Source: Nitrospirota bacterium (GTDB lineage: Bacteria; Nitrospirota; Thermodesulfovibrionia; UBA6902). Taken from it: DNA of 64,000 bases. Shown piece by piece: positions 1 to 64,000 of the stretch. The translations under genes were made by a program, and so were the position numbers. The notes below the pieces were generated by a model. The model ran no database searches, was not told the origin of the DNA, and worked only from the letters and a program-made list of their open reading frames with translations. Location of the stretch: positions 5,874 to 69,873 of the forward strand of contig JACRPZ010000002.1 of assembly GCA_016222905.1 (NCBI GenBank). Direction: 5' to 3'. Numbering within the stretch: the first letter of the stretch is position 1; each line of letters starts with the position of its first letter.

Positions 1-9516: not shown

Positions 9517-9546
9517 TTGAAACTATATTCATTTATCTTGTATCAT
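9517..9546 (+). promoter_or_regulatory. Candidate sigma70-type promoter (TTGAAA-18 nt-TATCAT) for the Lon-related protease gene.
   Basis: Hexamers with 18-nt spacing lie ~35 nt upstream of the ATG at 9581. A GGGGG SD-like element sits just 5' of the start. Confidence 0.3.
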
Positions 9547-9580
9547 GCAACATACGATTCTACATATACGGGGGTAATCT

Positions 9581-12007
9581 ATGCTGAGAAAAGTCGCAAA
9601 TAAAGAATTATATCACTGCTGTGAACCTTCTGAGTTTTCTTTCAAAACAACAGACGAGATCGAGCCTTTAAAAGAGACTATCGGCCAGTCAAGAGCTCTG
9701 AGCGCCCTTGACTTCGGGCTCGGCATCGAAAGCCACGGATTTAACATCTATATACTCGGCGAGAGCGGCACCGGCAAGATGACGACCATCAAGGCAATCC
9801 TTCAGGAGAAGGCGAAAGATGAACCGACCCCTGATGACTGGTGTTATGTATATAACTTTAAAAATCCAGATGAACCGAAAGCTCTGAGCCTGCCTCCGGG
9901 AACCGGCGCCAGCTTCCAGAAGGACATGAATGAAATGATAGGGGTCCTCCGCAAGGAGATCCCAAAGATATTTGAATCAAAAGAGTATGAAAAGCAGCGG
10001 GCAAAGATCTTTGAAGAATTCCAGCATAAGCAGAAGGACCTCTTTGCAGAACTTGAGAAGGAGACTAAAGAGAAGGACTTTATGCTGAAAAAGACCGCTA
10101 CAGGCCTCACTCTCGGCCCGGTCAAAACGACAGGAGAGCCCCTGAGCGAAGAAGAATATGAAAAACTGGATGCTCCTGCAAAAAAGAAGATAGAGAAGAT
10201 AGGTAAGGAACTTCAGGAAAAGCTCGATGATGCAATACGGCATGTCAGGGAAGAAGATAAAAATGTCAAAAACAGGTTGAGCGAGCTTGAGCGCCAGGTC
10301 GCGCTCTCTTCCGTAGGACATGGGATAGATGAATTGAAAAATAAATACAAAGACAATTCTGCCGTGCTGAATTATCTTGAAGAGGTAAAGGAAGATATAC
10401 TCGAAAACCTTGAGGACTTCAAGCCGCAGGAAGAACAGCCGGCAGCCTTTCCTTTTCTTAAACCTTCGAAGACAGACTCAGGTTTTAGCAAATACGTGGT
10501 GAACATCTTTGTGAACAACAGGGAGCTTAAGGGCGCCCCTGTTGTGGTGGAGAGCAACCCGAATTATTTTAATGTCTTCGGAAGGATTGAGCACAAAGTG
10601 CAGTACGGTGTTGCCGTGACGGACTTCAGCATGATAAAAGCAGGGTCCCTCCAGAGGGCAAACGGCGGATATCTCGTTATTGACGCCTTTGAGATGCTTA
10701 AGAACATATTTGTTTACGACGCCCTCAAGAGATCAATAAAGGACAGAGAGATAAAGATTGAGGATGTCTGGGAGCAGTACCGGCTGATCTCAACCATCAC
10801 CCTGAAGCCTGAGGCGATACCATTCGACGTTAAGATCGTGCTGGTCGGCAACCCGCGCCTCTATTACATGCTCTACAACCTCGATGAGGAGTACAGGGAG
10901 CTCTTTAAGGTGAAGGCTGATTTTGAAAACCGCATGGACAGAAGCAAAGAGAATATCAGCAAATATGCGAGCTTCGTCAAGACAAAATGCGATAAGATCG
11001 GGCTTCGGCCTTTTGACCGGGATGCTGTTGCAAAGGTTGTTGAGTATGGCTCAAGGCTTGCGGAGCACCAGAATAAACTCTCAGCCAAATTTATAGAGAT
11101 AGCGGACCTTCTCAGAGAGGCGGACCATTGGGCGAAACGCGATAAGGGCAAGATAGTCACAGCGGAATATATTGAGAAGGCGCTTAAGGAGAAGGAATAC
11201 CGCTCCAATAAAGTTGAAAAGAAGATACTCGAAGCTGTCAAAGAAGGAACGATACTCGTTGACACGCATGGAGCAGTAGTAGGACAGATCAACGGCCTCT
11301 CAGTGCTTGATCTCGGAGACCGCAGTTTCGGTATGCCTTCAAGGATAACAGCAAGGACATACGCGGGCAAAGCCGGCATTGTCAATATTGAGAGAGAGAC
11401 AAAGATGAGCGGAAAGATACATGAGAAAGCCATATTGATACTCACCGCTTATCTCGGAGGGAAATATGCCTCCAAAACCCCGCTGAGCCTGACCGCGTCC
11501 CTGACATTTGAACAGCTTTACGGCGGGGTTGAAGGAGACAGCGCCACATGCGCTGAGGTTTATACCCTCCTTAGCAGCATAGCGGGCGTGCCTTTAAAGC
11601 AGTCTTTTGCCGTAACAGGTTCCATGAACCAGCACGGAGATGTCCAGCCCATTGGAGGGGTGAATGAAAAGATAGAGGGCTTCTTTGAGGTCTGCAAGCT
11701 CAATGGCCTTAACAATAACCATGGAGTTATTATCCCTTCAAAGAACCTGATCCACCTTATGCTGAAGAGCGAGGTGATCGAAGCTGTTGCAGCCAAGAAG
11801 TTCAACATATACTCCATTGAGAAGATTGAAGACGGCATAGAGCCTCTCACCGGAATGCCTGCCGGAGAAATACAGCCTGACGGGACATATCCTGAAGGAA
11901 CATTTAATTTCCTTGTTGCAAAGAAGCTGGAAGAGTTCTACAAGGCTTTTAAGGATAAAAAAGACGAGAACGGAGAGAAGAATAATAAAAAGAAGAACGA
12001 GGATTAA
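9581..12007 (+). CDS. Lon-related ATP-dependent protease (AAA+ ATPase N-terminal region, coiled-coil insert, C-terminal Lon S16 Ser-Lys protease domain).
   Basis: Walker A 'GESGTGKMTT'. Long charged coiled-coil region (aa ~130-290). C-terminal 'VTGSMNQHGDVQPIGGVNEKIEGFF' matches the Lon proteolytic domain (catalytic Ser in G-S-M and downstream Lys). 808 aa. Confidence 0.8.
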   Translation: MLRKVANKELYHCCEPSEFSFKTTDEIEPLKETIGQSRALSALDFGLGIESHGFNIYILGESGTGKMTTIKAILQEKAKDEPTPDDWCYVYNFKNPDEPKALSLPPGTGASFQKDMNEMIGVLRKEIPKIFESKEYEKQRAKIFEEFQHKQKDLFAELEKETKEKDFMLKKTATGLTLGPVKTTGEPLSEEEYEKLDAPAKKKIEKIGKELQEKLDDAIRHVREEDKNVKNRLSELERQVALSSVGHGIDELKNKYKDNSAVLNYLEEVKEDILENLEDFKPQEEQPAAFPFLKPSKTDSGFSKYVVNIFVNNRELKGAPVVVESNPNYFNVFGRIEHKVQYGVAVTDFSMIKAGSLQRANGGYLVIDAFEMLKNIFVYDALKRSIKDREIKIEDVWEQYRLISTITLKPEAIPFDVKIVLVGNPRLYYMLYNLDEEYRELFKVKADFENRMDRSKENISKYASFVKTKCDKIGLRPFDRDAVAKVVEYGSRLAEHQNKLSAKFIEIADLLREADHWAKRDKGKIVTAEYIEKALKEKEYRSNKVEKKILEAVKEGTILVDTHGAVVGQINGLSVLDLGDRSFGMPSRITARTYAGKAGIVNIERETKMSGKIHEKAILILTAYLGGKYASKTPLSLTASLTFEQLYGGVEGDSATCAEVYTLLSSIAGVPLKQSFAVTGSMNQHGDVQPIGGVNEKIEGFFEVCKLNGLNNNHGVIIPSKNLIHLMLKSEVIEAVAAKKFNIYSIEKIEDGIEPLTGMPAGEIQPDGTYPEGTFNFLVAKKLEEFYKAFKDKKDENGEKNNKKKNED

Positions 12008-12052
12008 CCGGCTGTCTAATAATTTCTTGTAACTATAGTCAGGCTTTAACTA

Positions 12053-12337
12053 TCACTCATGAAAAATTGCACAGATGGTGCGCGTTAACAAGTTAGTCTG
12101 ACCCCATATCAATACATTCTTGTTTGTTGAAAGAATTCCCTCAAGCTTCCCGATCAATCTCTTATCAAGCTCAATTGCGATGACCTTTTTAGCGGAGAGC
12201 GAGAGAAACCTTGTCAGCGTGCCTAACCCCGGGCCTATTTCAACAACCGTATCATCCGGTGTCACCCCGCTGCACTTGATGATTTTCTTGAGTATGTTAG
12301 GGTCAAAAAGAAAATGCTGTCCGAATGGGCGTTTCAT
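12053..12337 (-). pseudogene. rsmA: 5' fragment (94 codons) of 16S rRNA (adenine1518/1519-N6)-dimethyltransferase RsmA/KsgA, with the C-terminal ~170 codons missing.
   Basis: 'MKRPFGQHFLFDPNILKKIIKCSGVTPDDTVVEIGPGLGTLTRFLSLSAKKVIAIELDKRLIGKL' aligns with the KsgA N-terminus (FGQNFL..., VEIGPGLG SAM motif, IELD). Similarity ends near 'NVLIWG', where GDALKFD would be expected; the ORF then runs into unrelated sequence and stops. Its start codon directly abuts the res stop codon. Confidence 0.7.
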
Positions 12338-14977
12338 TTAAGTCAATTCAGAAACCGACGATATCGGTCCTTTGAACTTTACATCATCAAACTTTTCGAA
12401 GTGCGCTTTGCCGCAATCAATCTTCATTCGCTCACTTGGTCTCAGCTCCTGTCCTTCGCCTTTTGTTTCCGCAACGAAATATATCTTCTTTTCTCCCTTA
12501 AAAACTATAGCCCAATCCGGGTTATATGTGCCTACGGGCGTATTTATCCTGAACCAAAAAGGAAGTTTAAAGTAGAACTCGATATTTTCACTGCTCTCAC
12601 AATCTTTGGCAAACTTATTTTCCACAGATGAATCAAGAGGTATATAGTTTTTATAAATGGATTTCTCCTGGTTGTTTACCACGAAGGTAAATTGATCAAG
12701 GTATATTTCCAGCTCGTTGTCTTCAAATAACTTCATTTCATAAATCTTATCGCCAATCTTTTCGTACTTAATTCCGTCTACCATTAACTCATACAGCACC
12801 GATTTTATGGCGACAACTGCATTATCCATAAAGAGTTGCGGATTGAGCAGAAGCTCCTCTAATCTTCCAGATCGTTTGAGAATTTCTAATATGGTGTGCC
12901 GGGTGAGTTCGGTCTTTGACTGGACATAAACCAGCATATCAGGTATTTCAAATCTGATGCCATAATCGTCATCAATGCTGTCGCTTATCAACTGTCCGTC
13001 AACGCCTTCTTGAGTTATCATAACCCTTTTCTTTGTTGACTTAATGGTCGGCTTTTTTGTTTCAGGCATATTCTTCACTGCCTTTGCAGACATGACAATC
13101 AAGTCATCTGTTTTGTAATCAACGCTGTATCGCGTGTGGAATTTTATCTTTTCCCAAATCTGCAGGAATTTCGGGTCAGCCGCAAACCCTTTTCGCAAAC
13201 TGACTTTTTGCCTGTCGCCTCGATTCTTTACCCTGCCTGTGAAGTCCACTCCGCAATCTTCCTGTATTTCATTCTGTAATGCCTTGGCGAAATCTTCATA
13301 ACGTTCATTGGCTACTACTGTCAGCTTGTTGATGTTGCGGTCAAATATACGTTCTCCGTTTTGATTTACGGATAAGCGTAAACCCCTTCCTATTTCTTGC
13401 CTCTTTTTGATCTCCGATTTAGTTTCGTTCAAGGTGCATATTTGAAACACATTCGGGCTATCCCATCCTTCCCGTAATGCGGAGTGGCTGAATATAAAGC
13501 GGAGCGGGGTATCAAGTGCAAGCAGTTTCTCTTTGTCCTGCATGATAAGTTTATAGGTGCCATAATCCGCCAGACTCTCTCCTTCGGTATCTTTCACTCT
13601 GCCCTTGCTGTCCTGTGAGAAATAACCGTTATGAAGCACATCAGCAGTATATGGCAACACGCTTTTGAACGCGGGTTTGGCAATCTCTTGCTGATATATA
13701 TCCTCAAACCACCCGGCAAACTTTCCTTTTACAGGAATCCCGTTCGCGTCGTATTCACGGTAGTTCCTGACCTTGTCAATGAAAAACAGAGACAGCACTT
13801 TAATCCCTTTGCCTTTGTAAGTTCTCTCCTTTTTGAGATGTTCCTCAACGGTTTTACGAATCATATATTTCATTATCTCATCATTCATTCCACCCTGCGT
13901 TTCGCCTACTGATAGCATGGAACCATTAGTGAGAGTGATTGTGCCGTTGCCCGCGTCTATTTCGTCAATAATAAAGCCTTCTTTGTAAATCTCCCTCTCT
14001 TTGCTGAGCTTGTAAATATCATCACCGGCCTTAACGCTGACAGATTTTTTGAACACTCCCTTATCTGTATTGCAATCAATATTGATTTTCGCCGCGATTT
14101 TTGTTTTGGTTGTATTTATCTTCTCCAACTGAATGAATGCCTCATTCATGGCATTCTCGCTTATTACAGAGTCAACCTCTATCTGCTTCACAAGCCCTAA
14201 ATCATATGCCTTTACCGGGTTGAGTGAATACACAAGGTTGTAAAGGTTAGTATGTGTGGCGGAATAGCGAAGAGTACAAAGGGGATTGAGATTTGCAATA
14301 GCCTTTTTGCGTATCTCCGTCTCCATATTCTGCGGCTCATCCACAATTACAATCGGGGTGACTCCTTTAATGAATTCAATGGGTCTCCTGCCTGTGAGCT
14401 TGTCATTGGGCTTATTAATGATGTTTTCATCTTTGGCAAATGCATCAATGTTTAGGACCAATATCTGAATTGCGTTATTGCAGGCAAAACCACGAAGGCT
14501 TGAAACCTTCTTGCTGTCATACACATCGTAATTTATCTGCGTCTTGTCATAAAGGCTCTGAAAATGCTCATGTGTGATTTGCAGGTTTTTCAAAACCCCT
14601 TCACGAATGGCGATTGACGGGACTACAATCACAAACTTTTTAAAGCCGTAGAGTTTATTCAGTTCATAGATAGTCCGCAAATACACATAAGTCTTCCCCG
14701 TGCCCGTCTCCATCTCTACAGAAAAATTCATCCCCTGCAATTCCGTGCGCTCACTCTTTATTTCGTTGCGTTGCTGTATACTCTTTATATTCTCCCAAAT
14801 CTGCTCATCCGTCAGCATCAGCTTATTCCCAACACCATTCTCAGAAAGGAATGCGCCCATAGCGGACAGCGAGAACTCAAAGTCTCCGCCGCTCAAAGGC
14901 TGCCCTTCAAATATATCGGTAACAGCCCTGATAGCCTCTATCTGGTATTCCTGATTGCTGTCAAAGTGAAATTTCAT
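12338..14977 (-). CDS. res: Type III restriction endonuclease, Res subunit (SF2 helicase-like).
   Basis: 879 aa; N-terminal 'FDSNQEYQIEAIRAVTDIF', Walker A 'METGTGKTYV', DEAH-like 'VIVDEPQN' and 'LRYSATH' motifs typical of Type III Res. Confidence 0.85.
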   Translation of the reverse strand: MKFHFDSNQEYQIEAIRAVTDIFEGQPLSGGDFEFSLSAMGAFLSENGVGNKLMLTDEQIWENIKSIQQRNEIKSERTELQGMNFSVEMETGTGKTYVYLRTIYELNKLYGFKKFVIVVPSIAIREGVLKNLQITHEHFQSLYDKTQINYDVYDSKKVSSLRGFACNNAIQILVLNIDAFAKDENIINKPNDKLTGRRPIEFIKGVTPIVIVDEPQNMETEIRKKAIANLNPLCTLRYSATHTNLYNLVYSLNPVKAYDLGLVKQIEVDSVISENAMNEAFIQLEKINTTKTKIAAKINIDCNTDKGVFKKSVSVKAGDDIYKLSKEREIYKEGFIIDEIDAGNGTITLTNGSMLSVGETQGGMNDEIMKYMIRKTVEEHLKKERTYKGKGIKVLSLFFIDKVRNYREYDANGIPVKGKFAGWFEDIYQQEIAKPAFKSVLPYTADVLHNGYFSQDSKGRVKDTEGESLADYGTYKLIMQDKEKLLALDTPLRFIFSHSALREGWDSPNVFQICTLNETKSEIKKRQEIGRGLRLSVNQNGERIFDRNINKLTVVANERYEDFAKALQNEIQEDCGVDFTGRVKNRGDRQKVSLRKGFAADPKFLQIWEKIKFHTRYSVDYKTDDLIVMSAKAVKNMPETKKPTIKSTKKRVMITQEGVDGQLISDSIDDDYGIRFEIPDMLVYVQSKTELTRHTILEILKRSGRLEELLLNPQLFMDNAVVAIKSVLYELMVDGIKYEKIGDKIYEMKLFEDNELEIYLDQFTFVVNNQEKSIYKNYIPLDSSVENKFAKDCESSENIEFYFKLPFWFRINTPVGTYNPDWAIVFKGEKKIYFVAETKGEGQELRPSERMKIDCGKAHFEKFDDVKFKGPISSVSELT

Positions 14978-15130
14978 GGGATTTTCTCGGCTAAATCAAA
15001 TAACCATCAAATAAGAAGCCGGATTTAGACTGGCAACACTTCCTTTGTTATCATAGAGTTATGAGCTCTACTAAAATGTAAGCTCTCCCTTTCTCAAGTT
15101 CTTGTCAAATGACCGTCAAATAAGAACAAG

Positions 15131-16597
15131 TCATGCCCAAAACGGCACATATTTTGAATATTTTTTTGACATGTGGTCTTCGTATGACTTAATAAGTCCT
15201 TTGGCAATGGTTTCTTTAATGATGCGTGATGCGATGGCGCTGTTTCTTTCCTCTATTCCAAAGCGTTCCCGTAAACTAGCGTTTGTCATAACTTCTCGTT
15301 TGACGTGCTTTAGACAAGAATGCAGGTAACATGCTCTGATCCTATCTTCTTTCGACATGTCCTTTAATGGCTTATGTGAGAATAAAACGGCACTCGTATG
15401 CTCATCGGTTACTTCAAAGGATGGAGCAGGCAATTGGTAAAATTCAGTTTGAAAAACAACTTTGTCCACGCCGCTGCCGCGTTCTTCGCACACCCCGACT
15501 CTTCTCATAAATGACGCTAGTGCTTCATTTCTGGATTTAGGCGGACTATCAAGAAAACGTTCGGTTTTAACGAGAGGCACGCCAGGGTTGGTAATCTCCA
15601 TGCGATCCGAGAATATTTCAACCATAGGGCCTGTACCACGGATGAAAAAATCTTGATGAATGAGGGCATTTGCCACAAGTTCACGAACTGCTATTTCAGG
15701 ATACATCGGCACTTTCTTGCGTAATGCTTTCTCGATAACTTCATTGACAGGCAAAAGGTTGTTGATAAAACCGATTAATCCTTCGAACCCGGATGCATAA
15801 CCTCTTGTCCCGACCTGCTCCCGAAGCGTTTCGTGTCGACTATTGTCTTTATATACTATTACTCGCGCAGCTTTGCGTTTCAGATGTTTAAAATCATCCA
15901 GCCGCTTGGCGAACAGTATCGCGCCCAAATTTGTAATATTCCATCCTCCAGCAGAACAGACCGAAATCATATCATCATTCAACAGCCTCTGCAGAATACC
16001 GCTTCGATCCTCTGGCAACCCAAGACCGAGCAAATCAAAGTAGGAGGGATAATCAAGAAGTTTCAGGACATCTTCATCAGATATATGTTCGGTTGTTGGT
16101 AAATCCTCAAAAGGAATCTGATCGAAAATTCGCCAAAGCTCTCTCTCTTTTTCGGGAAAGTCTTTCAGTCTTTTTTTGTAGGAACCGATCCTGATAAACT
16201 CATGCCCCTGAAACTGCACCGGCTTGTTCGATGCCCGTGCTATTTCAAGCAACACAACAGGAACAGAATTTACATCAAATTCATAAAAGTGGAAATGTAT
16301 CCGTGGAGAAAGAAGTCTCAATAGCCAATTTTCCAGTTCTTCGTTGCCTTTCTTCAGCGCACCTGGCTTAAATGTCGTGCCGGTAATATCGCACGTATCG
16401 TTTTGAACACCCCATACTAAATAAGCCGATGCTTTGCCTGATAGAGCTGCTGAATTACTTAGAGCAGAAATGTATTCCCCGATTTCCTGTGGATCTTCAT
16501 AATTCAATTTAAATTCTACCCATTCAGTTTCTTTAGGTAGGGTACACAGTTCCCTTAGAAGACCTCTCAGATACTCTGTTGTCCGATCGACGGTCAT
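15131..16597 (-). CDS. AlbA_2 (divergent AAA/Schlafen-like) plus HATPase_c_4 domain protein (often mis-annotated 'RecG-like'), nested between mod and res.
   Basis: N-terminal 'ETEWVEFKLNY...ISALSNSAALSGKASAYLVWGV' (AlbA_2 signature). C-terminal 'ELVANALIHQDF...GTGPMVEIFSDRMEITNPG' (HATPase_c_4). Its start overlaps the mod stop (ATGA). Confidence 0.7.
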   Translation of the reverse strand: MTVDRTTEYLRGLLRELCTLPKETEWVEFKLNYEDPQEIGEYISALSNSAALSGKASAYLVWGVQNDTCDITGTTFKPGALKKGNEELENWLLRLLSPRIHFHFYEFDVNSVPVVLLEIARASNKPVQFQGHEFIRIGSYKKRLKDFPEKERELWRIFDQIPFEDLPTTEHISDEDVLKLLDYPSYFDLLGLGLPEDRSGILQRLLNDDMISVCSAGGWNITNLGAILFAKRLDDFKHLKRKAARVIVYKDNSRHETLREQVGTRGYASGFEGLIGFINNLLPVNEVIEKALRKKVPMYPEIAVRELVANALIHQDFFIRGTGPMVEIFSDRMEITNPGVPLVKTERFLDSPPKSRNEALASFMRRVGVCEERGSGVDKVVFQTEFYQLPAPSFEVTDEHTSAVLFSHKPLKDMSKEDRIRACYLHSCLKHVKREVMTNASLRERFGIEERNSAIASRIIKETIAKGLIKSYEDHMSKKYSKYVPFWA

Positions 16598-18555
16598 ATG
16601 GTTTTAAAATCAACCCCTGCATCGCGCATCTGCAGTACAGTATTGGTTTTAAGTTGATCGTTGCCTGTGAACAGGCTATCAAGGGTGATGACCTTTTGCG
16701 GTTTGTCGGCGATGATTTGCTTTATCAGTTTTTCATTCAGTGCGTCTAAGGCAATGATGAGTTCGTTATTGTTGATGCTGTAATAACCGATAGCCTCTTT
16801 GCTTTTGCTTAGTGGGATATGCTGGACAGAACTGGTAAGTTCGTAACCTGCCTTGAGCATCAGTTCATACAGCATATTTTGCTTCTCGGCTCCGGGACGG
16901 ATGGGATCGGTGAAAGCGTCTAACTGCTCTACTAATTTTTCAGCGCTGTCTATTTCAGCGCCTCTCCAGATTTTGAAACTGGATGATGAAAGCTTGAAGA
17001 CCTTGAAGCCTAAATCCAGCTTGTTATCATTGCTGTATTTTTTTGTCATTCCCGCAGTCTGTAAGCGGGAATCCAGTTCCTTATCCTTAAAAAGACCTTC
17101 TGGATTCCCGTTTTCACGGGAATGACCATCTACGGTATTTCCCTGAATTTTATTAATCACCCTGCGGATGCGTTCCTTCCCTATATCGGCTATGGTTTTG
17201 TAACCTGCCTTGTATGCTTCGCTGTTTTCATCACAAGGTTCAGGCATTTGCACTAAAATAAATTTACGATTGCAGCCGTCTTCTTTGTTGAGTTCTAAAA
17301 CGGCATGGGCTGTGGTGGCAGAACCGCCGAAAAAATCTAGAATAATATCATGTTGATTATTTGATGATCCTTGTTCTAATACTTGCTGCAAAAGTTCTTT
17401 GGGTTTAGGAAAATCAAAATATTCTTTTTCATCAAATAACGTTCTTAGTTCTCTCGTTCCTTGAGTATTAAATACTGTTTCAAGTATCGTTGAAAACCCG
17501 GTGAAATCACTCTCCAAATCATTTAAGAATTTCTTTCTGCGAGGTCTTCCATCTTGTTTAGATGGGAATAAGATTTCATTGTTCTTAATTAATTCCTTCA
17601 TCCGTTTCGGTTCATACCGCCATCCCGTTGGAGGGCATTTGTATATTATTCCTGTTTTAGGGTCTTCAAGATCGTAATGAAGATTTGGACGTTGGTCTTG
17701 TGTTGCTAAGCCTGTCATATCTGCGCTCATCCAATTTCCGCGTGAATCATTATCGGGATTGGAATACTTGGTTAAATCTTTTTCGGCCCCTCTTATTAAT
17801 CCCCTATCTGTCTTGCGATAACATAAAAGATATTCATGATCAACCGATGCTCCATTTTTAGAGCGGCTATCCACATTCTGTCGCCTTTTCCAAATAAAGC
17901 ACGCCACAAAATTCTCCTCCCCAAATATCTCATTCATCACCATCCGAAGGTTATGAACCTCATTATCATCAATGTGAACGAAGATAACGCCGTCATCACG
18001 CAGGAGATTTTTTGCAAGAAACAAGCGGGGATACATCATACTGAGCCAGTTGCTGTGATAGTGGCCACTGTCTTTGCTGTTCTTGCGGAACAGACCTTCT
18101 TTCATCAGAAAGCCTTCTTCGTCCTTATCGCCGATGCGCTTCAGGTAATCCTCTTTCTTCTCGCTGAATCTGTCGGGGTAAATAAAGCTGTCACTTCCTG
18201 TATTGTATGGCGGGTCTATGCAAACTACTTTGACTTTACCGTAATATGCTTTCTGAAAAACCTTCAGCACTTCCAGATTTTCGCCTTCGATAAAGAGGTT
18301 TTCCGTTGTGTCAAAGTTAACGGATTCTTCCGGCGCGGGTTTCAATGTGGCTGTGGTAGGCTGCTGCAGAACTCTAAAGGCATCGCTCTTGCCAGCCCAA
18401 TTCAATACATAGCGTTCATTGACAAAATTGATGTCATCGCCAAAAGCAGCTTTCAGTTTTTCCCAATCCAGTTGGTTCTCTGCAAAGAGTTCGGGGAAAA
18501 GCTCTTTCAGCTTCTGCAGTTTGTTCTGCTTAATATCTTTTGACTCTCCGTCCAT
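16594..18555 (-). CDS. mod: Type III restriction-modification methyltransferase, Mod subunit (N6-adenine, beta class).
   Basis: 653 aa; 'VVCIDPPYNTGSDSFIYPDRF' (motif IV DPPY) and a downstream SAM-binding region. First gene of the minus-strand mod-X-res operon. Confidence 0.85.
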   Translation of the reverse strand: MDGESKDIKQNKLQKLKELFPELFAENQLDWEKLKAAFGDDINFVNERYVLNWAGKSDAFRVLQQPTTATLKPAPEESVNFDTTENLFIEGENLEVLKVFQKAYYGKVKVVCIDPPYNTGSDSFIYPDRFSEKKEDYLKRIGDKDEEGFLMKEGLFRKNSKDSGHYHSNWLSMMYPRLFLAKNLLRDDGVIFVHIDDNEVHNLRMVMNEIFGEENFVACFIWKRRQNVDSRSKNGASVDHEYLLCYRKTDRGLIRGAEKDLTKYSNPDNDSRGNWMSADMTGLATQDQRPNLHYDLEDPKTGIIYKCPPTGWRYEPKRMKELIKNNEILFPSKQDGRPRRKKFLNDLESDFTGFSTILETVFNTQGTRELRTLFDEKEYFDFPKPKELLQQVLEQGSSNNQHDIILDFFGGSATTAHAVLELNKEDGCNRKFILVQMPEPCDENSEAYKAGYKTIADIGKERIRRVINKIQGNTVDGHSRENGNPEGLFKDKELDSRLQTAGMTKKYSNDNKLDLGFKVFKLSSSSFKIWRGAEIDSAEKLVEQLDAFTDPIRPGAEKQNMLYELMLKAGYELTSSVQHIPLSKSKEAIGYYSINNNELIIALDALNEKLIKQIIADKPQKVITLDSLFTGNDQLKTNTVLQMRDAGVDFKTI

Positions 18556-18820
18556 TTATTGCCCAGTTTATCCAATAGTTAAGATATTCCATTTTACCTT
18601 TAAAACAATTATATGGGCAAGGAGAATAAGTTTACGAGATATACCGATTTAGAAACGTACGCTTTTCGTATTTTAATTGTTCTGCCCTTTTAATCGTTAA
18701 TGCCTGCTACTAAAGCTCAATTCCAATATACCATCGCTTTGTAAAGGGTTACGCTGCCTACCATCTCCTGTCAGGCGACATTAAAGATTATTCTGAAGTC
18801 CAGATGTTAAAATCTTAATC

Positions 18821-20401
18821 ATGGAAAAAACTGCTGACAGGATTCTAATCCGCGGGGTGAACTGGATCGGTGATGCGGTCATAACTCTTCCTGCCATAAG
18901 AGCCATCCGTCGTGCCTTTCCTGACGCTCAGATAAGCCTGCTTGTAAAACCATGGGTTGCGGAAATCTTCAAAGGAAGCCCGGATGTTGATGAGATTATT
19001 CTTTATAATGAAGAACACAAAGGCGTTATCGGCAAGCTGAAGCTTGTAAATGTCCTAAGGCAGAAGAAGTTCGACAAAGCCATTTTGCTCCAGAACGCCT
19101 TTGATGCCGCCTTGATCGCATGGCTTGCAGGAATTCCTGAACGTATTGGATACAAGAGAGATTTCAGAGGCTTCCTTTTAACAAAAGCTATCCCCCTAAA
19201 GAACGATGATGTCAGAGAGCATCAGGTCTATTACTACCTGAACCTTATAAAAGAGGCGGGGATTAAGCCTGTAGCCGCAGAGCCCTATATTTATCTGAGC
19301 GATGAAGAAAGAGAGAATGCAAGAGCGCTTTTAAGCCCCTTGCCTCTTACCCCTTACCCCTCACCTTTAATCGGCATCAACCCCGGCGCAACCTACGGCT
19401 CTGCAAAGAGATGGCCTGCTAAACATTTCGCTGAATTAATTCGCAAAATAATAAATGAATTAGACGGAAGGGTAATAATCTTCGGCAGTCCGGCAGAGGC
19501 TGATATTTCAAATGAGATAGTGAAGCAACTCGAAACTCACAACTCAAAACTTAAAACTTCTATTCTAAACATGACCGGCAAGACAAATCTTAGAGAACTT
19601 GCCGCGCTCATATCTGAATGTGATGTCTTTATAACGAATGATTCCGGCCCCATGCATATGGCCGCTGCTTTACATGTCCCTACTGTAGCATTGTTCGGCT
19701 CGACAGACAGTTCAGCAACCGGTCCGTTCGGAGACGGGCATAAAGTTATCACAAAAAAGCTCTCGTGCTCTCCTTGCCTTGAACGGGAATGTCCTGAAGG
19801 TCATCTAAAATGCATGACAGAAATAACTCCTACAGAAGTATTCTCCGCATTACAAGAACTGTTGCCGAAGGAGAAGGCCATATTCCTTGACAAGGACGGC
19901 ACATTGATAGAAGACATGCACTATTTGAATACATTTGATAAGCTGAGGATACTCCCGAATGTAAAGGGAAGCCTGAAGAGATTAAAGGACGCAGGTTTCA
20001 TGCTCATTGGCATAACAAATCAGTCCGGGATAGCAAGGGGGTTTATTGAGGAGAAGTTTGTCAAGGAATCAAACGCATATCTCCAGAAGGAATTCGATAT
20101 GGATGACTTCTACTACTGCCCTCACCATCCTGACGAGCGCTGCTCATGCAGAAAGCCTGAGGTGCTGCTTATGCTTAAGGCAAGGATTGATCACAGGATC
20201 AATTTTAAATCCTCTTATGTAGTAGGCGATAAAGAGTCTGATGTCATGCTTGGCATGAGGACAGGCGCAAAAGGAATTCTACTTGCGCCGGTTCTGTATC
20301 CCGAAAACACTTGCGCCTCTTTTATCGCCAAAGGTCTGGATGACGCTGTCAACTGGATACTGGAGATCGAATCAGCTTCATCCCCCTCTGTGATAGAATA
20401 A
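18821..20401 (+). CDS. Bifunctional ADP-heptose:LPS heptosyltransferase II (WaaF-like, GT9) fused to D,D-heptose 1,7-bisphosphate phosphatase (GmhB-like HAD).
   Basis: N-terminal 'ILIRGVNWIGDAVITLPAIRAIRRAFPDAQISLL' (GT9). C-terminal 'IFLDKDGTLIEDMHYL...GITNQSGIARG...YYCPHHPDERCSCRKP' (GmhB motifs). Confidence 0.8.
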   Translation: MEKTADRILIRGVNWIGDAVITLPAIRAIRRAFPDAQISLLVKPWVAEIFKGSPDVDEIILYNEEHKGVIGKLKLVNVLRQKKFDKAILLQNAFDAALIAWLAGIPERIGYKRDFRGFLLTKAIPLKNDDVREHQVYYYLNLIKEAGIKPVAAEPYIYLSDEERENARALLSPLPLTPYPSPLIGINPGATYGSAKRWPAKHFAELIRKIINELDGRVIIFGSPAEADISNEIVKQLETHNSKLKTSILNMTGKTNLRELAALISECDVFITNDSGPMHMAAALHVPTVALFGSTDSSATGPFGDGHKVITKKLSCSPCLERECPEGHLKCMTEITPTEVFSALQELLPKEKAIFLDKDGTLIEDMHYLNTFDKLRILPNVKGSLKRLKDAGFMLIGITNQSGIARGFIEEKFVKESNAYLQKEFDMDDFYYCPHHPDERCSCRKPEVLLMLKARIDHRINFKSSYVVGDKESDVMLGMRTGAKGILLAPVLYPENTCASFIAKGLDDAVNWILEIESASSPSVIE

Positions 20402-20440
20402 TGAATCTTCTTTATGCAGAGATCGCAGGAATCCTAAAAG

Positions 20441-20535
20441 TTCCCCTCCCTTGAGGGGAGGGGACTAAGGGGAGGGTGAATAAAATGGCGTCTGATACCC
20501 CTCTCCCTGACCCTCTCCCTCAAGGGGAGAGGGAA
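20441..20535. repeat. Intergenic GC-rich palindromic repeat element (CCCCTCCCTTGAGGGGAGGGG ... CCCTCTCCCTCAAGGGGAGAGGG).
   Basis: Two perfect or near-perfect palindromes. The same family is inserted in-frame at 23003-23058. Confidence 0.6.
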
Positions 20536-20575
20536 ATGTATGGTAATCCTGAAGTAAGCGGAAATTACAAATTAA

Positions 20576-21604
20576 ATGAAAATCCTCATTATAAAGCCCA
20601 GTTCTTTGGGGGATATTATCCACGCGCTCCCATTTCTGAAAGCTGTTAAAGATAGGTTCCCTGATGCCTCTGTTGACTGGGCAGTAAGCAAAAATCTGCG
20701 CGGAATTCTCGAAGATAATCCTCTGATAAATGAGCTTATCGTCTTTGATAAGGATTCATGGAAGAGCATCAGGAATATTCCCAAGACGTCAGGAGATATA
20801 TCCCGCTTAAGAAGAACCCTGAAAAGCAGAAACTATGACATTGTGGTTGATCTTCAGGGACTGCTGAGAAGCGGCCTCATGTCGCTCTCAACCCCTTCTC
20901 CTTTGAGAGTAGGCTTTGCGGATGCAAGGGAAGGGAGCCGTTTCATGTATAACAGGAAGGTTTCGGTCAATGGGATTACACACGCGGTTGATAAGAACCT
21001 TGAGATTGCAAAGGCAATCGGCGCAGCGGTAAAAAGGGCTGAGTTCCCGCTGAACATTGACGATAAGTCGAGGAGAAAGATAAAAGCACTTTTGGGTGAT
21101 GTAAAGGAATACATCCTGATTCTTCCGTCTGCAAGATGGTCTTCAAAGAGATGGCCGCCTGAAAACTTTGCGGCGCTTATTTCAAAGCTCTCCATCCCAT
21201 GTGTAATTTCCGGCAGCGGAGCTGACAGAGAAATCTGCCTCAAACTTATAAAAAATATATTTGGAACCGGACAGACAACAAAGCAGCCAAAAATAATCAA
21301 CCTCTGCGGTGAGACAAGCCTGAAAGAGCTTACGGCGCTGATTGAAGGCGCAAAGGCAGTAGTGAGCAATGATTCCGGCCCCATGCATATTGCCGCTGCT
21401 CTCAATAGACCGGTTGTTGCGCTCTTCGGCCCGACCGATCCCTCAAAGACCGGGCCTTACGGCTGGCAGAAGAATAAAAACCTGAAAGTGATCAAGACAG
21501 GCGTTTCATGCAGTCCATGTTTTAAGAAGAGGTGCAAAGAGCCTCTCTGCATGACTGAGATAAGTGCTGAAAGAGTCTTTGATAAACTGAGGGAATATCT
21601 TTGA
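20576..21604 (+). CDS. ADP-heptose:LPS heptosyltransferase (GT9 family; WaaC/WaaQ-like).
   Basis: 'MKILIIKPSSLGDIIHALPFLKAVKDRFPDASVDWAV' and C-terminal 'SNDSGPMHIAAAL' shared with the upstream GT9 gene. Confidence 0.75.
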   Translation: MKILIIKPSSLGDIIHALPFLKAVKDRFPDASVDWAVSKNLRGILEDNPLINELIVFDKDSWKSIRNIPKTSGDISRLRRTLKSRNYDIVVDLQGLLRSGLMSLSTPSPLRVGFADAREGSRFMYNRKVSVNGITHAVDKNLEIAKAIGAAVKRAEFPLNIDDKSRRKIKALLGDVKEYILILPSARWSSKRWPPENFAALISKLSIPCVISGSGADREICLKLIKNIFGTGQTTKQPKIINLCGETSLKELTALIEGAKAVVSNDSGPMHIAAALNRPVVALFGPTDPSKTGPYGWQKNKNLKVIKTGVSCSPCFKKRCKEPLCMTEISAERVFDKLREYL

Positions 21605-22362
21605 GACAAAGAAGATCAAACGGCAAAGAACTTTGGCAAATCTTCATCTTTCTTTCCATTTGCTGTCTGTTCTGCACTTTATGCCCCGCATATGCGTCTG
21701 ACTCTGCAATTAAAGCAAAATTCGTTTATAACATCTACTGGTCGGGCATCAAGGCCGGCGAAGCAACTCTTAGTTATGAAAATACCCCTGAAGGCATTAC
21801 CATAACATCAACGGCGCAGTCAGCTCCTTTCATCTCCATCTTTTACAAGGTTGATGATTTATCACAGAGCATTCTTGCCCCTGATGGTCATCCAAATAAA
21901 TACACAGTTAAGATACGGGAAGGACACCATAGGAAAGACAAAGTAACATATTTCAGCGCAAAATCAGAAAGCAACGCGCAAAAGGTGATTTATACTGACA
22001 AGCTAAAAAATGAAAGGGTTGAATTCGATCTGGAGAAACAGGCATTTGATCCGCTCTCCGCAGCGTATGAAATAAGCAGGCGCAAGTTAATAACCGGCAG
22101 GTCTGAGTACATTGATATATTTGACAATAAAAAGGTCTATAACACGGAAGTACAAGTGCTTGGCAAAGAGAGGATAAACACCCCGGCAGGAGAATTTGAT
22201 ACAATCGTCATAAAGCCTCTCCTTAAGTCAGAGGGTGTCTTCCTTCAGAAGGGGGAAATATATATCTGGCTTACCGATGATGAGAAGAGGATACCGGTTA
22301 TGTTAAAAAGCAAGGTAAAGATCGGAAGTTTCACGGCAGAATTAGCGGAAGGGGTGGAGTAA
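21601..22362 (+). CDS. Secreted/lipoprotein-like DUF3108-family protein (LPS-cluster associated).
   Basis: Signal peptide. The 'YNIYWSGIKAGEATLSYE' pattern resembles DUF3108. Start overlaps the upstream stop. Confidence 0.4.
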   Translation: MRQRRSNGKELWQIFIFLSICCLFCTLCPAYASDSAIKAKFVYNIYWSGIKAGEATLSYENTPEGITITSTAQSAPFISIFYKVDDLSQSILAPDGHPNKYTVKIREGHHRKDKVTYFSAKSESNAQKVIYTDKLKNERVEFDLEKQAFDPLSAAYEISRRKLITGRSEYIDIFDNKKVYNTEVQVLGKERINTPAGEFDTIVIKPLLKSEGVFLQKGEIYIWLTDDEKRIPVMLKSKVKIGSFTAELAEGVE

Positions 22363-22709
22363 AGCTGAGGCTTGGAGATTAAACCCAAATAATGCAGACA
22401 TTGTTCATAAATTAGTATGTCAAAAACATACAAAAGTGAGGAAGATAATCTTATTTACATTCGCTCACTTGAAGTGAGCTTTGCTTTTAATTTAACTCGA
22501 TGAATTTTTTATTAAAATGATGTTTAAGTTTTTACATGAAAATATACGCTGGTACTTTGATTATAATTACGTTAAGGTATCGAAAAATAAATTAGAGGCT
22601 TCGCCTCAATGTATGGATAATCTTATTAATTAAATTGCTATACTTCGTATAGCTTGCATTTATTCACAACATCTGCATTATTTCAAATGCATTTTTTGGA
22701 TTAAGAATT

Positions 22710-23483
22710 ATGCTTTCTGTTGCCATAATCACTCACAACGAAGAAGAGAATATTAAAGACGCCCTTGAAAGTGTAAAATGGGCGGATGAGATTGTAGTCG
22801 TTGATTCTTTCAGTACTGACAGGACAGTGGAGATTTGCAAGAAATATACTGATAAAGTCTTTGTTTTCGAGTGGCCGGGTTTTGCAGAGCAGAAGAATAA
22901 AGCCGTTTCATTGACAACACAGCCGTGGGTGCTTGTGCTTGATGCTGATGAAAGGGTTACAGAGGCTCTAAAGAATGAGATTCTCAAGGCAATTAGAGAC
23001 CCGTACCCCTCCCCCAACCCCCTCCCTCAAGGGGAGGGTGCAAGGGGGAGGGTGGATGGTTACTATTTAGCGCGTAAAAACCATTTTGCCGGAAGATGGA
23101 TAAGGCACGGAGGCTGGTGGCCTGATTATACACTGAGGCTTTTCAGACGCAGCAAGGGATCCTTTCAGCCAAGAGAAGTGCATGAGTCAATAAAGATCAA
23201 CGGCAAAACAGGTCATTTAAAGAACCCTCTTGAGCATTTCACTTATAAAGATACAAACGATTATCTGACGCGAATGGAGAACTACTCAACGCTTGCGGCA
23301 AAAGAGCTTTATAAAGAAGGCCGCCGCGCCTGCATCTTTGATATAATGCTCAGACCTGCCGCCACCTTCTTCAGGATGCTCTTCCTTCAGGCCGGCTTCC
23401 TTGACGGAACCTATGGTTTTAAGCTGGCTTACCTCTATTCCCGTTATACATTCAACAAATATTCAAAACTGAGGAGAATGTGA
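22710..23483 (+). CDS. Family-2 glycosyltransferase (LPS core type), with a 20-codon in-frame insertion of a palindromic repeat.
   Basis: 'MLSVAIITHNEEENIKDALESVKWADEIVVVDSFSTDRTVEI' and 'LVLDADE' (DxD) are GT2 signatures. 'PYPSPNPLPQGEGARGRVDG' is encoded by the repeat. Confidence 0.8.
   Translation: MLSVAIITHNEEENIKDALESVKWADEIVVVDSFSTDRTVEICKKYTDKVFVFEWPGFAEQKNKAVSLTTQPWVLVLDADERVTEALKNEILKAIRDPYPSPNPLPQGEGARGRVDGYYLARKNHFAGRWIRHGGWWPDYTLRLFRRSKGSFQPREVHESIKINGKTGHLKNPLEHFTYKDTNDYLTRMENYSTLAAKELYKEGRRACIFDIMLRPAATFFRMLFLQAGFLDGTYGFKLAYLYSRYTFNKYSKLRRM
23003..23058. repeat. GC-rich palindromic repeat element inserted in-frame inside the GT2 CDS (cccctccctcaaggggaggg core).
   Basis: Same core palindrome as the intergenic element at 20441-20535. 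Encodes PLPQGEGARG without interrupting the ORF. Confidence 0.6.
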
Positions 23484-23509
23484 AAGGACAGCTATCTACT
23501 CCGCATTAT

Positions 23510-24106
23510 CTACTTCCTGAATCTTATGAACATATAAAACCCGATGAGGAAAGGGACGAACTTAATAACCATCTCTTCTGAAAATACCCATAGGAATTGA
23601 TAGACAGCCATACGGATTTTACCGACTGAATCAAAACTCTTTCCAACAAGGGCCATGGTCAGCTGCGCTGTCTCACTAAAATAAATAGTAAGGAGATGCG
23701 TGGCAAATAGGAGAAGCAAGCCCTCGATATACGCCCTTCTCTTCACAAATGGGAAGAGGGCGGCCATTATCCCAAACGTCAAAGGGACATTAAAGGTATA
23801 TGAAGAGGTCTTTACCGGTATATCTATTACTAAACCGGCATTATGCCTTAAAGGCCTGAATGTTGCCCGAATTACATCAGTCCCCATCTGAGCAAGCTCC
23901 TCGAACTCAACTTCTTTAGTAAGACTGACCAGACGAGCCGCAATATTTATTACCCCGTAACTATAGATGTCCTTCACCTGTATCCAGAGAAGCAGAGAAA
24001 TAAGATAGGAGACGAGAAAGATGACGGCCGTCTTGAGGATTATTTCCTTATTGAGCGGTTGTTTTATAATTCGTTGCATAGCGAAGATAGATAAAGAATA
24101 CGGCAA
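23510..24106 (-). CDS. Polytopic membrane protein of unknown function, downstream of the exosortase-like gene.
   Basis: Several hydrophobic helices. The 5' end overlaps the upstream ORF by ~30-60 nt, so the start is uncertain. Confidence 0.35.
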   Translation of the reverse strand: MPYSLSIFAMQRIIKQPLNKEIILKTAVIFLVSYLISLLLWIQVKDIYSYGVINIAARLVSLTKEVEFEELAQMGTDVIRATFRPLRHNAGLVIDIPVKTSSYTFNVPLTFGIMAALFPFVKRRAYIEGLLLLFATHLLTIYFSETAQLTMALVGKSFDSVGKIRMAVYQFLWVFSEEMVIKFVPFLIGFYMFIRFRK

Positions 24107-24605
24107 GGGCTACAGCTATCATTATGCCCTGTGCAACATAGATATGGATATAGTAAAAGAGGTTCTTAAAATGAATCCCTGCATATGCCAGCCCCGCTAT
24201 TCTCAGGATGTTCACGGCTTGTATCACCAGAAAACCTGCCAGAACACCAATGACCTTCTTCTTCCAGCCGGCAGGAAATGCGATTACCGCAACGGAATAT
24301 ATCATTACAGCCTCAAGTCCGTTGCATCCGAACTTCACATCCAGGGAAATACCCGGTACGTTTATGATGGATTTATTATAAGCGCAGGGGATGCCGGTTA
24401 CTGCCAAGACCTTTGCTGTAACAAAGACCACACTCTTCGTATAAATATCATCGATATCTATCTTGTTTGTCAGCGGTTTAAATACCAGCAGGAAATAGAA
24501 AAATCCCATTACTGCAAGATAAGTGATAACAAAACGCCCCACGCTTATTTGAGGTTTTGAAGGTTTTACATCTTTTTCAAAGTGGGAATTTTTCTTTTTT
24601 TTCAC
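24048..24605 (-). CDS. Short exosortase/archaeosortase-family-like membrane protein (candidate sorting transpeptidase).
   Basis: 185 aa, multi-TM. The conserved-looking Cys in 'KFGCNGLEAV' and Asn/Arg in 'AVNILRIAGL' match the C...N-x-x-R catalytic arrangement of exosortases. Adjacent to two genes with IPTL-CTERM-like tails. Confidence 0.45.
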   Translation of the reverse strand: MKKKKNSHFEKDVKPSKPQISVGRFVITYLAVMGFFYFLLVFKPLTNKIDIDDIYTKSVVFVTAKVLAVTGIPCAYNKSIINVPGISLDVKFGCNGLEAVMIYSVAVIAFPAGWKKKVIGVLAGFLVIQAVNILRIAGLAYAGIHFKNLFYYIHIYVAQGIMIAVALAVFFIYLRYATNYKTTAQ

Positions 24606-24663
24606 AGGGTATAATGGTCAATTAAAATTTTCAACGACTATGCCTATTCCATAAAGGATATTC

Positions 24664-24699
24664 AAAAAAGGGGCAGGGTTCAACCCCTGCCCCTTTTTC
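24664..24699. terminator. Bidirectional Rho-independent terminator (GGGGCAGGG-loop-CCCTGCCCC flanked by A- and T-runs).
   Basis: 9-bp perfect stem, followed by TTTTT and preceded by AAAAAA. Confidence 0.7.
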
Positions 24700-24715
24700 T
24701 GAAAACTCAAAACAA

Positions 24716-25684
24716 TTAAACTTTCTTATATTTTCTAAGATAATAGATTGACCCAAGCCCTGCAACCGCCATGAAGATTATCATGCCCCACTCGTTCATT
24801 GTTGGGACAGCAATAATACTCCAGTTCACCACTTGGCTTAACTGCAGAGGGGTTAATCCATCCAGAGATCCTGAGGGTAAAGTATCCAGACTGTCAAATA
24901 AGGCTGCTGATGCAATTGCGCCGGCGATTGTATTGCCATTTCCGGTAATATCTCCCAGCCCTGCAAAGAGCATGAGAGATCTGGTTTGGTTAGCAGGAAC
25001 AGAGACATCGTATGTGGCTCCTATTCCGTTAGTAGCCGCGCAGTCAAACACGGTTTGAGTATAAGCGCTTGGAATTACAGATGCGTTAGGTCCATATAGT
25101 ACAGTAGTATTAACGGGATCCGATGGACCGGAATCGCTTGTAACTACCCAGCGGTCATCTGTGGCGAATGTTGTGTCCCCGGATGATGTCATCTGCACTA
25201 TTGAGCTGCTATCAGAACCAAGGTTTACGGGTATATCCACAGTTGCATTTATTGTAGAGCCGGTCGGGTTATTAAGGAATACCATTATCCTTGCCACTGC
25301 AGCGAGGGTGTCAAAATAATACTGGACAGTAACATTCAGACCTGACATGGCCACAGGCCCGGCAGTTATGGTGGTGTCTGTCAGGTCAACTGTGCTTCCC
25401 GGAGCAAAGACAGCGCCGTCTACAAATACCAGATAGGCAGCGTCATACGCGTCACCGGAACCGGCAGGGCCATTGGCATCCCAAATACCAAACCCTGTCC
25501 CTGCTACACAAGTGCCGGTATACGGGGCGCCTGTTGTAGTAGTAATTTGATCAATGCCCGTCCAGCTTGTTGAGAAGAATCCCGGCGACACGGTCTGGGG
25601 AAGGCTGACAGGCGCAGCATAGACATTGGCTGAAGCAAACACAAAGAACAACAATAATACTAAAGAGACTGACCGCTTAAACAT
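24716..25684 (-). CDS. Secreted protein with a C-terminal IPTL-CTERM-like sorting signal.
   Basis: N-terminal signal peptide. The C-terminus 'VPTMNEWGMIIFMAVAGLGSIYYLRKYKKV' has a motif, a TM helix and a basic cluster, resembling the IPTLSEWG-type sorting domain. Confidence 0.6.
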   Translation of the reverse strand: MFKRSVSLVLLLFFVFASANVYAAPVSLPQTVSPGFFSTSWTGIDQITTTTGAPYTGTCVAGTGFGIWDANGPAGSGDAYDAAYLVFVDGAVFAPGSTVDLTDTTITAGPVAMSGLNVTVQYYFDTLAAVARIMVFLNNPTGSTINATVDIPVNLGSDSSSIVQMTSSGDTTFATDDRWVVTSDSGPSDPVNTTVLYGPNASVIPSAYTQTVFDCAATNGIGATYDVSVPANQTRSLMLFAGLGDITGNGNTIAGAIASAALFDSLDTLPSGSLDGLTPLQLSQVVNWSIIAVPTMNEWGMIIFMAVAGLGSIYYLRKYKKV

Positions 25685-25865
25685 AATTTAACTTCTCCTT
25701 TCTTAATGATTATAACCCTGCGCATAAATTGGCGATGATAAAACTAATGACAGACATACCATAAAGATTGCCGCAAGAATTTTTATTCTACCCCCTTCCT
25801 TTTTATCGTTTTATGCTTATTTTGGGAAAGTTTATCATATGCATTTCATTATTAGCAAGAAAAAA

Positions 25866-25897
25866 AGGGCAGAGTTTCAACCCTGCCCTTTTTTGTT
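25866..25897. terminator. Rho-independent terminator (AAGGGCAG-loop-CTGCCCTT plus T-run).
   Basis: 8-bp stem followed by TTTTTT, immediately 3' of the minus-strand gene ending at 25916. Confidence 0.65.
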
Positions 25898-25915
25898 ATT
25901 ACTATGAGCCATTAG

Positions 25916-26944
25916 CTAAACGCTGTGTCTTCTCCTTAAATAATAAATTGCCCCAAGCCCTGCAAGCGCCATGAAGATTATCATGCCCCATTCGTTTATG
26001 GTGGGTACCGTTAGCCCACCGGATACAGCCACTCCCCAAGGGCTATTCAAGGTAGTTGAGCCGCCTGAGATGGTTTGAGCAGGCACCACATTTCCACTAG
26101 CACTTATCGGAAATACCGTGATGCTGTTATTAGGTGGATAGTTTGCCGCATATATTGAGCTTGCATCCACCGCTATCGCAACAGGGTTGTTCAAGGCCGT
26201 TGAGCCTCCTGAGATGGTGCGGGTGGGTGCTGCATTCCCAGTTGCGTTTATCGGGAATACCGTAATGCTGTTAGTATTATAATTTGCCACATAAATCCAG
26301 CTTGCGTCCACTGCTATGCCGGCAGGGTTGTTTAATGTCGTTGAGCCGCCTGAAATGGTGCGTGTGGGAACAACATTTCCAGTGGCGTTTATCGGGAATA
26401 CAAGAATGCTGTTATTAAAATTAGTCACATACATCCAGTTGGCATCAACCGCTATTTCATTAGGGAAGTTTAAGGTAGTTGAGCCGCCTGCAATTGTGCG
26501 AGTCGGCGCGACGTTCCCAGTGGCGTTTATCGGAAATACAACGATGTTATGATTTAAATAATTTGTTACATAGATCCAGTTGGCATCTACGGCTATCCCT
26601 GAAGGGAAAGGGGCAAGGTTTGTTGAGCCTCCTGAGATAGTGCGGGTGGGCGCAACATTCCCAGTGGCGTTTATCGGAAATATGGTGACGCTTCCGTTAT
26701 TATTTGCCACATAAATCCAGTTGGCATCTATATCAACCCCGCGGCAGCCGTTCAATGTTGTTGCCCCGCCGGCGATGCTGGTTGTGGGCGCTGTGTTGCC
26801 TGTGGCGTTACTAGGCCATGTTGCGACACTGGAGCCAATAAAGTTAGATACATAAATATCTGCCCGCGCCTCAAACGGGTAAAGAGAACCGACACTCAGT
26901 AAAACCAAAAAAGATATAACAAAACAAAAAAGCCTCTGCCGCAT
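25916..26944 (-). CDS. Secreted beta-propeller repeat protein (7 x ~42-aa repeats) with a C-terminal IPTL-CTERM-like sorting signal.
   Basis: Repeats of 'SITVFPINATGNxAPTRTISGGSTxLNNPxGIAVDAxWIYVANY'. Tail 'VPTINEWGMIIFMALAGLGAIYYLRRRHSV'. Signal peptide. Confidence 0.65.
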   Translation of the reverse strand: MRQRLFCFVISFLVLLSVGSLYPFEARADIYVSNFIGSSVATWPSNATGNTAPTTSIAGGATTLNGCRGVDIDANWIYVANNNGSVTIFPINATGNVAPTRTISGGSTNLAPFPSGIAVDANWIYVTNYLNHNIVVFPINATGNVAPTRTIAGGSTTLNFPNEIAVDANWMYVTNFNNSILVFPINATGNVVPTRTISGGSTTLNNPAGIAVDASWIYVANYNTNSITVFPINATGNAAPTRTISGGSTALNNPVAIAVDASSIYAANYPPNNSITVFPISASGNVVPAQTISGGSTTLNSPWGVAVSGGLTVPTINEWGMIIFMALAGLGAIYYLRRRHSV

Positions 26945-27019
26945 ATCATCCCTCCTTGAGTTAGTAAAGTTGGCTATAATTTATCAGATTATTCCGGCTT
27001 TGTGCAACACTATAATTTT

Positions 27020-27190
27020 TCACCCTATCTTTTCCGCCTCGTCAATCAGCATCACGGGTATATCGTCCTTGATGTGATAAAGGAGTTTACAACTATCACA
27101 GATAAGGCCGTTTTTTGCTTCATCCAGTCTTATATCCCCTTTGCATTTTGGACATGCCAGAATATCTAACAGTTCTTTGTTTATCGCCAT
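27020..27190 (-). CDS. Trm112/YcaR-family small zinc-ribbon protein (UPF0434).
   Basis: Not in the ORF track. Hand translation gives MAINKELLDILACPKCKGDIRLDEAKNGLICDSCKLLYHIKDDIPVMLIDEAEKIG (56 aa) with the C-P-x-C ... C-x-x-C pattern and the 'Y.I.DGIPVML' tail typical of Trm112. Confidence 0.55.
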   Translation of the reverse strand: MAINKELLDILACPKCKGDIRLDEAKNGLICDSCKLLYHIKDDIPVMLIDEAEKIG

Positions 27191-27228
27191 ATTTATCCTC
27201 CTGAAGCAACCTCCTTACATTTAACTGT

Positions 27229-27927
27229 TTATGAGAATAACCTAAAGAGTGCAAAGGTAATGGTTGAACCTAATAACGCCCCTAAAATGACCTCCCACGG
27301 CTTATGTATGCCGACGTAGACCCTGCTCTGTGCGATAAGCACAGCCATAAGAAGCACAAGTAAAGATATGACAAAGTTCTCGCTGAGAAAAACAATCGCA
27401 ACCCATACGGAGAACGCAACGGCGGCGTGGCCGCTCGGCATCCCACCTTTCAGGGGTGTTCCCTTTCCGACAAGCGACTTTGTAATTACTACCATTATGA
27501 GCACCGCTATAAGAGAGATGACGGCTATAGTGTCTTCGGTCTGCTTTGCTACTTCAAGGCCGCTGTAGAAGAGATCTCTGAGCGGTTTAAAGAGGATAAT
27601 ATACCCGATAACAGCTGCGCCTATTGAAGTTATTAAGACCGCTCCCGCGGCGATATCTTTAATCGCTTTTGCTCTCTTGTCATAATCCGGGAAGAGTATA
27701 TTTACAATATCTTCAATTGCGGTGTTAAGCATCTCTGTTGAAATAACAATAATGGAGAGGGCGATTATAAATAAAAAATCCGTGCCTCTTACCCCGATAA
27801 CCAGGCTGAGTATAAGCACCAGCATAGAAGCGTACATGTGATAACGCATGTGTTTCTGCGTTTTTGCGGCATGGAGAATGCCGTTGATGGCGTAATTGGC
27901 ACTCTCAAACCACTTTCTTAAGGGCAT
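27229..27927 (-). CDS. Fusion of a DgkA-family (diacylglycerol/undecaprenol kinase) domain with a PAP2 phosphatase domain.
   Basis: N-terminal 'ANYAINGILHA...EMLNTAIEDIV...AKAIKDIAAGAVL' matches DgkA. C-terminal 'GGMPSGHAAVAF...SRVYVGIHKPWEV' matches PAP2 motifs 2 and 3. Confidence 0.7.
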   Translation of the reverse strand: MPLRKWFESANYAINGILHAAKTQKHMRYHMYASMLVLILSLVIGVRGTDFLFIIALSIIVISTEMLNTAIEDIVNILFPDYDKRAKAIKDIAAGAVLITSIGAAVIGYIILFKPLRDLFYSGLEVAKQTEDTIAVISLIAVLIMVVITKSLVGKGTPLKGGMPSGHAAVAFSVWVAIVFLSENFVISLLVLLMAVLIAQSRVYVGIHKPWEVILGALLGSTITFALFRLFS

Positions 27928-28348
27928 TGAAAATCTCCTTCTCTTTCTTTCTCATTAAACGCGCCTTATATACTGACCCTTCATGGTCATGCTTTAGTAA
28001 ATGCAGTGTGCCGTGGATTAAGAGACGATTCACCTCATCATAAAAAGTTGCGCCTGCCTTCTCTGCCTGGCTCTCCGCCTTTGGCACAGATATGACGATA
28101 TCTCCGAGCACCGGCGGCTGGTCCCTTTCTCTAAAAGGGATATCAGCCTCAAAAGAGAGAACATCCGTGCTCTTAAGCTTGCCTCTGTAAGCAGCATTTA
28201 AGCGCAACATCCTTCTGTCGCCGATAAATAATATGCTGAGTTCAGCATCAGGCTGCGCTAATAAGGAAAGAATTTTGCCGACTGATCTTATTATCTTTGC
28301 TTTGTTAAGCCGTCTGCGCCTTTGCAGGTTCTTTATGAGTATTTTCAT
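27905..28348 (-). CDS. ybeY: Endoribonuclease YbeY (rRNA maturation factor).
   Basis: 'HGTLHLLKHDHE' zinc-binding H-x-x-x-H-x-x-x-x-x-H motif; ~147 aa. Confidence 0.85.
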   Translation of the reverse strand: MKILIKNLQRRRRLNKAKIIRSVGKILSLLAQPDAELSILFIGDRRMLRLNAAYRGKLKSTDVLSFEADIPFRERDQPPVLGDIVISVPKAESQAEKAGATFYDEVNRLLIHGTLHLLKHDHEGSVYKARLMRKKEKEIFNALKKVV

Positions 28349-29798
28349 CCTTTACTTCCAGCCCCGGATAGTTAACGCGTCTGTGATACATGCTGGTCAG
28401 AAGATAGACAAAATAGATCTTGATCTCCCGGATATCCTTAAGGGTCAACTCGCAGTTATCAAGTTGGCCGTCTATAAAGGCGTGATTGATCAGCTTCTCA
28501 ACAAGGGTGGAGACCCTTGTGGGAGTGGGATCTGACAAGACGCGCGAGGCAGCCTCTATGGCATCAGCCATAAGCACCAGCGCGGCGATTCTGGTCTGCG
28601 GCTTTGGACCGGGATACCTGAAATCCTCTGCCGAGACATGCGGTGACGCGTTCTCCTTCTCCTTCTGTTCTTTTGCCTTCTCATAGAAATATGTCTGCAC
28701 AGAGGTCCCGTGATGCTGTTGGATGATGTCTATTATTGATTTAGGGAGCTTGTACTGTTTTGCAAGCTCAACGCCCTCTTTTATGTGGGCCACCAGAACC
28801 ATACTGCTCATGCGGGGCGTGAGCTTGTCATGCACATTTGTCGGGCCCATCTGGTTCTCGATAAAGTATTCCGGCATCTTGATCTTGCCGATATCATGAT
28901 AATATGCAGATGCCCTCGCCAGAAGAGGATTGACGCCCACAGCTTCTGCCGCGGACTCAACCAGATTCCCCACCACGATACTGTGATGATAGGTTCCGGG
29001 CGCTTCAACCAGAAGCTCCCGCATCAGAGGATGATTCAGGTCAAGGAGTTCAAGAAGGCTGATATCAGTGGTTATCTTAAAGAAATACTCAAAGAGAGGC
29101 AGAAGCGCCGACACTAATATCGCAACTATAATGCCGTTTAAAAAGGATGTGCCGATGGATACAATCGTTCCGATCTTCAGAAATTCTCCGCTTGCGAGGG
29201 TGATCATCAGTGAGACGGAGACGCAGACGAGACCGACAAAAAGCCCCCCTCTCCAGATGGCTGAACGCTTTTTACATCTTATAACGCTGAAGGCCGCTGT
29301 GAGTCCCGCAGCAAAGGTGAATATGGAATAGAGCGGATTATTCAGCCATAACCCCGCGATAAGGCTTGTTATGAATGTAAATACAATGGCGGTATGTATG
29401 TCTATCAGAAGCACCGCAAGCATGGTGCCTGTTGCAAGCGGAATGGCATAAATAAAAAGTGAGGGATCTATTGTGCCGAAAGTCGCCGCGAAACCCTCAA
29501 GCACATAATCAAAGATACGCCCGATTATAAAATTGCCGGAGAGCAGGGTCAATATAAGAAGAATCAGCCTGTAGTCCTGCTTGATCGCGGGATTATAGCG
29601 CATCATGTCTTTATAAAAGATAAGCAATATAAACGCAATCAGAAGAAAGTTGCCGAGCGCTGTCTGCAATGAAAATGTCCTGCCCCACTCCATTGACATA
29701 TCTAAAATTGCGGCAAATATCACAAGTAGGGAGATTCTGAACAGGAGATTCTTGCCTATCTTCTCTTTTTTATGTTTTTGCAGTTTGTCGTTCTTCAT
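28305..29798 (-). CDS. 7TM receptor with intracellular HD hydrolase domain (7TMR-HD; PhoH-associated).
   Basis: N-terminal multi-TM region. 'YHDIGKIKMPEYF' is an HD motif. Sits in the conserved phoH - 7TM-HD - ybeY arrangement. Confidence 0.8.
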   Translation of the reverse strand: MKNDKLQKHKKEKIGKNLLFRISLLVIFAAILDMSMEWGRTFSLQTALGNFLLIAFILLIFYKDMMRYNPAIKQDYRLILLILTLLSGNFIIGRIFDYVLEGFAATFGTIDPSLFIYAIPLATGTMLAVLLIDIHTAIVFTFITSLIAGLWLNNPLYSIFTFAAGLTAAFSVIRCKKRSAIWRGGLFVGLVCVSVSLMITLASGEFLKIGTIVSIGTSFLNGIIVAILVSALLPLFEYFFKITTDISLLELLDLNHPLMRELLVEAPGTYHHSIVVGNLVESAAEAVGVNPLLARASAYYHDIGKIKMPEYFIENQMGPTNVHDKLTPRMSSMVLVAHIKEGVELAKQYKLPKSIIDIIQQHHGTSVQTYFYEKAKEQKEKENASPHVSAEDFRYPGPKPQTRIAALVLMADAIEAASRVLSDPTPTRVSTLVEKLINHAFIDGQLDNCELTLKDIREIKIYFVYLLTSMYHRRVNYPGLEVKDENTHKEPAKAQTA

Positions 29799-30678
29799 TT
29801 AATTTGTTTCGCTGTGATTTAGTTCTTTTTTCAAATTTTTCATATGCCTTGATTATATGCTGAACAAGCTTATGCCTTACCACGTCTCTTTCAGAAAAAT
29901 AAATAAAGCGCAGCCCTTTTATATTCTTCAGTATCTTCTCAGCCTCTATAAGGCCGGACCTCTTTTCCGACGGAAGATCTATCTGAGTGATGTCACCTGT
30001 AATCACTGTCTTTGAATTAAAGCCTAACCTTGTGAGATACATCTTCATCTGCTCTGATGTTGTATTCTGTGCTTCATCGAGTATTATAAAAGAATCGTTC
30101 AGTGTTCTGCCCCTCATAAAGGCAAGCGGGGCTATTTCGATAACGCCTTTTTCAATCAGTCTATGGGCTTTTTCAGCATCCATCATATCAAAAAGCGCGT
30201 CATAAAGGGGCCTTAAGTAAGGATTTATCTTTTCTTGTAAATCTCCGGGCAGGAATCCGAGCCTCTCCCCCGCCTCGACTGCGGGCCTTGCCAGTATAAT
30301 TCTGCTTACCTGCTTTTTAAGAAGCGCATTTATGGCCATCGCCATCGCCAGATAAGTCTTGCCTGTGCCGGCGGGGCCTATGCCGATAACCATGTCATTG
30401 AGCTTTATCGCTTCAATGTAATCCCTCTGTGCTGATGACCTTGGAACTATAAAATTCTTCTTTGATGATACAGGTATGGTGTTTAGAAGAAAATTTTTAA
30501 GCGGAGCTGACGGCGCGGCGTTCTGCACGGACGGATCTTTTACAGCGGTATCGTCAACAGCCTTTATTATATATTTTAAATCCTCAGGATTAATGGCATA
30601 ACCGTTGGCATTTACTGATTGCAGTTCCCTGAGAAGACCCTCTGCCCTCTTCACAGACTTTTCATGGCCCTGAAGCAA
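29770..30678 (-). CDS. phoH: PhoH-like ATPase (YbeZ).
   Basis: Walker A 'GPAGTGKTYLAMAMA' and KH-like N-terminal region. Confidence 0.85.
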   Translation of the reverse strand: MLQGHEKSVKRAEGLLRELQSVNANGYAINPEDLKYIIKAVDDTAVKDPSVQNAAPSAPLKNFLLNTIPVSSKKNFIVPRSSAQRDYIEAIKLNDMVIGIGPAGTGKTYLAMAMAINALLKKQVSRIILARPAVEAGERLGFLPGDLQEKINPYLRPLYDALFDMMDAEKAHRLIEKGVIEIAPLAFMRGRTLNDSFIILDEAQNTTSEQMKMYLTRLGFNSKTVITGDITQIDLPSEKRSGLIEAEKILKNIKGLRFIYFSERDVVRHKLVQHIIKAYEKFEKRTKSQRNKLNEERQTAKT

Positions 30679-30879
30679 TATCTTGCTTCCCCTGATCGAG
30701 GCGTCAATGCCGAGGGCTTCCTCTATTATTCTCAGGCTCTTATCGAGTGTGCCGTATGTCTGTGAAAGGTCTTTCTCTTCTCCTAAATCTATCTCGAGCT
30801 TAACCGTAGGCCTTCTCCTTTTTTTATATTATACTCGATATTGCCGATTTCTTATAACCTTAAGAATCGGGCAATATAT

Positions 30880-31890
30880 CTATATTACCAGCATCGCGTC
30901 CCCGTATGAAAAAAACCTGTAACCGGTCTTTTGAGCCCCTGCGTAAGCCTTTTTCAAAAGGCTGAGTCCTGAGAATGCGGAGGTGAGCATCATTGGGGTT
31001 GATTTAGGCTGATGAAAGTTTGTAACAAGCGCGTCTATTACCCTGAATTCATAGCCGGGATAGATAAATATTGACGTATCCCCTTGACCGCTCTTTATTC
31101 TCCTGCCGGAACATCCTGAAGCAGACGCTTCAAGCGCCCTTGTCACAGTCGTGCCTACTGCAATGACCCTTCTGCCCTCTGCTTTAGCGAGGTTAACAGC
31201 CCCGGCGGTCTCTTTCGAGATTTCGTAAGATTCAACATCCATAACATGATTTTTAATATCATCGCTTCTGACCGGTTTAAAAGTGCCGTAACCGACATGG
31301 AGTGTGAGCATCCGCACATCAATGCCTTTCTTCTTTATAGCATTGATAATTTTATCAGTAAAATGAAGGCCTGCCGTAGGCGCGGCTATCGCCCCTTCTT
31401 TATCTGCATATACTGTCTGATAGCGTTCAGTGTCAGTTTTTCCAGCCGCTCTCTTTATATATGGAGGAAGCGCCATAACCCCGATCTTATCTAAAGAACC
31501 CCTTATGTTTTCCCCTTCAAATTTTACTCTGGCAACCCCGTTTGACGGCGATACATGAGCTGTGATGCCGCCCTTGAGCGAAACCTTCCCCTTAAATGCC
31601 CCTTTCATAATGGCTTCCCATACATTTTCCTGAAGCTCTTTCAAGAGCAATATCTCTGTCTTCCCTCCCGATGCTCTTGTTCCGTAAAGACGCGCCGGAA
31701 TAACTTTGGTATTGTTAAGAACAAGAACGTCTCCCGGCTTAAGAAACTCAACAATATCTTTGAAGAGCCTGTGTTCAAACATGTCGGACTCCCTGTTAAG
31801 AACACACAATCTGGAGGACTCCCTATTCGGAAGAGGATGCTGCGCTATCCGGGCTTGAGGTATATCGTAATCAAATTCTGAAAGTTTCAT
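30880..31890 (-). CDS. queA: S-adenosylmethionine:tRNA ribosyltransferase-isomerase QueA.
   Basis: 'MKLSEFDYDIPQARIAQHPL..R..SRL' N-terminus and overall QueA organisation. Confidence 0.9.
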   Translation of the reverse strand: MKLSEFDYDIPQARIAQHPLPNRESSRLCVLNRESDMFEHRLFKDIVEFLKPGDVLVLNNTKVIPARLYGTRASGGKTEILLLKELQENVWEAIMKGAFKGKVSLKGGITAHVSPSNGVARVKFEGENIRGSLDKIGVMALPPYIKRAAGKTDTERYQTVYADKEGAIAAPTAGLHFTDKIINAIKKKGIDVRMLTLHVGYGTFKPVRSDDIKNHVMDVESYEISKETAGAVNLAKAEGRRVIAVGTTVTRALEASASGCSGRRIKSGQGDTSIFIYPGYEFRVIDALVTNFHQPKSTPMMLTSAFSGLSLLKKAYAGAQKTGYRFFSYGDAMLVI

Positions 31891-31927
31891 ATGACTTGCT
31901 TAACCCAAAAAATACATTTAAATAAAA

Positions 31928-32080
31928 CCACAGAGTTCACAGAGCTTTTCAAAAATCTAAAATTCTTTTTCTCTGTGTCCACTGTGGTGAAACAATTCTT
32001 TCCCTCTTTTTTTATGAAACTTTTAATATTACCAATTCTTCTTTTGCTATCAAAATATTTCCTCTGAGGTCTCTGTGGTT
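31928..32080. repeat. Three copies of a CCACAGAG/CTCTGTGG motif. Two form an imperfect inverted repeat followed by a T-rich run on the minus strand, a possible terminator of the ygjP-hsd operon or a regulator site.
   Basis: ccacagagttcacagag (31928-44), tctctgtgtccactgtggtg (31970-89), cctctgaggtctctgtggtt (32061-80). Confidence 0.3.
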
Positions 32081-32096
32081 AATTGCGGTTCCCGGG

Positions 32097-32768
32097 TTAA
32101 ATGCTCAAAGTCCTTCCATTATCCTTCAACCACGTTCGTCTTCTTTTGAAATCAGGCTGAATGCTTTTGACCTTATCCCAAAATAACCTTGAATGATCTC
32201 TTTGCTCCAAATGTACAAGTTCATGCACAACTACATAGTCAATTATTTCCATCGGCGCCATTATCAAACGCCAGTTATAATTTACCGTTCCTCTGTACCC
32301 GCTTGAGCCCCATCTTTTTTTAGCATTACTGATTTTGATTGATAGCGGCTTGTATCCGGTAAGCCTTGAATACCACTCACAGCGCTCTTTTATCTTCTTT
32401 TCTGCTTCAGATTTGTACCATTTTTTCACAACATCCCTGGCACAAGACGCTTTCTCTTGAGATAAAAGCAGATTATCTTTAAGCTCAACATCACCAACAA
32501 TATCATCCACAATTTTCAACTTATAGCTCTCTCCAAGATAAAGGAACGACTCTCCATTTATAAATTCTTTGTCTTTTGGCTTGGGTTTTCTCTGCATCTC
32601 CCGCATCTTTGTCCTGATCCAGTCTCGTTTTATATTGACCAGACTCTTAAGGTAATCAAGCGGGGTTTTTAGCGGAGAACGAATAACAAGCGTTGCATCA
32701 TGCGTCACCACAAGCGCAATCGTTCTTCTCTTTGAGCGGATTATTTTGCTGATCTCAATTTCTTGCAT
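32097..32768 (-). CDS. YgjP-like metal-dependent hydrolase (DUF45/WLM-like, HExxH).
   Basis: 'YVVVHELVHLEQRDHS' HExxH motif. This family commonly flanks Type I RM operons. Confidence 0.6.
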   Translation of the reverse strand: MQEIEISKIIRSKRRTIALVVTHDATLVIRSPLKTPLDYLKSLVNIKRDWIRTKMREMQRKPKPKDKEFINGESFLYLGESYKLKIVDDIVGDVELKDNLLLSQEKASCARDVVKKWYKSEAEKKIKERCEWYSRLTGYKPLSIKISNAKKRWGSSGYRGTVNYNWRLIMAPMEIIDYVVVHELVHLEQRDHSRLFWDKVKSIQPDFKRRRTWLKDNGRTLSI

Positions 32769-32778
32769 TTTCGATTCT

Positions 32779-33096
32779 TTAAAATCTCGGCATTAATTTT
32801 AACCTTTTTTCCAATTTCTCATAATCACCTAAATAAGCCATCATTAGAGCTTTCCAGAGTTTGCCATGATTCGGGACTCGGAAGTGCAGGAGTTCATGAA
32901 CGATTACATATTCGCCCAAGTCTTGTGCCATTGCAAGCAATGCCTCGTCAAATGTAAAGTTGCCTTTTGTTGAACACGAAGCCCATTTGTTTTTCATCTG
33001 GCGAATCGTGATATGGCTTGCCTTCACGCCAATATTATCGGCAAAGTGAAGAACTCTCTTCTTAAATTCTTCTTTATTTTTCCAATGTTTTTTCAT
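32779..33096 (-). CDS. Second short YgjP/DUF45-like protein (HELLH).
   Basis: 'YVIVHELLHFRVPNHGKLW'. Overlaps the hsdR stop by 4 nt. Confidence 0.5.
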   Translation of the reverse strand: MKKHWKNKEEFKKRVLHFADNIGVKASHITIRQMKNKWASCSTKGNFTFDEALLAMAQDLGEYVIVHELLHFRVPNHGKLWKALMMAYLGDYEKLEKRLKLMPRF

Positions 33097-36023
33097 AGCT
33101 TAAAGGCTTTGAATAGATATGAGAAAAATGTTTCTACGAATTTAATAATGTCTTCATCTGAAGCCTGGTCGTCATGATTCATAATTGCAAACATTACTTG
33201 TTGCCGTAGTTCTCTCAGGTCATTCTCGCTTGTCTTCCAATGAGGATTATACGCAAACGCATGTTTTATTTTTCGTGCGATTGTTTCTGAATTCTTGAAA
33301 TTCTTTTCAACCAGCAATAGGTAAACGAAGTAAGTAATATCGTCAAATTGTTTTTCTGCCTGTTCTCTCTTCTGTTCAACTGTTCTTTGAATCAAAGATT
33401 CCAGCCTTGCTAAAGTTTCTTCTGTGGTCAACTGACGGGCTTCATATCCTTCCTGAATGGCTTCAGCCTTTTGCTTCATCGAGATAAGCACCAGATCACC
33501 TTCTTCATCATCCGCTGCCTTATCAATGCTTTTAATCAGGTTGATGATTTTCACATTGTCGGGTTTGTTGTTCTTTTTAATTTCCTCCAATGTATGTTCA
33601 TTGATCTCAAACAAATCAGTTGGTTTACCTAATCCCGCTATCTCAACTCGTTCCTTAACAAGACTTTCCGTCTTGCGCATAAATTCCCTGTCCACATAAA
33701 CACGCTTCACAAAGGCATTGCGGACTATTAAGTACATATCGCATAGCAATTTGTATTTGTCTATATAAGGAAGCAGAAACTGATCCGGCGAAATGATTTC
33801 GTAAAGGGTTTCAATCTGCTTGTAGAATTTAAATAACTCGGTGCGCCTGGATTTGTCTTTGAAGTATTCAATCAGCTTGTCTGTTTCTTTATCGGTAAAA
33901 GGCTGATTTACCAGTGCCGCATACACAGAACCTTCATTTTCCATCTTCTCGTTGAACAGGTTCTTCAGCAGGGCAATGTCTTTCACAACAGCATTTACTT
34001 CATCAGAATCAAATGAAAGCGCCTTTTCGAGTTTATCAAAGATACCGATAAAATCAAGCACAAAGCCGTGAGGTTTTTTTAAATCCTTGTCTTCGTCCTC
34101 ATACGGTCTGTTTACCCTTGCTATGGCTTGCAGTAAAGTATGGTCACGCATCGGCTTATCAAGATACATTGCATACAGGCAGGGCGCATCATAACCGGTA
34201 AGCAGTTTCTCTGTTACGATAAGCACCTTTGGCAGCTTTTCAATGTTTGCAAAATCTTTCCGTACTGCCTTTTCATCTCTTGAAGTAAGATAGTATCTCT
34301 TTAATGCTTCACTGTCATTCTGTGCAGGGGTATAAACCACTTTTGAATATTCAGGCGGCAGATATTTATCCAATGCTTCCTTATACAAGGCACAAGCCTC
34401 TCTGTCAACGCCCACCAGAAATGCCTTGTAGCCCAGCGGTTCTACATTTTCTCTGAAATGCTTTGCCACATACTGAGCCACTGCATCAACCCTCTGGTCT
34501 GCCTTGAGGAATGTTTTTGTCTGCACGGCCCTTTGCAGTATCTTATTCAGCTCATCAATGTCACTGATGCCTTCTGTTTCTGCAAGGGATAAAAATTCCT
34601 TCTCCAGCAGCTCTGAAGGAACGCGCAATTCATTAGGCGCAAGCGCGTAGAAAAGCGGAAGGGTTGTTCCGTCTTTAATGGACTCGGCAATAGAATATTT
34701 ATGCAGATAACCTTTATCATCATCAATGCCGAAAATTTTAAATGTGCCTTTACCGTAAGCTGTTTTGTCTACTGGTGTGCCTGAAAAACCAATTAACGAT
34801 GAATTTGGGATAGCAGCCATCAGGTAAGTGCCAAGATCGCTTCCTGTGCTCCGGTGTGCTTCATCAATCAATACATAGATATTCTTTCTGGTGTTAAGGG
34901 GTTTATCGGTCTTGTCGAATTTATGGATCATTGAAACGATAATGCCCCGGTAATCTTTCTTTAAAAGCCGATTGAGATGCACACGGCTTGTGACCAGAGT
35001 AACTGCTCCAATGCCTAATGATTCAAGATTACGCTTCATCTGGTCTTCTAATTCGTTGCGGTCCAGTAACAAAATGATGGTGGGCTTTTCGGCCTGAGGC
35101 GCTTTGTAAAGCATCTCAGCAGTTTTGATGATGGTAAATGTCTTGCCGCTGCCTTGTGTATGCCATACCAAACCCCTGCGCTTTTCAGGCGCAATGCATC
35201 TGTCTATTACGAGTTCAACCGCCTTTGTTTGATGCTGCTTCAGGATAAACTTGTTTAGCTCCTCATCCTTCTCTACAAACAGGATGTAATTCTTTATAAA
35301 AGCCAATACCTGCGGGATGGCACAAAAGGTCTTAACCTTGGCTTCAAGATTGCCGATTTCCTCATGCTTCCAGTTGAATATATTTCTGCGGACTAAATTC
35401 CATGTGACACCATAAGAGAATCCCAATGATTCGGTAACAGAGAGCAATTGTTGCGGCAGCATCATTTCAGGAGTTTCCCTGTGGTAGCGCCTGATCTGGT
35501 CAATGCCTATGGCAATGGCTTCGTCTTTTGTTGCGTTCTTACATTCAATTACCAAAACAGGAATACCGTTAATGAGAAACACAACATCCTCACGGTTGGC
35601 ATAATGGCCATTGAAAACTGTGTATTCTTCAGTGATGTGATAAACATTTTTATCAGGCTCGGTAAAATCAATCAACTGCAAATTGAGATCACGGTTTTCG
35701 GCCTTGCAGAAGTAGGTTTTTTCGCCTCTTAGCATTGTCAGAAAATCACGGTTGCCTTGTATGCTAAAAGGAAAGTTGGTTAAGGTTCGGATGAGTTCTT
35801 CCTTGCTGAGTTCATAACGAGGGTTAAACTCGATGACCTTATTGAACAGAATATCGTCAAAGAAGAGAGAGGCCTTTCGTGCCTGCTCTTTAGGGGTTAA
35901 AGCATTCAGGTCAAACTTGCGCCATTCCTCTGCTTGTGATTGTAGAATAAAAGTCCACCCGATTTGCGATGCATAACGGGTGATTGGATATTGAACGGCT
36001 TTATGTTCTGTCGGCCCGGGCAT
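33093..36023 (-). CDS. hsdR: Type I restriction enzyme, R subunit (HsdR).
   Basis: 976 aa; N-terminal HsdR_N region, helicase motifs 'GSGKTFT' and 'DEAHRS', plus a C-terminal domain. Confidence 0.9.
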   Translation of the reverse strand: MPGPTEHKAVQYPITRYASQIGWTFILQSQAEEWRKFDLNALTPKEQARKASLFFDDILFNKVIEFNPRYELSKEELIRTLTNFPFSIQGNRDFLTMLRGEKTYFCKAENRDLNLQLIDFTEPDKNVYHITEEYTVFNGHYANREDVVFLINGIPVLVIECKNATKDEAIAIGIDQIRRYHRETPEMMLPQQLLSVTESLGFSYGVTWNLVRRNIFNWKHEEIGNLEAKVKTFCAIPQVLAFIKNYILFVEKDEELNKFILKQHQTKAVELVIDRCIAPEKRRGLVWHTQGSGKTFTIIKTAEMLYKAPQAEKPTIILLLDRNELEDQMKRNLESLGIGAVTLVTSRVHLNRLLKKDYRGIIVSMIHKFDKTDKPLNTRKNIYVLIDEAHRSTGSDLGTYLMAAIPNSSLIGFSGTPVDKTAYGKGTFKIFGIDDDKGYLHKYSIAESIKDGTTLPLFYALAPNELRVPSELLEKEFLSLAETEGISDIDELNKILQRAVQTKTFLKADQRVDAVAQYVAKHFRENVEPLGYKAFLVGVDREACALYKEALDKYLPPEYSKVVYTPAQNDSEALKRYYLTSRDEKAVRKDFANIEKLPKVLIVTEKLLTGYDAPCLYAMYLDKPMRDHTLLQAIARVNRPYEDEDKDLKKPHGFVLDFIGIFDKLEKALSFDSDEVNAVVKDIALLKNLFNEKMENEGSVYAALVNQPFTDKETDKLIEYFKDKSRRTELFKFYKQIETLYEIISPDQFLLPYIDKYKLLCDMYLIVRNAFVKRVYVDREFMRKTESLVKERVEIAGLGKPTDLFEINEHTLEEIKKNNKPDNVKIINLIKSIDKAADDEEGDLVLISMKQKAEAIQEGYEARQLTTEETLARLESLIQRTVEQKREQAEKQFDDITYFVYLLLVEKNFKNSETIARKIKHAFAYNPHWKTSENDLRELRQQVMFAIMNHDDQASDEDIIKFVETFFSYLFKAFKL

Positions 36024-36029
36024 TTGTAG

Positions 36030-37313
36030 CTATACCTTTTTAAACTGCAAATCCTTCACCCTTATCTGCCCCGTCATCAATTGATGCAGCATGCTGCGGA
36101 ACAAGGCCATGAGAGTTTGTTTTTTTGTCTGGTGATGCTGGAGTTTTCTATCTAATACCATTAATGAATTAGCAACTTCTTCTTGTTCTATTTTTGTCTT
36201 TGGAATAGCTAATCGAATATCTTTTAAATCTTCTCTTGTAATGCCTTTAATTGTTGCACCCCTTTTTTGTGCTTCAAATATTCTTTGAACTCTTTCCGTG
36301 AGAATTTGGTAAGCAAGAAATTCAAGACAATACTTTTTTCTATTAATAAGAATTCCCGTTAAATCTTGGCTAATTGCCATATCAACTAAATTGATTGCAA
36401 CTTTACCAACTGTTACCCTTGTTGAGACGATCAGATTATTTTTAGGAACTACATTTGATGAACTATTCCCTAAGCCAATTTTTGAAATTCTCCTTTCGCC
36501 GTCTTCAAGGTAAATTTTATCAGTTGCTAATCTTTTGCTGGTTGTCCAATGAATATCTCCAATCCAATACTTATCATTCTTTGTTGAAGGAGTTCCACCG
36601 CCCAAAAAATTAAAACCTACATTTTCAATCTTTTTTACCTCCCAACTCGCCGGTATCAAGCCGACCTCGGTTTGTTTCTGCGCTTCTCCTTTTGTGCCTT
36701 CGGTGAAGAGTTTTTGCATCAGGGCATTTTTCAACTCTGTTGTGGTTCGGATTATCTGCTCCTGCTTTTGTATGGCGGATTGCATAAGGGTAAGGATGTG
36801 GGAGATGGATTGTTGTTCAGAATATGGGGGAAGAGGAATTTTAATTCCTTTTACATCTGAATCCCTAACAGCAGGATAACTTGCTCCTCTTTGCAATTGA
36901 GCAATCTCATTAATATAGAAATCAGTTAAAAGGTAGTAATATAAAAATCTGTAAGCAACCAATGACTTGTTGGCTTTAAGGACGCAATACCCTGTGCTGC
37001 ATAATTCTTTATGGAGATCGGACTCAACTATTGCAACTCTTTTCAATGTAGGTCTCACAGTAGCAAAAATTACATCATCTGCTTCAATTATTTTTCTTGC
37101 TCTGCTTGGGGCATTTTCCCCTTTCAGTATTGAGTATTCTTGTATTTGGAAGAGTTCGTTATTAACTCCGGAAACATCAACATATTTTATTTCTTCATCC
37201 GGTTTTTTACTTGGATCTCTTTGTTGTGTTTTCAGAACGACTTTGCTGATTGGAATATAATCCCAATCTTTTGGCAGAAATGCTTCCTCAATATGCTTTG
37301 AATGATTCACCAT
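36030..37313 (-). CDS. hsdS: Type I restriction-modification specificity subunit (HsdS) with two target-recognition domains.
   Basis: Two repeated half-domains with conserved inter-TRD coiled-coil regions (LPPLSEQQ..I-like 'LPPYSEQQSI'). Position between hsdM and hsdR. Confidence 0.8.
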   Translation of the reverse strand: MVNHSKHIEEAFLPKDWDYIPISKVVLKTQQRDPSKKPDEEIKYVDVSGVNNELFQIQEYSILKGENAPSRARKIIEADDVIFATVRPTLKRVAIVESDLHKELCSTGYCVLKANKSLVAYRFLYYYLLTDFYINEIAQLQRGASYPAVRDSDVKGIKIPLPPYSEQQSISHILTLMQSAIQKQEQIIRTTTELKNALMQKLFTEGTKGEAQKQTEVGLIPASWEVKKIENVGFNFLGGGTPSTKNDKYWIGDIHWTTSKRLATDKIYLEDGERRISKIGLGNSSSNVVPKNNLIVSTRVTVGKVAINLVDMAISQDLTGILINRKKYCLEFLAYQILTERVQRIFEAQKRGATIKGITREDLKDIRLAIPKTKIEQEEVANSLMVLDRKLQHHQTKKQTLMALFRSMLHQLMTGQIRVKDLQFKKV

Positions 37314-37316
37314 TAA

Positions 37317-38912
37317 TCAATACCCAATTTTTTCCAAAACAATTCTCAATTCTTCATCAACGATCTTTGCTTCTTCATCCAACTCATTCAACTCAACCAC
37401 CAACTCGGCGATATCCCTGTGCTCTATAGCATCAGCAGTATGTATGTAGCGGCTGGGGCTAAGGTTGTAGTCGTTCTTTTCTATTTCTGCCATGGTTGCA
37501 ATGAGAGCAAATTTATCCGCTTTGCCTTTGCCATTGGCAAACAGTTTTTTATAAGTGCTGACAATTTTCTCTATTGCCTCATCGTGCAGATAGTTCTTTG
37601 GATCGCCTTTTGTAAAGTCACGGCTGGCATTGATGAGGATGAATTTTTCTTTCAGTTGTTTGGGTTTGTTGTGGTTCAAAAACAACACAATGCCCGGAGC
37701 GCTGGTGTTGTAAAACAGGTTTTCAGGGAGATACAAAATGCCTTCAATCAAGTCCTGCTCGACAAACCATTTGCGCATTTCCTTTTCCCGGTCTTTGCTT
37801 TTGCTGCCGCTGCCACGGCTTACTGCACCAGTATCCAATACAATTGCTGCACGGCCATTATCTTTTAAAGATGCAAGGATATGCTGAGCCCATCCCCAGT
37901 CAGCGCTGTCGCTTGGAGGTATGCGGTTGCCGAAGCGGTCATATTCGTCATTCTCATAAACATCTTGTGTAAATGTCTTCTGGTTCCACATCGGGTTGGC
38001 AGTGACCCGATCAAATTTCTTCAAGCCTTTGCCTTTATAATCAAAGCGGCTGGGTTTTGTCATTGTGTTGCCAATCGCTATTTCCCCTTCCATTTCGTGA
38101 ATGACCATATTCATATTCGCCATGGCCCAGGTAGCGGGAGTATATTCCTGCCCGTAGAGTTTTAAAGGGGCGTACCGGGTTTTGCTTCGCAGTTCCATCT
38201 TCTCCTGTAACACCAATTCCATTTTAATCAACAATCCGGCAGAGCCGCTGGTGGGGTCGTAGCCTTCCATCCCCGGCTCCGGGTCAAGGATGCGCGCCAT
38301 GACAAAACCAACTTCTTTCGGGGTGTAAAATTCCCCCGCGCTCTGTCCGCCGCCCTCCGCAAACTTGCGTATGAGGTATTCGTAGCTTCTGCCAATGATG
38401 TCAGGTTCCACATCCTTTAAGCCCAGACGTTTCTCACTTATTTTATTGATAAGCTGAGAAATCTGGTCGTCATCCATGTCCCGCTGTCCGTGAGTGGTAG
38501 CATTGTAATCAATGCGGTTAATGATTCCCTCTATTCGTGTGTTCTCCTTTGCAATCCCCCGCATAATATCGGTAAGCTGCTGGCCGAGGCTTTCCTTTTC
38601 TTTCGCCTGCAAAAGTTTGATCACATTCCAGGTGGGATCATTTCCAACATCTTTGGAACGAATAGGAAGATAGAAGCGAACCAGCTTATGATCTTTCTCG
38701 ATCAAACTAAAAGCCCGTTTACGGCTGCCAGCCTGTGAAGAAATTTTGTTGACCTCATCATCAAACACATCACACAACCGCTTCACAAATACCAGGGGAA
38801 GTATAAAATCTTTGAACTTCGGCGCATCCTGCGCTCCTCGAATCGCACAAGCCGCATCCCATAACCAAGACTCAAGAGTTTTTTCTTTATCGTTGTTGTT
38901 ATTTTTTGCCAT
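37317..38912 (-). CDS. hsdM: Type I RM N6-adenine DNA methyltransferase (HsdM).
   Basis: 'GSAGLL' SAM motif and 'NPMW' (NPPF/NPPW-type) catalytic motif. The ORF track starts at 38972, but the internal 'MAKNNNNDKEKTLESWLWDAA' at 38912 is the typical HsdM N-terminus. Confidence 0.8.
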   Translation of the reverse strand: MAKNNNNDKEKTLESWLWDAACAIRGAQDAPKFKDFILPLVFVKRLCDVFDDEVNKISSQAGSRKRAFSLIEKDHKLVRFYLPIRSKDVGNDPTWNVIKLLQAKEKESLGQQLTDIMRGIAKENTRIEGIINRIDYNATTHGQRDMDDDQISQLINKISEKRLGLKDVEPDIIGRSYEYLIRKFAEGGGQSAGEFYTPKEVGFVMARILDPEPGMEGYDPTSGSAGLLIKMELVLQEKMELRSKTRYAPLKLYGQEYTPATWAMANMNMVIHEMEGEIAIGNTMTKPSRFDYKGKGLKKFDRVTANPMWNQKTFTQDVYENDEYDRFGNRIPPSDSADWGWAQHILASLKDNGRAAIVLDTGAVSRGSGSKSKDREKEMRKWFVEQDLIEGILYLPENLFYNTSAPGIVLFLNHNKPKQLKEKFILINASRDFTKGDPKNYLHDEAIEKIVSTYKKLFANGKGKADKFALIATMAEIEKNDYNLSPSRYIHTADAIEHRDIAELVVELNELDEEAKIVDEELRIVLEKIGY

Positions 38913-38992
38913 AAGCTCTTTTAAAACCAGCCTCTTGATTTTAATCAAACGTGAGGATAAACGACAAGGCAAATAGGCACATTATAATTCCC

Positions 38993-39439
38993 CTATGGAT
39001 ATTTTATCAGCTTCTTGATAAAAGGCTTCACAATAGGGCTCTCTTTTATTGCCTGAACAATCTTCTCCTTAACTTCTTTTGGGATATTGCACGTCACAAT
39101 TGTAAATTTATGGTCAGGATCCACTATTTTCCCGAAATGTGATTTATGTATCAGCTTTGGCTGATTGCAATCAATAATGCTCATCTTCTTTAAAAAAGAC
39201 AGCTCGTCCTTATTTACAATGACAAGGCTCGATCCCGCGACTTGATTGGTTTTGTGATAATACCACGCTTTGTTCTCAACCTGAGAAGTAATAATGCATA
39301 ACAACAAACTTGAATCGTCACTGATAGGCACTGTTATATGATAATGAGGCGGGGCTTCCGGATTGTGAGTTGTGTTCTTGAAATAGCATACGCAAAATCC
39401 TGTCAGAGTTTTGGCGATATACTCCAGCGGGATGTCCAC
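38993..39439 (-). CDS. Hypothetical 148-aa protein immediately downstream of a Panacea-domain antitoxin; candidate cognate toxin of unknown family.
   Basis: 2-nt spacing to the upstream DUF4065 gene, same strand. No motif I can recognise. Confidence 0.4.
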   Translation of the reverse strand: MDIPLEYIAKTLTGFCVCYFKNTTHNPEAPPHYHITVPISDDSSLLLCIITSQVENKAWYYHKTNQVAGSSLVIVNKDELSFLKKMSIIDCNQPKLIHKSHFGKIVDPDHKFTIVTCNIPKEVKEKIVQAIKESPIVKPFIKKLIKYP

Positions 39440-39441
39440 GA

Positions 39442-40008
39442 TCAGTCAAATGTGCCTGTCAGAATTTTTTCTGACTCTTTGACATGTCTGCGCGGCATTG
39501 ACAGCGGATCATTCCTTAACGTGGAGAGTAATTCTTTTGTCTCGATACGCTCTCTTTTTGTGAGTTTATTCTTTAGCATATCTTCATATCTATACCATTC
39601 AGGATACTGGTGCGTATAATTTCTTAATTGCCATGAGGTCATAGTTCCAAACTTATCAATAATAAAATCCAGAGATTCTTTATCAGTATCTGACAACATA
39701 TCAAATGAAACTTTAGCTTTTGGATTTGCACTGAAATGATTTTCATCAATCTTTTCGATTAATGACGCCGCATAGCGGTATCCTTTTTTTGAGAAAAAAG
39801 GGTCAAAGCTGAGTACGTCTTTAACTGTTGTCCCTACCGGCCCGTGTTCCATTGCATAGTAATCATCATTTGTAATGGTTCGTCCGTAGCGAATGAGATG
39901 GTACTTGTCAGCAAGATATATTAGCTTGACGAGTTTGATTTTATCGGCTTTTTTCAGTTTCTTGAGGATATAATAAAGCGCTTCAATTATGGTGGATGTC
40001 TCTATCAT
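39442..40008 (-). CDS. Panacea-domain (DUF4065, SocA-like) antitoxin.
   Basis: 'KLVKLIYLADKYHLIRYGRTITNDDYYAMEHGPV' is the DUF4065/Panacea signature. Confidence 0.7.
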   Translation of the reverse strand: MIETSTIIEALYYILKKLKKADKIKLVKLIYLADKYHLIRYGRTITNDDYYAMEHGPVGTTVKDVLSFDPFFSKKGYRYAASLIEKIDENHFSANPKAKVSFDMLSDTDKESLDFIIDKFGTMTSWQLRNYTHQYPEWYRYEDMLKNKLTKRERIETKELLSTLRNDPLSMPRRHVKESEKILTGTFD

Positions 40009-40077
40009 GATAATTTCCCTGTAATGTCTTTAGGTGTAAGATTTTATACGTTAATTATATCAGAAAAAAGTTCTCAG

Positions 40078-40308
40078 TTAAACAAAAGCAAAGACGTCCA
40101 TGCTGACGGTCTTTTCAGGCTTTGCTTCTCCGTGAACCATGCGACGGATCTTTTCAGTTGTTTCCATACTGAAAACAGGCTCGCCGCACCTTTCACAGAT
40201 TGCAGCAGGAATATGCTCAACCAGCACAGGTTTACCGTCAATTTGAAAAACCTCATTTACAAACCCTTCTTTTGCTTCTGTAAAGCCGCATGCATGGCAA
40301 TGAAACAT
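40078..40308 (-). CDS. YgiT-type zinc-finger (MqsA N-terminal-like) antitoxin.
   Basis: 'CHACGF...ICERCGE' two CxxC pairs; 76 aa. Pairs with the upstream DUF4258-like gene. Confidence 0.7.
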   Translation of the reverse strand: MFHCHACGFTEAKEGFVNEVFQIDGKPVLVEHIPAAICERCGEPVFSMETTEKIRRMVHGEAKPEKTVSMDVFAFV

Positions 40309-40310
40309 CT

Positions 40311-40620
40311 TTACCTCCTTTTCTCAAAACCAATCCATTGCACTTCGTCCGGTTCGTAAATAGTGATAATCTTTAAAATTTCAGAATCCTCAACGGATAT
40401 CTGCATGTGCAACGGACGTTTATTTTGAGTAAAACCTAATAATAAACAACTCGGCGAATATTTATCATCAGGATGATTCTTCAATAATTTTAACATTATT
40501 TGCGGTTCCGCGTATTTCGAGTTCACTGATATTACGCTCGATTGCGCGTTTGAACGCATGACGGGTAAATTCGAACTGTCCTGATGTTAACTGCTTACGA
40601 ACTTGTTCAATTGTTTTCAT
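40311..40620 (-). pseudogene. DUF4258-family toxin gene disrupted by a +1 frameshift.
   Basis: The N-terminal frame from the ATG at 40620 reads 'MKTIEQVRKQLTSGQFEFTRHAFKRAIERNISELEI...KIIEESS*'. The C-terminal frame (track ORF 40311-40559) reads '...HPDDKYSPSCLLLGFTQNKRPLHMQIS...IITIYEPD'. Deleting one base in GAAGAATCATCC (rc of 40471-40482) restores 'EEYPDDKY', so the two halves form one family member in two frames. Confidence 0.6.
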
Positions 40621-40661
40621 CTATATGCATAACCTATGTTTTAAGAAGTGGTAAATTTTTC

Positions 40662-41675
40662 TTAATCTCCGACAGCCTGCTTTCCGATATTTGTCCCGGG
40701 ATAATAATGCGCAAGGATTTCTTTGTAGTTCTTCCCTTCTCTTGCCATTTCAAGCGCTCCCCACTGGCATAATCCGACTCCGTGTCCCCATCCTCTGCCT
40801 TCAAAGGTCACGCCTGCCTGACCAGTAGGCATAATCTCGGCCTCTTTGGTAAGCGAAAAGTCAGTGCTTGGAAGTATTTTATACCCAAGGTACTTTCTGA
40901 GATCAGTTGCTCTGATCTCCAATTCTGTTTCTGCAGTACCTGTGGTTATCTTAAGCGTTTTCACTCTCCCTGTGGATGTATATGAGGCTATAGTTATATC
41001 CTTTACGTTCCCTTTTATGCCAACAGCCTTTCCTATCTCATCAAAGGTAAATTCTCTCATCCAGTTATCATAAGGAGTGTTTTTGCTGTTGCAGTCGACT
41101 GACTTCAGGTAAGGATAGCTTCCGCCCCACACCTCTTCGGGAAGCTCCGTCTTTCCAATACATATTGAATGATACAGTGTTTTTGCAGGATTGCCTTCAT
41201 ACATTAAAATCTCTCCCCAAGTCCCCTCTACGGCACGGGTTATCTGAGGATTGATATTATCCTCTTTGAAGACCTGATGAAGCACGCTGGATGTGAGGTC
41301 ATACTCCTTATCTTTATTAAGGTTTTTATAAAAGAGAGCGTATGTTCTTGAGATGACAGCCTGCGCCTTAAGTGCCTCCATCTCCCATCCTCCTCCAGTC
41401 TCTGAAGCCACAACTCCTTTAATATATTTCTCGAAAGGCAGGTCATCTATAATGTAAAGTCCTTTTTCATCCCTCCTCACCTCAAGAGAGCCGGTATAAG
41501 CCTCTCCTTTAAAGAATATCTTTCCGTTTAACTTTCCAAGCCTCTCGGTCTTTTCAGAGGGAAGAGGGGAGTCAGGGTCATCAAGCATCAATACCCTTAT
41601 ATTATCCTCAGCCAGCGAAATCCGGCAGAGAAGAAAGAGAGATGCAAATATTATTAGATATATAAGTCTTTTCAT
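40662..41675 (-). CDS. SpoIID/LytB-domain protein (amidase enhancer-like), secreted.
   Basis: Signal peptide. 'GRGWGHGVGLCQWGA' is the SpoIID signature. Confidence 0.8.
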   Translation of the reverse strand: MKRLIYLIIFASLFLLCRISLAEDNIRVLMLDDPDSPLPSEKTERLGKLNGKIFFKGEAYTGSLEVRRDEKGLYIIDDLPFEKYIKGVVASETGGGWEMEALKAQAVISRTYALFYKNLNKDKEYDLTSSVLHQVFKEDNINPQITRAVEGTWGEILMYEGNPAKTLYHSICIGKTELPEEVWGGSYPYLKSVDCNSKNTPYDNWMREFTFDEIGKAVGIKGNVKDITIASYTSTGRVKTLKITTGTAETELEIRATDLRKYLGYKILPSTDFSLTKEAEIMPTGQAGVTFEGRGWGHGVGLCQWGALEMAREGKNYKEILAHYYPGTNIGKQAVGD

Positions 41676-42250
41676 CTTAGAGCCATTCTTCTCTCTTCCC
41701 TGCTGAAGATACAGCCGCAGTATTTCTGTCTGTAAAGCCCAAGCTCTTTGGCCATAGCCTGCGACTTTCTGAAATGCGGCCTGAAATCTTTGACATAAAA
41801 AAGGATATTATATTTTTCAGCCAATTCTTTTCCTGTTGCAGCAATCTCTTCAAAGTCCTGATACGGACTTATCAGCAGGGTTGTTGAGAAGGCATCAAAG
41901 CCGTTTTGACAAACCTTTTCAGCAGTCTTCTCAAGCCTCAGCTTATAGCACATTTTACAACGTTCAGCCCGTTCAACATTATTAGCCTCTTCTACATGGT
42001 CAACTCCGCTTAAATCGTCAATTCCGAACATTTTAAAATATTCTGCCGGATCATAGTCTTCAGTGTAATGCATTTTAACAAACCATCTCCCCGCAAGCTC
42101 TTTAAGAGAATCAAGCCTTAAGCTGTATTCTTCATACGGATGGATATTCGGATTAAACCAGAAACCTGAATAATCATGCCTCTCTTCCTGTAACAGCTTG
42201 AAAGGGTATGCGGCGCAATTGCCGCAGCATATGTGAAGAAGAATCTTCAT
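41672..42250 (-). CDS. queH: Epoxyqueuosine reductase QueH (DUF208).
   Basis: 'LLHICCGNCA' Cys cluster and C-terminal 'KYCGC'. Typical QueH size (192 aa). Confidence 0.8.
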   Translation of the reverse strand: MKILLHICCGNCAAYPFKLLQEERHDYSGFWFNPNIHPYEEYSLRLDSLKELAGRWFVKMHYTEDYDPAEYFKMFGIDDLSGVDHVEEANNVERAERCKMCYKLRLEKTAEKVCQNGFDAFSTTLLISPYQDFEEIAATGKELAEKYNILFYVKDFRPHFRKSQAMAKELGLYRQKYCGCIFSREERRMALR

Positions 42251-42279
42251 TGTATTCAGAAGACATCTGTGGCTAATAA

Positions 42280-43296
42280 TTAAAAGAGTTCTTTGTCCTT
42301 CTTGATCCCAAAGTGTTCATATGCAAGTCTTGTTGCCATGCGCCCTCTCGGGGTTCTTTCGATAAAGCCCGCCTGCAGAAGGTACGGTTCATAGACATCC
42401 TCTATAGTATTCTTCTCGTCCTGTATTGAAGCCGCGAGCGTCTCGATGCCGACCGGACCGCCGCTGTATTTTTCAATTATTGTGAGCATAAGCTTCCTGT
42501 CCATATTGTCAAATCCCATCTTGTCAACATCCATCGCCAACAGCGCCTCATCTGCTATTTTCAGATTTATCGTCCCGTCTCCTTTTACCTGAGCAAAATC
42601 CCTGATACGCCTGAGCAGGCGGTTAGCGATCCTTGGCGTCCCCCTTGACCTTCTGGCGATTTCATGAGCTGCTTCGTTCCCGAGCTCGACATTTAATATC
42701 TTTGCAGAACGGAAAAGTATCGTTTCAAGCTCTGACGGCATATAAAAATCAAGCCTGTTGATCACCCCGAACCTGTCTCTGAGAGGAGAGGTCAGAAGGC
42801 CGGTTCTTGTGGTTGCGCCTATGAGCGTAAATTTAGGGAGGCTCAGCTTGAGAGTTCTTGCGCTCGGCCCCTGCCCGATAATAATATCAAGCTGGTAATC
42901 CTCCATAGCAGGGTAAAGCACCTCCTCTGCTATTCTGGGAAGCCGGTGTATTTCATCAATAAAGAGTATGTCCATCGGCCCGAGATTTGTCAGTATGGCC
43001 ACCAGATCGCCGGGCCTTTCAAGTACAGGGCCTGATGTGACTTTGATGTCCACTCCTAATTCCAAAGCAATTATATTGGCAAGCGTTGTCTTCCCTAAAC
43101 CCGGGGGGCCGCAGAATAGCACATGGTCAAGCGCTTCCCTTCTCTGCCTGGCAGCCTGGATGAAGATTTTGAGATTCTCCTTTATCTTTTCCTGCCCGAC
43201 AAACTCTTCAAAGGTTTTAGGCCTGATGCTCAGCTCAAAGCCTGTATCATCATCTTTAAGTTCAGGAGTGATCTCTCTTTCAGGTAAATCTATCAT
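42280..43296 (-). CDS. ruvB: Holliday junction branch-migration helicase RuvB.
   Basis: '[14 protein letters not shown]', 'IDEIHRL', overall RuvB. Confidence 0.95.
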
Positions 43297-43316
43297 GATA
43301 TATATAACAGAGTCGC

Positions 43317-43898
43317 CTATTTATCCGTAAGGCTTTTTAACGCCTCCTTAATTATTTCTTCAATAGATGCTGCTCCGTTCTTTAAGGCTGTCTCAACCGC
43401 CTTTTCAGCCAGATGTCTCTTGTAACCCAGATTGACAAGGGCTGATATAGAGTCGCCTGCTATCCCTGTTTGAGATAAGTAACCCGTCTCCTTAATGGGT
43501 TGCAGTTTCCCTTTAAGTTCCAGCACTAAGCGAGCAGCTGTTTTTTTGCCCAACCCCGGGATGCTTGAAAGTAAAACCACATCTTCACTGTAAATTGCTT
43601 CAACAAATCGTTCCACCGGCATCCCCGATAGGATTGCAAGGGCGAGTTTAGGCCCTACACCGGTCACCCCGAGGAGTGTTGCAAAAACCCTGCGCTCATC
43701 CTCGGAAGTAAACCCGAAGAGCTGCAATGCGTCTTCCCTTACATGCGTATATGTGTACATGAAGACAGCATCCCCTTCCTTGGGTATATCGCCGAGACTG
43801 CGCAAAGGTACAGCAACGCTGTAGCCGACGCCGGCTACTTCCACAATAATTCTATCAGGTTTTTTGCTTAGGACTATGCCCTTCAATGAAGCTATCAA
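43317..43898 (-). CDS. ruvA: Holliday junction DNA helicase RuvA.
   Basis: 'MIASLKGIV...VEVAGVGY' and HhH motifs '[14 protein letters not shown]'. Confidence 0.9.
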
Positions 43899-43999
43899 AC
43901 TTTTTTCTCCTTTTTATCCGCAGACTATCACGGACTAAAAACGTCCCAACTATTTTCTCGTAAAAAGGCAAAAAAGACTGTGCAAGTCGGTGGCTGTAA

Positions 44000-44527
44000 T
44001 CATTTTAAGTTTAACTTATTTGATGAATTAATATGGCAAATGACAAGCGCAAGGGCATCGGAACTGTCTTCGCTGATATCTGATGTGCGTTCAAGTTTCA
44101 GTATCCTTATTACCATATCTCTTACCTGCCTCTTCTCAGCCCTACCGTAGCCTGTAAGCGCCATCTTTAGCTCTGTCGGGTTATATTCAAAGAACGGCAA
44201 AGAGTTTTCAGCAGCCAGCAGCATTACAATTCCGCGGGTTAAGCCAAGGGCAAAAGCAGAGCGGATGCTCTTATGATAAAAGATCTTCTCCATGCACAAT
44301 TGAGAAGGACTGTGCTCTGCAATTACCTGCTTAAGGGAATCATAAACTATTTTCAGACGATCCGGTAGAGGCTTTTTACTGCTCATGCGTATATCGCCGG
44401 ATGTTATATATACGGGGTCTCTGTTCGCTATTGCCTGCTTTCTGCCGTCTGCGGATTGCGGACCGTTAATTTCAACAATTCCATAACCGCAGCATATTGT
44501 GCCGGGATCTATGCCTATTATACGCAT
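44000..44527 (-). CDS. ruvC: Crossover junction endodeoxyribonuclease RuvC.
   Basis: 'MRIIGIDPGT...GYGIVE' with N-terminal catalytic Asp; ~175 aa. Confidence 0.9.
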   Translation of the reverse strand: MRIIGIDPGTICCGYGIVEINGPQSADGRKQAIANRDPVYITSGDIRMSSKKPLPDRLKIVYDSLKQVIAEHSPSQLCMEKIFYHKSIRSAFALGLTRGIVMLLAAENSLPFFEYNPTELKMALTGYGRAEKRQVRDMVIRILKLERTSDISEDSSDALALVICHINSSNKLNLK

Positions 44528-44949
44528 CAGATTATATCCGCAGATTTCGCAGATTGCACAGATTTGTTATTTCTAAATACAAAACGCTTGTATTCCAAGC
44601 TTTCTGAACCAAAATTAAGAAGAAGACCGGTTTCAAAACCTGTGGCTTTTAAGTAATTTATAATTTGTGATTCTTCCTTTCCGCTAAGCTTATTTATTGC
44701 TTTTAATTCCACTATCACATTTTCATAACACAAAAAGTCAGCTTTGTAGGATGTCGAAAGAAGCGAGCCTTTGTAATATATAGGTAAAATCACTTCTTTT
44801 TTGAAAGGTATTTGTCTTGATGTAAATTCAAGACCTATTGCTTCTTGATAGACAGCTTCGAGAAAACCATGTCCCAATATGCTATGGACATCTATAGCTG
44901 CGCCAATAATTTCATATGTTCTTGGGTCTTTTTTTGAAATCTGCGTCAT
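44527..44949 (-). CDS. GxxExxY-family protein (PD-(D/E)xK-like fold), inserted between ruvC and yebC.
   Basis: 'GHGFLEAVYQEA' G-x-x-E-x-x-Y motif; 140 aa. Confidence 0.7.
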   Translation of the reverse strand: MTQISKKDPRTYEIIGAAIDVHSILGHGFLEAVYQEAIGLEFTSRQIPFKKEVILPIYYKGSLLSTSYKADFLCYENVIVELKAINKLSGKEESQIINYLKATGFETGLLLNFGSESLEYKRFVFRNNKSVQSAKSADII

Positions 44950-44976
44950 CTGTGAAATCTGAGGATTAAAGGTGTT

Positions 44977-45720
44977 TTATCCCGTCACCTCATCAGGTAT
45001 ATCAAAATTTGCATAGACGTTCTGGATATCGTCGTGTTCCTCAAGGGCATCCATCAGCTTCAGCATCTTTTGCGCGTCTTTGGAATCAAGTTTTACGTAG
45101 TTTTTCGGAAGCATAGTGACTTCTGACAGGTTGAACTTGATATTCTCTTTTTCGAGGAATTCCTTGACCTTGCCGAGGTCTTCTGGGATTGTTATCACTT
45201 CATAATTCTCCTCATCCGGCTCATTTCTGACATCCTCCGCGCCTGCGTCAAGAGCGAGAGTCATCAGCCTATCCTCGCCGCACTCTTTTTTGTCAACAAG
45301 AATATACCCTTTTTTATCAAAGACCCATGCAACACTTCCGGTCTCTGCGATATTGCCGTTGTGTTTGCCCATTATATGCCTGAGTTCCGCAATGGTCCTT
45401 GTTTTGTTGTCTGTCATAACCTCAAGCATCATAGCTGTCCCGCCCGGCCCGTATCCTTCATAAATAATCTCTTCATAGGAGACCCCTGGAAGTTCTCCCG
45501 TGCCCTTCATGATCGCCCTTTTTACATTATCAGACGGCATGTTTACGCCCTTGGCTTTTTCAACCGCGAGGCGGAGCCTCGGGTTCATATCAATATTGTT
45601 GCCGCCGATCCTTGCCGCCACGCTGATCTCTTTTGAAATCTTTGAGAAGGCCTTCCCCTTTTTTGAATCAGTTATGGCCTTTTTGTGTTTAATTCCCGCC
45701 CATTTGGAATGTCCAGACAT
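44977..45720 (-). CDS. yebC: YebC/PmpR-family transcriptional regulatory protein.
   Basis: '[15 protein letters not shown]' is the canonical N-terminus; the track ORF begins 13 codons upstream. Confidence 0.9.
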
Positions 45721-45853
45721 GACTTGTAAAAGCTCCTTTTTTATTCGTAATTGCTGCAATTTTTGTAAAAGATTATAAGCGATTCAGTAATGTAAAGGCA
45801 ATCAGTTATTTACACTACTGAGAGTACTCATTCAGGCGGGCATTTGTACACAT

Positions 45854-45890
45854 AAAAAAAGGCGTCCCGAATTTCGGGACGCCTTTTTTG
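45854..45890. terminator. Bidirectional Rho-independent terminator (GGCGTCCCGAA-TTTCGGGACGCC flanked by A7 and T6).
   Basis: 11-bp perfect stem, 3' of the minus-strand porin gene. Confidence 0.75.
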
Positions 45891-45907
45891 CAAGGACTAA
45901 ACAGAGT

Positions 45908-47206
45908 TTAGTTGAAGTTAACTGTGAACTGATTCGTGATTGAAAGCATATTGTCATCCACTCCTGTAATATTATCAGGAATCAAATAACCAAGGTCAAC
46001 TGAATATGTTACGCCCTTTGAAATCTGATACTTTAAGCCTGCATCAATTTCCCATGCGCTTGCATCAACATCATCAGCAGTAGCGCCTACGCCGTTCGCC
46101 GTGACTGTCGAATCAGCAAAGTCCATATATGCACCTCTGCCATATACTGAAAGCTCAGGAGTTGCTTGATAGCCAACATTAAGAGCAGCAAGTAAAGTAT
46201 CAACTGTAACCGTCGCACCCGGCAATATCGCCTCAGCTGCCATCTGAACTACACTTGGCGCTGCTCCAAAATTCATGACTGCAGCGGGCTGGTTTGAACC
46301 GACCATGGCAGTCGGCTGAAAATGCTTGTCAGCAACATAACCATTAGCCGTAAAGGCAACAACGCCTCCGACTGTGACTGCGTCCATTCCCATGTCAGCG
46401 CTTACAAATCCGCCCCACTGGGTGTCATCTACGGTGTCAAGAGTATTTGCATCAAGATACTCATATCTGTCCCCTGTCTTCAGTGAAAGCTCGCCTTTTA
46501 ATCCAACATTTCCCACCTTAGTATTGACATATGCGGTTGCGTCGGTGCCGTCATTGTCGTCCACCTGATCGTCATTGCTGAATACAACAAGAACTCCGCC
46601 GTTTATATCACCCGCACTGTAATCTGCGTAAATACCGTAATCATCAACATCGTTACTCAGAAATCCTTCATTGCCGTTGCTATTCTCAGACATCTTGTCA
46701 GTGTAAGCGCCTATAGTTGCATCGCCGACTTTGGCTGATATCTTAAAACGGTCTTTTGCAACATCATCCTGATAAAAACTGTTACCAAAGGTTGCCTTCT
46801 GACGGCCTGCATCAATAACAATACCGGCTACGGGGACATGCAAGTATGCATAATCAACGTTTAAACTGCCACCTGTTTCCTCTGCACCATCCCACTTCGC
46901 ATTATGCTGACTAACTGCATCGGTGTTTGTTGCAGTTGTAAATCTTGTTCTTACTTCAGCATCGCCAATCTGCCCTGTAACAGTAAGTCTTACCCTCTGG
47001 TCCCAGTAGCAATTGTCGTCATCAATGTCTTCGATAGTGTCGTGGTTAATCTTGCAGACACCCCTAACACGCATATCGCCGCCAAGGATAACCTTTGAGC
47101 CTTCCAGATTTGCCAATGCTTCACCATGCGCAGCATACGCAGATGTGAAGGCGCCGGCAACAAACATAATGCTTAAAACTAATACTAATAGCTTTTTCAT
47201 CAACAA
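45908..47206 (-). CDS. Outer-membrane beta-barrel porin-like protein.
   Basis: Signal peptide ending AYA. Alternating amphipathic beta-strands. C-terminal aromatic residues '...FTVNFN'. Confidence 0.55.
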   Translation of the reverse strand: MLMKKLLVLVLSIMFVAGAFTSAYAAHGEALANLEGSKVILGGDMRVRGVCKINHDTIEDIDDDNCYWDQRVRLTVTGQIGDAEVRTRFTTATNTDAVSQHNAKWDGAEETGGSLNVDYAYLHVPVAGIVIDAGRQKATFGNSFYQDDVAKDRFKISAKVGDATIGAYTDKMSENSNGNEGFLSNDVDDYGIYADYSAGDINGGVLVVFSNDDQVDDNDGTDATAYVNTKVGNVGLKGELSLKTGDRYEYLDANTLDTVDDTQWGGFVSADMGMDAVTVGGVVAFTANGYVADKHFQPTAMVGSNQPAAVMNFGAAPSVVQMAAEAILPGATVTVDTLLAALNVGYQATPELSVYGRGAYMDFADSTVTANGVGATADDVDASAWEIDAGLKYQISKGVTYSVDLGYLIPDNITGVDDNMLSITNQFTVNFN

Positions 47207-47630
47207 CCTCCTTTTTTATTACGGCTTTTTAGTTTGTAAATTTTATAAACTTCCTGATCACCCTGCCTGTTTTTATCAGGCATTGTTTTTTCTCTTGTTC
47301 ACCTCCCTTTCTTTTGTATTTTTTTATTAAACGGCTATATTAGCTCTAATAAAATTTATCTTTGTGATAAAATTTATAACATCATCGCCTGTCTTTAGTC
47401 AAGAGAAAAAAATAATTCTTTTCTCAAAACTTTAATGCAAACCTTAATTCTTTTATTGCAATAAGCAGGCCAGATAAACAGCGTACTAATTGTAGCATAC
47501 CATTTTACTGAAAAATCAAAGGGTTGCGTAACATAACCGATGATTTGCAATGGATAATTGTCAATTGAAAATGTGGTTTTTATACAATTATTATGAGGCA
47601 AAAATGCATCAGTCATATTTCGTTAGCAGG

Positions 47631-47774
47631 AATCAAGCCTCAGATGAAACAGTCCCTTCCCCCTGCTCCTTAAATACTTCCGTGATGCTTGTAACTTTAA
47701 TGCCGGCAGCCTGCAGGGTCTTCTGTATATCTGCGGCTTTTGCGTCCTTAACCTTTAGAATATAGTTAATATCC
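47631..47774 (-). CDS. Small hypothetical protein (47 aa) with a strong Shine-Dalgarno sequence.
   Basis: Hand-translated MDINYILKVKDAKAADIQKTLQAAGIKVTSITEVFKEQGEGTVSSEA. AAAGGAGG lies 5 nt upstream of the ATG. Sits in a 700-bp intergenic region. Confidence 0.35.
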
Positions 47775-47915
47775 ATCAGATCCTCCTTTATGGCTATTTA
47801 TTGCAATGGTAATTCTAAACGAATCTTAATATCCAAATCAAGCTCAGAGATAAAGATATTTATGAGAAAGCACTGATATTGCTTTTCGCTTCTTCTGAAA
47901 TTACAATAAGCAGTT

Positions 47916-48788
47916 ATGTCAATTCTCAGAAAAACGTCCGACTTCTTAAGGCTGATAAAGTTTTCTCATTCGGTCTTCGCGCTCCCGTTTGCATTTACAG
48001 GCGCCCTTATTGCCGCTAAGGGAATTCCATCCTTAAGGCATATCATCTGGATTACAGTGGCAATGGTCGGGGCAAGGACCGTGGCAATGGGGCTGAACAG
48101 GATCATAGACAGCAAGATTGACGCGCTTAATCCGAGGACAAAAGACAGGGAGATACCAAAAGGCATTATAAAGAAAAGCGAGGCTTTTTTCTATACTCTG
48201 TTAGCGCTTGCCGTCTTTATCTTAGCCGCCTATAAACTCAATCCTCTCTGTTTAATGCTCTCTCCTATGGCTGTCTTTGTGGTAGCTCTATATCCATACG
48301 CAAAGAGGTTCACATCGCTGAGTCATTTGATCCTCGGGCTCGCGCTTTCGTTTGCCCCCTTTGGCGCATGGGTTGCGATCAAGGGGAGCCTTGATACGGC
48401 GATTCTCCCGCTTTCATTTGCGGTCATGTTCTGGGTTGCGGGGTTTGATATATTTTACGCAATGCAGGATATGGAGTTTGACAGGAGACATACCCTTTTT
48501 TCAATCCCAAGCAGATTCGGGATTAAGAATTCCATCCGGCTGGCAAAGTTCTTTCACCTGATCACCATTCTGCTCCTTCTAAGCCTTATCCCGATTTTCA
48601 ATATGAGAGGTTTTTATCTTGCAGGGGTCCTGATCGCCGCCGCGCTTCTTGTTTATGAACACATGCTCGTAAAGCCCGATGACCTGAGCAGGATTGACAT
48701 GGCATTTTTTAATATGAACGGATATATCAGCATTACGCTCTTTTTATTTACGCTCATGGATTGCCTTTTTCCATTTAATATATTATGA
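47916..48788 (+). CDS. UbiA-family polyprenyltransferase.
   Basis: Multi-TM; 'NRIIDSKIDALN' (N/DxxxDxxxD) and a second 'YAMQDMEFD' Asp-rich motif. Confidence 0.8.
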   Translation: MSILRKTSDFLRLIKFSHSVFALPFAFTGALIAAKGIPSLRHIIWITVAMVGARTVAMGLNRIIDSKIDALNPRTKDREIPKGIIKKSEAFFYTLLALAVFILAAYKLNPLCLMLSPMAVFVVALYPYAKRFTSLSHLILGLALSFAPFGAWVAIKGSLDTAILPLSFAVMFWVAGFDIFYAMQDMEFDRRHTLFSIPSRFGIKNSIRLAKFFHLITILLLLSLIPIFNMRGFYLAGVLIAAALLVYEHMLVKPDDLSRIDMAFFNMNGYISITLFLFTLMDCLFPFNIL

Positions 48789-48906
48789 GAAGGCGCAGCT
48801 GCAATCTAAATCAGGCACAGCAATTATGGTATTAGACTATCTTAGGGATATCGTGACCCCGCCGCTGCCCTAATTAAGCTCAACTACAGGGATTGTAAAA
48901 CTTAAC

Positions 48907-49992
48907 ATGAACAAGATAAAAAAATATTACCCTATTATTAGTATTTTATTATCAATCTTGCTAATTTCCATTGCGCTTGAGATTGTATTGCGCATTATTG
49001 GATACAGCCCTGCGTCAGTTAATCCTCTCTCCGCATTTCATGAATATGATTCGAAATTGGGACATAAGGGCAAGAAACTTTTTGTCGGGCAATGGAAAAG
49101 GCCCGAGTTTGATGTAATAATTGCGCATGATTCTGATGGCTTTAGACGTCAAGAATTTCAAAAGCAGGCATCAGACTGTCAACACAATGTTTTTGTCTTT
49201 GGTGATTCTTTTACTTGGGGGTGGGGAGTAAATCAAGGCGACGTTTTTACAGACAGAATGAACCGTATTATGCCCGCATATTGTATTTATAATTATGGCA
49301 TTAACGATACCGGCACCGTCGTGCAATATGTTTTATTTGACACAGAAGTAAAGAAAAAAATAAAGCCTGGAGATACCGTTGTAGTTATGTTTTTCAAAAA
49401 TGATTTTGATGATAATACCAGCGGAAAAAAACTTCATGCAGAAATTGTTAACAATCGGGTTTTGACAAAGAATTCAAGAAAGCCATTTAACTCTCGGGCA
49501 TTCGGTGCTATTAAGGAGAACTCATATTTCATCAATTTTGTTGATTTTAAAATAAACTGGTTAAAGCTGGTGAATTCAAGAAAGAAGGAAATGGAACAGG
49601 CTAAGCTTTTGACCTCGTTAGGCGAAATGGACAGCCGATATATAATTACAAAACATTTTCTAAAATCATTTAGAGAGACCTGTGCAGATTTGAATGCAAA
49701 TTTAATGGTTGTATATATTCCGGGACAAGCGGAACTGTTAGAGTCTGAAAATATCGATCAAAACAACGTGGAAAATGAGCGGAGTTATAGAGCAGCTCTA
49801 TTTGATATTGCCAAATCACTTGATATTGAAGTAATCGATCTCTTGCCCGCTTTTTTAAAGTACAAAAATAATAACCGAAATGTCCCTCTGACATTTGTTG
49901 TTGACAATCATTGGAATCCGACAGGGCATGATCTGGTGTCTCAAATAATTGCAGATCATATCATAAAGAAATCCTTGTCTCCGCTCCCATAA
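48907..49992 (+). CDS. Membrane-anchored SGNH/GDSL-family hydrolase.
   Basis: N-terminal TM. 'VFVFGDSFTWGWGV' (GDS block I) and 'DNHWNPTGH' (block V D-x-x-H). Confidence 0.6.
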   Translation: MNKIKKYYPIISILLSILLISIALEIVLRIIGYSPASVNPLSAFHEYDSKLGHKGKKLFVGQWKRPEFDVIIAHDSDGFRRQEFQKQASDCQHNVFVFGDSFTWGWGVNQGDVFTDRMNRIMPAYCIYNYGINDTGTVVQYVLFDTEVKKKIKPGDTVVVMFFKNDFDDNTSGKKLHAEIVNNRVLTKNSRKPFNSRAFGAIKENSYFINFVDFKINWLKLVNSRKKEMEQAKLLTSLGEMDSRYIITKHFLKSFRETCADLNANLMVVYIPGQAELLESENIDQNNVENERSYRAALFDIAKSLDIEVIDLLPAFLKYKNNNRNVPLTFVVDNHWNPTGHDLVSQIIADHIIKKSLSPLP

Positions 49993-50273
49993 TGTCTGTA
50001 TCATATCTTCATGGCGTACAAAAACCTTAGAGAATTTATCGCCCTTTTTGAGAAGAGAGACCTCCTCAAAAATATAAAGGCTGCGAGTCTGCTGCAATTA
50101 TTTTCTAAACCTGACATATCCTCTACCCTCATGTCCGATAGTTAATGCTTAAAACACCTGCCGGGCGAACAGCCTGCCGGATAGTACCGGATTACATTTA
50201 CTACGGTAGGATTTTTAATCAGGTGATGCAAACCACGTTGCAGATCTTTTGCTTTTCTCCCAGGGAGAGAGAT

Positions 50274-50540
50274 TTAGACAAACTGTACGCCTGCCCTGTA
50301 ACTACCCTCGACTTTCCTGCTCCAGCGGACAATGCCAAAAGAGGGAGTAAAGCTGTTGAATTGCAACACATGACCGGGCTCAAGAGGATAATCCAGAACA
50401 ATCCCCATCCCTGTGCTGCTAATGTCAGTTGCGCTGCATGATAGGCTGAGTTTTTTGATTTCTCTGAAGTCACTGACCGGCAACAGAAAATCAATCTTAT
50501 CGTTGAAGGGCATTCTTTCAGCTGCTCTTTTTTCTACCAT
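50274..50540 (-). CDS. PilZ-domain c-di-GMP-binding protein.
   Basis: 'RAAERMPF' (RxxxR) and 'ATDISSTGMGI' (D/NxSxxG); 88 aa. Confidence 0.6.
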   Translation of the reverse strand: MVEKRAAERMPFNDKIDFLLPVSDFREIKKLSLSCSATDISSTGMGIVLDYPLEPGHVLQFNSFTPSFGIVRWSRKVEGSYRAGVQFV

Positions 50541-50631
50541 ATTTCCCGCCGGATTGATTGCGGCTTATTTAAGCCGCTTGTTCTATCCCTATTTAATATT
50601 AACTGCTTGATGCAATTGACTGCGGAGTAAG

Positions 50632-51012
50632 TTACTTAACTGGTTCAGCAGGTTTTGCCGGTTCTTTAGCAGCATTGCCCTGTTCCGGCGCTGCCGGTAC
50701 TGCCTTCATCGGGCCTTGATTTGCTCCTGCGCCTGCGAGGGGATTTGCTGAAGTCTGTTTCGGGACACTGCTCATAACCGAGCCCCTCTTGAAGGAGATG
50801 ACCGCCAATGACAGGGAAGTGAGCATAAACAATATGGCTGAAGCAGTTGTGAGCTTGGTGAGAACTGTTGCCGCGCCTCTGCTTCCAAACAGGGTCTGAT
50901 TTGAACCGCCGAATGCAGCGCCCATCTCAGCCCCCTTGCTGCTCTGAATCAGGACGATGAATATAAGAAACGCGCAGACTATTAAATGAATAATAAGAAC
51001 TAATGTATACAC
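50632..51012 (-). CDS. secG: Preprotein translocase subunit SecG.
   Basis: 'LIVCAFLIFIVLIQSSKGAEMGAAFGG' is canonical SecG. Confidence 0.85.
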   Translation of the reverse strand: MYTLVLIIHLIVCAFLIFIVLIQSSKGAEMGAAFGGSNQTLFGSRGAATVLTKLTTASAILFMLTSLSLAVISFKRGSVMSSVPKQTSANPLAGAGANQGPMKAVPAAPEQGNAAKEPAKPAEPVK

Positions 51013-51064
51013 CTAATTCCTCCTATTAAGTCGCTCCGACTTTAGTCGCTTCGACAGGTTTAAA

Positions 51065-51808
51065 TTAACTTTTGGACTCTGTTACTATTTTAGCAAAACT
51101 ATCTGGTTTTAGGCTTGCGCCCCCGACAAGGGCGCCGTTTACCGCAGGTTGTGCCATCAGTGTCCTGGTGTTTTCCGGGGTAACGCTGCCTCCATAGAGT
51201 ATCCTTACTCTCTCCGAGTCAGGGTTATATTTTCTTAACCACTCTCTTATATATGTGTGGACTTCGTTTGCCTGCTCCGGCGATGCTGTCTTGCCTGTCC
51301 CGATAGCCCATATAGGCTCATACGCTATTGTTATTCCATCAAGCTGCAAATCTTTCAGGGAGCCTGCAAGCTGTTTGTCCAGAACCTCAAATGTCTCATT
51401 CTTCTCCCTCTCGTCAAGGGATTCGCCGATGCACAGTATTACATCAAGCCCGTTCTTTCTGGCGGTTTTGATCTTCTTATTTACGATCTCATTGGTTTCA
51501 GAGAAGTACTGTCTTCTCTCTGAATGTCCGATAATGACAGATGCGCAGCCTGCGTCAAGCAGCATGGCAGGAGATATCTCGCCTGTGAAAGCGCCTTTCT
51601 CTTCATAATATACATTCTGCCCCGCGACTTTTATCCCTGTCTTATTCAGAAGCTGTGCCGCAGAATGTAAGGATGTGAAAGGAGGGGCGATTAATATATC
51701 AACATCTGTTACATCTTTAACCATCCGGATGAATGACGTTATGAACTCCCCGGTCTCCCTGATGGACTTGTTCATCTTCCAGTTGGCTGCAATCAGCGGC
51801 TTGAGCAT
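51065..51808 (-). CDS. tpiA: Triosephosphate isomerase.
   Basis: 'IAANWKMN', 'AYEPIWAIGTGKTAS', 'YGGSV'. Confidence 0.95.
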   Translation of the reverse strand: MLKPLIAANWKMNKSIRETGEFITSFIRMVKDVTDVDILIAPPFTSLHSAAQLLNKTGIKVAGQNVYYEEKGAFTGEISPAMLLDAGCASVIIGHSERRQYFSETNEIVNKKIKTARKNGLDVILCIGESLDEREKNETFEVLDKQLAGSLKDLQLDGITIAYEPIWAIGTGKTASPEQANEVHTYIREWLRKYNPDSERVRILYGGSVTPENTRTLMAQPAVNGALVGGASLKPDSFAKIVTESKS

Positions 51809-51921
51809 AGTGGACTAATTTAGAGGAATTGGGTGAAGAAAGTCAAGGAAGACCGTAGAGCATCTGAGTTTCTTTGATGGTAAATTTTGGTAAATATTAC
51901 CTCCGTGTGTTATAATTTTTC

Positions 51922-53466
51922 ATGTCTTTTTCAGAGGTTTCTTCCAATCCCGGCACGTCATTTATCCCCGGTGATAAACTGCCGAAAGTCCCTTTTGTTC
52001 TTAACGGCATATCAACACGTTTTATTCGTGAAAACCTGATCGTCCCGCTGGAACTTCACAACAATACTCTGAAGGTTATCATGGCAAATCCTGAGGACTC
52101 GGAGACAATTGATGCCCTCAAAACAGCAATTTCAGGAGATATTCAGGTATATACCACTGACGCTAAGGCTCTGAATGAATATATAGCTAAATTTTACAGT
52201 CAGGAACCGGAGAATATAAACCGTATAATTGAAGATATAGGCGATAAGAGCCTCGAATTTATCAGGGAAGAGGAAGAGGACGCAGGACATCTCAAGACCC
52301 TCGCCTCAGAGGCCCCGATAATAAGGCTTGTGAACCTGCTAATAACAAGGGCTGTTGAGAGCAGGGCAAGCGATATACATATAGAGCCGTTTGAGGATGA
52401 GTTAAAGGTCAGGTACAGGATAGACGGTGTGCTGCATGAGGTTGAGTCCGCCCCGAAAAGATTATATGCCGCAATTGTATCAAGAGTAAAGATAATGGCA
52501 AAGCTCAATATAGCCGAGAGGAGACTGCCTCAGGATGGACGCATAAGGCTCAGGGTCAGCGGAAGCGAAGTGGACCTCAGGGTATCTACAATACCCGTGC
52601 TTCACGGAGAAAGCGTTGTCATGAGGATACTCCATAAGGAAGGCATGGTTATAGACCTTGAATTGTTAGGGTTCCCTCCGAAACTGCTCTTGGAATTCAA
52701 CCGTCTCATCAACAAACCAAACGGTATTATGCTTGTCACCGGCCCCACGGGAAGCGGGAAGACAACGACACTCTATGGTGCGCTTGATAAACTGAATTCT
52801 CCGGACAAGAAGATAATAACTGTCGAGGACCCGATTGAATACCAGATCAAGGGCATAAACCAGATACAGGTGAAACCTCAGATAGGGCTGAACTTTGCCA
52901 GCACCCTGAGGCATATTGTCAGACAGGATCCCGATATAATTATGATCGGCGAGATAAGAGACCTTGAGACTGCCGAGATAGCCATACAGTCCGCGCTCAC
53001 CGGACACATTGTCTTCTCAACCCTGCATACCAATGACGCCCCCAGCGCAATAACCAGACTGCTTGATATGGGAGTTGAGAACTTCCTTCTCTCATCAACT
53101 GTTATAGGCATACTTGCGCAGAGGCTGGTCAGGATCATCTGCCCTTCATGCAAGGAAGCTGACACATCCTCTGCCAACAAAGAAAAGCTTGTCAGGCTCG
53201 GCATGAGCAGCGATATTCCTATTTACAAGGGAGTTGGCTGCGAAAAATGCTCCAATACAGGTTATTACGGCAGAACAGGGATATACGAACTCCTGACAGT
53301 TGACGATGAAATACGTAAATTGATTCTGAATAGTGCTGCCTCGAACCAGATAAGGGATACAGCCAGAGAGCGAGGCATGGTTACCTTGATGGAGAACGGC
53401 TCGAAAAAGATAGAGGCCGGCATAACAACGCTGAGTGAGTTATTCAGAGTAACTCAGGAGGAATAG
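51922..53466 (+). CDS. gspE: Type II secretion / type IV pilus assembly ATPase (GspE/PilB family).
   Basis: Walker A 'GPTGSGKTTTLY', Asp/His boxes, tetracysteine 'CPSC...CEKC'. Confidence 0.9.
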   Translation: MSFSEVSSNPGTSFIPGDKLPKVPFVLNGISTRFIRENLIVPLELHNNTLKVIMANPEDSETIDALKTAISGDIQVYTTDAKALNEYIAKFYSQEPENINRIIEDIGDKSLEFIREEEEDAGHLKTLASEAPIIRLVNLLITRAVESRASDIHIEPFEDELKVRYRIDGVLHEVESAPKRLYAAIVSRVKIMAKLNIAERRLPQDGRIRLRVSGSEVDLRVSTIPVLHGESVVMRILHKEGMVIDLELLGFPPKLLLEFNRLINKPNGIMLVTGPTGSGKTTTLYGALDKLNSPDKKIITVEDPIEYQIKGINQIQVKPQIGLNFASTLRHIVRQDPDIIMIGEIRDLETAEIAIQSALTGHIVFSTLHTNDAPSAITRLLDMGVENFLLSSTVIGILAQRLVRIICPSCKEADTSSANKEKLVRLGMSSDIPIYKGVGCEKCSNTGYYGRTGIYELLTVDDEIRKLILNSAASNQIRDTARERGMVTLMENGSKKIEAGITTLSELFRVTQEE

Positions 53467-54663
53467 GTGGCTATATTTTCATACAGGGCTACCACGTTAG
53501 ATGGCAAGATCAAGGAAGGGGTCATAGAGGCCCTTGATGAAATAACGGCAATCAGCAGTCTCAAACGTTCAGGCTTTATCCCGCTAAGGGTTTCCGCTCC
53601 AAAAGAAGGAATAAAAAAAAGGTTCAGCCTGAAAAGATCTAATAAGGCCGACCTCCTCACATTTACCACGGAGCTTTCAGCTCTTTTAAGAGCCGGCCTG
53701 CCCCTTGACAGAAGTCTCAATATCCTCTCTGAAGTCTCGGCAAGCATGGAGATGAACAGGGTAGTTAAATCGGTTCTTAAATCCATAAGAGAGGGCAGAT
53801 CCTTCTCGGAAGCTCTCCAGAGAAATCCCGAAGTATTCTCAAAGCTTTATGTAAACATGGTAAGGGCCGGAGAGTCCGGCGGCGTACTGGATGCAGTTCT
53901 GGATAAGTTAGATGAATTTCTTGAATCCTCAAAGGAATTAAAAGAGCATGTAATTTCTGCAATGATATACCCTGCAATACTCCTCATGACAGGCCTTTTA
54001 TCAATAGCTGTGCTTTTTGTTTATGTTTTGCCGAAGTTCTCGGCGATATTCTCTGAGATGGGCGCAACATTGCCGCTTCCGACACTGGTGGTCATTGCAG
54101 TCAGCAGCGCCGCTGCAAAATACTGGTGGCTTATGCTCTTACTGGCAATTGCCGGATGGATGATCTTCAGGAGTTATGTAAAGACTGAAGCGGGAAGATA
54201 CAAGTGGGATGCCCTTAAGCTTAAGCTGATGGGCGAGGTCATAAGAAAGCTTGAGACAGCGAGATTTACCAGGACACTCGGAACACTCCTTAAAAGCGGA
54301 GTGCCTCTGCTTCAGGCGCTAAGCAACTCTAAAGATATTATTGAGAACACAACAATAGCCTCTGCCATAGATGCTGTATCCAGAGATGCAAAGGAGGGAA
54401 AGGGGATCGCAGCCCCTTTGTCCAATGCCGGCGTCTTCCCGCCGCTCGCTATCTCAATGATAAAGGTAGGAGAGGAGACCGGCCAGCTTGATACAATGCT
54501 GTTGCAGGTAGCCTCCACATATGAAAAGAGTCTCAGGGCGTCAATGAAGAGATTATTGAGCGTTCTTGAGCCGGCTCTTATTCTCGGCATGGCTCTTATA
54601 ATAGGCTTTATAGTTCTTTCTATGCTTATGGCGGTATTCAGCATAACAGACCTTCCTCTTTGA
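53467..54663 (+). CDS. gspF: Type II secretion platform protein GspF/PilC family.
   Basis: Two repeated GspF domains and three TM segments; 398 aa. Confidence 0.9.
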   Translation: MAIFSYRATTLDGKIKEGVIEALDEITAISSLKRSGFIPLRVSAPKEGIKKRFSLKRSNKADLLTFTTELSALLRAGLPLDRSLNILSEVSASMEMNRVVKSVLKSIREGRSFSEALQRNPEVFSKLYVNMVRAGESGGVLDAVLDKLDEFLESSKELKEHVISAMIYPAILLMTGLLSIAVLFVYVLPKFSAIFSEMGATLPLPTLVVIAVSSAAAKYWWLMLLLAIAGWMIFRSYVKTEAGRYKWDALKLKLMGEVIRKLETARFTRTLGTLLKSGVPLLQALSNSKDIIENTTIASAIDAVSRDAKEGKGIAAPLSNAGVFPPLAISMIKVGEETGQLDTMLLQVASTYEKSLRASMKRLLSVLEPALILGMALIIGFIVLSMLMAVFSITDLPL

Positions 54664-55169
54664 CCTCACCAATGACATTTAAGAGAAAAACATTAAGTTT
54701 CAGATTGCGGAGTATATTTCCAAAATCCAAAATCCAAAATCCAGAAGCTGGCTTCACGCTCCTTGAACTGATAGTTGTGATGCTCCTGATTACTCTTATA
54801 CTTGCTCTCTCTACCGCCTTCTTTGCCAACACCCTTCCCTCAAGCAAATTTAACGCAGCAGTGCGCGAGATGACAACAACTATAAGGCAGGCGAGCCATC
54901 TTGCGCAAAGCAAGGGAAAGATGCAGACAATCGTTATTAACCTTGATTCAGGGGTTTATGGAATAGAAGGCCGCGGACAAAAGGATATTCCGCACGGCAC
55001 TAACATAAAGGTGCTGGATGCCCTGACAGGAGAGGTCATCAGCGGGGAATACAGACTGGTTTTTTATGATACCGGAGCTGCCGAGGGCGGGACAGTAGTA
55101 TTATGGAACGAAAAGAAGAGAGTAAATATAAATTTGGACCCTGTAATGGGAGCTGTGATAACAGAATGA
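54660..55169 (+). CDS. Minor pseudopilin (GspH-like) with a prepilin N-terminus.
   Basis: 'AGFTLLELIVVMLLI' prepilin processing/methylation motif, preceded by an unusually long leader containing (CAAAATC)x3. Confidence 0.65.
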   Translation: MTSPMTFKRKTLSFRLRSIFPKSKIQNPEAGFTLLELIVVMLLITLILALSTAFFANTLPSSKFNAAVREMTTTIRQASHLAQSKGKMQTIVINLDSGVYGIEGRGQKDIPHGTNIKVLDALTGEVISGEYRLVFYDTGAAEGGTVVLWNEKKRVNINLDPVMGAVITE

Positions 55170-55579
55170 ATGAACTATCCTCATATCCGAAACATACAAT
55201 ACGCAATTCCCAGCGAGGATTCACGCTCATTGAGATACTTGCTTCTCTGGCGATATTAAGCATTTCTTTAGTCGTCATACTTCAGCTCTTTTCCATAAAT
55301 CTTAAGGGAATAACAGTTTCAGATGGTTATGTAGACACTGTTATGAAGGCAGAGTCCGTTATGAGAAATATACTTGACGATGAGAAGCTTGAGGAGAAGT
55401 CCTGGAGTGAAACAACAGAAGACGGCTACGGAATAGATGTCAGCATAACCGAAACCGAAAATGAGAGGACTGAGAATCTTATGGTGAAGCTGATGGAGAT
55501 AGACCTTTCAATCCGCTGGCAAGAAGGAATGAAGGAGCGTAAGCTGACCCTTAAGACAATGAAGACAGTGGCTAAATAA
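55166..55579 (+). CDS. Minor pseudopilin (GspI-like).
   Basis: Likely start MNELSSYPKHTIRNSQRG|FTLIEILASLAIL (ATGA overlap with the upstream gene). The track ORF starts earlier at 55103. Confidence 0.6.
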   Translation: MNELSSYPKHTIRNSQRGFTLIEILASLAILSISLVVILQLFSINLKGITVSDGYVDTVMKAESVMRNILDDEKLEEKSWSETTEDGYGIDVSITETENERTENLMVKLMEIDLSIRWQEGMKERKLTLKTMKTVAK

Positions 55580-56197
55580 ATGAAGAATTCAGCAAATAAA
55601 ATAAGCATGTCTGATAAAGGCTTTACGCTTCTTGAGCTAATGGTCTCTTTTCTTATAATCGGGATTGTTATTCTGATAATTGCAGGCGCCCTGAGGCTAA
55701 GCCTCAATATTGTTGATAAAGGCGAGGCAAAGATAGATTCCCTGGAGAGAACGCGAACCTCCTTAAAGATTGTAACCGCACAGATTCAATCCCAGTTTCC
55801 TCTTGCATTTGAAGAAGACGGGGAGAAAAAAATCTATTTTCAGGGTGAAAGCAAAACAATACAGTTAGCTACAAACTATTCCATATGGGGAGGACAAAGA
55901 GGTTATGTGCTTGTCAGATACAAGGTTGAAACAGATGAGAGCGGAAAGGAGATGCTGTCAGCATCCGAGAATATTGTCGGCATAGATAACATTAAAGAGA
56001 CAACCCTATTCAAGTCGCTTGATAAAATATATTTCGAGTATTTTTTCAAAGACCCTCTGAAAGAAGAGGGGGAATGGATTGAAAAATGGGAAGATAGCTT
56101 TAAACTCCCCGAAAAAATAAGACTGCATCTTGAAGCGAAGGGGAAGGACTTCTTCATGATTATTCCTGTGAGAGCAACCGGCGCTGTAACAAAGTAA
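55580..56197 (+). CDS. Minor pseudopilin (GspJ-like).
   Basis: 'KGFTLLELMVSFLIIGIV' prepilin motif. Confidence 0.6.
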   Translation: MKNSANKISMSDKGFTLLELMVSFLIIGIVILIIAGALRLSLNIVDKGEAKIDSLERTRTSLKIVTAQIQSQFPLAFEEDGEKKIYFQGESKTIQLATNYSIWGGQRGYVLVRYKVETDESGKEMLSASENIVGIDNIKETTLFKSLDKIYFEYFFKDPLKEEGEWIEKWEDSFKLPEKIRLHLEAKGKDFFMIIPVRATGAVTK

Positions 56198-56203
56198 TTT
56201 CAG

Positions 56204-57205
56204 ATGAAACTAATGAAGAGCAAAACTTATAACAATACAGATTCACAGAGAGGCATTGCACTGATTATGATCTTATGGGTATTGACCATCCTGATGGTCC
56301 TCGTCCTCTCTTTTACCTATATGACAAGGACAGAGACAGATGCCGCCATATCCTTCAGAGACGGGGTTGCCGGGAAATTCCTTGCCGAGGCGGGGGTTCA
56401 GCGGGGAATAATGGAGATATTCTACAGACAAAATAACCCGCAAACTGACCGCAGTGAAGTCTGGAGAAAAGACGGAACCCAATATAAGGTGGAGACAGAT
56501 AAAGGGGGCTATCTTGTAAGCATAACTGACGAATCAGGCAAAGTAGACATAAACAGCGCCCCTGAGGTAATATTAAGAGGTCTTTTTACGGGTCTCGGCC
56601 TTAAAGCAGAAGATGCTGATATTGCAGTTGATTCGATATTGGACTGGAAAGATGCTGATGACCTTCACAGGCTTAATGGCGCTGAAAACGATTATTATAT
56701 GTCTCTGCCGAATCCGTATAAGGCAAAAAATGCCGGATTTGAGACCCTTGAAGAGCTTATCATGGTCAGGGGAATAACCCTGGAAATACTCCATGGGGAC
56801 GGGGTAAAGAGAGGTATGATTGACTTCCTGACCCTGCATTCACAAACAGGTAAAATCAATCTGAAGACCGCGCCGCGAGAGGTCTTGCTGGCGATCCCCG
56901 GGATAACATCTGAAGCAGCCGATGCAATCATACTTAAAAGGGAGAGCGGGGAGATAACCGAAAATGACATCCTGGGAATTTTAGGGCAAAATTACTCTTT
57001 GGCAGCGCCTTATGTAAGTTCATTTGACAGCGGGATATTCACAATTGATGCACTCGGTTATAAGGATTCAGAAGAGACAGGCTACGGAATAAGGGCTACA
57101 GTCAGCATTTACAAAACTAATCAATATAGTTATCTTTACTACAAAAGCCCTGCCGGGGTAAAGCATGATTCTTCTCAAAAGCCAGCAGAATCTTTAAATA
57201 ACTAA
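56204..57205 (+). CDS. GspK-like minor pseudopilin.
   Basis: 'QRGIALIMILWVLTILMVLVLSF' atypical prepilin-like N-terminus; 333 aa; position after the H/I/J pseudopilins. Confidence 0.65.
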   Translation: MKLMKSKTYNNTDSQRGIALIMILWVLTILMVLVLSFTYMTRTETDAAISFRDGVAGKFLAEAGVQRGIMEIFYRQNNPQTDRSEVWRKDGTQYKVETDKGGYLVSITDESGKVDINSAPEVILRGLFTGLGLKAEDADIAVDSILDWKDADDLHRLNGAENDYYMSLPNPYKAKNAGFETLEELIMVRGITLEILHGDGVKRGMIDFLTLHSQTGKINLKTAPREVLLAIPGITSEAADAIILKRESGEITENDILGILGQNYSLAAPYVSSFDSGIFTIDALGYKDSEETGYGIRATVSIYKTNQYSYLYYKSPAGVKHDSSQKPAESLNN

Positions 57206-57215
57206 ATAGTCGGTT

Positions 57216-57286
57216 TGTCATGGTGAGCTTGTCGAACCATGATGAGAATCAAGCAATTACTCACCCTTCGACAGGCTCAGGGTGAC
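57216..57286. repeat. Intergenic REP-like element of the widespread 'MVSLSNH...STGSG' family (two hairpins, TCATGGT..ACCATGA and CACCCT..AGGGTG).
   Basis: Forward reading gives VMVSLSNHDENQAITHPSTGSG*. The element has paired inverted repeats around GTCGAAC/TTCGACAGG cores. Confidence 0.55.
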
Positions 57287-57322
57287 ATATGTTAATTTTT
57301 TGCACAAGGAAGTTGGAGAAAA

Positions 57323-64000: not shown

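Follow-up and report, generated by a model that had tools for sequence, protein, structure and literature searches.

The three GC-rich repeat sites in the window, the whole 64-kb stretch of DNA that was analysed, are very probably members of the BoxC / PIT (potential intrastrand triplex) / TMECO family of intrastrand-triplex-motif repeats (Holder et al., Nucleic Acids Res 2015, PMC4666352), and the copy located within a family-2 glycosyltransferase (GT2) gene is a four-box insertion. E. coli has been known for thirty years to carry BoxC/triplex-motif repeats; the 2015 paper cites earlier work by Hoyne/Maher and by Bachellier. The window repeats, which all lie in a cluster of lipopolysaccharide genes, are a modest extension of this known repeat family. 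The relevant features are given below by window position.

20402..20575, no strand: spacer of 174 nt with the A/B pair, between waaF-gmhB and the next heptosyltransferase gene
20443..20533, no strand: inverted pair of copies A and B, ~20 nt apart, of two different stem subfamilies
20443..20477, plus strand: copy A, three-box repeat, from a pattern scan and reading of the sequence
20443-20450, plus strand: copy A C-box CCCCTCCC, then loop TTGA
20455-20463, plus strand: copy A G-box 1 GGGGAGGGG, then loop ACTAA
20469-20476, plus strand: copy A G-box 2 GGGGAGGG, then T
20498..20533, minus strand: copy B, three-box repeat, CCCTCTCCC CTTGA GGGAGAGGG TCA GGGAGAGGG G
22710..23483, plus strand: GT2 host gene of the LPS-core cluster, encodes a 257-aa family-2 glycosyltransferase
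23005..23054, plus strand: copy C, four-box element in GT2, ACCCCTCCCCC AA CCCCCTCCCT CAA GGGGAGGG TGCAA GGGGGAGGGTG

Three copies are present in the 64-kb window where none would be expected, and the earlier note's description of small, dispersed palindromic repeats is borne out by these non-random occurrences. The 20-mer CCCCTCCCTCAAGGGGAGGG is found exactly at 23019-23038, for which shuffled sequences predict 0.00 matches, and with two mismatches at 20443-20462 and 20512-20531. The same note had regarded this 20-mer as a palindrome; the exact occurrence and the two intergenic two-mismatch copies stand, but the palindrome is not a perfect one, and its true stem is a 7-bp pair (CCCTCCC/GGGAGGG) that forms part of the larger four-box element at 23005-23054. 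A relaxed three-box pattern likewise recovers only the sites of copies A, B and C in the window and yields 0 matches in 200 shuffles, and no further copies were found elsewhere in the 64 kb. Half-sites at 27754, 29247, 30262 and 31663 have no partner box and were rejected as chance occurrences. Relatives carry 0-3 copies per 16-21-kb locus, and several MAGs were matched on two or three contigs among the matches listed; a high copy number in the host organism is extrapolated from 64 kb of its genome.

In the family unit, a C-box is followed by a complementary G-box and then by a second, mirror-symmetric G-box, with a short loop ahead of each G-box, and the TMECO pattern is defined as 5'-CCCTCNCCC N3-6 GGGNGAGGG N3 GGGNGAGGG-3' (PMC4666352). 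Copy B is an exact match to this published pattern at 20499-20533 on the minus strand, as found by a regular-expression search. Copies A and C fit only the relaxed pattern, as their stems span 7-8 nt and lack the variable middle base, and their second loop has 5 nt versus 3 in strict TMECO, which makes them variants rather than exact representatives. The G-boxes are mirror-symmetric in copy A (GGGGAGGGG/GGGGAGGG), copy B (GGGAGAGGG/GGGAGAGGG) and copy C (GGGGAGGG/GGGGGAGGG). A purine-motif (class II) triplex needs the second G-box to be a mirror repeat of the first. Single-stranded DNA of the unit would be expected to fold into a hairpin and might also adopt a purine-motif triplex, which CD and NMR have demonstrated in vitro for the E. 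coli sequence only, and which has gone undetected in vivo even in E. coli (PMC4666352). The A/B pair as a single strand is computed to form a composite hairpin of -54.2 kcal/mol as RNA (z -3.3) and -27 kcal/mol as DNA (z -4.1), values for which ViennaRNA considers Watson-Crick and wobble hairpins only, and the copy C hairpin is computed at -41.1 kcal/mol as RNA and -19.3 as DNA. The four-box element is also compatible with a plain long hairpin or, given its four G-runs, a G-quadruplex.

The resemblance to the E. coli repeats extends to sequence and layout. Copy B matches E. coli DNA at 80-95% identity in 5052 of 5426 genomes, with a median of 6 places per genome in unannotated DNA, and its best places reach 86% identity over 44 of 51 nt. 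The E. coli yijF-gldA spacer holds an inverted pair laid out like A/B, in keeping with the inverted pairs of type A with type B described for E. coli BoxC (PMC4666352). This layout recurs at many loci; in the window, the stems of the pair are CCCTCCC for copy A (plus strand) and CCCTCTCCC for copy B (minus strand). The three-box architecture is present on at least 120 GTDB contigs from many phyla and on at least 120 metagenome contigs, and that of copy A in particular is found in at least 147 GTDB-genome instances and at least 127 metagenome instances. Element copies are mostly intergenic (36 of 39 instances on low-GC contigs, among the matches listed) and occur in both orientations, with no preferred orientation or distance to neighbouring genes. 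The published survey counted TMECO motifs in 262 proteobacterial genomes, noted related G/C-rich motifs in cyanobacteria and other bacteria, and placed all 23 of the 23 BoxC copies of E. coli MG1655 between genes (PMC4666352). Insertion within genes has thus not been among the traits described for this family, and an intergenic position is a habit reported for the E. coli copies more than a formal criterion. The family is dispersed over many bacterial phyla, chiefly between genes, in both orientations and often as inverted pairs of two subtypes.

The window elements therefore share with BoxC/PIT/TMECO the three-box build, a near-identical sequence, the inverted pairing of two subtypes, a mostly intergenic location and the absence of an orientation bias. 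They and their relatives likewise lie in locally variable DNA, and the literature ties the family to local recombination and instability (PMC4666352). Several features nonetheless differ: these repeats come from a Nitrospirae/Thermodesulfovibrionia MAG, the stems of copies A and C are shorter and their second loop has 5 nt, and the GT2 copy is a fused four-box palindrome that sits in frame inside a gene, whereas the E. coli MG1655 copies are intergenic. The same architecture and near-same sequence extend from E. coli to Nitrospirota, Planctomycetota, Chloroflexota and Bacteroidota, which implies strong convergence or else a copying mechanism of very wide distribution.

Copy C is composed of two overlapping three-box motifs, at 23018-23052 on the plus strand and 23006-23038 on the minus strand, and can be viewed as a symmetrical four-box version that would present one three-box motif per strand. 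It codes for residues 99-115 of GT2, YPSPNPLPQGEGARGRV. Empty and filled GT2 sites are alignable at the DNA level, and this alignment reveals that 8 nt (CATCAAAA) of the insert-free alleles have been swapped for the 50-nt element, such that the net gain is 42 nt, or 14 codons, rather than the 20 codons given in the earlier note. Residues 99-115 stand in for the three residues SSK of insert-free orthologs, and the flanking P98, D116 and G117 are native. GT2 stays open because the net gain is 42 nt and the element contains no stop codon in any of its six frames. The claim that the repeat had colonised this gene without breaking its frame holds, as evident by the intact frame at 22710-23483, in which the DAD motif and other conserved residues are kept.

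Among 119 GT2 orthologs, the insert is absent from ~96, present in 16, and replaced by a longer or partly deleted loop in 7. Orthologs that lack the repeat thus also lack the residues, which runs counter to the possibility that these are native sequence. One ortholog (P0003) keeps both element ends and has lost the centre. An AlphaFold2 model of GT2 (mean pLDDT 85, with residues 99-112 below 50) leaves residues 97-116 without secondary structure between a helix at 85-96 and a strand at 117-126. The insert is therefore predicted to form an unstructured, floppy loop, in agreement with the loop placement that the earlier note had proposed, and the protein would accommodate the Pro/Gly-rich 17-mer as a disordered loop, located past the helix that comes after the DAD motif.

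Near-identical 50-nt copies were also found in genes for a 4Fe-4S protein, TsaB and a 2-oxoacid:ferredoxin oxidoreductase, and the element is present in only 5 of 111 orthologs of the Fe-S gene. All four intragenic four-box copies, GT2 included, are read in one shared frame, PSPxPLPQGEGARGRV. No paper on BoxC/PIT/TMECO beyond that of Holder et al. 2015 was found, and this four-box palindromic version, in frame in at least four unrelated enzyme genes from related bacteria, goes beyond the literature searched. In one insert-bearing protein, the NTP_transferase match is split into two stretches. Three of the four-box copies have a common 5' flank (AATGAAAWT), and at locus L060 the 3' flank is ATTTTTTCAT. 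The window copy has neither flank; such flanks might represent short terminal repeats, or belong to a longer element.

The distribution of filled and empty alleles bears on how they arose. In a tree built with the insert masked, insert-bearing and insert-free GT2 sequences are interleaved at the tips. The empty allele P0042 and the filled allele P0011 differ at 2 of 205 nt at the 5' end, at 30 of 95 nt just upstream of the insert and at 25 of 392 nt downstream, and P0011 has 1 mismatch with P0008 in the last 30 nt before the insert and is divergent from it further upstream. A similar divergent patch adjoins the insert in the Fe-S gene. From these comparisons we infer that filled and empty alleles coexist in close relatives and that homologous recombination probably exchanges them in short tracts that end at the element; such apparent movement of presence/absence alleles is likewise beyond the literature searched. 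The interleaved tree could alternatively reflect repeated independent insertion at one hotspot, and a longer 5' extension in P0017, P0018 and P0025 hints at more than one insertion event. The earlier note had suggested a recombination or regulatory hotspot; the link with recombination fits both the mosaic alleles and the literature, but a regulatory role is unsupported, as no promoter-like or terminator-like site was found at the elements. The divergent patch beside the element in filled alleles of two genes provides a testable handle on the proposed link between the motif and local genome instability.

It is possible, though we consider it unlikely, that in Nitrospirota and neighbouring anaerobic lineages the four-box BoxC derivative acts as a mobile, frame-neutral mini-insert and gene-conversion anchor. 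Such an insert would target loops of housekeeping and cell-envelope enzymes, always read PSPxPLPQGEGARGRV. If so, strains would shuffle filled and empty alleles between them, diversity would be concentrated beside the element, and the repeat would represent a structure-driven generator of allelic mosaicism inside genes.

REP/REPIN elements moved in trans by a single-copy RAYT (an IS200-like Y1 HUH transposase) offer another explanation that we judge to be quite improbable. RAYT-type enzymes excise and insert single-stranded hairpins without generating target duplications. At the two empty/filled pairs available (GT2 and the Fe-S gene), no target-site duplication was found, the outcome to be expected of a single-strand mechanism; no target motif was found either, and a few native bases are replaced. 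The window elements also resemble REP, BIME and REPIN sequences in being short, GC-rich, imperfect palindromes that fold as hairpins, are mostly extragenic without orientation bias, are often arranged as inverted pairs, and occasionally lie in genes, a location on record for REPs (PMC3733652). However, no GTAG/CGTC tag abuts the stems of copies A-C or of ~270 listed instances, and the sole CGTC (20489-20492) falls in the A/B spacer. The window elements carry a third box, a mirror repeat, and the members of their pairs belong to different stem subfamilies, whereas the two halves of a REPIN have the same sequence. Box sequences of the window elements are absent from the REP survey (PMC3733652). 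At 120 loci among the matches listed, no recurrent protein family was found in the 1.5 kb around the element. When 1832 ORFs lying up to 1.5 kb from 147 listed instances were compared all-against-all by BLAST, the largest cross-locus cluster comprised 5 loci, in a survey that would rarely sample a single-copy RAYT gene. No RAYT was seen in the DNA examined and no transposase linked to the element was found; the authors of the E. coli BoxC study likewise reported no link to transposons, phages or plasmids (PMC4666352). The label 'REP/MITE-like' used in the earlier note is therefore right only in kind, and the more precise family is BoxC/PIT/TMECO, with no tag at the stems, no RAYT in the DNA examined and no visible target duplication.

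Other small repeat systems are less similar to the window elements. MITEs (Correia, Nezha, ERIC etc.) are also small non-autonomous repeats that can produce in-frame fusions, but the window copies lack terminal inverted repeats bounded by a target-site duplication and are far smaller than a typical MITE. In some relatives only, there may be short AATGAAAAT / ATTTTTTCAT ends. A pair of 26-nt inverted repeats (22387-22412 and 22658-22683) upstream of GT2 may delimit a MITE in a region where relatives are unalignable. Rickettsia palindromic elements (RPEs, ~150 bp) are similarly small palindromes found in frame in unrelated housekeeping genes, where the added peptide is tolerated. RPEs are AT-rich, are not known outside Rickettsia and have no sequence relationship to the window element, which at 50 nt is GC-rich, has a Nitrospirae host and is part of a family found across many phyla, and so is not an RPE.

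We consider it very unlikely that the Pro/Gly-rich segment has been selected as a protein module, for instance a flexible linker or an interaction motif of the PxxP type, with an incidental palindrome. The frame shared by the four intragenic copies could signify peptide selection, and many lineages have retained insert-bearing GT2 alleles in which the remainder of the protein is conserved. Against this, synonymous sites are near invariant inside the element and saturated outside it, as evident by the 47 of 49 identical positions between the window element and that of P0017, compared with 61-77% identity for the rest of the gene. Moreover, most copies of the sequence are intergenic and in both orientations, close insert-free alleles are common, and the segment is predicted to be disordered. 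Because conservation of the element's nucleotides far exceeds that of the codons around it, and unrelated genes share these 50 nt, we infer that the element is probably a DNA-level passenger rather than a selected module. Such elements can occur in frame in essential enzymes, where they persist as predicted disordered loops with the DNA almost unchanged.

Still less probable is a function as a cis-regulatory RNA or DNA structure, whether a terminator or an mRNA stabiliser in the interval from waaF to the following gene, a hairpin that sequesters SD/anti-SD sequences or a G-quadruplex switch. The predicted hairpins are of high stability (-41 and -54 kcal/mol as RNA), the boxes include GGAGG and CCTCC, four G-runs in the G-rich half fit a G-quadruplex motif, and the A/B spacer uncouples two genes that overlap in relatives (L002 and L003). 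However, no terminator-like or promoter-like site overlaps the elements, which show no consistent orientation or spacing relative to adjacent genes and are missing from the same positions in close relatives. A search of 18500-24000 against Rfam (E-value <=10) returned nothing at threshold, the best match being Pab91 at 34 bits versus a gathering cutoff of 71, and published assays of the family revealed neither promoter nor terminator activity (PMC4666352). In a third relative (L127), the alignment shows a different three-box repeat upstream of the heptosyltransferase gene.

An origin of the insert as an assembly artefact, or as low-complexity sequence that arose by chance, is next to impossible: the window is part of a metagenome-assembled genome, and mis-joins can occur at repeats, but independent NCBI, JGI, ENA and Logan assemblies contain the same in-frame insert at the same codon, zero shuffle matches are expected, and the flanks are continuous with orthologous sequence.

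The BoxC-like inserts have a practical consequence for annotation, as they introduce Pro/Gly-rich segments of the 'PLPQGEG' type into annotated proteins, where matches to Pfam domains can be split by them. The stretch 'PLPLTPYPSPL' of waaF (19335-19368), which the earlier note thought might be a degenerate copy, does not belong among them. It has no complementary G-box, folds with only -0.2 kcal/mol, and was rejected as a decayed copy. The waaF linker is at its modal length (8-9 aa in 97 of 120 orthologs), and the closest orthologs carry the same-length N[PLS]SPIT[PH]HPSPL; this segment is a native linker with no palindrome.

The GC-rich repeats picked out in the earlier note are borne out by the 20-mer CCCCTCCCTCAAGGGGAGGG, which matches the window perfectly at 23019-23038 and with two mismatches at 20443-20462 and 20512-20531, and which found no match in 100 dinucleotide-preserving shuffles. 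Paired C-rich and G-rich boxes (C-box and G-box) are confined to these two loci, one intergenic and one within a family-2 glycosyltransferase (GT2) gene, as judged from counts of 7- to 9-nt half-sites across the window; no partner box was found for four isolated half-sites elsewhere in it. The palindrome described previously is present, but its structure is richer. The true stem of the 20-mer is a 7-bp pair (CCCTCCC/GGGAGGG), and the intergenic copies A and B carry three boxes apiece, not two. The genic copy C has four boxes, an order that yields one three-box motif per strand.

Repeat copies and host genes in the window
18821-20401, heptosyltransferase II (waaF) fused to a GmhB-type phosphatase
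20443-20477, + strand, copy A: C-box, TTGA, G-box, ACTAA, G-box
20498-20533, - strand, copy B: layout as copy A, stems CCCTCTCCC/GGGAGAGGG
20576-21604, heptosyltransferase I-like GT9 protein
21601-22362, DUF3108 protein
22710-23483, GT2
23005-23054, copy C, within GT2: four boxes, C2-C1-loop-G1-G2

Folded as single strands, copy C reaches -41.1 kcal/mol as RNA and -19.3 kcal/mol as DNA, and the A/B pair -54.2 and -27 kcal/mol, respectively, with z-scores for these folds ranging from -2.3 to -4.1.

The three-box layout is that of an intrastrand triplex motif (TMECO), earlier named BoxC or PIT, whose published pattern is CCCTCNCCC N3-6 GGGNGAGGG N3 GGGNGAGGG (Holder et al., 2015; PMC4666352). 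These authors counted 3610 copies across 262 proteobacterial genomes, and reported related G/C-rich triplex motifs from cyanobacteria and other bacteria. In E. coli MG1655 all 23 copies are intergenic and without strand bias, and five loci are inverted pairs that join type A with type B every time. The single-stranded motif forms a triplex in vitro, whereas none was detected in duplex DNA or in vivo. They saw no tie between the motif and transposons, phages or plasmids, earlier work discussed there had found no promoter or terminator activity, and the DNA around the motif varies between strains more than control regions do (PMC4666352).

Copy B fits the published TMECO pattern exactly. The 51 nt around it align at 80-95% identity to 5052 of 5426 complete E. 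coli genomes, at a median of six places per genome outside any annotated feature, and the E. coli yijF-gldA spacer holds an inverted pair like that at window positions 20443-20533. In copies A and C, which are variants, the stems are shorter and the second loop has 5 nt. On this sequence evidence, the window elements belong to the BoxC/PIT/TMECO family, as members or as variants. The REP/MITE-like interpretation offered earlier was right in kind, although the pattern and the E. coli matches assign the elements to this other family.

A scan of GTDB, with one genome per species and the pattern CCCTCCC N3-8 GGGAGGG N4-10 GGGAGGG, found the three-box arrangement on at least 120 contigs. The matches listed come from Alphaproteobacteria, Chloroflexota, Planctomycetota, Nitrospirota, Desulfobacterota, Myxococcota, Bacteroidales, Zixibacteria, Atribacteria and others, at locus GC contents of 0.41 to 0.77, and at least 147 instances share the layout with loops that are clade-specific. 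A low-GC subfamily found by a metagenome scan has at least 127 instances, with the consensus tTC CCCTCCCTTGATGGGAGGGG AyWAA GGGGAGGGTGa, and many of those listed have an inverted partner of another stem subfamily 12-25 nt away. Many three-box copies at other loci (L131-L250, e.g. L154, L193 and L178) are followed by a common tail, ATTTTCATTCCCCTTTGTG, and could be building blocks of a longer, mosaic element.

The segment within GT2 is an insertion, as evident by the orthologs that do without it. A short loop such as NDPSSKDGYY occupies the site in 96 of 119 orthologs, while 16 carry YPSPxPLP(Q or DTS)GEGxRGRV and in seven the loop is longer or in part deleted; one ortholog (P0003) that keeps both element ends and lacks the centre is a decayed copy. 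Alleles without the insert (empty) read ...CCG T CATCAAAA GATGG..., and the window reads ...CCG T, 50 nt (ACCCC...GGGTG), GATGG.... The gene is thus 42 nt (14 codons) longer overall, and the in-frame insertion proposed earlier stands at this smaller size instead of 20 codons. Residues 99-115 are encoded by the element, whereas P98, D116 and G117 are native. An AlphaFold2 model built from a 51-sequence alignment (mean pLDDT 85.2) leaves residues 97-116 without secondary structure between a helix (85-96) and a strand (117-126), with residues 99-112 below 50. The modelled insert thus fits the suggested surface loop, disordered and tolerated by the protein, but a low pLDDT does not prove exposure.

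A proline-rich stretch of waaF (19335-19368, 'PLPLTPYPSPL') had also been proposed as a degenerate copy, and this proposal does not hold. Between ...ARALL and IGINPGATY, the linker is of modal length (8-9 residues in 97 of 120 orthologs); N[PLS]SPIT[PH]HPSPL, of equal length, stands there in the nearest orthologs (78-88% identity); and the DNA lacks a complementary G-box and has practically no fold (-0.2 kcal/mol). The stretch is a native linker. Longer inserts of a different repeat type occur in the same linker in 23 of the 120 orthologs (e.g. AIHESPLPRKGVLQ or GHSPLHRTPNKLSKGVLPYAP in P0145-P0154 and P0173), and these look like in-frame copies of another small repeat family.

Insertion into genes is not peculiar to GT2. 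A near-identical 50-nt four-box form, (A/G)CCCCTCCCCCAnCCCCCTCCCTCrAGGGGAGGGGGCrAGGGGGAGGGTGG, lies in GT2 (the window and the related loci L002 and L126), in a 4Fe-4S sulfhydrogenase-beta-like protein (L060), in TsaB (L189) and in a 2-oxoacid:ferredoxin oxidoreductase (L237), and all of these copies read PSPxPLPxGEGARGRV. Of 111 orthologs of the Fe-S protein only five have the insert, which is missing from orthologs at 84% identity. Three-box copies, putative insertions there, are read in frame within a GT4-type glycosyltransferase, a nucleotidyltransferase, a PIG-L deacetylase and CobB, and a long open frame at L182 holds several. The four-box form, its insertion in the Fe-S gene and the in-frame copies in other hosts go beyond the literature searched. 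Long ORFs carry information on low-GC contigs, and there 36 of the 39 instances fall between genes, which makes intragenic location the less common outcome. At L242 and L157, in-frame repeats break up or lengthen the Pfam domain matches of the encoded proteins: the NTP_transferase match falls into two stretches, and the PIG-L match covers residues 22-184 where its profile has 129 positions, a practical hazard for annotation. At L001, from a relative, two further three-box repeats (6088-6202) lie in the spacer upstream of a 603-residue membrane protein (6195-8003) containing PPHPPLLKGGRGDSQGK, which is probably another in-frame repeat.

Between the window and the ortholog P0017 the element is identical at 47 of 49 positions and the remainder of the gene at 61-77%, so it is at the nucleotide level that synonymous positions within the element are held or homogenised. 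On this comparison, constraint on the DNA, or exchange with other copies of the element, is a likelier explanation than constraint on the peptide. The common reading frame of the intragenic four-box copies (n=4) calls for caution, since it could reflect constraint at the peptide level.

Filled and empty GT2 alleles (with and without the insert) interleave near the tips of an insert-masked neighbour-joining tree in at least seven places. Across residues 1-80 or 141-250, many filled sequences are nearest to an empty one (92-98% identity), whereas across residues 81-95 their nearest neighbours are other filled ones. Empty P0042 and filled P0011 differ at 2 of 205 positions at the 5′ end, at 30 of the 95 nt immediately upstream of the insert and at 25 of the 392 nt downstream. 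Over the 30 nt that lead up to the insert, filled P0011 and P0008 differ at one position, and farther upstream P0008 resembles the empty allele. We infer that short recombination tracts of varying length move the insert between backgrounds, and that the element would be a passenger at the DNA level and not a protein module under selection. Independent insertions at the GT2 site are an alternative explanation, and an extra 5′ AATGAAAAT-type extension in P0017, P0018 and P0025 hints at more than one event. The divergent patch might otherwise stem from localised mutagenesis beside the structure. A comparable patch (15 of 31 mismatched) lies directly downstream of the insert in the Fe-S gene.

In that gene (L060 5580-6743, - strand), AATGAAAAT and ATTTTTTCAT border the insert. 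The insert has a 3′ tail, CAGAGATTTTTTC, that is the adjoining coding sequence, GAAAAATCTCTG, in reverse complement; the two make an extra 12-bp hairpin, which is kept in a second filled allele (L060, L253).

Among the 120 loci listed, neither a transposase nor any other protein family is linked to the element, no REP tags (GTAG/CGTC) abut the stems in copies A-C or the instances listed, and no target-site duplication appears in the GT2 and Fe-S empty/filled comparisons. The genic copy behaves similarly to Rickettsia palindromic elements and intragenic REPs, but is a member of neither. The earlier finding is real; its interpretation holds in kind, errs on waaF and is imprecise on size, and the phenomenon extends a known family and is no new kind of system.

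A 106,915-bp contig of a Nitrospirae MAG encodes GT2 and WaaF proteins identical to those of the window, and relatives are labelled Nitrospirae, Nitrospirota or Thermodesulfovibrionia. The waaF-gmhB and GT9 genes overlap in L002 and L003, and in a close relative (L127, ~215-250) the site of the A/B pair upstream of GT9 holds a three-box repeat of another subfamily, CCCCTCTAAAAAGAGGGGTGCAGGGGTGTGT. The 174-nt window spacer with the A/B pair is therefore lineage-specific, and no promoter-like or terminator-like site overlaps it. The spacer between DUF3108 and GT2 is unalignable with relatives. Within it, 26-nt inverted repeats (22387-22412 and 22658-22683, 85% complementary) enclose a 245-nt, very AT-rich stretch (GC 0.23-0.29) with several terminator-like hairpins, and this may be another inserted element. 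Immediately upstream of the LPS-core cluster, a 653-residue ORF with a DPPY motif (16594-18555, - strand) resembles a putative DNA methyltransferase. An exosortase (EpsH-like) gene adjoins two genes that share a 74-nt C-terminal segment at 86% identity (24048-24605, 24716-25684, 25935-26008, 26055-26728); the segment looks like a PEP-CTERM-type anchor, and one of the two genes contains ~141-nt tandem repeats. Finally, paralogous repeats at 1900-6120 (300-nt copies, 66-84% identical, spaced ~1.3-1.5 kb apart) suggest three tandem related genes.

Follow-up and report, generated by a model that had tools for sequence, protein, structure and literature searches.

The locus is very probably a complete and ordinary XrtH / IPTL-CTERM protein-sorting cassette of a Nitrospirota genome. 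In the window, i.e., the whole 64-kb stretch of DNA that was analysed, the ORF positions place two substrate genes, the enzyme, and its partner within 3.4 kb of the minus strand, in the order substrate 1, substrate 2, xrtH, and the gene of the XrtH-associated membrane protein. The cassette matches the known XrtH system (TIGR04177; TIGR04174 / PF18203; NF041730 / PF28117) on everything tested, and it differs from known XrtH only in degree. The analysis shows family membership, conservation of the motif residues and of the gene pairing, and recurrent adjacency of tail genes and xrtH.

The first-pass annotation of this DNA had proposed a candidate cognate sorting system and had held that the enzyme processing IPTL-type signals was not pinned down. 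The proposal stood insofar as an exosortase-family enzyme does lie beside IPTL-type tails, in an arrangement that recurs, but the system is not new. The XrtH/IPTL pairing had been made in silico and curated before this analysis, with the enzyme named 'exosortase H' in TIGR04177 and 'IPTLxxWG-CTERM-specific' by JGI, and there are also a curated partner family (NF041730 / Pfam PF28117, XrtH_assoc) and a curated substrate model (NF033207, 'midcut-by-XrtH'). NCBI already lists a 100% identical protein under the name 'exosortase H [Nitrospirota bacterium]', and relatives at 55-65% identity carry the JGI name 'exosortase H (IPTLxxWG-CTERM-specific)' by the dozen. Since the pairing, the partner, and the identical protein are already in databases, the claim of novelty was wrong. 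The locus carries little weight as a discovery, the enzyme family, the proposed signal, and the partner all being curated families; it has a modest value as a clean and compact Nitrospirota example with two substrates, enzyme, and partner. Matches to 'exosortase H' in the epsSMASH preprint were discarded as word-start artefacts of 'exosortase homologue'.

Identity of XrtH and its membrane partner

The xrtH gene (24048..24605, minus strand) encodes a 185-aa protein that scores 93.6 bits on NCBIfam TIGR04177 (curated cut-off 86); the alignment covers residues 24-178 and profile positions 2-156 of 158. Of 17 exosortase/archaeosortase models, TIGR04177 gave the highest score and alone among the subfamily models exceeded its cut-off; the 16 others remained under their own cut-offs, save for the generic signature TIGR04178 (52.4 bits; cut-off 23). 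The protein also scores 34.6 bits on PF09721 (cut-off 25.7). The first-pass annotation had named a lack of exosortase HMM matches as grounds for refutation, and this check favoured the exosortase assignment. With 185 aa, the protein lies in the minimal size range of about 160-190 aa and has the minimal form of the exosortase/archaeosortase fold. The GTG start of the gene (24605) should be taken with caution, as the match to the family profile starts only at residue 24. A genome-collection search with the single XrtH protein returned one locus, a Bryobacteraceae XrtH that reaches 133.7 bits on TIGR04177. The XrtH of the window is only 7.6 bits over the cut-off, which marks the Nitrospirota clade as divergent within the XrtH family.

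The first-pass annotation had described this ORF as a polytopic protein with an exosortase-type Cys...Asn-x-x-Arg arrangement, and we have found the corresponding motifs FGC94NG and N132-I-L-R135, together with H154. Cys94, Asn132, Arg135, and His154 do not vary among 29 homologues or in a 19-sequence set, including the Bryobacteraceae XrtH, which is 28-29% identical. By sequence conservation, Cys94, Arg135 (within N132-x-x-R135), and His154 are the putative catalytic residues of XrtH. To our knowledge, ArtA of Haloferax volcanii is the only member of the superfamily that has been dissected experimentally. Cys, Arg, and His have been proposed as the triad of the exosortase/archaeosortase family (Haft, bioRxiv 10.1101/2023.06.07.544157), and the statement of PMC9263693 that cites Abdul Halim 2018 gives Cys173, Arg214, and Arg253 as conserved ArtA residues needed for activity. 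The positions of the helices and of the basic residues are compatible with a periplasmic side for all three conserved residues of XrtH. The AlphaFold2 model, built on the 29-sequence alignment, is poor (mean pLDDT 59.8, pTM 0.43), and only its secondary-structure outline, which is weak, has been used; the model therefore gives no structural support to the topology of XrtH or to a clustering of its Cys, Arg, and His. A PDB profile search detected no solved relatives of XrtH by sequence, yielding only chance matches to HIV protease (E at least 0.09).

XrtH shares its catalytic core (PF09721 EpsH, TIGR04178) with XrtA of the XrtA / PEP-CTERM system, and both systems follow the same logic, i.e., a tripartite C-terminal signal, a motif that abuts the helix, and many substrates per enzyme. 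However, XrtA (TIGR03109) is much larger, having a 261-position profile of which only positions 123-255 align, and the XrtH of the window scores 15.8 bits against a cut-off of 208. The XrtA motif is PEP instead of IPTLxxWG, and the tails of the window lack PEP. In addition, XrtA usually lies in exopolysaccharide loci, whereas none was found flanking xrtH among the neighbouring genes examined, which comprise GT2, DUF3108, and GT9 genes (opposite strand) and housekeeping genes. ArtA of the ArtA / PGF-CTERM system (TIGR04125) has a homologous core with the same Cys and Arg signature positions, but it is archaeal and larger and acts with another motif, and the XrtH of the window scores 23.2 bits against the ArtA cut-off of 75.

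The second small membrane protein that had been noticed next to XrtH is indeed present, and it belongs to the XrtH_assoc family, scoring 42.2 bits on NF041730 (cut-off 35). Its gene (23510..24079, minus strand) more likely starts at ATG 24079, yielding a protein of 189 aa, than at TTG 24106 (198 aa, 23510-24106); in the identical contigs L002-L004 the gene is called as 189 aa and assigned to PF28117. The gene shares 32 nt with the 3' end of xrtH, suggesting that both genes are translationally coupled. The xrtH and xrtH_assoc genes are directly adjacent in all seven related long contigs (7/7), in one of which (L008) the partner stays under the NF041730 cut-off with 26.1 bits.

Substrate proteins and their C-terminal tails

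The two remaining ORFs encode the secreted proteins with related C-termini that the first-pass annotation had pointed out. Substrate 1 (25916..26944, minus strand) is a 342-aa protein that ends with GGLTVPTINEWGMIIFMALAGLGAIYYLRRRHSV, and substrate 2 (24716..25684, minus strand) is a 322-aa protein that ends with SIIAVPTMNEWGMIIFMAVAGLGSIYYLRKYKKV. The IPTL-CTERM sorting tail of substrate 1 spans residues 313-342, VPTINEWGMIIFMALAGLGAIYYLRRRHSV, and that of substrate 2, which is of the same type, spans residues 293-322, VPTMNEWGMIIFMAVAGLGSIYYLRKYKKV. Both tails are tripartite and occupy the extreme C-terminus, where the motif VPT[IM]NEWG abuts the helix MIIFMA.AGLG.IYYL, followed by RRRHSV or RKYKKV and the stop codon; the cores of both tails match in 22 of 25 residues. 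A six-frame scan revealed no further P[TS]...WG tails in the 64-kb window beyond these two. This tail variant, VPT[MI]NEWGMIIFM...YYLR, falls partly under the cut-offs of the curated tail models. Substrate 1 is above the cut-off of TIGR04174 IPTL_CTERM (30.8 bits; cut-off 20.5) and about 1 bit short on PF18203 IPTL-CTERM (19.7 bits; cut-off 20.8); substrate 2 reaches 18.1 bits on TIGR04174, with only profile positions 1-20 aligned, and 12.1 bits on PF18203.

The N-termini, read by eye, resemble signal peptides, MFKRSVSLVLLLFFVFASANVYA/AP and MRQRLFCFVISFLVLLSVGSLYPFEARA/DI, each combining a basic n-region and a hydrophobic core with an A-x-A-like site (VYA/AP or ARA/DI, respectively). The body of substrate 1 is an NHL/lactonase-type beta-propeller with about six internal repeats (PF10282 Lactonase, 51.7 bits; PF01436 NHL, 34.1 bits), and relatives of this passenger domain with the same kind of tail are found in four loci (L022, L054, L110, and L123). 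In substrate 2 no Pfam passenger domain was recognised, and its passenger had matches solely in contigs of the same organism (L002 and L003). The idea of one conserved, dedicated passenger upstream of xrtH was rejected, since the matches of the 322-aa passenger all came from the same organism and the others found upstream of xrtH are diverse.

The terminators described earlier as separators could be confirmed by folding, since a strong hairpin with a T-run follows each substrate gene on the minus strand. That of substrate 1 (approximately 25857..25895) has -24.2 kcal/mol (z = -5.74), and that of substrate 2 (24669..24688), which lies 64 nt upstream of the xrtH start, has -29.8 kcal/mol (z = -5.41); in both cases 0 of 200 shuffles equalled the value. 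A simple terminator scanner picked up only the substrate 2 hairpin because the loop of the other is longer under the scanner rules. Given that terminators split the substrate genes from xrtH, co-transcription is not implied. No Rfam matches were found in the window.

Recurrence of the tails and of xrtH in other loci

The recurrence of the arrangement was studied in a metagenome set of 120 loci (583 kb), picked solely by DNA encoding the tail core EWGMIIFM. In 111 of the 119 scorable occurrences the core is preceded by xP[TS]xx and followed by a hydrophobic stretch, at least two K/R residues, and a stop, and the ORFs that bear the tail span from 53 to 1815 aa. The xrtH gene is also encoded in 18 of the 120 loci, against a chance expectation of about 0.2 in 583 kb, a figure based on our assumption that a genome of about 3 Mb carries one xrtH. 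In 12 loci a tail gene stops at most 100 nt upstream of xrtH on the same strand. These neighbourhood statistics provide independent support for the XrtH/IPTL pairing curated in silico.

Proposed mechanism and alternative readings

As to cleavage by XrtH, the site of the cut, the topology in the membrane, and what becomes of the product, we infer the following sequence of events. The substrates would be exported via Sec by their N-terminal signal peptides; the C-terminal helix WGMIIFMA.AGLG.IYY would hold them in the inner membrane, and the basic cluster (LRRRHSV / LRKYKKV) would remain on the cytoplasmic side. XrtH, small and polytopic, would work in the membrane as a cysteine protease or transpeptidase, and its last three helices are predicted to carry Cys94, Arg135, and His154 at their periplasmic ends. 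The enzyme would recognise [IV]PT[LMI]xEWG where this motif abuts the substrate helix and cut there, so that the anchor helix is removed, and the mature protein may then be released or, by analogy with ArtA, handed over to an acceptor that displays it at the surface of the cell. The XrtH-associated membrane protein, co-translated with XrtH, would be an obligate partner of the enzyme.

The same observations could be read otherwise, the tails being plain uncleaved C-terminal membrane anchors and the XrtH-like neighbour acting elsewhere or being an inactive relic. A full-text literature search found no biochemical or experimental study of XrtH activity, strong terminators lie between the substrate genes and xrtH, and in six of the seven loci on long contigs no gene with such a tail lies within 10 kb of xrtH. 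However, a plain anchor needs no invariant motif at the helix boundary, whereas [VI]P[TS][ML][TSN]EWG, which lies outside the search pattern, is found in 113 of the 119 scorable hits; moreover, the position directly upstream of xrtH is strongly enriched in tail genes, the catalytic-type residues of XrtH are invariant, and dispersed substrates are normal for sortase-like systems, where the pairing is many-to-one (Haft, 10.1101/2023.06.07.544157). We therefore regard uncleaved anchors as very improbable. We give even less credit to the idea that the 185-aa protein belongs to another small subfamily (XrtX, XrtM, XrtY, or ArtB-like) with a different cognate signal, its adjacency to IPTL tails being coincidental. 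The E-values for XrtX (6e-18), ArtB (4e-15), and XrtM (1e-12) are significant and the protein passes the XrtH cut-off by little (93.6 vs 86), but the scores for XrtX (65 vs 170), ArtB (56 vs 150), and XrtM (49 vs 125) are all far under their cut-offs, while XrtH is the top match and no other subfamily model was passed, a partner protein specific to XrtH is encoded in the locus, and the adjacency was found again in 18 independent loci.

XrtH might also cut the tail as a simple hydrolase, the proteins being freed to the periplasm or the medium instead of being re-anchored to a lipid or polysaccharide. Such a hydrolase would be a variant within the reading as a sorting cassette given above, not a separate explanation, and we consider it possible, although rather doubtful. 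The locus has no obvious acceptor-synthesis gene, the small membrane protein being the sole conserved partner, and a one-step transpeptidation is unproven even for the archaeosortase/exosortase enzymes (Haft, 10.1101/2023.06.07.544157). By analogy only, and with no direct bearing on this locus, attachment is favoured by ArtA, which cleaves PGF-CTERM in a reaction coupled to lipid attachment, so that its substrates become lipid-anchored (PMC9263693), and by Methylomirabilis, whose cell-attached S-layer is formed by an IPTL-CTERM protein with a C-terminal tail that proteomics did not detect (PMC8671808). The Methylomirabilis S-layer protein, mela_00855, is close to substrate 2 in size and carries a tail of the same type.

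The DNA alignment and the conservation of the gene pair raise the unlikely, speculative idea that the tail is a portable 3' module and that the XrtH-associated protein is a second component of the reaction, one that might bring the acceptor to the enzyme or clear away the helix after the cut, so that XrtH would be a sorting enzyme of two subunits. In the DNA alignment of both substrate genes, the tail-coding sequence is 85.5% identical and the terminator hairpin 83%, whereas the sequence just upstream is unrelated (30%), suggesting that recombination could bring new passengers into the XrtH pathway.

The exosortase H cassette and its surroundings

The region 23510-26944 carries four genes in a row on the minus strand. 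The first two encode substrate 1 (25916-26944; 342 aa, C-terminal end ...VPTINEWGMIIFMALAGLGAIYYLRRRHSV) and substrate 2 (24716-25684; 322 aa, C-terminal end ...VPTMNEWGMIIFMAVAGLGSIYYLRKYKKV), whose N-termini, judged by eye on the sequence, resemble signal peptides. They are followed by xrtH (24048-24605), encoding a hydrophobic protein of 185 aa with FGC94NG, N132-I-L-R135, and H154, and by xrtH_assoc (23510-24079), a membrane protein gene overlapping the 3' end of xrtH. A strong hairpin plus T-run lies 3' of each substrate gene (-24.2 and -29.8 kcal/mol), both with z about -5.5 and 0 shuffles folding equally well. The first-pass annotation had described two secreted proteins with IPTL-CTERM-like tails, separated by terminators from a polytopic protein with a Cys...Asn-x-x-Arg arrangement and a second small membrane protein, and this description is accurate in every particular.

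The genes around the cassette are ordinary. On its downstream side, the plus strand (20576-23483) encodes a family 2 glycosyltransferase, a DUF3108 protein, and a family 9 heptosyltransferase. The upstream side, on the minus strand, encodes a Trm112-like protein, a diacylglycerol-kinase/PAP2 phosphatase fusion (27229-27927), YbeY, a 7TM-HD protein, and PhoH. Envelope-related genes are found on both sides, i.e., those of the three plus-strand proteins and that of the kinase/phosphatase fusion. There is no exopolysaccharide locus beside xrtH among the flanking genes, the window has no Rfam matches, and a six-frame scan of its 64 kb gave no third tail of the IPTL type.

Identity of XrtH and its partner

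Family scans settle the identities of the predicted proteins. The 185-aa protein has its best match in TIGR04177, exosortase H (NCBIfam; 93.6 bits, cut-off 86), whose profile aligned nearly end to end, and it also passed the TIGR04178 exosortase/archaeosortase signature (52.4 bits, cut-off 23) and Pfam PF09721 (34.6 bits, cut-off 25.7). The curated cut-offs contradict its placement in a different subfamily of small exosortases, as XrtX (65 bits, cut-off 170), ArtB (56 bits, cut-off 150), and XrtM (49 bits, cut-off 125) all scored below theirs; so did XrtA (16 bits, cut-off 208), leaving TIGR04177 as the sole subfamily model passed. The XrtH-specific partner contradicts such a placement as well, since the xrtH_assoc product matched NF041730, the exosortase H-associated membrane protein (42.2 bits, cut-off 35).

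Contigs L002-L004, which match the window exactly, have the gene downstream of xrtH called as 189 aa, with Pfam PF28117 'XrtH_assoc'. Its start is most likely the ATG at 24079 (189 aa) rather than the TTG at 24106, and thus it overlaps xrtH by 32 nt. An overlap of about 32 nt is also present in the comparison loci L007-L011, and this arrangement suggests translational coupling. The two genes form a conserved core, with xrtH_assoc directly 3' of xrtH in 7/7 related long contigs. The start of xrtH itself is uncertain (24541-24605, minus): the GTG (24605) that opens the longest ORF lacks an obvious Shine-Dalgarno sequence, the TIGR04177 match starts only at residue 24, and the homologues have comparably long, lysine-rich N-termini.

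Homologue searches revealed that NCBI already holds a 100% identical full-length protein, 'exosortase H [Nitrospirota bacterium]', and that many 55-65% identical relatives occur in Nitrospirota/Thermodesulfovibrionales and Acidobacteriota MAGs, labeled in JGI as 'exosortase H (IPTLxxWG-CTERM-specific)'. As the identical protein, the relatives, and the partner gene already carry XrtH names, the XrtH-IPTL pairing is the definition of an existing curated family. The XrtH/IPTL-tail system is already known; the first-pass annotation was correct in pairing an exosortase with these tails, and the gap that it expected a mini-exosortase to fill was already taken by this family. The locus adds little as a discovery, since both the system and this very protein are catalogued.

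Among the 19 and the 29 homologues aligned, no sequence deviates at Cys94, Asn132, Arg135, or His154; the set of 19 includes a Bryobacteraceae XrtH with 28-29% identity, which scores 133.7 bits on TIGR04177. These residues fit the Cys/Arg/His triad proposed for the family (Haft, bioRxiv 10.1101/2023.06.07.544157) and the requirement of ArtA for Cys173, Arg214, and Arg253, according to the mutagenesis results in PMC9263693. The basic residues of XrtH lie in the N-terminal KKKK, W114KKK, and the C-terminal RY..K. Hydropathy, these basic positions, and the helices outlined by an AlphaFold model of low confidence (pLDDT 59.8, too weak to show topology) are compatible with a placement of Cys94, Arg135, and His154 where the last three helices reach the periplasm. 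No solved structure related to XrtH was detectable by sequence.

Substrate tails and their association with xrtH

The tail of the 342-aa protein matched TIGR04174 IPTL_CTERM (30.8 bits, cut-off 20.5). The nearly identical tail of the 322-aa protein falls narrowly under the cut-off (18.1 bits) because just profile positions 1-20 align. Substrate 1 carries a beta-propeller passenger of the NHL/lactonase type (PF10282, 51.7 bits; PF01436, 34.1 bits), and the Pfam scan matched 0 families in the passenger of substrate 2. The propeller is made up of about six nearly identical copies of a ~45-aa unit (…VFPINATGNVAPTRTISGGSTTLNxPxGIAVDAxWIYVxNY…), and an N-A-T sequon occurs in the majority of the copies. 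Both substrate genes have a common 3' module in DNA (24650-24830 and 25850-26030, minus): the tail-coding parts (VPT..YYLR) are 85.5% identical and the terminator hairpins 83%, identity is 30% over the 20 nt 5' of the motif, and the two passengers are not related to each other. This suggests that tail and terminator were copied or converted between the two genes.

A tail-bearing gene lies within 10 kb of xrtH in only 1/7 related long contigs, and XrtH substrates are usually dispersed, like those of other sortase-like systems. We scanned JGI metagenomes with the DNA encoding the tail core EWGMIIFM alone, leaving the flanking features outside the search pattern, and found at least 122 occurrences in at least 120 loci (583 kb). 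Among the matches listed, 119 occurrences uncut by a contig end were scored: xP[TS]xx precedes the core in 113 of them (position 1, V in 53 or I in 51; position 4, M in 52 or L in 51; position 5, T, S, or N), a hydrophobic stretch, at least two K/R, and a stop follow it in 114, and 111 have both flanking features. The tail-bearing ORFs among these matches range from 53 to 1815 aa (median 263).

XrtH, called at E <= 2e-18 with an HMM built from a homologue alignment, is encoded in 18/120 tail loci among the matches listed, XrtH_assoc in 14, and both in 13. Of these 18 listed loci, 17 have the tail gene and xrtH on one strand, and in 12 no more than 100 nt separate the stop of the tail gene from the xrtH reading frame downstream of it. 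Only ~0.2 xrtH would be expected by chance in 583 kb, if one xrtH per roughly 3-Mb genome is assumed, as we did; thus, the adjacency in the window is an arrangement that recurs and is not coincidental. Passenger domains vary among the tail loci, indicating that XrtH is linked to the tail and not to one particular protein. The metagenome locus L115 has an XrtH-like match (64.5 bits) within a 450-aa stop-to-stop frame next to an IPTL-type tail gene; this match might represent a fusion protein or an exosortase of another subfamily.

Proposed processing and tail variants

By homology with ArtA/PGF-CTERM and XrtA/PEP-CTERM, the substrates would be exported by Sec, after which the C-terminal helix would hold them in the inner membrane and the basic cluster would stay on the cytoplasmic side. 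The [IV]PT[LMI]xEWG motif, which would sit where this helix meets the periplasm, would be recognized by XrtH, and attack by Cys94 would remove the helix, so that the protein would be freed or passed to an acceptor for surface display. XrtH may act in this step as a hydrolase or as a transpeptidase. It is unlikely that the tails are plain uncleaved anchors, since the motif is invariant at the helix boundary and tail genes are enriched beside xrtH. The S-layer of Methylomirabilis lanthanidiphila is formed by an IPTL-CTERM protein whose C-terminal tail was unrecovered in proteomics (PMC8671808), which is compatible with processing and falls short of proof.

Some tails depart from the common form. 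In the Bryobacteraceae locus L001, a 299-aa secreted protein (7050-7949) encoded directly upstream of a canonical XrtH ends in ...NALGTPALTMPVLAGLALLLAGLGWVLLSKAKAL, with a helix and a basic tail and without the xEWG motif; this C-terminus might represent a diverged signal for XrtH, or else just an anchor with no connection to it. In the metagenome loci L027, L071, and L030, some tails finish at the stop with ...VYYLPTGLHAAGMRRKK or ...VYYLPTGRQA, an LPTG-like sequence that replaces the YYLRR basic cluster after the helix and may be due to chance or to a frameshift variant.

Follow-up and report, generated by a model that had tools for sequence, protein, structure and literature searches.

A layered accessory island of defence and addiction genes between queA and spoIID in an uncultured Nitrospirota bacterium

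In an uncultured Nitrospirota bacterium, an 8.5-kb stretch of accessory genes was found inserted in a housekeeping operon, between queA and spoIID, with all of its genes on the minus strand of the window (the whole 64,000-nucleotide stretch of DNA that was analysed). Four parts were recognised, namely an orphan long YgjP-like gene, a Type I hsdM-hsdS-hsdR operon with a short peptidase gene, a PanA/PanT pair and a DUF4258/YgiT pair, and these would have been assembled stepwise within the conserved gene row. The island is accessory and was built in layers, the long YgjP gene being the older layer, and the description given here of its gene content, modules, accessory status and layering is held with a probability of about 0.8. 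Every part of the island is of an ordinary, known kind. The gene content and coordinates put forward in the original prediction (YgjP-like genes, hsdMSR, a Panacea pair and YgiT/DUF4258) were borne out by Pfam, and the three modules stacked between queA and the spoIID-like gene are real. The features, in window positions, are the following.

31900..32100, no strand: palindromic non-coding insert of 193 bp with TTAA on both sides, MITE- or REP-like
32097..32768, minus strand: long YgjP-like HExxH metallopeptidase, 223 aa (PF01863, HELVH)
32779..33096, minus strand: short YgjP-like metallopeptidase, 105 aa (PF01863, HELLH)
33093..36023, minus strand: hsdR, Type I restriction subunit, 976 aa, intact (TIGR00348, Pfam)
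36030..37313, minus strand: hsdS, specificity subunit, 427 aa, with two target-recognition regions
37317..38912, minus strand: hsdM, N6-adenine methyltransferase, 531 aa from its likely ATG start at 38912
38993..39439, minus strand: PanT candidate, MazF/PemK-fold protein, 148 aa, beginning with GTG 2 nt downstream of the PanA stop
39442..40008, minus strand: PanA, Panacea-domain antitoxin, 188 aa (PF13274)
40054..40081, minus strand: promoter-like site upstream of panA (TTAACT, 16-nt spacer, TG-TATAAT)
40078..40308, minus strand: YgiT-type zinc-finger antitoxin, 76 aa (TIGR03831, PF15731)
40311..40620, minus strand: pseudogene of a DUF4258 (RelE/ParE superfamily) toxin, with the Pfam match split over two frames

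The host gene row, ruvA-ruvB-queH-spoIID-queA-phoH, consists of conserved housekeeping genes. In all five of the Nitrospirota genomes L006–L010, spoIID was found directly upstream of queA with no island gene, and the same flanking genes were present as far as the contigs reach (on both sides in L006, L008 and L010); the island is therefore accessory and not core. The closest relative, L011 (queA 88% identical), has the order spoIID-YgjP-queA, in which an 82.5%-identical copy of the long YgjP gene stands as the sole island gene. The gene order is thus not universal, in agreement with the accessory status that had been proposed. The hallmarks of an integrative island were not encountered, with no tRNA or att-like direct repeats bounding the island and no recombinase or integrase among its Pfam matches. 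An Rfam search of positions 30000–42000 gave no match, and G+C accounts for 40.6% of the island and 43.1% of the window outside it. Among the island genes, the PADLOC models recognised those of the Type I restriction-modification (R-M) system and only those.

The original prediction also held that repeat-containing non-coding DNA bounds the island on its queA side. Such DNA is present, between the start codon of queA and the stop codon of the long YgjP gene, but the repeats do not mark the end of the island, because the long YgjP gene is common to the closest relative. At this junction L011 reads catTTAAagtgtATG, whereas the window reads catTTAA-[193 bp]-TTAAgcaagtcatATG. Inverted arms of 19 nt lie at 31926–31944 and 32062–32080, a third copy lies at 31971–31988, and the RNA fold of the insert has a z value of −3.95. 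No second copy of the insert was found elsewhere in the window or in 1.5 Mb of fetched loci. The insert is a small palindrome, separate from and unrelated to the island. Its motif also occurs once upstream of prfB in L006.

The Type I operon hsdM-hsdS-hsdR is, as far as its reading frames and motifs tell, intact, with all of the HsdR and HsdM motifs present. HsdR scored 449.9 bits against TIGR00348 (cut-off 284.55), matched the Pfam domains HSDR_N, SWI2_SNF2/ResIII and a T1R_D3-like one, and retains the D...ExK nuclease motif, GSGKT and DEAH. PF01420 was matched in two stretches of HsdS, which was also recognised by the PADLOC model Specificity_I (1.3e-65). HsdM matched PF02384 with 285 bits, as well as HsdM_N (PF12161) and PADLOC MTase_I (1.7e-161); its motif I reads DPTSGSAG, and its motif IV, NPMW, is common to the homologues of the related locus L093 and of Deinococcus geothermalis. 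The start of hsdM is most likely the ATG at 38912 and not the TTG at 38972, because the alignment with the called hsdM of L093 begins exactly there, and a consensus scan placed a promoter-like site upstream of the gene (39010 to 38981). A functional tie between PanAT and the R-M operon was considered and ruled out, an R-M-like neighbour being present at only 3 of 43 PanAT loci.

Two YgjP-like genes lie at the queA end. The long one matched PF01863 over profile positions 1–206 of 207 (190.9 bits, 3.5e-56, cut-off 26), and the short one matched positions 113–205, the C-terminal catalytic half of the same profile (92.2 bits, 6.1e-26, cut-off 26). The start of the short gene overlaps the stop of hsdR by 4 nt (ATGA at 33093–33096), an arrangement that suggests coupled translation. 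Plasmid pDGEO02 of D. geothermalis likewise carries hsdM-hsdS-hsdR and then a YgjP/SprT-like ('M48 family') peptidase gene, with a 4-nt overlap of the peptidase start and the hsdR stop, its peptidase being 120 aa long compared with 105 aa here and 41% identical; unlike in pDGEO02, a second, full-length YgjP gene, older than the R-M genes at this site, follows here at once. Matches were also obtained between the short protein and two minigluzincins of known structure, projannalysin (4jix, E 6e-5, residues 7–102) and proabylysin (4jiu, E 5.6e-4), likewise soluble HExxH scaffolds of about 105 residues; the match spans nearly the whole of the short protein. We know of no R-M context for the solved archaeal minigluzincins. 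The idea that the short gene is a truncated pseudogene or fragment was rejected in view of the recurring short form, the D. geothermalis layout and the minigluzincin match. Wss1 and Spartan, proteases that act on DNA-protein crosslinks, are said to belong to the minigluzincin family (PMC4559962). It might be, and this is speculation, that the short peptidase acts on HsdR or on DNA-bound complexes, and that it serves Type I systems of this class as a functional fourth component, for example by clearing DNA-stalled HsdR. Nothing useful was found in a literature search for a link of YgjP, DUF45 or COG1451 to Type I R-M. ArdC, an anti-restriction protein with a metalloprotease domain, was examined as a precedent and set aside, its protease activity not being needed.

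The layering of these parts was read from L011, described above, and from L093, which carries DUF4258-YgiT-hsdMS with the toxin gene intact and without PanAT. The two loci are 92.5% identical in nucleotides over queH-spoIID-DUF4258-YgiT; after YgiT, L093 has an unrelated 213-bp spacer and then directly hsdM, which is 84% identical to that of the window. The window combines a dead toxin with an intact R-M operon, whereas L093 combines an intact toxin with R-M genes that were called in pieces. PanAT may have been gained in the lineage of the window or lost in that of L093, either being possible; loss is to be considered because the YgiT-hsdM spacers of the two loci are unrelated. The same difference is compatible with an island that arrived as one block, of which L011 and L093 would be deletion derivatives with no stepwise assembly, and neither mobility genes nor att sites mark separate insertions. 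Arrival as one block is nevertheless judged unlikely, since PanAT and DUF4258/YgiT each turn up as solitary cassettes in many unrelated places (such as after ftsZ, next to cbi genes or between guaB and guaA), R-M-like genes occur within 5 kb of PanAT at just the 3 of 43 metagenome loci counted above, and the fall in identity to L093 from 92.5% (queH-YgiT) to 84% (hsdM) suggests different histories. Doubt of a similar order attaches to the view that both YgjP-like genes are housekeeping hydrolases unrelated to immunity. The long copy persists alone in L011, packed tightly between spoIID and queA, and 5 of the 13 plasmid homologues inspected have no hsdR neighbour; against this, the other 8, from bacteria and archaea, lie adjacent to hsdR, the 4-nt overlap between the short copy and the hsdR stop is exactly that seen in D. 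geothermalis, and both genes are missing from the five more distant relatives L006–L010. Assembly in layers, with the short peptidase belonging to the R-M operon, is the reading preferred here.

At the spoIID end, the DUF4258 toxin gene was recently inactivated by a 1-nt insertion, leaving its antitoxin orphaned, and the inactivated toxin of the original prediction was thereby upheld by a single inserted base relative to the intact allele of a 92.5%-identical relative. The two halves of the Pfam match lie in an ORF at 40468–40620 (profile positions 1–33) and in an overlapping ORF at 40311–40559 (positions 29–71). The frameshift consists of one extra C on the minus strand at window position 40475, in the conserved Tyr49 codon, where TAT becomes TCAT and a stop codon follows three codons on; Tyr49 is invariant among the six intact DUF4258 homologues aligned. 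When repaired, the 102-aa protein has 953 intact homologues, the best with 94% identity, 100% coverage and a length of 102. The YgiT antitoxin scored 35.1 bits against TIGR03831 (cut-off 20.2) and matched PF15731 at residues 3–59, but it falls under the cut-offs for full-length MqsA (28.6 against 61.8 for TIGR03830 and 24.7 against 30 for PF15731), being the N-terminal domain of MqsA only, with no HTH domain. An identical YgiT protein follows the intact DUF4258 gene in L093. The pair shares with MqsRA-like and DUF4258 cassettes the order toxin then antitoxin and the CxxC zinc finger of a YgiT antitoxin, and DUF4258-MqsA fusions are on record; unlike in MqsRA, the antitoxin here is without the HTH domain of MqsA and the toxin is a pseudogene. 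No member of DUF4258 has been characterised, according to a review (PMC11980606).

The neighbouring pair was described in the original prediction as a Panacea antitoxin with an unknown partner; the pair was found as proposed, whereas the partner can now be named as a MazF-fold protein. PanA matched PF13274 (SocA_Panacea) over residues 26–139 with 85.8 bits (5e-24, cut-off 25.7), and it lacks an N-terminal domain, while its C-terminal extension, about 45 aa long, is partly conserved. The promoter-like site upstream of panA agrees with the consensus at 10 of 12 positions and has an extended −10 element, a consensus match only. Genes of the PanT family were found directly downstream of a Panacea gene of 188–197 aa for all seven members looked up, in unrelated neighbourhoods and at identities to the window PanT down to about 30%, and the pairing is kept in 29 of 32 metagenome loci. 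The identities of PanA and PanT to the window pair co-vary (r = 0.96, 36 loci), and some C-terminal positions of PanA are conserved; the tail may be the neutralising element. A single-sequence AlphaFold model of PanA was unusable (pLDDT 36). When PanT and one distant member were compared by tblastn with phage and plasmid collections, no match was obtained.

Experiments have confirmed Panacea antitoxins whose partners are distant MazF-like toxins (PMC8832971). In that work, by Kurata et al. (2022), the PanAT pairs of P. moraviensis (T6) and B. ruminantium (T25) have a distant MazF/PemK-like RNase as PanT, and the pair described here resembles them in several ways: a Panacea-only antitoxin lies upstream of and abuts a small toxin, in the order antitoxin then toxin; the toxin escapes domain databases yet has a MazF-like fold; and the cassette moves between genomic sites, a prophage-like one (L075) among them. 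Unlike the experimentally studied T6 and T25, the 148-aa family has a His at or next to the position of the catalytic Arg and a conserved C-terminal SPxVKPFIKK motif. In the supplementary table of Kurata et al. the clusters are listed by accession number only, and T1 and T8 are possible identities of the family. Among the PanT homologues, neither Pseudomonas nor Bifidobacterium was named.

The 148-aa partner is a divergent MazF/PemK-fold protein with an SH3-like barrel of the MazF/CcdB type. The window PanT has no Pfam family match and stays below PF02452 and all of the curated family thresholds, which sets it apart from the toxins of MazEF, PemIK and Kid-Kis. PemK_toxin was matched below threshold by 18 of 127 family members (best E 1.1e-3). 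In hhalign the family aligned with MazF at E values of about 2–5e-4 with a probability of only 32–49%, and searching the PDB sequences with the family profile returned chance matches only. In the alignment with B. subtilis MazF, whose Arg25 and Thr48 we take to be the catalytic pair, the near-invariant T51 of PanT falls on Thr48 and Q93 on Gln79; the catalytic Arg is not conserved, and the invariant H32/Y33 stand at its position, in a low-confidence part of the alignment. The chemistry or target of PanT could differ because this Arg is not conserved. Other differences from the MazEF, PemIK and Kid-Kis systems are a two-helix insert (residues 54–71), a C-terminal extension and an antitoxin that is Panacea and not MazE or PemI.

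From these matches PanT is predicted to be an endoribonuclease, probably a sequence-specific one, that the Panacea antitoxin would keep inactive by binding to it directly. If PanA were lost or triggered, for example by phage, PanT would be released, and growth arrest would follow, as addiction or abortive infection. We consider it rather probable that PanT is an endoribonuclease neutralised by PanA, and we infer all three of toxicity, RNase chemistry and neutralisation. A more far-reaching proposal, which is tentative and on balance doubtful, is that the 148-aa proteins form a distinct, unnamed MazF-fold clade dedicated to Panacea antitoxins and having a His-based active site. In such a clade H32 and T51, with the invariant C91 and S134, would replace the Arg/Thr pair of MazF, the added basic C-terminal motif would go with a chemistry or RNA target unlike that of MazF, and the C-terminal tail of PanA would be a plug removed by a phage trigger.

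Two other accounts of the toxins were weighed. PanT might use the MazF/CcdB fold for a role other than that of an RNase, such as a gyrase poison like CcdB, with PanA still its antidote; this is distinctly improbable, since eleven MazF, Kid and CptN RNases ranked above CcdB in the fold comparison, only RNases were returned by Foldseek at high probability, the position of the catalytic Thr is kept as T51, and the recurrent sub-threshold families, PemK_toxin and CptIN only, are both RNases. The DUF4258 gene, for its part, might only seem dead, through a sequencing or assembly error or by a programmed frameshift from which toxin would still be made. Its ribosome-binding site is intact, as is the antitoxin downstream, and base by base the gene departs from the L093 allele in one 1-nt gap and four other positions, so small a difference being in keeping with a live gene. 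The extra base, however, lies outside any homopolymer run (GAATCATCC), no slippery sequence is evident, and among the matches listed 120 of 120 homologues are single ORFs, nearly all of 102–106 aa. The same base is also present in a second assembly, that of Logan for run SRR12113394, whose contigs may derive from the same reads and are not fully independent support, because they are 100% identical to the window. A live DUF4258 toxin is thus very improbable, and inactivation by the inserted base is retained as the reading of this locus.

The main value of these results is one of annotation. About 529 sequence clusters annotated as "hypothetical protein", with no model in Pfam, NCBIfam, PADLOC or PHROG, can now be described as one family of predicted MazF-fold toxins that have Panacea as their fixed partner, and a family model could be built for them. 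That a minimal, Wss1/Spartan-like peptidase is repeatedly coupled to hsdR poses a small question on Type I systems that is worth an experiment. The island itself is a clear natural case of defence and addiction cassettes accumulating one by one in a housekeeping operon, and of their decay.

The original prediction of a defense island between queA and spoIID, at 32097-40620, was correct both in the finding and in its interpretation. Its gene content is real, the components having been identified by profile searches. Every real gene within 30.8-43.9 kb lies on the minus strand, and the housekeeping flanks are ruvA, ruvB, queH and spoIID on one side and queA, phoH, a 7TM-HD protein, ybeY and dgkA on the other. 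The island comprises the following features:

32097-32768, minus strand, full-length YgjP-like metallopeptidase of 223 aa (Pfam 3.5e-56)
32779-33096, minus strand, short YgjP-like protein of 105 aa (model positions 113-205 only, the catalytic half)
33093-36023, minus strand, HsdR (TIGR00348, 449.9 bits; cut-off 284.55)
36030-37313, minus strand, HsdS, with two recognition regions
37317-38972, minus strand, HsdM (PF02384 and HsdM_N)
38993-39439, minus strand, 148-aa protein with no family match (PanT)
39442-40008, minus strand, SocA/Panacea antitoxin (PanA; Pfam 5e-24)
40078-40308, minus strand, YgiT-type zinc finger protein of 76 aa (TIGR03831)
40311-40620, minus strand, DUF4258 in two overlapping frames (N half, profile positions 1-33; C half, 29-71)

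The PADLOC models, run as had been proposed, recognised the Type I genes and no other island gene.

Synteny with relatives, the test named in the prediction, was compared in six Nitrospirota obtained from a QueA scan (one genome per species) and searched by tblastn with the window proteins. In five of them (L006-L010, QueA 54-61% identical), queA is immediately preceded by spoIID and no island gene is present, and the flanking genes are the same as those of the window as far as the contigs extend (both sides in L006, L008 and L010). In the closest relative, L011 (QueA 88% identical), the long YgjP gene (82.5% identical) is the only gene between spoIID and queA. Because five relatives have spoIID beside queA and the sixth only the long YgjP in between, the island is accessory and not core. 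The row queH-spoIID-queA, in which spoIID stands between the queuosine genes queH (41672-42250) and queA (30880-31890), is conserved in 6/6 relatives examined and is split by the island. No tRNA, recombinase or att-like repeat bounding the island was found around it, and its G+C content is slightly lower than that of the rest of the window (40.6% vs 43.1%).

The queA-side repeats, taken earlier as the island boundary, turned out to be a separate TTAA-flanked insert. From the YgjP stop codon to the queA start codon, L011 reads catTTAAagtgtATG; the same non-coding junction in the window (31900-32100) reads TTAA, 193 bp, TTAA, and the 193-bp insert is missing from L011. The insert is palindromic, with 19-nt arms and three copies in all of a ACCACAGAG-NNC-NCAGAG motif, and its RNA fold gave z = -3.95. 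It had no Rfam match, and neither the rest of the window nor 1.5 Mb of fetched loci contained a further complete copy; the motif occurs once upstream of prfB in L006 (11838-11855). The element resembles a small insertion of the MITE or REP type.

Searching for exact matches to the YgiT protein led to two contigs. The window sequence is matched at 100% identity by L094 and L090 (run SRR12113394 in both cases) and at 92.5%, over queH-spoIID-DUF4258-YgiT, by L093 (run ERR14790946). Downstream of YgiT, L093 has an unrelated 213-bp spacer followed directly by hsdM (84% identical) and hsdS, and alignment with the window revealed no Panacea pair between YgiT and hsdM. At least three histories are thus visible in the island, since its layers differ in which relatives have them: the long YgjP gene is common to the window and L011, the DUF4258/YgiT pair and the restriction-modification (R-M) operon to the window and L093, and the Panacea pair is confined to the window and SRR12113394. 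The last layer may represent either a gain in the window lineage or a loss in L093. Piecemeal assembly is favoured, because both toxin-antitoxin cassettes occur alone at many unrelated sites (for example in the guaB-guaA gap, behind ftsZ, and adjoining Usp or cobalamin genes). In L093 (2446-5232) the situation is the opposite of that in the window, with hsdM and hsdS each called in two pieces and an intact DUF4258 toxin. This suggests that different modules are decaying in the sister lineages, an assembly error in run ERR14790946 being another possible cause of the split calls.

The predicted inactivation of the toxin in the YgiT/DUF4258 pair was traced to a single inserted base. The two frames, when joined, give a 102-aa protein with end-to-end matches to 953 intact homologues, the closest with 94% identity and the same length. 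The gene differs from the intact L093 allele by 4 substitutions and a 1-nt insertion, a minus-strand C at 40475 that turns TAT (Tyr49, invariant in a six-homologue alignment) into TCAT. The YgiT antitoxin is identical in both, and the toxin was inactivated recently. A 2025 review describes DUF4258 as a family without a characterised member, and DUF4258-MqsA fusions are on record (PMC11980606).

In the R-M operon, HsdR has the D...ExK nuclease, GSGKT and DEAH motifs. HsdM has motif I and, as motif IV, NPMW (residue 306) instead of the usual NPP[FYW]; this seems to be a feature of the subfamily rather than damage, because the L093 allele and the homologue on Deinococcus geothermalis pDGEO02 also have NPMW. 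The most likely hsdM start is the ATG at 38912, the first position that aligns with the called hsdM of L093. The 105-aa peptidase gene begins within the end of hsdR, the two overlapping by 4 nt (ATGA) at the hsdR stop codon. Plasmid pDGEO02 likewise has hsdM-hsdS-hsdR followed, with the same overlap, by a peptidase gene (120 aa, 'M48 family metallopeptidase', 41% identical), and a homologue adjoins a Type I hsdR in 8/13 plasmid records opened, from bacteria and archaea. Projannalysin and proabylysin, solved minimal metallopeptidases, matched nearly the whole 105-aa protein; the DNA-protein-crosslink proteases Wss1 and Spartan have been placed in the same family as these two, the 'minigluzincins' (PMC4559962). 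That the peptidase removes or limits HsdR is only a guess. The tandem YgjP-like genes (32097-33096) are 10 nt apart and differ in history, the long one being common to L011 and the short one part of the R-M cassette.

PanT starts at a GTG 2 nt past the PanA stop codon. Its 54 close homologues (full-length ones 40-94% identical) are all unnamed or hypothetical, and those with an organism name all belong to metagenome bins of Nitrospirae or Nitrospinota. When 1.84 billion cluster representatives were searched with a profile, 529 clusters matched at E<=1e-3, 197 of these at E<=1e-10, with lengths mostly of 140-170 residues. The AlphaFold model built from the alignment was confident (pLDDT 91.4, pTM 0.85), and the best 17 Foldseek matches were all MazF or CptN (probability 0.99-1.00). 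Among 127 diverse members, PemK_toxin matches below threshold were obtained for 18, no other Pfam family recurred, and two touched the CptIN toxin model. With hhalign, the family matched B. subtilis MazF or a five-sequence MazF alignment at E ~2-5e-4 and 32-49% probability, pairing the near-invariant T51 (in ITSQ) with Thr48 and Q93 with Gln79. H32/Y33 fall at the position of Arg25 in an extended, low-confidence part of the alignment. Arg25 and Thr48 are the catalytic residues of B. subtilis MazF. Across the broad family H32, C91 and S134 are invariant and F20, T51 and N92 nearly so. The catalytic Thr appears to be kept and the Arg replaced, which makes the family a structural relative of MazF and not a member of PF02452. 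NF045891 ('Mbov_0400 family ICE element protein'), a model of a protein from Mycoplasma integrative conjugative elements, was weakly matched by 11/127 members (best E 1e-3); these matches and the similar length suggest that a remote relationship may exist.

Each of the seven PanT members looked up (76% to ~30% identity) directly follows a Panacea gene of 188-197 aa, and no two of them share a neighbourhood. A further 43 loci came from a metagenome scan, and upstream DNA was long enough to judge in 32; in these, PanA ended <=60 nt from the PanT start in 29 and ~90 nt away in one, the other two being truncated remnants. The identities of PanA and PanT to the window pair co-vary (r = 0.96, 36 loci), and some PanA positions beyond the Panacea domain (residues ~140-188) are conserved. 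Since only 3/43 loci have an R-M-like gene within 5 kb, the adjacency to hsdM in the window is incidental. Among the seven looked-up members, one distant pair (L075, 1-5444), from a human-associated metagenome, has prophage-like surroundings (ERF, YqaJ, SSB, S24 repressor), with a canonical PemK_toxin gene ~5 kb away. A precedent is known from Kurata et al., who validated systems in which a Panacea antitoxin is paired with a distant MazF-like toxin that likewise escapes domain databases, and who showed that the two form a direct complex (PMC8832971). The best reading is that PanA and PanT form a PanAT module in which PanT, a MazF-fold protein, would be toxic, presumably as an endoribonuclease, and would be neutralised by PanA. 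The family may be one of the published PanT clusters, which include T1, T6, T8 and T25 (PMC8832971).

Every component of the island is of a known kind, and what the analysis adds is a fold for the Panacea partner, a history resolved by layer and the precise lesion in the toxin gene.

What the first reader, a model, noticed from the sequence alone, without database searches (positions are those of the whole stretch)
38993..40008. Panacea (DUF4065) antitoxin followed at 2-nt spacing by a 148-aa protein of no recognisable family: a candidate new PanT toxin
Panacea-domain antitoxins are known to neutralise many unrelated toxin folds. The downstream ORF, MDIPLEYIAKTLTGFCVCYF..., has no motif I can place and is tightly coupled to the antitoxin gene.
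Basis: inference. Interest (0 to 1): 0.55.

Follow-up and report, generated by a model that had tools for sequence, protein, structure and literature searches.

The report
Panacea antitoxin with MazF-fold toxin
This is a two-gene toxin-antitoxin cassette whose "unknown" 148-aa partner is predicted to have the fold of the well-known MazF RNA-cutting toxins, so it is a new sequence family of an already described kind of system, not a new kind of toxin.

Summary
On the minus strand, a 188-aa Panacea/DUF4065 gene (40008-39442) is followed after 2 nt by a 148-aa GTG-started ORF (39439-38993).

The 148-aa protein matches no Pfam, NCBIfam, PADLOC, PHROG or PDB sequence above threshold. It is still a real, conserved gene:
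- dN/dS is 0.04-0.11.
- A profile search found 535 representatives of 50%-identity clusters, all about 150 aa. Every member with a source name comes from a MAG or metagenome.
- A homologue of this window's Panacea protein lies directly upstream in all 27 loci holding a complete copy (gap -1 to +3 nt), while the flanking genes differ between genomes.

Conserved T51-S52-Q53 aligns with the MazF catalytic Thr motif. The family has no conserved Arg; an invariant His32 sits near the MazF Arg position.

Panacea paired with MazF-like RNase toxins has already been catalogued, and two pairs were validated (Kurata 2022, clusters T5, T6, T8, T25).

Verdict: a probable PanAT module and a new member of a known kind. 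Toxicity is untested. Interest is low to moderate.

The parts
39442..40008 (-). panA: 188-aa antitoxin candidate. Standalone Panacea/DUF4065 domain (residues 26-139), no N-terminal HTH or other domain, plus a conserved C-terminal tail.
   Evidence: Pfam PF13274 E=5e-24. PHROG 1281 E=3e-24. dN/dS 0.05-0.11 against homologues.
39445..39561 (-). Codons for the PanA C-terminal tail (residues 150-188, TKRERIETKELLSTLRNDPLSMPRRHVKESEKILTGTFD). Candidate toxin-binding ('linear neutralisation') element.
   Evidence: The tail lies outside the Pfam domain but is strongly conserved among partner PanAs: R152, I155, D167 and F187 are invariant in 18 pairs, including the distant pairs L009 and L010. A MAG copy (L012) lacks about 57 aa of the Panacea core but keeps the tail, next to an intact toxin gene. 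The role is inferred by analogy to Phd-C/PAD1/ZBD-type neutralisation (PMC10440598).
39440..39441 (-). 2-nt spacer between the panA stop and the panT GTG start, with no Shine-Dalgarno sequence. Suggests translational coupling.
   Evidence: Sequence. In 19 homologous loci the junction is a 0-3 nt gap or a TAATG overlap; the start is GTG in 14 (ATG in 3, TTG in 2).
38993..39439 (-). panT: 148-aa toxin candidate with a predicted MazF/PemK-like SH3-type beta-barrel. It carries an extra helical insert (about residues 54-71) and two C-terminal helices.
39344..39346 (-). Codon of His32. Invariant in 224 family members. Lies at the start of strand beta2, where MazF has its catalytic Arg.
   Evidence: Conservation. 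A low-confidence global hhalign places H32 opposite EcMazF R29. Codon check.
39281..39289 (-). Codons of T51-S52-Q53 (T/S 99%, S 91%, Q 76%). Equivalent to MazF-ec T52-T53-Q54 and ToxN T52-S53.
   Evidence: hhalign aligns IITSQ with PCTTQS. Conservation. MazF and ToxN active-site residues from PMC10864209 and PMC5086642.
39164..39169 (-). Codons of C91-N92 (99% and 96% conserved) in the 'IDCNQ' strand. Aligns with the MazF/Kid '(E/D)Q' strand that lines the RNA groove.
39038..39040 (-). Codon of Ser134 (99% conserved, 'SPxVK' motif after the long C-terminal helix). Role unknown.
40054..40081 (-). Promoter-like site (TTAACT, 16-nt spacer, TG-TATAAT) about 45 nt upstream of the panA ATG.
   Evidence: Consensus scan, 10 of 12 matches with an extended -10. 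This is a pattern match only. No operator-like palindrome was found in 40009-40081.
33093..38972 (-). Context: type I restriction-modification genes directly downstream on the same strand. hsdM is 37317-38972 (probable ATG at 38912), hsdS 36030-37313, hsdR 33093-36023.
   Evidence: Pfam N6_Mtase/HsdM_N, Methylase_S, HSDR_N/SWI2_SNF2. No terminator-like site on the minus strand between panT and hsdM. Homologues of the pair elsewhere have other neighbours, none a type I hsdMSR operon.
40078..40620 (-). Context: a second TA-like pair directly upstream. DUF4258 toxin gene (40311-40620, apparently frameshifted) plus a YgiT/MqsA-type zinc-ribbon gene (40078-40308).
   Evidence: Pfam and NCBIfam hits. 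Frame analysis.

Best explanation
This is a type II toxin-antitoxin cassette of the PanAT class.

The two genes are co-transcribed. The toxin gene has a GTG start and no ribosome-binding site, and it sits 2 nt after the antitoxin stop. It is therefore probably translated by coupling, at a lower level than the antitoxin.

PanT is a divergent member of the MazF/Kid/ToxN fold superfamily. It most likely acts as a metal-independent endoribonuclease that cuts single-stranded RNA and stops translation.

Its predicted active site keeps the MazF/ToxN Thr-Ser(-Gln) motif at the end of strand beta3 (T51-S52-Q53) and the Asn/Gln strand (C91-N92-Q93). It lacks the canonical MazF arginine. An invariant His32 sits at about that position and is proposed as the general acid/base.

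PanA binds and blocks PanT directly. I infer that the conserved C-terminal tail of PanA (residues ~150-188) lies in the RNA groove of the toxin, as MazE or Phd-C tails do, while the globular Panacea domain acts as scaffold or sensor.

The cassette is mobile. Here it sits in an ~8.5-kb accessory island with a type I R-M system and a decayed DUF4258/YgiT pair, so a role in phage defence or island stabilisation is plausible.

Shown: gene anatomy, the Panacea domain, conserved synteny, purifying selection, the predicted fold and the residue conservation.
Inferred: toxicity, RNase chemistry, the role of His32, neutralisation by the tail, and the biological role.
For: Anatomy and Panacea domain.

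Conserved pair: 27 of 27 loci with a complete toxin gene have a PanA homologue directly upstream, gap -1 to +3 nt. This holds at 29% and 40% toxin identity.

Unrelated flanks in different genomes:
- after cbi genes (L001)
- usp genes (L002)
- a TA/R-M island (L003-L008)
- an MFS transporter gene (L010)
- ftsZ (L031)
- hisG (L032)
- cofH (L033)

Selection and translation signals: dN/dS is 0.04-0.11 for both genes. The junction carries no SD sequence, and the start is GTG in most homologous loci (14 of 19).

Fold:
- AF2 pLDDT 90.8.
- Foldseek PDB top 27 are MazF plus CptN, probability 0.99-1.00.
- BFVD top hits are named Endoribonuclease or PemK-like.

Weak sequence signals:
- 15 of 72 relatives hit Pfam PemK_toxin (best E 0.0011); no other family is hit by more than 2.
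- 2 of 72 hit NCBIfam CptIN.
- hhalign aligns the TSQ motif and the CNQ strand with MazF T52/Q77 (E 6e-4, probability 28%).
- An HMM of 5 MazF sequences repeatedly aligns the same strand.

Conservation in 224 members: H32 100%, T/S51 99%, S52 91%, C91 99%, N92 96%, S134 99%, K/R142 93%.

Literature:
- PanA:MazF-like pairs were validated as translation-inhibiting TAs that form complexes (PMC8832971).
- PanA neutralises either through the Panacea domain or through appended elements (PMC10440598).
- MazF uses Arg25/Thr48 or Arg29/Thr52 (PMC10864209).
- The ToxN active site is Y29, K33, T52, S53, K55 (PMC5086642).
Against: - No experiment was done, so toxicity and rescue are untested.
- Sequence-level homology to MazF is sub-threshold everywhere. 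The fold assignment rests on a predicted structure.
- The canonical catalytic Arg, reported as essential in MazF, is absent from the family. The H32-to-Arg correspondence comes from a very low-confidence global alignment.
- One MazF-like PanT of cluster T8 (Flavobacterium xanthum) was not toxic in E. coli.
The single-sequence PanA model is unusable (pLDDT 36). The tail-neutralisation idea therefore has only conservation behind it.
- The window copy has Cys117 where the close subfamily has Arg. That position is not conserved family-wide.
Confidence: 0.68

Rival explanations
1. The MazF-fold protein is not an active toxin. It could be a catalytically dead or domesticated RNA/protein-binding partner of PanA, or it could be toxic only after an unknown trigger. 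In that case the pair would not behave as a classical TA in a toxicity/rescue assay.
For: The family has no conserved Arg, although Arg is reported as essential in canonical MazF. The one tested T8 MazF-like PanT was not toxic, and 8 of 25 tested PanTs were non-toxic in E. coli.
Against: The polar residues at MazF/ToxN active-site positions are almost invariant across 224 very divergent members: H32, T51, S52, C91, N92, S134. That pattern is typical of an enzyme. ToxN-type RNases work without a catalytic Arg. The strict coupling to an antitoxin-type gene and the weak translation start fit a harmful product.
Confidence: 0.15
2. PanT is a CcdB-like poison of DNA gyrase (same fold) and not an RNase.
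Against: All better structural hits are RNases (MazF, Kid, CptN), and no CcdB chain is among the Foldseek hits returned. The conserved Thr-Ser-Gln motif aligns with the MazF and ToxN catalytic motif. The weak sequence hits go to PemK and CptIN, not to CcdB.
Confidence: 0.06
3. The pair is mainly an abortive-infection or phage-defence module that works alongside the adjacent type I R-M system. Panacea would sense a phage cue and release the RNase. This does not exclude the main explanation; it concerns the biological role.
For: In the window the pair sits in an accessory island with hsdMSR and another TA pair. Some homologues lie beside R-M, SNF2/PLD, Schlafen-AlbA2 or ResIII genes. A sensor role for Panacea has been proposed (PMC10440598). 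MazF-fold ToxN and AbiQ are Abi effectors.
Against: Linkage to defence genes is not conserved. Several homologues sit at the ends of housekeeping operons such as cbi, hisG and usp. There is no PADLOC hit and no copy in the phage or plasmid collections.
Confidence: 0.25
4. The adjacency is fortuitous and the 148-aa ORF is unrelated to the Panacea gene.
For: None beyond the absence of direct interaction data.
Against: Synteny holds in 27 of 27 loci with a -1 to +3 nt gap, across 29-94% toxin identity and unrelated flanks. The PanA and PanT identities to the window copies fall together.
Confidence: 0.01

Closest known systems
PanAT systems with MazF-like PanT toxins (Kurata et al. 2022, PNAS; clusters T5, T6, T8, T25; validated pairs from Pseudomonas moraviensis and Bifidobacterium ruminantium)
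   Same: - A standalone Panacea antitoxin ('noNTD') comes first, with the toxin immediately downstream (antitoxin-toxin order, gaps of a few nt).
- T5, T6, T8 and the tested T25 toxin had no CDD hit and were recognised as EndoA/PemK/MazF-like only by HHpred or structure prediction.
- The loci are chromosomal and horizontally mobile.
   Different: I could not place this family in any of those clusters. Every named member I saw is from a MAG or metagenome: Nitrospirota, Nitrospinota, Geobacteraceae, Verrucomicrobiota, Bacteroidales, Promethearchaeota. At 148 aa it is longer than canonical MazF, with a helical insert and C-terminal helices, and it lacks the conserved Arg.
MazF/PemK(Kid)/EndoA type II endoribonuclease toxins (Pfam PF02452)
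   Different: - No Pfam hit above threshold.
- No conserved catalytic Arg.
- About 35-40 extra residues.
- The antitoxin is Panacea, not a MazE/PemI (AbrB/SpoVT or RHH type) protein.
ToxN/AbiQ/CptN type III endoribonuclease toxins
   Different: There is no tandem-repeat RNA antitoxin gene upstream (no tandem repeats and no Rfam hit). A protein gene is tightly coupled instead. Structural scores are lower than to MazF.
SocAB (type VI TA; SocA is a Panacea-domain ClpXP adaptor)
   Same: The antitoxin carries the same Pfam domain (SocA_Panacea).
   Different: The NCBIfam SocA equivalog scores 21 bits against a cutoff of 190. The toxin is MazF-fold, not SocB. There is no evidence for proteolytic-adaptor neutralisation.

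Membership tests
PanAT (Panacea-antitoxin TA systems) | The antitoxin contains the Panacea/DUF4065 domain (PF13274). | tested here: met
   E=5e-24, 85.8 bits against a cutoff of 25.7, full-length profile match.
PanAT (Panacea-antitoxin TA systems) | Two-gene locus, same strand, no more than 100 nt apart, conserved in at least 2 species, not part of a longer conserved operon (criteria of Kurata 2022). | tested here: met
   2-nt gap here. 27 of 27 homologous loci have a gap of -1 to +3 nt. Flanking genes differ between genomes.
PanAT (Panacea-antitoxin TA systems) | The toxin inhibits growth and the cognate PanA rescues it. | not testable with these tools
   Needs a toxicity/neutralisation assay.
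PanAT (Panacea-antitoxin TA systems) | PanA and PanT form a direct complex. | not testable with these tools
The single-sequence PanA model has pLDDT 36.
MazF/PemK (PF02452) endoribonuclease toxins | Sequence match to the family model above its gathering threshold. | tested here: not met
   No hit for the window protein. 15 of 72 relatives hit only below threshold, best E 0.0011. PDB profile searches were empty or irrelevant.
MazF/PemK (PF02452) endoribonuclease toxins | SH3-like beta-barrel MazF/Kid/CcdB fold. | tested here: met
MazF/PemK (PF02452) endoribonuclease toxins | Catalytic Arg (Arg25/29) plus Thr (Thr48/52) pair. | tested here: inconclusive
   The Thr equivalent is conserved (T/S51 99%) and aligned by hhalign. 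No Arg is conserved anywhere in the family; an invariant His32 sits at about the Arg position in a low-confidence alignment.
MazF/PemK (PF02452) endoribonuclease toxins | Cognate MazE/PemI-type antitoxin. | tested here: not met
   The partner is a Panacea protein.
MazF/PemK (PF02452) endoribonuclease toxins | Sequence-specific ssRNA cleavage leaving a 2',3'-cyclic phosphate. | not testable with these tools
   Biochemical assay needed.
ToxN/CptN type III TA toxins | Tandem-repeat antitoxic RNA gene immediately upstream of the toxin gene. | tested here: not met
   No tandem repeats in 38000-41000. No Rfam match in 31500-42500. The upstream 567 nt are a conserved protein-coding gene.
ToxN/CptN type III TA toxins | Match to the ToxN/AbiQ or CptIN family models. 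| tested here: not met
   No hit for the window protein. 2 of 72 relatives hit NCBIfam CptIN below threshold (E 0.0047).
CcdB gyrase poisons | CcdB sequence family and gyrase-binding C-terminal residues. | not tested

The most novel reading that the evidence does not exclude
The family may be a distinct, Arg-less branch of the MazF/ToxN superfamily. Its conserved polar set is His32, Thr51-Ser52, Cys91-Asn92, Ser134 and Lys142. Its active site would then resemble the type III toxins ToxN and CptN more than MazF, yet it is neutralised by a protein. In this reading the conserved C-terminal tail of a Panacea antitoxin does the job that the RNA pseudoknot does in type III systems. That would make it an evolutionary bridge between type II and type III RNase toxins. 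It would be widespread in uncultured bacteria and present in at least one Asgard-archaeon MAG (535 representatives of 50%-identity clusters), and it has no model in Pfam, NCBIfam, PADLOC or PHROGs.
Probability: 0.22. Interest if true: 0.45.

Novelty: new member of a known kind. Interest (0 to 1): 0.25.

Why it matters
If confirmed, it adds a sizeable family to the Panacea toxin repertoire. The family has 535 representatives of 50%-identity clusters and is drawn almost entirely from metagenomes. It has no Pfam or NCBIfam model, so it deserves one.

It also offers a natural MazF-fold RNase with His in place of the canonical Arg. That is useful for studying how this fold builds its active site and chooses its cleavage motif.

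The conserved PanA tail, together with a natural Panacea-core deletion variant (L012), gives a simple test of whether Panacea neutralises MazF-like toxins directly or through an appended linear element. It does not open a new class of system.

Tried and rejected
- Sequence-only searches for the 148-aa protein found nothing usable: Pfam, PADLOC, NCBIfam and PHROGs, and PDB phmmer/hmmsearch with the single sequence, A1 and A2. The only PDB 'hits' were chance matches to Cdc27 (E 0.4).
Only the close subfamily (A1) could be scanned in genomes.
- I tried to decide whether the family is one of Kurata's clusters T5, T6, T8 or T25. Two further homologue searches and two cluster look-ups gave only MAG or metagenome members and no RefSeq accession to cross-check against Dataset S1. 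The paper's supplements hold no sequences. This stays unresolved.
- tblastn of PanT against plasmids and phages gave no match. PanA gave one weak plasmid hit, Acetobacter pAOF1. Its 137-aa downstream partner is only remotely similar to the family (hhalign probability 29%).
The single-sequence PanA model is unusable (pLDDT 36).
- The afdb50 library was unavailable.
- I considered Cys117 of the window copy (Arg in at least 90% of close relatives) as an inactivating change. I rejected this as unsupported because the position is variable family-wide (R 33%, K 16%).
- I considered a type III-like RNA antitoxin or another RNA element. No tandem repeats and no Rfam hit were found.
- I looked for an operator palindrome in the panA promoter region and found none.
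Full report
**1. What is in the sequence**

Both ORFs of the finding lie on the minus strand.
- panA runs from 40008 to 39442 (ATG start, 188 aa, TGA stop).
- Two bases (TC) follow.
- The second ORF runs from 39439 to 38993 (GTG start, 148 aa, MDIPLEYIAKTLTGFCVCYF..., TAG stop).

The first protein matches Pfam SocA_Panacea over the whole profile (E=5e-24, residues 26-139). It has no N-terminal HTH or other domain, but it has a ~50-residue C-terminal extension.

The 148-aa protein has no hit in Pfam, PADLOC, PHROGs or PDB sequences. Its only NCBIfam hit is sub-threshold (Mbov_0400, 17.6 bits against a cutoff of 55).

**2. Is the ORF a real gene, and is the pairing real?**

A first homologue search returned 54 proteins. 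Almost all are 146-151 aa, none has a Pfam domain, and those with a source name come from Nitrospirota or Nitrospinota MAGs.

A profile search of 1.84 billion cluster representatives found 535 with E<=1e-3 and 198 with E<=1e-10. They are almost all single-domain proteins of 140-170 aa. Named members also include Verrucomicrobiota, Bacteroidales, Geobacteraceae and a Promethearchaeota MAG.

I fetched 29 loci and located homologues of both window genes with phmmer.
- All 27 loci with a complete toxin gene have a PanA homologue directly upstream on the same strand, with a gap of -1 to +3 nt.
- The other two loci hold a copy cut by the contig end and a 19-aa remnant.
- The rule holds for members only 40% (L009) and 29% (L010) identical to the window protein.

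The flanking genes differ from genome to genome:

| Locus | Neighbouring genes |
|---|---|
| L001 | cobalamin (cbi) genes |
| L002 | usp genes |
| L003-L008 | a TA/R-M island |
| L010 | an MFS transporter gene |
| L031 | ftsZ |
| L032 | hisG |
| L033 | cofH |

Pairwise dN/dS against the window copies is 0.04-0.11 for both genes, with synonymous sites near saturation.

The junction is conserved. In 19 homologous loci the start lies 0-3 nt after the panA stop or overlaps it as TAATG. It is GTG in 14 of them (ATG in 3, TTG in 2). No Shine-Dalgarno sequence is present.

This is the signature of a mobile, translationally coupled two-gene cassette.

**3. What the 148-aa protein is**

An AlphaFold2 model built on 39 family members is confident (mean pLDDT 90.8, pTM 0.83). 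Three independent structure searches agree.

| Search | Result |
|---|---|
| Foldseek vs PDB | The 27 best hits are MazF chains plus CptN: best E 2e-4, probability 0.99-1.00, TM 0.57-0.64 normalised to the target. |
| Foldseek vs BFVD | The best hits are named 'Endoribonuclease' and 'PemK-like protein' (E 1.7e-5). |

Sequence-level signals are weak but point the same way.
- 15 of 72 diverse relatives give sub-threshold hits to Pfam PemK_toxin (best E 0.0011). No other family is hit by more than two.
- 2 of 72 hit NCBIfam CptIN and 6 of 72 hit the Mbov_0400 ICE family.
- I built a five-sequence MazF/Kid/ChpBK alignment and checked the sequences as true PemK members. hhalign of the family against it gives E 6e-4 at only 28% probability. 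It aligns IITSQ with EcMazF PCTTQS and IDCNQ with ALADQ.
- An HMM of the same five sequences repeatedly aligns that strand in many members.

Relative to MazF, the model has two extra helices after beta3 (residues ~54-71) and two C-terminal helices.

**4. Predicted active site**

I aligned 224 full-length members.

| Residue | Conservation |
|---|---|
| H32 | 100% |
| T/S51 | 99% |
| S52 | 91% |
| S87 | 86% |
| D/E90 | 86% |
| C91 | 99% |
| N92 | 96% |
| S134 | 99% |
| K/R142 | 93% |

No arginine is conserved anywhere in the family.

Canonical MazF uses Arg25/Thr48 (B. subtilis) or Arg29/Thr52 (E. coli), and the Arg is reported as essential (PMC10864209). The ToxN active site is Y29, K33, T52, S53 and K55, with no Arg (PMC5086642).

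The family therefore keeps the Thr-Ser(-Gln) motif shared by MazF and ToxN. It has an invariant His at the start of beta2. A low-confidence global alignment places that His opposite EcMazF R29.

I infer a metal-independent endoribonuclease with a His-based variant of the MazF/ToxN active site. That step is inference, not a result.

**5. The antitoxin**

PanA is a standalone Panacea protein. Its tail (residues ~150-188) lies outside the Pfam domain but is strongly conserved among the partner PanAs. R152, I155, D167 and F187 are invariant in 18 pairs, including the two distant ones.

One MAG copy (L012) has lost about 57 residues of the Panacea core but keeps the tail, next to an intact toxin gene.

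Ernits et al. showed that PanA can neutralise in two ways: through the Panacea domain itself, or through appended elements such as Phd-C, PAD1 and ZBD. They proposed a sensor role for Panacea (PMC10440598).

I therefore propose that the tail is the neutralising element here. I could not test this.

**6. Context in the window**

The pair lies in an accessory island of about 8.5 kb (roughly 32097-40620). The island is slightly AT-richer than its flanks and sits between queA (30880-31890) and spoIID/queH (40662-42250).

Its genes, all on the minus strand, listed from low to high window coordinates (the reverse of their transcription order):
- two YgjP-like metallopeptidase genes
- hsdR, hsdS and hsdM
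- panT and panA
- a YgiT/MqsA-type zinc-ribbon gene
- a frameshifted DUF4258 toxin gene

A promoter-like site (TTAACT, 16-nt spacer, TG-TATAAT) lies about 45 nt upstream of panA. No terminator-like site on the minus strand separates panT from hsdM, and hsdM has promoter-like sites of its own. No RNA family, tandem repeat or operator-like palindrome was found.

None of the other loci examined carries a type I hsdMSR operon, though some homologues sit next to other defence-type genes.

**7. Comparison with what is known**

Kurata et al. 2022 catalogued 88 PanT clusters. Several of them (T5, T6, T8, T25) are MazF-like. Some have no CDD hit and were recognised only by HHpred.

The P. moraviensis (T6) and B. 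ruminantium (T25) pairs were validated as TA systems. The P. moraviensis pair was shown to form a complex, and both toxins inhibit translation. A T8 member from Flavobacterium xanthum was not toxic in E. coli (PMC8832971).

The present pair fits all the in-silico PanAT criteria. It resembles these clusters in architecture.

I could not determine whether it belongs to one of them. No member I retrieved has a RefSeq accession, and the supplements hold no sequences.

It fails membership of Pfam PemK_toxin at sequence level and lacks the canonical Arg. I file it as 'MazF/ToxN-superfamily fold, works like a MazF-type toxin', not as a member of PF02452.

**8. Verdict**

This is very probably a PanAT module, but the toxin is not a new fold. 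It is a divergent, unannotated family of the MazF/ToxN superfamily, and that class of PanT has already been described and partly validated.
- Novelty: new member of a known kind.
- Interest: about 0.25.
- The most novel reading still open is an Arg-less, ToxN-like active site neutralised by a Panacea tail. I give it about 0.2 probability.

Noticed in passing
window 40311-40620 (-) and 40078-40308 (-): This is a second TA-like pair directly upstream of panA. The DUF4258 toxin gene is split into two overlapping frames: the N-terminal 50 aa at 40620-40468 match profile positions 1-33, and the C-terminal part at 40559-40311 matches positions 29-71. That indicates a frameshift near 40470-40480, so it is a pseudogene or a sequencing error. 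A 76-aa YgiT/MqsA-type zinc-ribbon gene without an HTH follows.
   Followed up: partly
window 32097-40620: An accessory island of about 8.5 kb, slightly AT-richer than its flanks, lies between two queuosine genes (queA at 30880-31890 and queH at 41672-42250, next to spoIID). It carries two YgjP-like metallopeptidase ORFs (223 aa full length, and 105 aa covering only the C-terminal half), hsdR, hsdS, hsdM, and the two TA-like pairs.
   Followed up: partly
window 39089-39091 (PanT codon 117, TGC): The window PanT has Cys117. At least 90% of the close Nitrospirota subfamily, including the 94%-identical P0001, has Arg there. The position is variable in the wider family (R 33%, K 16%), so the functional meaning is unclear.
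   Followed up: yes
L012 2600-2998 (MAG JACQXG010000038.1): This PanA homologue has an internal deletion of about 57 aa in the Panacea core (132 aa in total). It keeps the conserved C-terminal tail and sits next to an intact PanT gene. It could be a natural hint that the tail is enough for neutralisation, or it could be an assembly artefact.
   Followed up: no
L023 3001-3399 and L029 3001-3057: These are decayed copies of the toxin gene. In L023 the C-terminus is replaced after about residue 111. In L029 only a 19-aa C-terminal remnant remains and no PanA is detectable.
   Followed up: no
L030 2405-3387 (Acetobacter orientalis plasmid pAOF1, AP018516.1): This was the only plasmid hit to the window PanA (33% identity). 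A 137-aa 'phage protein' follows it after 14 nt. That protein aligns over 112 columns with the PanT family profile (hhalign E 5.8e-4, probability 29%), including the H-x-H strand and the C-terminal 'SP...K' motif, but it lacks TSQ and CN. It may belong to a wider Panacea-associated MazF-like superfamily.
   Followed up: partly
L031 7089-8777 and L033 6887-8257: In two unrelated Nitrospirota contigs the PanAT pair is followed, after a small ORF, by a Schlafen/AlbA_2-domain ATPase-like gene. L031 also has a ResIII helicase gene. This may be a recurrent defence-gene neighbourhood.
   Followed up: no
window 38973-38996: An imperfect palindrome (ATAGGCACATTATAA / TTATAATTCCCCTAT) overlaps the panT stop codon and a -10-like TATAAT in the 80-nt spacer before the probable hsdM start (ATG at 38912). 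It could be an hsdM promoter or operator, or it could be chance.
   Followed up: no
window 25916-26944 (-): A 342-aa secreted beta-propeller protein (NHL/lactonase-type) has highly regular ~45-aa repeats (…VFPINATGNVAPTRTISGGSTTLN…) and a sub-threshold IPTL-CTERM-like C-terminal motif.
   Followed up: no
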